DNA of 10,185 bases from an uncultured Alphaproteobacteria bacterium (GTDB taxonomy: Bacteria > Pseudomonadota > Alphaproteobacteria > UBA7985 > CAJQQZ01). Positions 1 to 10,185 of the stretch are shown here, one piece after another. A program made the translations under genes and the position numbers. How positions within the stretch are numbered: position 1 is the first letter of the stretch; each line of letters begins with the position of its first letter. The DNA is taken from positions 1 through 10,185 of the forward strand of contig CAJQQZ010000186.1 of NCBI GenBank assembly GCA_905480575.1, read 5' to 3'. The notes beneath the pieces are model-generated. The model ran no database searches. It had not been told where the DNA came from and was given only the letters and a program-made list of their open reading frames with translations.

Positions 1-79
1 TCGTAGTTTCCTTTGTTTGATGTTTTTGGTTTGCACCTACATCAAAACCGGAAACGGCTGGCTCCTTCAAGAGCCGAAC

Positions 80-109
80 GTAGTCCTTCCAGCTAGCTGG
101 AAGGACTAC
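80..109. repeat. Perfect 30-bp palindrome GTAGTCCTTCCAGCT/AGCTGGAAGGACTAC, 25 bp beyond the stop of the kdgK-like gene
   Basis: Read directly: positions 80-109 are exactly self-complementary (15+15 with no spacer). No U-tract follows on either strand, so it is not a canonical intrinsic terminator. Confidence 0.6.
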
Positions 110-134
110 TATGTCAGATTAAGTCGGAACTAAT

Positions 135-860
135 TCAGCTAAGTGGGCCGTTTGAGCCTCGTTTTAATGCGCCGAATGTCACCCCAGCTTCATGTAGCCT
201 CTCAGTTACTTGTGCTTCGTTCTCTTCCTGAAACAAATCCATTTCATCGCCCAGAGATGGTAGAGCGATATCGGCCAAACGCCAAAGGTCCATTGTGATC
301 GTTTGTGCTGTCTCCAAATCTTCCCAAAGGCGGGGACGGTAATTGCTGTCATAAACAACATACCCACCATTTTCGCGGTAAGTTGTTAAGAACTCAATCA
401 AGGCTGTCCTCGTATCGGGTGGCAACACAGCCATTGTGATACCAGAAACGTAAATCAAATCGAAATCGTTCAATGCGTTGAGTTTAATCTGACAAGGTTT
501 TGCAAAAAGAGATCTTGCCGCCGCCTGTGACCGCCAATAGGTAAAACTGCGCTCGCCAGCGTCATCTGTGTCAATGGCGTAGAGGCCCGGCATGAGGTCC
601 GGTCTTCGTTCGACATAAGATGCATCGACGTTATGGCGTTTCATATGGTCAAAAATACGGGCAGAGAACCGATCAAGGCCCAAAGCTGTCACGTAAGATA
701 CGGATTTGTTCTGGCCGCGTAGGAGGCGTGAAAGGTAGACCGCGGTGTTGTAGGTGTCTCCTGCAACACCAATGTTGGCATCAGCCGGACCATCCATGAC
801 CAGCTCAATCATAACCTCGCCAACACAAGCGATTTTGTTAATGCTTCTTTTTTTGATCAT
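135..860 (-). CDS. kdgK: 2-dehydro-3-deoxygluconokinase-like PfkB-family sugar kinase, C-terminally truncated (probable gene remnant or pseudogene)
   Basis: The translation carries KdgK hallmarks, IACVGEVMIEL, GDTYNTAVY, YVTALG, MPGLYAIDTD, GERSFTYWR and DSNYRPRLW, collinear with E. coli KdgK as recalled from memory. The ORF stops after ALKRGSNGPLS, which corresponds to about residue 237 of the ~309-aa enzyme. The ~70 C-terminal residues, including the DTTxAGD catalytic/anion-hole motif, are absent, and none of the three downstream frames encodes them. The start is taken as ATG 860 (MIKKRSINKIACVG); the tracked TTG at 914 is a likely over-extension. Confidence 0.7.
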   Translation of the reverse strand: MIKKRSINKIACVGEVMIELVMDGPADANIGVAGDTYNTAVYLSRLLRGQNKSVSYVTALGLDRFSARIFDHMKRHNVDASYVERRPDLMPGLYAIDTDDAGERSFTYWRSQAAARSLFAKPCQIKLNALNDFDLIYVSGITMAVLPPDTRTALIEFLTTYRENGGYVVYDSNYRPRLWEDLETAQTITMDLWRLADIALPSLGDEMDLFQEENEAQVTERLHEAGVTFGALKRGSNGPLS

Positions 861-1046
861 GGTTACTACATTGGAGTTTCTCGGCGGAGTATCATCTTTC
901 CGATCTGACTTCAACTCAAGCGCCGTTGGAACAAGCCAATTGGGTTGGTTGCTAAACTCACGAACGCTGGTTTTAGTGAGAATTAACCTCTATATAGATG
1001 CTCCAATTCATAGGTAAACTTCGCAACCCACAAGGACAGTTGTATT

Positions 1047-2081
1047 ATGGCAGCGACCATCGCCGCGGCGTTCTATCGTGGCAATAGAACCTTCACGGTT
1101 GAGCAAGTGCTAGCTCAAGCCCCCGGGTCAGATGAAGTAGCGATTAGGGTCGCTTACTGTGGCGTTTGCGGTACGGACATGCATGTTTACCATGGCAATA
1201 TGGACGCCAGAGTAGGGCACAACCGCATTCTCGGTCACGAGATGTCAGGTGTTGTTGATGCAATTGGTGATGGTGTCTCAGATGTAGGAGTCGGGCAAAA
1301 AGTCGTCGTTCGCCCTTTGGATCATTGTGGGGATTGTCCTGCCTGTGATGCTGGGCATCAGCATATTTGCCATAAACTCAAATTTCTCGGTCTTGATACA
1401 AACGGTGCTATGCAAGAAATCTGGATCGTGCCGTCCCATACAGTTCACGCCTTGCCAGGCACTATCCGATTGGAAGATGCGGCGCTTATCGAACCGTTGG
1501 CTGTTGCTTGTCATGCAGTACGGTTATCTGGTTTGAAGCCAGGGGAAGATGTGTTGGTGATTGGTGGTGGCCCTATTGGCATTCTAGTTGCTATGGTCGC
1601 TGGTGAGGCCGGTGGGAATGTAACTATTTCCGAAGTGAACACCAACCGGATTGCTATTGCTGAGAAGCTAAGTTTTACTGTTGTAAACCCCGCGGAAACC
1701 AACTTAGAAGAGTCTGTCAATGCCTCTACTAAGGGCAAGGGAGCAGATGTTGTTTTTGAAGTGTCAGGGACGCAAACTGGCGCGGATGCGATGACGGCTT
1801 GCGCTGCCACTCGAGCACGTCTTGTCATGGTCGCGATTCATGCAACCAAGCCAAATGTAGACCTATTTCAATTCTTCTGGCGTGAGCTGCAATTGATTGG
1901 CGCCAGAGTGTATGAGGCGAAAGATTACGAGAAGGCAATCTCTTTGATTGCATCCAACACTATTGATGCAAATACAGTGATCACAGATGTTAGGCCTTTG
2001 GAGGAAACACAAGCAGCTTTTGACGCTCTGGACAGAAATCCAACAGCTCTGAAGACACTTATCAAATTGGGTGAATTGTAA
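1047..2081 (+). CDS. Zn-dependent alcohol/polyol dehydrogenase, medium-chain dehydrogenase/reductase (MDR) superfamily (sorbitol/threonine-dehydrogenase-like)
   Basis: 344 aa. Catalytic-zinc motifs CGTD and GHEMSGVV are present, as is the structural-zinc Cys cluster CGDCPACDAGHQHIC. A Rossmann motif VIGGGPIG is present. A Shine-Dalgarno-like AAGGA lies upstream. The gene is divergent from the kdgK-like gene across a 186-bp intergenic region containing the palindromic CCAATTGG. Confidence 0.85.
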   Translation: MAATIAAAFYRGNRTFTVEQVLAQAPGSDEVAIRVAYCGVCGTDMHVYHGNMDARVGHNRILGHEMSGVVDAIGDGVSDVGVGQKVVVRPLDHCGDCPACDAGHQHICHKLKFLGLDTNGAMQEIWIVPSHTVHALPGTIRLEDAALIEPLAVACHAVRLSGLKPGEDVLVIGGGPIGILVAMVAGEAGGNVTISEVNTNRIAIAEKLSFTVVNPAETNLEESVNASTKGKGADVVFEVSGTQTGADAMTACAATRARLVMVAIHATKPNVDLFQFFWRELQLIGARVYEAKDYEKAISLIASNTIDANTVITDVRPLEETQAAFDALDRNPTALKTLIKLGEL

Positions 2082-2293
2082 TGGCTTTGTTTCCTACCCG
2101 TCTTTCGAACTCGTTGTTTGTGTTGGTGGTAGTTGGATAGCACCGCAGGATTTGCTCGCTGAGCGTAACCGGGAAATGACCGTTTCGCTTGTTCCTTGGC
2201 AAACTGAGCAAGCAGCCCCCCTATATTTGATAGCTACAAATTCAACTTTTCTCGCTACTCTTCTCCTTGAGGAAATATGTGAGGAGAAAAGAC

Positions 2294-3271
2294 ATGATTA
2301 AAAAGCTAATCAGCTCAGCCTGTGTGCTGGCATTTTTTAGCGGCGGCGCTCTCGAAGCATCGGCTCAACAACTAGAAGATTGTTATGCGACGCCAACTGT
2401 CTATAGCGGTACAACCTTAGCCAATTTGGCGGACCGATATTTCGCTGATGTCGACTATCGCTATGCTATTTTGTTGGCAACGAATGCACGGACCTCTGAC
2501 GGATTTCCGTTCATCGGAAACCCGCACCAGTTGCCTTTGGGGAAACAACTTTGTGTCCCTGCGATTACAGAAGCGGAAAGACTAAGAAACCGTTTCTTGA
2601 TGTATATCGAGGCCGTTCAAGACATGGCATTGCCCGTCCCGTCAGAGGTGACGAACAACCTTAGCCCGCTGGATGTATCAGGTCCCGTTGGTGTTGCTAC
2701 TTGGGTTCGTGCCGATCAAGCAGCCTCATATCGCGCCCAAGTGGGGCAAACGATCCAAGCTGGCGGCGATATATGGGTAACCGAGGTGCCAAAGATCCAA
2801 GAATTCTGCAAATCCTATGCGCAAACTCATGGTGACTACTTGCCAGGTATCACATTACGCCTAGAACAGAGACTAGGCATGCCGCCGCACAGTGCCAAAA
2901 CCGCATTTGTTGAGTTTGAGGTCGCAAACCCAGACAAGCAATCGCAGATCTTCAGGCCTTGTGCTTCACCATCTGTGACGACATCAACTTGCGCAATGGG
3001 ACCACCGGCTTCTTGTGATCCAGGTGACGCCCAGTGTCATCGTCATTATGATTTCTTTATGGGGCAGTATTACTATTCTTATGGGGTGTCTCTGCCAGCT
3101 GAATACCCGTGGACGTCGTTGGGTTACACCTTTGATTGGGCACATAAGGCCATCGGATTGGAAGACACGCCTGATTTTGTTCAATACGGCGGCAGTGAGT
3201 ATGTTGTGCCGAAGGGGGCGACGGTTACTGTCAGGGCCGTTTATGATACCGCGGACTATTGCAAGAATTAG
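2294..3271 (+). CDS. Secreted protein of unknown function: signal peptide, LysM-like domain, Cys-rich C-terminal domain
   Basis: GAGGAG lies 7 nt before ATG 2294. The N-terminus MIKKLISSACVLAFFSGGALEASA is a typical Sec signal peptide. Residues ~40-95 (TVYSGTTLANLADRYF...LPLGKQLCVP) resemble a LysM peptidoglycan-binding fold. The C-terminal half has a conserved-looking Cys/aromatic pattern (CASPSVTTSTCAMGPPASCDPGDAQCHRHYDFFMGQYYYSYG) with no family I can name. The tracked start at 2267 is probably too far upstream. Confidence 0.6.
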   Translation: MIKKLISSACVLAFFSGGALEASAQQLEDCYATPTVYSGTTLANLADRYFADVDYRYAILLATNARTSDGFPFIGNPHQLPLGKQLCVPAITEAERLRNRFLMYIEAVQDMALPVPSEVTNNLSPLDVSGPVGVATWVRADQAASYRAQVGQTIQAGGDIWVTEVPKIQEFCKSYAQTHGDYLPGITLRLEQRLGMPPHSAKTAFVEFEVANPDKQSQIFRPCASPSVTTSTCAMGPPASCDPGDAQCHRHYDFFMGQYYYSYGVSLPAEYPWTSLGYTFDWAHKAIGLEDTPDFVQYGGSEYVVPKGATVTVRAVYDTADYCKN

Positions 3272-3298
3272 AATCGTTTAGTTTGGATGAATGCCAGC

Positions 3299-5692
3299 TC
3301 ACGGCCAAGTGGGCTGGCAAATTTTTGCGTCAATTTTTTGGGCCAGTAAGAAAACGGAGAGCTGTGTTCCAACGCCTGAATATTGCGGGTCAACGTACCC
3401 CATGGCGAGGTTCTTATCCGATCGGTAGCCATAGGCAGCAGAAGTAATGGAACCAACGACTTTCTCGCCCTCGAAGATCGCTTCTCCGGGCTGACAGGGA
3501 GCCTCAACGCTATCAATTTCAAGGATGACACGTTGCTTTCTGTTTCCCAATGCCATTTGCTTTTCTAGACCAGCTTTGCCAACGAAGTCTTTTTTCCAGT
3601 TAACCAATTTCTCGAGACCAGCTTCAATGGGATTGAATTCAGTTATCAGATCACTTTTCCAATGACCGTAGCCCATTTCCAATCGCATTGAATCAAGCGC
3701 ATACATACCAAAGTGCGTTAAGCCCAAGGGTTCTCCGGCGTGGCAGAGTGTTTGGTAGGCTGCGAACAGTTGCTCGTTGGGAATATGAAGCTCAAAAGCC
3801 TGTTCTCCCGAAAAAGAGATGGACATGGCCAAAGCTTCAGCAATCCCAATGTGGCAGGTCCGCGCTGAAATCCATGGAAAAGCCTCAGCGCTCCAATCTG
3901 TCCTTGGGCTAACGAAGCTCATCAATTCTCGTGATTTAGGCCCAGCAATAACCAAAGTTGTGTAGGAGCCGGTCAGGCTTTTGATTTTGATGTCAGAGCC
4001 TTCGGGCAAGTGTTCTTCTAGCCAATCCCGATCATGGAATTCTGCAACCGTCGCTGAACCCCACCAAAGTTTGTCCTCTTCTAACAAAGCGAGTGTAGCT
4101 TCCCCTGAAACGTTGCCTTTGTCAGTTAGGAAATAGCAAAGGTTAACTTTGCCCGGCTTTTTTGGGACCCTTGAGCAGAGCAATGAATCAAGCCAGTTGC
4201 GCGCGCCTGATCCAGAAATCTCAAAGCGATTGAAGCCGTCGATCTCCATGATGCCCACACCGGACGTTACCGCTTCGACTTCTTTGGCAACAACAGAATG
4301 CCAATTAGGAAAGCGGTAGGTATGGTCCTCAACGAAATCAGGAGTGGGTTTAAAGAAGGTAGCGCGTTCCCAGCCGTTGATGACGGTGAACTCTGCACCC
4401 TTTTCCTTAAGGATGGGATAAAGAGATGTTGTCTTTGCAGTCCTACCGGCTGGGCGGTGCTCATGTGGCATGTGCCACTGGAACTCCATTTGGTAGTCTT
4501 CGATAGACTTAGCGATGGTGAAAGCCTTGTTGGCGTGTGTGCCAATGCGGCGTGGATCCAATGACCAGCAGTCCCATTCGGCTTCACCATGAACCATCAT
4601 CTGGGCCAGCATCTTTCCGTATCCACCACCTTCACCGATCCCGACCCGGAGGCCGTTCATCGACCAAGCGTTACGAACACCAGGTAGTTTCCCAACCAAA
4701 GGTCCGGCGTCAGCGGCGTAGGTAATCGGGCCATTGACAATAGATTGAATGCCAGCTGATCTAAGGCAAGGCAGGCGCTCAAAGATGGCTTCAATCTTTG
4801 GGAGACAACGGTCCAGATCATCGGGGCAGAGCGCATTGACGAAATCAGGATCAATGCCATCAAGGCCAAAGGTCTTACAATCGTACTCATAAACCCCGAC
4901 CAGCAGCCCTTGTTTTTCCTGGCGCATGTAGAAAGTATCGCGGGGACAGCGAACCATAGGAACTCGGTCTGGTCTAGCTGCCAGCTCTTCGATCGGTTCG
5001 GTAATAAAGTACATATGTTCCATGGAGATGATGGGGTATTCAACCGCCATGAACGCGCCGACTTCATTCACTCTGTAGCCAGCAGCGTTTACAATGTGCT
5101 CGCAATGGATGTCACCATTCTTGGTATGAACGATCCATTCGTGATTGGGTTTTTGCGTCAGGCCGATGACGGGATTGTGTCGGTAGATTTCCGCACCTGC
5201 TTTGCGGGATCGGCGTGCCAAAGCCTGACATAGTTGGGCGGGGTCAATGTCACCGTCTAAGTCATCCCATAAAGTGGCCATGACTTGATCTGTGTTGAGC
5301 AAAGGATTGCGCAATGCGGCTTCAGCGGGTGAAATCAGATCAAAATCGACGCCCATAGTTTTGGCGACCGAAATGATGTGGTGACAGGCATCCAACTGGT
5401 CTTGGTCTGTGATCAATCGCATGCCACCAACGGCATGGTGGTAGTTGATCGGGTAGTCAGGATCGTCGGCTAGTTCTTTGTAGAGCGCAATCGTGTAAGA
5501 TCTCAGCCCGATCAGAAGCTGGTTGAAAGCCAGATTGGGGCACTGTGCCGCCGAATGCCAAGTTGTCCCGGACGTTAATTCATCCCGTTCAACCAACACA
5601 ACATCGGTCCAACCCTCTTTGGTGAGGTGATATAAGGTTGAGCATCCACCGATACCGCCGCCAATAACAACGACACGGGCTTGTGTTTTCAT
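3299..5692 (-). CDS. FAD-dependent oxidoreductase fused to a GcvT-type aminomethyltransferase (tetrahydrofolate-binding) domain; dimethylglycine/sarcosine dehydrogenase family, substrate unknown
   Basis: 797 aa. The N-terminal Rossmann motif VVVIGGGIGGCSTLYHL marks an FAD-binding DAO domain. SGTTWHSAAQ matches the region carrying the covalent-flavin His in DMGDH/SARDH. The C-terminal ~350 aa has a GcvT-like layout. The start codon is 4 bp downstream of the preceding hydrolase stop, with AAGG 14 nt upstream. Confidence 0.85.
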   Translation of the reverse strand: MKTQARVVVIGGGIGGCSTLYHLTKEGWTDVVLVERDELTSGTTWHSAAQCPNLAFNQLLIGLRSYTIALYKELADDPDYPINYHHAVGGMRLITDQDQLDACHHIISVAKTMGVDFDLISPAEAALRNPLLNTDQVMATLWDDLDGDIDPAQLCQALARRSRKAGAEIYRHNPVIGLTQKPNHEWIVHTKNGDIHCEHIVNAAGYRVNEVGAFMAVEYPIISMEHMYFITEPIEELAARPDRVPMVRCPRDTFYMRQEKQGLLVGVYEYDCKTFGLDGIDPDFVNALCPDDLDRCLPKIEAIFERLPCLRSAGIQSIVNGPITYAADAGPLVGKLPGVRNAWSMNGLRVGIGEGGGYGKMLAQMMVHGEAEWDCWSLDPRRIGTHANKAFTIAKSIEDYQMEFQWHMPHEHRPAGRTAKTTSLYPILKEKGAEFTVINGWERATFFKPTPDFVEDHTYRFPNWHSVVAKEVEAVTSGVGIMEIDGFNRFEISGSGARNWLDSLLCSRVPKKPGKVNLCYFLTDKGNVSGEATLALLEEDKLWWGSATVAEFHDRDWLEEHLPEGSDIKIKSLTGSYTTLVIAGPKSRELMSFVSPRTDWSAEAFPWISARTCHIGIAEALAMSISFSGEQAFELHIPNEQLFAAYQTLCHAGEPLGLTHFGMYALDSMRLEMGYGHWKSDLITEFNPIEAGLEKLVNWKKDFVGKAGLEKQMALGNRKQRVILEIDSVEAPCQPGEAIFEGEKVVGSITSAAYGYRSDKNLAMGYVDPQYSGVGTQLSVFLLAQKIDAKICQPTWP

Positions 5693-5696
5693 CGGC

Positions 5697-6506
5697 TTAG
5701 GCTGCCTTGAGTATAGATTTAATCAGGTCACAAACCGCTTCGGGTTTATGACCAAACATAGAAAAGTGGCCCATTCCTGGAAGAACATGAAAATGTCCAT
5801 TTCCGGCGAGATCAGCGACTAGCTTCCCCCGTGCTGGTGGTGTTTGCAGGTCCTGTTCGAAAGCAACAACATGCATGGGGACTTGGCAATCAGGAAGCCT
5901 GGTTGTCGAATCATATTCGAGGCAGGCCCGCCATTGAGCGGCCATCATTCGCTGATCGCGATCTACCGATGTCATCTCCAGGTAGGACTTGCACTTTTGC
6001 CAAAGCTCATCGCTGCCTAATACCTCCGCGGGATAACAGAAGGCCGCATAATGAATGAGCGCTAGATCAGAGGGCAGCCTATTTCCGGCTTCAGCAAATA
6101 GAATTTCTGTTTCCTCCCACTCATAAAAGAAACCACTTTTTTTCGCACCAGTCCCCATCGGGATGGCAATGCGGACTAAATCAGGTTCGCTAAGGGTAAC
6201 CTCCTGCACGATCAAAGCGCCCAATGACAACCCAACGAGCACAACGGGTGGCTCACAAACTTGGCTGATAAGTTCAGCACAATCCTGCGCCATCGTTGAA
6301 ATCGGCCAGGGCGGTTGGCTAGCCGTTTCAGTTTGGCCCGCACCCCTTGGGTCAAAGGTTGTATGGCGGAAACCGTCGCCCATAAGGTCTAGAAGCTCAT
6401 TGTAGCAATCGCCGCTTTGATCGCCGCCGGGTATCCAAACAATGTCTGGCCCTTCGCCTCGCTGGCTGTACTTCAACCGGCAATCGTCTAAGTCGAGAAA
6501 AGTCAT
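5697..6506 (-). CDS. alpha/beta-fold serine hydrolase (esterase/lipase/lactonase class)
   Basis: The nucleophile elbow GLSLG (G-x-S-x-G) follows a beta-strand VVLVG. Acid and His candidates sit at FEQD and GMGHFS near the C-terminus. The start is taken at ATG 6506 (MTFLDLDD...), which overlaps the upstream gene's TGA as ATGA. The tracked 300-aa ORF extends the N-terminus into the upstream coding sequence. Confidence 0.8.
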   Translation of the reverse strand: MTFLDLDDCRLKYSQRGEGPDIVWIPGGDQSGDCYNELLDLMGDGFRHTTFDPRGAGQTETASQPPWPISTMAQDCAELISQVCEPPVVLVGLSLGALIVQEVTLSEPDLVRIAIPMGTGAKKSGFFYEWEETEILFAEAGNRLPSDLALIHYAAFCYPAEVLGSDELWQKCKSYLEMTSVDRDQRMMAAQWRACLEYDSTTRLPDCQVPMHVVAFEQDLQTPPARGKLVADLAGNGHFHVLPGMGHFSMFGHKPEAVCDLIKSILKAA

Positions 6507-7501
6507 TTGTTTGAACTTGCCATTCTTTGACGGCGCTCGCGGATTACCTCGTGCGCTTCCGGTGTACCGTCGTGGAACGAGCCAAACCATTTGTCCCAAG
6601 GAATCTCCAGCGAGCCGTAGTTACAATCAAAGTAACGGTGGTGCATTTGGTGATGGAAGGTGCCTAACGACAGTCTTGTCTTGTCCTTGATCACAACGCC
6701 TTCAAAGCCACAGTGTGTCGTCGCGGCTGTCAAAGCAAAGTACTGTAAATGGAACAGAATGTGGATTGGGTGACAAGCGACAACGAAGTGGATCACAACA
6801 CTGCCTAAGAAGAATAGATGTTCCAATGGATGCATTGAAAGCCCTGACCAAGGCCCGACGTTTATGTTTCGATGGTGTAGGGAATGCGCTGTTTTGTATA
6901 ATGCTGGAACGTGGAAAAGACGGTGCATCCAGTAAAAGTAAAAAGACTCCCAGATTGGGATAAGGAAGAAAAGAACTACAAACCAGATTGGGTTAGCAGC
7001 CCAGGTAATCATCGGCGCATAACCATTAGCCAAAGCCCAAAACATTAAAGCCTCAAAAGCCGTCCAGATCGCAACACCGCTTCCTAATGTCCAAAACATG
7101 TTGTCCCAGACTTGGTTTTTAAGGGTGAATGATCGATTAGATTTCGCGAGGTCCCGAGGGTCATACTTCTTCTCTTTTCCCTGCTTCTTGAAAGTATAGA
7201 AAAAGAGGTGAAGAGACCCAGCAACAAGTGTCATGAGGATTATGTTTCTGACCCACATCTCAAACACCCAATCAAAGGCCCAGGTTTGACTGCGTTCAAA
7301 GGCGGGTTGAAAGTAGAACCAGGATATGCAGGCGACAGCGACAAGAATCAGCCGCTCGGAAATCAAGAACCAAGACCGCCAAAACCAAAGAAATATGTCG
7401 ATGGGCCTGAACGGCAGTCTAAAGACGGGAGAGACTTTTACAGGAACCGCGGGCATATAATGCCAGCCCGATATGCGCTTCCTTTCTTTATCATCAGCCA
7501 T
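6503..7501 (-). CDS. Integral-membrane di-iron oxygenase of the fatty acid hydroxylase superfamily (annotated in bacteria as sterol desaturase family)
   Basis: Three histidine boxes lie in the characteristic order and spacing: HRLFH, HSLHH and HHQMHH. Multiple hydrophobic Trp/Phe-rich segments are consistent with four or more transmembrane helices. A strong RBS AAGGAG lies 6 nt before ATG 7501 (MADDKERK...); the tracked TTG at 7537 is a likely over-extension. Confidence 0.8.
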   Translation of the reverse strand: MADDKERKRISGWHYMPAVPVKVSPVFRLPFRPIDIFLWFWRSWFLISERLILVAVACISWFYFQPAFERSQTWAFDWVFEMWVRNIILMTLVAGSLHLFFYTFKKQGKEKKYDPRDLAKSNRSFTLKNQVWDNMFWTLGSGVAIWTAFEALMFWALANGYAPMITWAANPIWFVVLFFLIPIWESFYFYWMHRLFHVPALYKTAHSLHHRNINVGPWSGLSMHPLEHLFFLGSVVIHFVVACHPIHILFHLQYFALTAATTHCGFEGVVIKDKTRLSLGTFHHQMHHRYFDCNYGSLEIPWDKWFGSFHDGTPEAHEVIRERRQRMASSNK

Positions 7502-7541
7502 GGCTTTCTCCTTTCTCGCACTATGGCAAAAGGGCAATGGT

Positions 7542-7569
7542 TTGAAAAACAGAAAATTATGGTTATCAT
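7542..7569 (+). promoter_or_regulatory. Putative sigma70-type promoter of the LysR gene: TTGAAA, 16-bp spacer, TATCAT
   Basis: Read directly: TTGAAA at 7542-7547 and TATCAT at 7564-7569 with 16-bp spacing. Not experimentally supported. Confidence 0.35.
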
Positions 7570-7587
7570 CATCAAATTATTTGATGA
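7569..7587. promoter_or_regulatory. LysR-type binding motif ATC-N9-GAT (T-N11-A) embedded in the inverted repeat TCATCAA-N5-TTGATGA
   Basis: Perfect 7-bp arms with an AT-rich spacer sit between the divergent LysR gene and the oxygenase operon, just downstream of the putative lysR -10. This is the classic location of an autoregulatory/recognition site. Confidence 0.5.
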
Positions 7588-8523
7588 ATGGAGGAACTCT
7601 TGCGCCTTAGCTTAAAAGCTCTGAACTATTTTTTGAAAGCTGTTGAGCACGGTAGCCTCGCTAGCGCAGCAAAGGAGCTAAATGTCGTTCCGTCTGCGGT
7701 GTCAGCAGCGATTGACCAAGTGGAAGAGGAATTCGATCTCAAACTTTTGATTCGCTATCCCTCGCGCGGCATTCAACCGACGGCAACCGGGCAAAGGTTA
7801 CTAGGCAAAATCAAGCGTTTGATCGAGGAATATGAAAGTCTGCTCATCGAGGGTGGTGATTTGAAATCAGCTCTGACCGGGACACTAAGAGTTGGCTATT
7901 ACGCGCCGGTGGCACCTGCTTTTATGCCAACTATTGTGGCGCCTTTGCTTAAGGAGAACAAAGGCGTGTCTTTCAAGTTTGTTGAATGTAACAATGAGAC
8001 TGCACAGCTGGGGCTTTTATCAGGTGAATTTGACGTCATTCTATTTGTGGCCGAGAATGTAAAACCTGGCATCAGTTATGAGACTTTGCTCCAACCCAAA
8101 GCATATGTTTTGACATCTGCCACTAGCGACTTGGCATCGCAAGCAGTTGTGTCCATGCAAAATCTCAAGAATGAACCCCTCGTCTTGCTCGATCTTCCGG
8201 TGATTGGAGAATACTACAACAGCCTTTTTGAAGCAGCAGGGATTGAGCCGAATATTGTGGCGACAGCGTCAACGACAGAAATGGTTCGCTCATTGGTTGG
8301 AGCTGGGATTGGAAGCTCGATCCTTAATATGAAACCGTTGAATGAAGTTTCCTATGCGGGAAGCAGCTTAATTGCTGTGCCGATTGAGCCCGAAGTGAAG
8401 TCACTGAAACTGGTCTTGGGTTATGTCGATGAGAAACTAAGACGCTTGGTCCAAGCTTTTGTCGACGAGTGTCGGCAATATTTCGGTTCTTCTAAGGCTC
8501 GTGAGATTGTTGTTGAAGCCTAA
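7588..8523 (+). CDS. LysR-type transcriptional regulator (LTTR)
   Basis: The N-terminal HTH (LKALNYFLKAVEHGSLASAAKELNVVPSAVSAAIDQVEEEFDLKLLIR) matches the LTTR signature, followed by a periplasmic-binding-protein-like co-inducer domain. It is divergent from the operon. The real start may be the in-frame TTG at 7600, preceded by GGAGG 7591-7595, rather than ATG 7588. Confidence 0.85.
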   Translation: MEELLRLSLKALNYFLKAVEHGSLASAAKELNVVPSAVSAAIDQVEEEFDLKLLIRYPSRGIQPTATGQRLLGKIKRLIEEYESLLIEGGDLKSALTGTLRVGYYAPVAPAFMPTIVAPLLKENKGVSFKFVECNNETAQLGLLSGEFDVILFVAENVKPGISYETLLQPKAYVLTSATSDLASQAVVSMQNLKNEPLVLLDLPVIGEYYNSLFEAAGIEPNIVATASTTEMVRSLVGAGIGSSILNMKPLNEVSYAGSSLIAVPIEPEVKSLKLVLGYVDEKLRRLVQAFVDECRQYFGSSKAREIVVEA

Positions 8524-8625
8524 TTCTTTCCCTTACAGGCCTGAATTCCATACACCAATGTTGCCGTGATCCAGCCTTAAGGTCGCCACAATCACCAATG
8601 GAACGAGCCTTTTGTTGCTCTCGAG

Positions 8626-8749
8626 CAACGGTTCGAGTCTTGTGGGGCTAGAAAATTCGTTTTTCCTTTGCGGCTGTAGGCTTGTTCGATTAGGGAGCGC
8701 CTCCCCGACGCAGGCTTGTTACACGTCAACGGTTCCAGGAGGTCTTTGT
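8626..8749 (+). repeat. Two copies of a ~20-nt motif CAACGGTTC(C)AG..TCTT(T)GT (8626-8643 and 8727-8749) with T-loop-like GGTTCGAG / GGTTCCAG cores; also direct repeats AGGCTTGTT (8678-8686, 8712-8720) flanking a GC hairpin GGGAG-CGC-CTCCC (8693-8705)
   Basis: Seen by direct comparison within the LysR-to-tRNA intergenic region. The function is unknown. Confidence 0.3.
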
Positions 8750-8814
8750 TTCTCCACCCGCATGAACGACTTTGTCGCTTTATGTACGGACGGCAGGGAG
8801 TAGTCGGCGGAAAG

Positions 8815-8900
8815 CTAAATGTTCTCGAATGGTTAAAGAGGATCGATTTGATATCGATTGGCAAACGCCTTTGTGGGTTCGAATCCCATCATTTAGACCA
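8815..8900 (+). tRNA. Class II tRNA-like gene, Ser(TGA)-like, atypical
   Basis: Manual cloverleaf: acceptor CTAAATG/CATTTAG (7 Watson-Crick pairs, AT-rich, C1-G72), U8, a 3-bp D stem CTC/GAG with D-loop GAATGGTTAAA (the GG is present). The anticodon stem ATCGA/TCGAT carries loop TTTGATA, giving anticodon TGA with U33 but a pyrimidine at position 37. A long variable arm holds a GGC-AAAC-GCC hairpin. The T arm is GTGGG-TTCGAAT-CCCAT, the discriminator is A and CCA is encoded. Not run through tRNAscan. Confidence 0.5.
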
Positions 8901-8969
8901 TAGGTAGCTCAACGGTAGAGCATCAGATCGTTAATCTGAGGGTTGAAGGTTCGATTCCTTCTCTAAGCA
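8898..8969 (+). tRNA. tRNA-Asn(GTT)-like element, probably degenerate (pseudo-tRNA); its 5' end overlaps the CCA of the preceding tRNA-like gene
   Basis: The D arm GCTC-AACGGTA-GAGC is canonical. The anticodon stem TCAGA/TCTGA carries loop TCGTTAA, giving anticodon GTT but C at position 33. The variable loop is 5 nt. The T arm GAAGG-TTCGATT-CCTTC is canonical. The acceptor CCATAGG/TCTAAGC pairs at only 5 of 7 positions, with C1-C72 and A3-A70 mismatches, and no encoded CCA follows. Confidence 0.35.
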
Positions 8970-9280
8970 TCCAGCTGTTAATTCAGTCCGGAGGCAAATT
9001 TGTGGATGGACCGGAGCCGCCAGTCGTTTCGACGTCTGGCGGAAACTGTTCTGAAGCCGTTGTAAAGTGGCAGATTTGTTGTGATGAGCACGATAACTGG
9101 TTGTCGACTGATAGACTTTTCGAAGGCTTGAAGTTCACCTCCCGCTCTCAAGCTCCGCTCCAAGGAATCCCCGTTTTACAATCGCCATTTGCCTTCGGAC
9201 GTTGGCTGCTGTCTCGATGTTGAGTGCGTAAAAAACGAAAGGAAATTCTAAATGCGGTAGCTATCGCAAGGAGTAAGGAC

Positions 9281-10051
9281 ATGATGAAAGTAATTGAAAA
9301 ACTGCGCGGCTTTGACAGGGTCACCGTCGGCGAAAATGAAAGAGTACTGGTCTTTGAAAAAGGCCTGATCAGCAACGTGTTGAGCGCCGGGGAACATTTG
9401 TTGAAAACCCGAGGTCAAAAGTCAGACTTCGAGTGGTTCGATATCACAAATCCCGTGTTTGTCTCTCATGTTGATCGCATCATGTTTGAAAAGCTGCCTG
9501 TGATTGCGGACCAGCATTTTGTTGAGTTCAGAACGTCAAACGAGCAAGTCGCCGTTATCGAACGCGATGGTGTTATCTTTGCCGTCATGAAACCCGATGA
9601 ACGTTTGATTGTTTGGAAAGATGCGGGACCTTGGAACGCCCAGACCTTTAATCTCGAAGAGAGTCTAAAGGTCAATTCTGCGATGGTTCGCAGGTTGGGG
9701 CAGGCCGGAAAAGCAGGCTTTATGACGTTGCAACCCATCGTCGAAGGCCAGGCCGGTTTGCTTTACGTCGATGGTCAATTGATAGAAACGATTGGCCCTG
9801 GTGTTCATGCCTTTTGGTCCGTTGGCAAAATGGTCCAAGTCAAGGTCATTGATCTGCGTTGGCAGTCCCTGGACGTAACGGGCCAAGAGGTTTTGACAAG
9901 AGATCGCGTAACGATTCGCGTCAACCTTGCGGCGGAATACCGTGTTGCAGATGCGATTGCAGCCGTGACGGAGACCAAAGACTTTGCCGATGCTTTTTAC
10001 AGGGCGCTGCAATACGCTTTTAGGCGAACTCTAGGGGCGAGAACCCTGTAA
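9281..10051 (+). CDS. SPFH/band-7 (stomatin/prohibitin/HflK-C-like) domain protein with ~150-aa N-terminal extension; ends prematurely inside the SPFH domain
   Basis: AAGGAG lies 7 nt before ATG 9281 (MMKVIEKLRGF...). The C-terminal ~100 aa (IVEGQAGLLYVDGQ...QSLDVTGQEVLTRDRVTIRVNLAAEYRVADAIAAV...AFRRTLGARTL) align with the first half of the SPFH fold of QmcA/HflK as recalled from memory. The expected second half, with the WGI..V region, is absent in all frames of the remaining 134 bp. The tracked GTG start at 9224 is probably an over-extension. Confidence 0.65.
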   Translation: MMKVIEKLRGFDRVTVGENERVLVFEKGLISNVLSAGEHLLKTRGQKSDFEWFDITNPVFVSHVDRIMFEKLPVIADQHFVEFRTSNEQVAVIERDGVIFAVMKPDERLIVWKDAGPWNAQTFNLEESLKVNSAMVRRLGQAGKAGFMTLQPIVEGQAGLLYVDGQLIETIGPGVHAFWSVGKMVQVKVIDLRWQSLDVTGQEVLTRDRVTIRVNLAAEYRVADAIAAVTETKDFADAFYRALQYAFRRTLGARTL

Positions 10052-10185
10052 CATCGGCAAAAGTCCGGGGTATCAAGCAGTTTCTTTTTGTCGGATGAGG
10101 TTTGGTAAGTGTGGGATATTGGGTGCGCCGGGATGTGATAGTCGGTCTCCAAGATAGTCCCAGAAATTAATTCCCAGCTTGGCGC

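Follow-up and report, generated by a model that had tools for sequence, protein, structure and literature searches.

The window, by which we mean the whole stretch of 10,185 nucleotides analyzed here, carries three minus-strand genes, encoding a MocD-family membrane di-iron oxygenase, an alpha/beta-fold serine hydrolase, and a DMGDH-family dehydrogenase, which form a genuine operon controlled by a divergent LysR-type regulator; we infer that they are co-transcribed and regulated by this adjacent LysR. The operon is lineage-specific, not a conserved module. Our leading reading, which is still tentative, is that it would strip C1 groups from a methylated amine or onium compound that is soluble in water.

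Operon anatomy and control region

The operon is headed by the gene for the oxygenase, a member of the FA_hydroxylase superfamily (6503-7501, minus strand, 332 aa), followed on the same strand by the hydrolase gene (5697-6506, 269 aa) and by the gene for a DMGDH/SARDH-family FAD- and tetrahydrofolate-dependent N-methyl dehydrogenase (3299-5692, 797 aa). In a mechanical ORF list, both the oxygenase and the hydrolase are prolonged to an upstream TTG (7537 and 6599, respectively). We place the oxygenase start at the ATG at 7501, which is preceded by an AGGAGA Shine-Dalgarno motif and agrees both with gene calls of 332 aa from three contigs and with the N-termini of homologs, and the true hydrolase start at the ATG at 6506, in line with homolog N-termini. 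On the minus strand the first junction has the sequence aaATGAct, whose ATGA (6503-6506) contains both the hydrolase start codon (ATG, 6506-6504) and the oxygenase stop codon (TGA, 6505-6503). At the second junction a gap of 4 nt, gccg, separates the hydrolase TAA (5699-5697) from the DMGDH-family ATG at 5692. The tight packing of three genes and both of these junctions are as the first-pass annotation had described them. A terminator scan found no terminator-like site between the three genes, its sole minus-strand match in the span being a weak 5-pair stem (6960-6948) within the oxygenase gene. An 11-pair GC-rich hairpin (3292-3319), identified from the terminator scan and the sequence, lies between the convergent DMGDH-family and upstream hypothetical genes and likely marks the end of the transcription unit; because only the plus strand carries its T-run, we call it a putative terminator for the operon. 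The block as a whole sits between tRNA genes and IS elements.

Divergent from the operon is the LysR-type regulator gene (7588-8523, plus strand), whose product has 311 aa when read from the ATG at 7588 and 307 aa in metagenome gene calls, which take a TTG at 7600. Domain searches matched its product to HTH_1 (4e-16) and LysR_substrate (5e-26), and none of the NCBIfam equivalog models scored above its cutoff. The 86-nt intergenic region contains a perfect 9+9 inverted repeat, TCATCAAAT-T-ATTTGATGA (7569-7587), for which about 3e-4 occurrences are expected by chance; it contains T-N11-A and is a putative LTTR recognition site. Both the divergent LTTR and the box ascribed to it at first pass are thereby borne out. 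In the LysR-oxygenase intergenic regions of about 45 species, TCTGA-N3-TCAGA palindromes occupy the equivalent position beside the LysR start and are accompanied by a CTGTTTTTCA box. The LysR gene has a sigma-70-like promoter (TTGAAA-16-TATCAT, 7542-7569, plus strand, 10/12 matches in a promoter scan) that overlaps a conserved box, TGAAAAACAG at 7543-7552; seen from the operon strand, this box is CTGTTTTTCA. The CTGTTTTTCA box is also found in the intergenic regions between LysR and DMGDH-ortholog genes of Roseovarius and Ruegeria, and a TTCTGTTTTTCAAA box is common to the promoter regions of the oxygenase and the DMGDH orthogroup. The LysR itself shares 46-57% identity with the divergent regulators of oxygenase orthologs and 48-51% with those of DMGDH orthologs. 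The regulators of the two modules are paralogs within one subfamily and have a promoter box in common.

Enzyme families and their characterized relatives

The oxygenase matches FA_hydroxylase (PF04116, 2.8e-21), has four hydrophobic segments, and retains His boxes (H193xxxH197, H206xxHH210, and HH284xxHH288) that are unvarying across 16 homologs. Its closest genetically characterized relative is MocD of mocDEF, the system for catabolism of the rhizopine 3-O-methyl-scyllo-inosamine in Sinorhizobium/Rhizobium, for which Bahar et al. 1998 reportedly proposed an O-demethylation role as a genetic model. The comparison was made with the "sterol desaturase" (oxygenase) gene of an R. binae cluster of the LacI-mocDEF type (37% identity, full length, E 4e-75), whose adjoining ferredoxin gene scores 184.9 bits against the MocE family model (cutoff 136); LacI-adjacent clusters of this type have been described as mocDEF (PMC3538637). 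The likeness extends to architecture, the His boxes, and flanking motifs over 332 residues, to the 2Fe-2S ferredoxin and FAD reductase that accompany orthologs of the window oxygenase, and to an inducible catabolic promoter beside a dedicated regulator. However, the window regulator is of the LysR type whereas that of mocDEF is LacI or MocR, and the ferredoxin of the orthologs is a plant-type Fer2 protein and not a Rieske protein of the MocE type. In addition, the window oxygenase has no electron-transfer genes alongside it (no MocE/MocF- or Fer2-type ferredoxin or reductase gene occurs within 10 kb on a long contig), and the partner genes are DMGDH-family, MttB, PanB-like, and TauA-like, not inositol or sugar genes. 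The substrate is certainly not the same.

The first-pass annotation had also pointed to a lipid or ether substrate, naming AGMO and DGTS, and for this we found no support. AGMO/TMEM195 belongs to the same Pfam superfamily and shares the His-box di-iron chemistry, but the window protein falls among bacterial proteins of the MocD type and has no lipid-related partner genes. AGMO uses tetrahydrobiopterin as cofactor, whereas orthologs of the window oxygenase have ferredoxin and reductase partners. No specific similarity of the window oxygenase to AGMO was found, and the protein is not AGMO-like.

The hydrolase matches Abhydrolase_6 (8e-16) and Abhydrolase_1, and its best solved relatives are BpoC/Rv0554 (2e-21). 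It shares with these and with PcaD-type hydrolases the alpha/beta fold and a Ser-Asp-His triad, here the GLSLG nucleophile Ser94 with Asp219 and His247, unvarying across 14 homologs; its scores against the PcaD-type lactonase model and all other curated models fall far under their cutoffs.

In the DMGDH-family protein, DAO (1.4e-53), FAO_M, GCV_T (2.4e-52), and GCV_T_C domains make up a four-domain arrangement that is shared end to end with mammalian DMGDH (4pab, 5l46) and Arthrobacter dimethylglycine oxidase (1pj5), and the match to rat and human DMGDH is likewise full-length (E 5e-143). The histidine of its TWHSAA motif aligns with that of the TWHAAG motif of rat DMGDH, which we take to be the site of the covalent FAD link; the flavinylation-motif histidine is conserved, and the GcvT folate domain is present. 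Unlike the situation with the mammalian and Arthrobacter enzymes, Roseobacters have several paralogs. All three family assignments made at first pass are hence confirmed by domain matches. The orthogroup of the DMGDH-family protein is widespread (65-72% identical), and its members mostly form a LysR-DMGDH pair of their own, as a single gene outside canonical betaine clusters. Adjoining genes include an OpuAC-type ABC transporter beside a 72% ortholog and a TauA-like binding protein in Roseovarius, and the Ruegeria YS9 ortholog has a BHMT-family gene at a distance of 4 kb.

Conservation of the triad and contexts of its orthologs

The triad had been put forward as a candidate undescribed catabolic module, and the synteny check was negative: related genomes do not keep the three genes together, an outcome that the first-pass annotation had itself named as refuting its proposal. 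The full triad is restricted to contigs of the window's species. Among 80 other-species loci, the hydrolase adjoins the oxygenase in one, that of a sister lineage, and a window-type DMGDH ortholog does so in none. In the sister lineage, LysR and the oxygenase are present, the hydrolase is broken by a frameshift into two pieces of 202 aa and 87 aa (7-10 contigs), and there is no DMGDH gene; thus, neither hydrolase nor DMGDH is needed with the oxygenase there. Where one genome has the oxygenase as well as the DMGDH ortholog, as in Dinoroseobacter S375, the two lie on separate contigs.

A divergent LysR accompanies the oxygenase ortholog in 44 of the 80 loci. Most oxygenase orthologs are monocistronic and lie in unrelated neighborhoods, which vary to the extent that 1340 neighbor proteins fall into 1033 clusters. 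Among the operons seen with 58-59% orthologs, the order is oxygenase, TauA-like binding protein, 2Fe-2S ferredoxin, and reductase in Paracoccus, and oxygenase, PanB-like, ferredoxin, and reductase in Mesorhizobium. A reductase gene also adjoins the ortholog in loci L014 and L055, and a PanB-like gene lies immediately downstream of it in 15 of 80 species. An MttB - DMGDH-like - oxygenase operon stands beside LysR in L009 and L019, MttB is divergent from a DMGDH-like - oxygenase pair in L060, and L012 has the order oxygenase, DAO, TRAP transporter. In other species, the DMGDH paralogs next to the oxygenase share just 38% and 52% identity with the window protein; with three paralogs, including the window type, found in this position, the oxygenase is not linked to one DMGDH orthogroup. 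The MttB-family protein MtgB is a component of aerobic glycine betaine demethylation in Ruegeria (PMC12478193).

Some contexts point to sulfonates over carboxy-betaines. CuyA, CuyB, and a HisD/HpsN-like dehydrogenase are encoded near oxygenase orthologs in four loci. The oxygenase-associated binding protein of Mesorhizobium is a TauA equivalog (325 bits, cutoff 304), and a 66% ortholog of it sits within the Paracoccus oxygenase operon. The binding protein beside the Planktomarina oxygenase is a 60% ortholog of the one beside the Roseovarius DMGDH ortholog. No lipase, glycerol, or fatty-acid genes were seen as partners of oxygenase orthologs.

Homologs of the hydrolase are located in islands with MttB, DddL-like cupin, GNAT, and LysR genes. 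One 60% homolog terminates a carnitine-type cluster (CdhR-like AraC regulator, BKACE, and 3HCDH genes), by which the acylcarnitine hydrolase HocS may be a positional analogue. About 70 loci of hydrolase homologs show no DMGDH-family gene in the neighborhood. Nevertheless, the general theme of N-methylated-compound catabolism, already suggested at first pass, is supported by the MttB - DMGDH-like - oxygenase operons of three species, the hydrolase islands, and the paralogous LysRs.

A proposed role and its alternatives

We infer one shared pathway and the chemistry of its steps as follows. Two units that mostly stand alone in marine Alphaproteobacteria, one pairing a LysR with a divergent MocD-family oxygenase and one pairing a LysR with a divergent DMGDH-family dehydrogenase, would have merged around a serine hydrolase of the type seen in betaine/methylamine catabolic islands. 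The substrate would be small and water-soluble, a methylated amine or onium compound such as a betaine-type marine osmolyte, from which C1 units are taken off. Fed with electrons by a ferredoxin and reductase encoded elsewhere, the oxygenase may hydroxylate a methyl carbon or a carbon adjoining a heteroatom, a step modeled on the MocD proposal for 3-O-methyl-scyllo-inosamine, so that formaldehyde or a substituent leaves. The hydrolase would cleave an ester or lactone bond, and the DMGDH-type enzyme would oxidize the remaining N-methyl group and hand it to tetrahydrofolate. Rieske-type GbcAB/BmoAB, Stc2, and CntAB carry out O2-dependent, ferredoxin/reductase-fed hydroxylation at or next to a quaternary-amine N-methyl group; Rieske-type demethylases and CntAB release formaldehyde or an amine, and flavin/folate demethylases act afterwards. 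Glycine betaine monooxygenase (GbcAB/BmoAB), stachydrine demethylase (Stc2), and carnitine monooxygenase (CntAB) may thus be alike in working principle, but the parallel is confined to proposed function: they are soluble Rieske/mononuclear iron enzymes, whereas the window oxygenase is a membrane di-iron His-box protein of unrelated fold and cofactor.

The genes could instead be co-transcribed in this lineage while serving no single substrate, with the LysR-oxygenase unit having a function of its own, conserved in hundreds of species, and the hydrolase and DMGDH having landed downstream by insertion or deletion to borrow its promoter. We judge this somewhat unlikely. It would account for a triad confined to one species, for a sister lineage with a decayed hydrolase and no DMGDH, for the LysR that DMGDH orthologs normally have to themselves, for the flanking tRNA genes and IS elements, and for the high variability of oxygenase neighborhoods. 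On the other hand, the ATGA overlap and 4-nt spacing imply selection for coupled expression, DMGDH-family, MttB, and DAO genes recur beside oxygenase orthologs in independent arrangements, the regulators are paralogous with a box in common, and one binding-protein type is common to both modules.

The remaining alternatives concern the substrate. It is improbable, in our view, that the oxygenase is an O2-dependent, cobalamin-independent N-demethylase of glycine betaine or a close carboxy-betaine relative, working like BmoAB or GbcAB (the latter cited in PMC12478193), with a true dimethylglycine dehydrogenase acting beside it and paralogous LysRs sensing betaine and dimethylglycine. This would leave the hydrolase without a role and the PanB-like partner unexplained, MttB already covers the first demethylation in the MttB operons, and sulfonate genes and TauA-type binding proteins occur with the oxygenase in Paracoccus and Mesorhizobium; nevertheless, the operons with MttB (MtgB-type), taken with PMC12478193, the full-length likeness to mammalian DMGDH, the neighboring OpuAC-type transporter and BHMT-family gene, and a LysR paralogy suited to two similar ligands all favor it. 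Even less probable is an N-methylated taurine- or cysteinolate-type sulfonate (N-methyl-, dimethyl-, or trimethyltaurine or the like) that the oxygenase and DMGDH-type enzyme would demethylate before desulfonation. The TauA equivalog and its Paracoccus ortholog, the TauA-like proteins of Roseovarius and Planktomarina, and the four loci with CuyA, CuyB, and the HisD/HpsN-like dehydrogenase speak for such a compound, but the association holds in just a few of about 85 loci, sulfonate genes are absent from the window and from 10 kb around on the long contig, and MttB partners indicate carboxy-betaines. We consider very improbable the earlier lipid proposal, in which the oxygenase cleaves a glyceryl ether as AGMO does or hydroxylates a betaine lipid or an acyl-betaine conjugate on its acyl chain, the hydrolase deacylates, and demethylation of the head group falls to the DMGDH-type enzyme. 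Despite the FA_hydroxylase superfamily membership, the intact serine hydrolase, and the homolog at the end of a carnitine-type cluster, a place that would suit an acylcarnitine esterase, MocD acts on a soluble compound, a methylated inosamine, and the orthologs have solute-binding proteins, a ferredoxin with a reductase, and PanB-like proteins as partners, with no lipid-type genes. Moreover, DMGDH-type enzymes take tertiary or secondary amines and not a quaternary head group, and the triad is unconserved.

With removal of C1 groups from a soluble methylated compound as the preferred reading of this lineage-specific operon, the main interest lies in the uncharacterized and widespread LysR-oxygenase module.

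Architecture and surroundings of the operon

The three enzyme genes lie on the minus strand of the window in the order FA_hydroxylase-type oxygenase (6503-7501, 332 aa), alpha/beta hydrolase (5697-6506, 269 aa) and DMGDH-family gene (3299-5692, 797 aa), and a LysR-type regulator gene (7588-8523) diverges from them on the plus strand. The first-pass annotation had described this tight packing and the divergent regulator with its box, and both were confirmed, with strong domain matches. On the minus strand, the hydrolase start overlaps the oxygenase stop (aaATGAct, 6506-6503), and four nucleotides (gccg) separate the hydrolase TAA (5699-5697) from the DMGDH ATG at 5692. A mechanical ORF list contained longer variants of two of the genes, beginning with TTG at 7537 for the oxygenase and at 6599 for the hydrolase. 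The shorter starts are preferred because the oxygenase ATG at 7501 is preceded by AGGAGA, because the lengths of 332 aa and 269 aa recur in the gene calls of three independent contigs, and because of the N-termini of homologs. A terminator scan found no terminator-like site between the genes of the triad; its sole minus-strand match in the operon span was a weak 5-pair stem within the oxygenase gene (6960-6948). An 11-pair hairpin (3292-3319) sits at the junction of the DMGDH gene and its convergent upstream neighbour. Going by their spacing, the three genes are probably co-transcribed.

In the 86-nt intergenic region between the regulator and the oxygenase, TCATCAAAT-T-ATTTGATGA (7569-7587) forms a perfect 9+9 palindrome that includes T-N11-A and has a chance expectation of about 3e-4, and a sigma-70-like promoter is predicted for the LysR gene in the same region. 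The region also carries a CTGTTTTTCA box. With an N-terminal HTH_1 domain, a C-terminal LysR_substrate domain, a divergent orientation and the intergenic T-N11-A dyad, the regulator looks like a divergent LTTR, and catabolic operons controlled by LTTRs are ordinary. An Rfam scan found only two tRNAs in the window, both outside the operon; within the operon it returned neither riboswitches nor RNA elements of any other kind. No NCBIfam model reached its cutoff for the oxygenase, the hydrolase, the DMGDH-family protein or the LysR protein.

The two tRNA genes, tRNA-Ser(TGA) and tRNA-Asn(GTT), are contiguous without a spacer (8815-8969, plus strand; ARAGORN places a 3-nt overlap between them) and sit in the 700-nt gap separating the LysR gene from an SPFH/Band7 gene. 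On a 778-kb contig of the same species, an IS66 transposase breaks the Band7 region just past the tRNAs, and on the opposite side an rve-type transposase lies beyond the PfkB gene. Given the tRNA pair and the flanking transposases, the block from LysR to PfkB may be an island. Within it, a plus-strand gene convergent with the DMGDH gene (2267-3271) encodes a 334-aa protein with a hydrophobic N-terminus resembling a signal peptide and with no Pfam or NCBIfam match. Further out are a Zn-dependent alcohol dehydrogenase (1047-2081, plus strand), for which the threonine dehydrogenase and scyllo-inosose dehydrogenase models score equally and both below cutoff, and a KdgK-like PfkB kinase (135-914, minus strand; 236 bits, under the cutoff of 400).

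Conservation of the triad and of the regulator-oxygenase pair

The triad arrangement recurs on further contigs of the window's species, including the 778-kb contig. Beyond the species, oxygenase orthologs were confirmed at 530 species-level loci, and we searched 80 of these, with oxygenases 64-88% identical to that of the window, using all of the window proteins. A divergent LysR gene of the same subfamily is present in 44 of the 80, the hydrolase in one, and a window-type DMGDH ortholog in none. The one locus with a hydrolase belongs to the closest relative (L006, the sister lineage; oxygenase 88% identical), whose order of LysR, oxygenase, hydrolase, Zn-dependent alcohol dehydrogenase and PfkB is that of the window without the DMGDH gene and the gene at 2267-3271. 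The kinase and the alcohol dehydrogenase thus adjoin the cluster in this lineage as well, and the gene for the 334-aa protein is missing along with the DMGDH gene. The L006 hydrolase spans two reading frames, and the split into 202-aa and 87-aa pieces is found on 7 and 10 independent contigs (L006 1552-2350; L114, another sister-lineage locus, 948-1568), so that the frameshift is genuine and does not stem from assembly; the hydrolase gene is decaying in the sister lineage. A metagenome scan with the hydrolase profile yielded 72 loci, none with a DMGDH-family gene near the hydrolase and one with an oxygenase, again from the sister lineage. Conserved synteny had been the check named in the first-pass annotation itself, and by it the triad is not syntenic in related genomes, as it was complete in none of the 80 oxygenase loci or the 72 hydrolase loci; the hydrolase loci also speak against a general link between hydrolase and DMGDH-family genes.

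The oxygenase orthologs are mostly monocistronic, in neighbourhoods that are otherwise unrelated; many of the same-strand neighbours are housekeeping genes (Obg, ProB, ProA, DnaX, P-type ATPase) and were set aside as candidate partners. Two intergenic elements are common to about 45 species: a palindrome at the LysR start, taking the form TCTGA-N3-TCAGA in Roseobacters, and a ACTGTTTTTCA box about 40 nt beyond it. The window carries both, the second as TGAAAAACAG (7543-7552, plus strand). The conserved core is the divergent LysR-oxygenase pair and not the triad. Candidate carriers of the pair in culture are Paracoccus alcaliphilus DSM 8512 (plasmid p77023), Yoonia ponticola DSM 101064, Pelagimonas varians DSM 23678, Nereida ignava CECT 5292 and Marivita hallyeonensis DSM 29431. 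All of the window genes come from known families, and the triad as such does not amount to a new module that is conserved. The novelty lies in the gene combination, together with the recognition of a widespread and strongly conserved module of LysR and MocD-like oxygenase, found in at least 530 species-level genomes, mainly of marine Rhodobacterales.

The MocD-like oxygenase and its partners

The oxygenase matches Pfam PF04116 with 76.7 bits (cutoff 31, E 2.8e-21), which places it in the FA_hydroxylase superfamily. Its histidine boxes (HX3-4H, HX2-3HH, HX2-3HH) are H193RLFH197, H206SLHH210 and H283HQMHH288, and these, along with H224 and H228, are invariant in 16 homologs; mean column identity across 16 diverse sequences is 75%. 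It has four hydrophobic 19-residue segments (44-62, 86-104, 165-190 and 228-249) and long helices in the AlphaFold2 model, and is predicted to be an integral membrane protein. Single-sequence and profile searches against PDB sequences found no solved relative, and Foldseek with the AlphaFold2 model (mediocre, mean pLDDT 66) found nothing in the PDB below E 0.9.

A translated plasmid search uncovered full-length paralogs of 37-40% identity on rhizobial plasmids. In Rhizobium binae, the order is LacI, 'sterol desaturase family protein', MocE-family 2Fe-2S ferredoxin (which passes the MocE family model), FAD oxidoreductase, sugar isomerase and sugar ABC transporter, and the oxygenase of this cluster aligns with that of the window over 327 residues (37% identity, E 4e-75) with common motifs well beyond the histidine boxes. 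The window oxygenase is also 38% identical to a copy adjoining a LacI gene on pSymA of Sinorhizobium meliloti, the context of which (LacI, IS element, molybdopterin dehydrogenase, KaiC/HWE kinase) gives no information beyond the LacI-mocD link. LacI-adjacent clusters on plasmids of S. meliloti, R. etli and R. leguminosarum have been described as mocDEF, for rhizopine catabolism (PMC3538637; see also PMC10107442 and PMC5789663). The R. binae homology, taken with this cluster description, indicates that the nearest known relative of the oxygenase is MocD, and not AGMO, a sterol desaturase or a fatty-acid hydroxylase. Bahar et al. are said to have modelled MocDEF in 1998 as a ferredoxin oxygenase that converts 3-O-methyl-scyllo-inosamine to scyllo-inosamine, that is, as O-demethylating a soluble compound. 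The window oxygenase shares full-length homology with the mocDEF oxygenase genes, but mocDEF has adjacent ferredoxin and FAD reductase genes, whereas the window oxygenase has none inside the window, nor up to 10 kb away on the 778-kb contig. Orthologs of 58-59% identity in Paracoccus and Mesorhizobium do have both, but with a Fer2-type ferredoxin in place of the MocE type of mocDEF.

According to the literature, the ornithine-lipid hydroxylase OlsE belongs to the same superfamily, and a homolog of 40% identity on an R. tropici megaplasmid is unannotated; the solute-type partners of the oxygenase orthologs count against an OlsE-like role. Our literature searches found no paper on this oxygenase family, and 'sterol desaturase' is absent from the entries in the part covered of the N-osmolyte proteome supplement for R. 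pomeroyi.

Several orthologs of 58-71% identity come with such partners. In Paracoccus alcaliphilus, the oxygenase divergent from LysR is followed by a TauA-like binding protein, a 2Fe-2S ferredoxin and a ferredoxin reductase; in Mesorhizobium, it is followed by a PanB-like gene, ferredoxin, reductase and a DddL-like cupin; and at two further loci (L014, L055), the reductase alone follows. The PanB-like gene (Pantoate_transf family) lies immediately 3' of the oxygenase in 15 of the 80 species and in Pelagibius (loci with it directly after the oxygenase are L010, L013, L014, L017, L025, L026, L028, L032, L035, L039, L040, L051, L053, L054, L078, L005 and L168). Its orthogroup, coupled to the oxygenase in about a fifth of the species, has 67-75% mutual identity and a divergent N-terminus and falls under the NCBIfam panB cutoff. 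In Phaeobacter, it also accompanies an oxygenase paralog and an MIOX-family gene: on the P. inhibens plasmid pDOK1-1-2 (L170, 7311-9793), LysR is divergent from an MIOX-family gene (HD-domain oxygenase), an FA_hydroxylase gene with a product 45% identical to the window oxygenase, and the PanB-like gene, with IS3 elements flanking. This cassette recalls PhnY/PhnZ-type pathways, in which hydroxylation is followed by cleavage in a second step.

Other loci place the oxygenase beside demethylation genes. Two (L009, L019) have LysR next to a unit of an MttB gene, a DMGDH-like paralog (38% to the window protein) and the oxygenase, with gaps of 10 nt and 98 nt, and Marivita (L060) has an MttB gene diverging from a DMGDH-like gene (52%) and the oxygenase. 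MtgB, a member of the MttB family, is part of the aerobic glycine betaine demethylase of Ruegeria pomeroyi, and genes for the later demethylations are often close by (PMC12478193); no MtgC or MtgD genes were found in the MttB-DMGDH-oxygenase loci. Thalassobium has a DAO-type flavoenzyme and a TRAP transporter after the oxygenase, and in Planktomarina the oxygenase is divergent from a TauABC-like transporter. A smaller set of oxygenase loci carries sulfonate genes, with CuyA (549 bits, cutoff 450), CuyB (280 against 190), an HisD/HpsN-like dehydrogenase and a TauA equivalog. On Paracoccus and Mesorhizobium plasmids (L167 11449-14987 and L168 1-5164), complete-looking C3-sulfonate and cysteate sets of CuyA, CuyB, DegT-type aminotransferase, HisD/HpsN-like dehydrogenase and TauABC adjoin the oxygenase clusters. 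Going by gene neighbourhoods, the oxygenase orthogroup is repeatedly associated with N-methyl-removing and folate-C1 enzymes, electron-transfer proteins and transporters of small polar solutes.

Acquired partners and a candidate pathway

The DMGDH-family protein has DAO, FAO_M, GCV_T and GCV_T_C domains, all over cutoff, and aligns at full length with rat and human DMGDH (E 5e-143), with no NCBIfam equivalog match. Its GTTWHSAA aligns with GSTWHAAG of the rat enzyme (TWHSAA with TWHAAG), so that the motif histidine is kept; we take the histidine of the rat S/TWHA motif to be the covalent FAD attachment site. Its orthogroup, 65-72% identical, occurs in Roseobacters and some Gammaproteobacteria. 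In Roseovarius nubinhibens, Dinoroseobacter sp. S375 and Ruegeria sp. YS9, the ortholog is paired with a divergent LysR of 311-323 aa, and these LysRs are 48-51% identical to the window LysR and about 40% to the oxygenase-LysRs of Roseobacters. In a neighbour-joining tree without support values, oxygenase-LysRs and DMGDH-LysRs form one subfamily against other LysRs, with the window and Pelagibius LysRs on the DMGDH-LysR side. The LysR-DMGDH intergenic regions bear the same box (AATTCTGTTTTTCAAAA in Roseovarius, CATTCAGTTTTTCAAAA in Ruegeria), and Planktomarina has, adjoining its oxygenase, a 60% ortholog of the TauA-like binding protein that follows the DMGDH ortholog in Roseovarius. Two further DMGDH orthologs adjoin unrelated LysRs, and one of these orthologs is also accompanied by a different hydrolase and a transporter of the OpuAC type. 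The ortholog of Ruegeria sp. YS9 lies 4 kb from a BHMT-family gene; the stretch from about 1 kb downstream of its LysR-DMGDH pair (L165, 9532-13309) encodes an AraC regulator, a different FA_hydroxylase of 275 aa, a SAM methyltransferase and the BHMT-family S-methyltransferase.

The catalytic triad of the hydrolase is intact (elbow G92-L-S94-L-G96, D219, H247) and invariant in 14 homologs. Its best solved relative is BpoC/Rv0554, and all lactonase and esterase models scored below cutoff. Homologs of 50-64% identity are comparatively rare (234 matches). The closer ones occur beside MttB and a cupin, at the end of a carnitine-type cluster (CdhR-like AraC regulator, BKACE, 3HCDH, binding protein) and in LysR-GNAT-hydrolase units among MttB, DddL-like, DAO and creatinase genes; MttB lies inside the hydrolase locus on six distinct contigs. 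These contexts would fit, loosely, an esterase acting on a betaine-type conjugate.

Taken together, the comparisons show a lineage-specific fusion of otherwise separate units. An ancestral divergent unit of LysR and MocD-like oxygenase would have gained the hydrolase, which is also in the sister lineage and decaying there, and the window lineage alone would further have gained the DMGDH ortholog, which elsewhere has its own paralogous LysR. The triad enzymes probably act in a shared pathway: their genes are tightly coupled, the regulators of the two modules are paralogs that share a box, one type of binding protein occurs with both modules, and there are independent MttB-DMGDH-oxygenase operons. 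Set against this is the rather unlikely case of an opportunistic operon of unrelated functions. Our tentative preference, held with some doubt, is for a route that strips C1 units from a soluble methylated amine or onium compound. A few loci support glycine betaine as the actual substrate, which we regard as doubtful, and a few support methylated aminosulfonates, which seem more doubtful still. The breakdown of betaine lipids through ether cleavage, offered in the first-pass annotation, also has a few supporting loci and is very improbable.

A more specific reading, which we think unlikely but worth stating, is that the LysR-paired MocD-like oxygenase is an unrecognised membrane di-iron demethylase, O2-dependent and cobalamin-independent, of a major methylated marine osmolyte (glycine betaine, methylated taurine or another betaine). 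Such a putative osmolyte demethylase would precede DMGDH-type enzymes and MttB/MtgB systems or operate in parallel with them, and in that case no genomic arrangement would express the pathway more clearly than the fused operon of the window. Glycine betaine, choline, carnitine and methylated taurines carry a large carbon, nitrogen and C1 flux between phytoplankton and marine bacteria, and the Roseobacter enzymes that initiate the breakdown of methylated osmolytes are still being discovered. The cobalamin-dependent MtgBCD system, for instance, was first described in 2025 (PMC12478193). The genomic contexts compared here tie the oxygenase to small-solute transporters, a PanB-like folate enzyme and proteins of the DMGDH and MttB families, and they narrow the strains, the partner proteins and the possible substrates for settling its function to a short and concrete list. 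If the oxygenase is not such a demethylase, the operon is a lineage-specific catabolic cluster of an ordinary kind; if it is an O2-dependent, B12-independent demethylase, the way in which osmolyte turnover is read from marine metagenomes would change.

Follow-up and report, generated by a model that had tools for sequence, protein, structure and literature searches.

A pair of abutting tRNA-shaped RNAs upstream of a truncated slipin gene, a probable member of the predicted band 7-associated tRNA kind

Gene content of the window and structure of the two RNA units

The window, by which we mean the whole stretch of 10,185 nt analysed here, comes from an uncultured marine alphaproteobacterium that, to judge by the homologues of its LysR and slipin, has Hyphomicrobiales-like relatives. 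Its genes are of ordinary metabolic kinds (a PfkB kinase, an alcohol dehydrogenase, a DAO-GCV_T oxidase, a hydrolase, a fatty-acid hydroxylase and LysR) and are followed by a pair of tRNA-like RNAs and a slipin gene. An open reading frame of 334 amino acids between the alcohol dehydrogenase and DAO-GCV_T genes (2267–3271) has no Pfam match, and a perfect 30-nt palindrome (80–109; GTAGTCCTTCCAGCT/AGCTGGAAGGACTAC) is found just 3′ of the end of the PfkB gene (minus strand).

ARAGORN called exactly two tRNA-like genes in the window, a tRNA-Ser(tga) at 8815–8900 and a tRNA-Asn(gtt) at 8898–8969, with the three bases CCA common to both. We refer to them as units A and B. The Rfam tRNA model (RF00005, gathering score 29) matched unit A at 8815–8897 with 47.2 bits (E = 9e-8) and unit B at 8898–8969 with 57.7 bits (E = 1e-10), and both scores far exceed the chance level in a 10 kb window. 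The original prediction had described two abutting tRNA-like genes that share a CCA and had held their resemblance to tRNAs to be more than chance; both tools agree with it, as neither returned a result in which no tRNA was found. Six independent metagenome contigs, all of one strain, carry the region of the pair without a difference. Thus, the pair is not an assembly artefact.

Unit A (8815–8900, plus strand) is a complete, class-II-like tRNA-shaped RNA according to ARAGORN, Rfam and its predicted fold; its minimum-energy structure is a complete class-II cloverleaf. It has an acceptor stem of 7 bp (CTAAATG/CATTTAG, with C1-G72 and five A/T pairs), an anticodon loop TTTGATA with U37, a variable arm of 14 nt, A73 and an encoded CCA at 8898–8900. 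Unit B (8901–8969, plus strand) begins directly 3′ of this CCA, based on ARAGORN, Rfam and the family alignment. The tRNA finders place its start at 8898 because they count the CCA of unit A as part of it. The acceptor stem that they call (CCATAGG/TCTAAGC) contains the mismatches C1xC72 and A3xA70, and only four inner pairs (TAGG/TCTA) are left. The D and T arms of unit B are canonical, its anticodon stem is TCAGA/TCTGA with the loop TCGTTAA (C33, ‘GTT’), it carries A73 like unit A, and it does not encode a CCA. In its minimum-energy fold the three arms form and the acceptor stays open. Every oddity that had been predicted for the two units (C1-G72, U37, C33 and the acceptor mismatches) is therefore present in the sequence.

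The pair is embedded in a longer non-coding leader. A structured segment lies 5′ of unit A (8727–8792, plus strand) and contains two hairpins, GGAG...CTCC and CGAC-TTT-GTCG, followed by ATGTACGGA. The rest of the leader runs from unit B to the start codon of the slipin gene (8970–9280, plus strand) and aligns in part with other alphaproteobacterial leaders. It contains no credible open reading frame and a weak terminator-like hairpin at 9056–9071. A scan found no sigma-70 promoter-like site between the pair and the slipin gene, and no sigma-54 promoter above chance in the window leader.

The slipin gene (SPFH/Band-7 family, Pfam Band_7; 9281–10051, plus strand) starts 311 nt 3′ of the end of unit B at 8969 and lies on the same strand. 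It is truncated. Its product is 57% identical to a Nitratireductor slipin of 380 residues (P0122) over residues 1–255 only and is without about 125 C-terminal residues; in L001, the longest matching contig, it is called as a 256-aa gene. A breakpoint and unrelated sequence follow (10046–10185, no strand assigned), in which no frame continues the slipin, and the tail after the break extends for 134 nt to the contig end. L001 and the window both stop at 10185 and the other five contigs stop earlier, which suggests a repeat or an insertion. The tail resembles neither the IS elements of L007, the nearest relative with a long contig, nor any locus that was fetched. A minus-strand open reading frame enters the window from beyond its end, and 10046–10185 looks like the boundary of an insertion, a rearrangement or a repeat.

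Judged from its sequence, the protein partner of the pair is broken in this population. No RtcB gene is present in the 10 kb window. Given the truncation of slipin and the lack of a visible RtcB, the copy of the module in the window may be inactive or decaying, and decay seems probable to us. The slipin did not match any of the PADLOC defence models.

Occurrence of the pair beside slipin genes and its conserved anatomy

Metagenomes were scanned with a pattern of a T-loop followed at zero spacing by a TAGCTCA...GGTAGAGC D-arm. The scan returned at least 120 loci, which form a biased sample and not a census, as the pattern demanded abutting units and the window’s own contig was not among them. 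About a third of these loci share a junction of the type ...CCA(N)TGGA-TAGCTCA and form one family, and the best blast matches to the window, among the matches listed, belong to this family. The conserved open reading frame just 3′ of the pairs encodes a slipin of the same family as that at 9281–10051 in the window; the proteins cluster together and contain the same motifs. The next conserved gene encodes RtcB, as identified by motifs and NCBIfam, and in L075 it is followed by an RtcA-like gene.

Among the matches listed, a slipin gene lay at most 1.5 kb downstream on the same strand at 37 of 122 abutting-pair sites, and RtcB followed the slipin at 17 of these 37. The proportion was 23 of 33 for sites with the TGGA-type junction, again among the matches listed. 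When the TGGA-type sites among these matches with at least 700 nt of downstream sequence were considered (25 sites), slipin was present at all except L072, L120 and L127, and the partial open reading frame of L072 still clusters with the slipins. Across loci the pair is upstream of slipin on the same strand, at a distance of 300–700 nt. Among the matches listed, the pairs of L127 (40–196) and L120 (66–221) are the metagenome pairs most like that of the window, and no slipin follows them; downstream of the L127 pair are a small DUF-like open reading frame and a phenylacetate-CoA-ligase-like gene on the opposite strand. The L120 and L127 pairs may be orphan or relocated.

A search by protein identity alone, with no RNA pattern used, supplied four alphaproteobacterial slipin loci (L134, L135, L138 and L139). 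One is from Nitratireductor mangrovi, where the module lies around 1.759 Mb of CP042301, two are from MAGs of Ahrensia and of Stappiaceae, and one is from a contig whose protein is named a Mesorhizobium sangaii slipin. All four have an abutting tRNA-like pair 340–420 nt upstream of slipin, in leaders homologous to that of the window. The pair is conserved in this order, with its units abutting, upstream of orthologous slipin genes in distant bacteria. None of the four loci has RtcB adjoining slipin. The leader segment at 8727–8792 aligns with the leaders of these loci, and the two hairpins within a longer stem are kept in all five. RNAalifold predicted 31 pairs for the five leaders, 15 of them with compensatory changes, and these five sequences are suggestive of a structured leader kept 5′ of unit A, which could be a promoter-proximal RNA or a protein-binding site. 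Directly 3′ of unit B, the four fetched loci share a hairpin CACC(C)...GGTG(T), and the window has no clear counterpart of it.

L007 shares genes with the window upstream of the pair, and its LysR is 75% identical. After LysR, L007 has neither the tRNA-like pair nor slipin. As both are missing, the pair and slipin travel as one unit. It had been predicted that the genes on the two sides of the pair could belong to different genomic contexts. The comparison with L007 upholds a break in synteny at the pair; it was not upheld that the pair marks a junction between a LysR side and an SPFH side, because the pair belongs with the SPFH/slipin gene.

Some further loci were noted in the course of these searches. 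In Escherichia coli (L141, NZ_CP116176.1, 3464–6879), an island between yjbD and lysC, which is present in 1622 of 5426 complete E. coli genomes, codes for a slipin family protein together with a nucleotidyltransferase of the DNA polymerase beta type and a member of the zeta-toxin family. Upstream of the slipin gene are a sigma-54 promoter close to the consensus (TGGCACGCTTCTCGCA) and a single element that resembles a T-arm (ATGGGTTCGATTCCCAC), and neither ARAGORN nor Rfam called a tRNA there. The island could be a tractable relative of the module. A scan of genome collections for any tRNA abutting an Asn(GTT) unit yielded, among the matches listed, one cluster of tRNA fragments in Roseivirga, which is unrelated and was set aside. 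Fused tRNA fragments unrelated to the slipin family were also seen in viral contigs and a Roseivirga chromosome (L010, 2400–2470; L011, 3990–4110; L012, 4650–4950); in these, a T-arm is joined straight to the acceptor and D-arm of another tRNA, and ARAGORN calls none of them. Phage and plasmid origins were tried as candidates and dropped. The blastn matches to phages reflected generic tRNA similarity only, the best being a cluster of normal tRNAs in a Ruegeria phage, and plasmids likewise gave generic tRNA matches only.

The two units are conserved in different ways. In unit B (36 loci), the D stem does not vary. Pairing reaches 99% in the T stem and also in the anticodon stem, all five pairs of which show compensatory changes. 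The inner four acceptor pairs are 81–100% paired, compared with 11–36% for the outer three. As the outer acceptor is unpaired across the family, the two acceptor mismatches of unit B in the window are the family norm. The inner acceptor stem of the window has a compensated A5-U68 pair instead of G-C. Unit B starts 0–1 nt after the CCA of unit A across the family. In unit A (28 loci, 27 besides the window), covariation was found in all seven acceptor pairs and a CCA follows the acceptor in most loci. Overall, 92% of cells are paired for unit A and 88% for unit B. In related sequences and alignments that were partly hand-anchored, the covariation score was 0.306 for unit B, compared with 0.090 for shuffled controls and at most 0.084 when partners were slid, and 0.63 for unit A, compared with 0.18 for shuffled controls. 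Unit A of the window is atypical for the family in its long variable arm and AT-rich acceptor. Thus, the tRNA elbow, formed by the D and T arms, is kept in both units, and their stems are maintained by compensatory changes.

The anticodon region behaves otherwise. At the ‘anticodon’ of unit B there are 19 triplets in 36 loci, of which GTT is the commonest (nine) and several start with A34; the entropy is 1.61 bits, compared with 0.25–0.33 bits for the D and T arms. A base other than U occupies position 33 in 13 of 35 loci; C32, A37 and A38 are mostly kept, and the loop stays at 7 nt. Among close relatives, the loop diverges by 0.50 per site versus 0.05 in the body of the unit, with positions 33–36 changing ten times faster. 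The ‘anticodons’ called by ARAGORN differ in all five alphaproteobacterial loci, and the length of the anticodon-arm loop of unit A ranges from 4 to 7 nt in the family. Both the ‘anticodon’ of unit B and the loop length of unit A vary freely between orthologous loci.

We built a covariance model of unit B (R1) from which the window was left out. It gave unit B of the window 71.0 bits; members outside the training set scored 69–79 bits and genuine tRNAs up to 69 bits, so that the two were barely apart, and the model was rejected as too weak to discriminate between this family and real tRNAs. Upstream of slipin in L064, L097, L103 and L130 there are repeated units of a D-arm and a T-arm without an anticodon arm, in some cases three consecutive ones, which go uncalled by ARAGORN. 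As some lineages are without the anticodon arm, the constant core of the RNAs is the tRNA elbow together with an acceptor-like stem. The family is widespread. It occurs in soil and marine bacteria of several phyla, as judged by GC content and gene content, and has no Rfam model of its own: family members matched RF00005 and no Rfam family separate from tRNA.

Interpretation of the pair

We propose that the pair is a module of the b7a-tRNA (band 7-associated tRNA) type, in which tRNA-shaped non-coding RNAs lie in the leader of a slipin gene and would not serve in decoding. From the sequence comparisons we give this reading a probability of roughly 0.7. In our model, the units would be transcribed with slipin or just ahead of it, fold independently and be cut by the tRNA-processing machinery. 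One cut by RNase P at the 5′ edge of unit B would release unit A with a mature CCA end and at the same time make the 5′ end of unit B. The junction between the CCA of unit A and unit B may be built for such a single cut that matures both RNAs. By the prediction in the literature, a tRNA-shaped RNA and a Band-7 protein would together provide a cofactor or scaffold for RNA repair of the RtcB type, much like Y RNA and Ro. We count against the b7a-type reading that slipin is truncated, that RtcB is neither in the window nor beside slipin in the four alphaproteobacterial loci, that unit A is unlike most unit A sequences of the family, that the covariance model hardly sets family members apart from genuine tRNAs, and that the metagenome loci were preselected for abutting units.

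A different role for unit B would be that of a tRNA mimic whose ‘anticodon’ is under diversifying selection. Anticodon nucleases and other toxins that cut tRNAs would take unit B as a bait or decoy, and slipin (with RtcB where present) would report whether unit B had been cleaved or protected. This idea is favoured by the nearly invariant body of unit B, its 7-nt loop with C32, A37 and A38 kept, and the fast change at positions 33–36. However, the loss of the anticodon arm in some lineages fits simple relaxed constraint and counts against a decoy. We regard this role as rather unlikely.

Alternatively, the tRNA-shaped folds could be purely cis-acting, that is, signals for processing or regulation carried by the slipin mRNA (for instance, sites of RNase P entry, or sensors that control the stability or translation of the mRNA) and not stable, trans-acting RNAs bound by a protein. 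The constant strand and position of the pair 5′ of slipin would fit such a role, as would its place within a longer conserved leader with more hairpins, the lack of a sigma-70 promoter-like site between the pair and slipin, and the sigma-54-like promoter that precedes the lone T-arm remnant and slipin in the E. coli relative. However, the CCA encoded after unit A in most loci and the full tRNA-like architecture point to discrete RNAs, the L120 and L127 pairs have no slipin downstream, and a weak terminator-like site lies between unit B and slipin. We therefore consider a purely cis-acting leader unlikely. The original prediction offered another set of origins, namely pseudo-tRNAs, tRNAs borne by a phage or island, or the att scar of a tRNA-targeted integration. 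The units are packed as tightly as in phage tRNA clusters, the Pro-Ile tRNA junction of the Ruegeria phage aligns at 74% across the junction, synteny with L007 breaks at the pair, and a breakpoint lies 1.1 kb downstream of it. On the other side, a search of the whole window for repeats turned up no tRNA fragment in direct repeat, on which grounds the att site was discarded; the window contains no integrase or phage gene, and its GC content is flat (0.45–0.54) with no shift across the site. Three pattern scans of the IMG/VR viral collections found nothing related, and the module is conserved at unrelated chromosomal sites. The features that had looked aberrant, such as the short acceptor of unit B, its free ‘anticodon’ and its non-U33, are family traits with compensatory changes, including the A5-U68 exchange in the window, and not random decay. 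We find it very improbable that the pair is such a relic or scar.

It is also conceivable that the units are genuine decoding tRNAs of an unusual form, reading Ser (UCA) and Asn (AAY) codons, as both pass the Rfam gathering score for tRNA and unit A, which encodes a CCA, forms a perfect cloverleaf. The original prediction had doubted this, and we agree that these are not ordinary decoding tRNAs. An elongator tRNA has a 7-bp acceptor, U33 and a purine at position 37, whereas unit B is three acceptor pairs short, carries C33 and encodes no CCA, and unit A has U37. Bacterial Ser and Asn tRNAs normally carry G73, whereas both units carry A73. Elongator tRNAs also keep their anticodon among orthologues, and the orthologous loci described above have unrelated ‘anticodons’, several of them beginning with A34. 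A decoding role thus has hardly any probability in our judgement.

These distinctions matter for annotation. Gene callers will label the units tRNA-Ser and tRNA-Asn, which inflates tRNA counts and suggests false integration sites, and recognition of the units as Band-7-associated RNAs corrects these labels. In addition, the anatomy of the pair (a full unit A with CCA, an abutting unit B with a short acceptor, and a free ‘anticodon’) leads to testable predictions for a tRNA-shaped RNA beside an SPFH protein and an RNA ligase. The module is tractable through cultured hosts with an intact copy (Nitratireductor mangrovi and Mesorhizobium) and through the E. coli relative.

Comparison with known RNA systems

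The pair resembles phage tRNA clusters such as that of Ruegeria phage vB_RpoP-V13 (Pro-Ile-Tyr-Gln) in its near-zero spacing and in a similar junction, ...GACCATAG... In contrast to the window pair, the phage units have complete acceptors and normal anticodon loops, lie among phage genes and show no linkage to slipin.

A likeness is also seen with YrlA and other Y RNAs that act with Ro (Rsr) in rsr-yrlBA-rtcBA operons. In both cases a tRNA-shaped non-coding RNA lies beside a candidate scaffold protein, often near RtcB, and the tRNA-shaped domain of YrlA, like the pair, has a D/T elbow and an acceptor-like stem. However, the units of the pair keep an anticodon arm and resemble whole tRNAs, their partner is a Band-7 protein and not Ro, and they have no Ro-binding stem. 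The window contains no Rfam Y-RNA match and no gene for an Rsr or TROVE-domain protein.

The system that the pair resembles most in its gene neighbourhood is b7a-tRNA. The 2016 abstract of Burroughs and Aravind reportedly names modules that combine SPFH/Band-7 and ‘a novel tRNA-like molecule’ as potential scaffolding cofactors. As bioRxiv 10.1101/312249 summarizes the prediction (Burroughs and Aravind, 2016, Nucleic Acids Res 44:8525), b7a-tRNA lies beside Band-7 and RtcB and would have a role in RNA repair. The same preprint describes b7a-tRNA as unvalidated as of 2018 and relates a proposal that b7a-tRNA and Y RNA are functionally interchangeable.

The neighbourhood of the pair in the window differs from those described for b7a-tRNA in that the slipin is truncated and RtcB is not beside it, the latter also being true of the four alphaproteobacterial relatives. 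Past the slipin break the contig continues for 134 nt, and RtcB may be encoded elsewhere in the genome. The family also consists of two abutting units of distinct anatomy, whereas the summary of b7a-tRNA in bioRxiv 10.1101/312249 mentions one tRNA-like RNA. In other respects the two agree. As with b7a-tRNA, a predicted tRNA-like RNA adjoins a Band-7/slipin gene, and RtcB, sometimes with RtcA, comes next in many related loci. In the window, the tRNA-like genes are immediately upstream of the Band-7 gene and co-oriented with it; its slipin, although C-terminally short, is of the same subfamily as those linked to the RNA and RtcB (57% identity to P0122); and the tRNA-like structure of both units is backed by compensatory changes. 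In sum, the window pair probably adds one member, itself probably decaying, to the known predicted b7a-tRNA kind.
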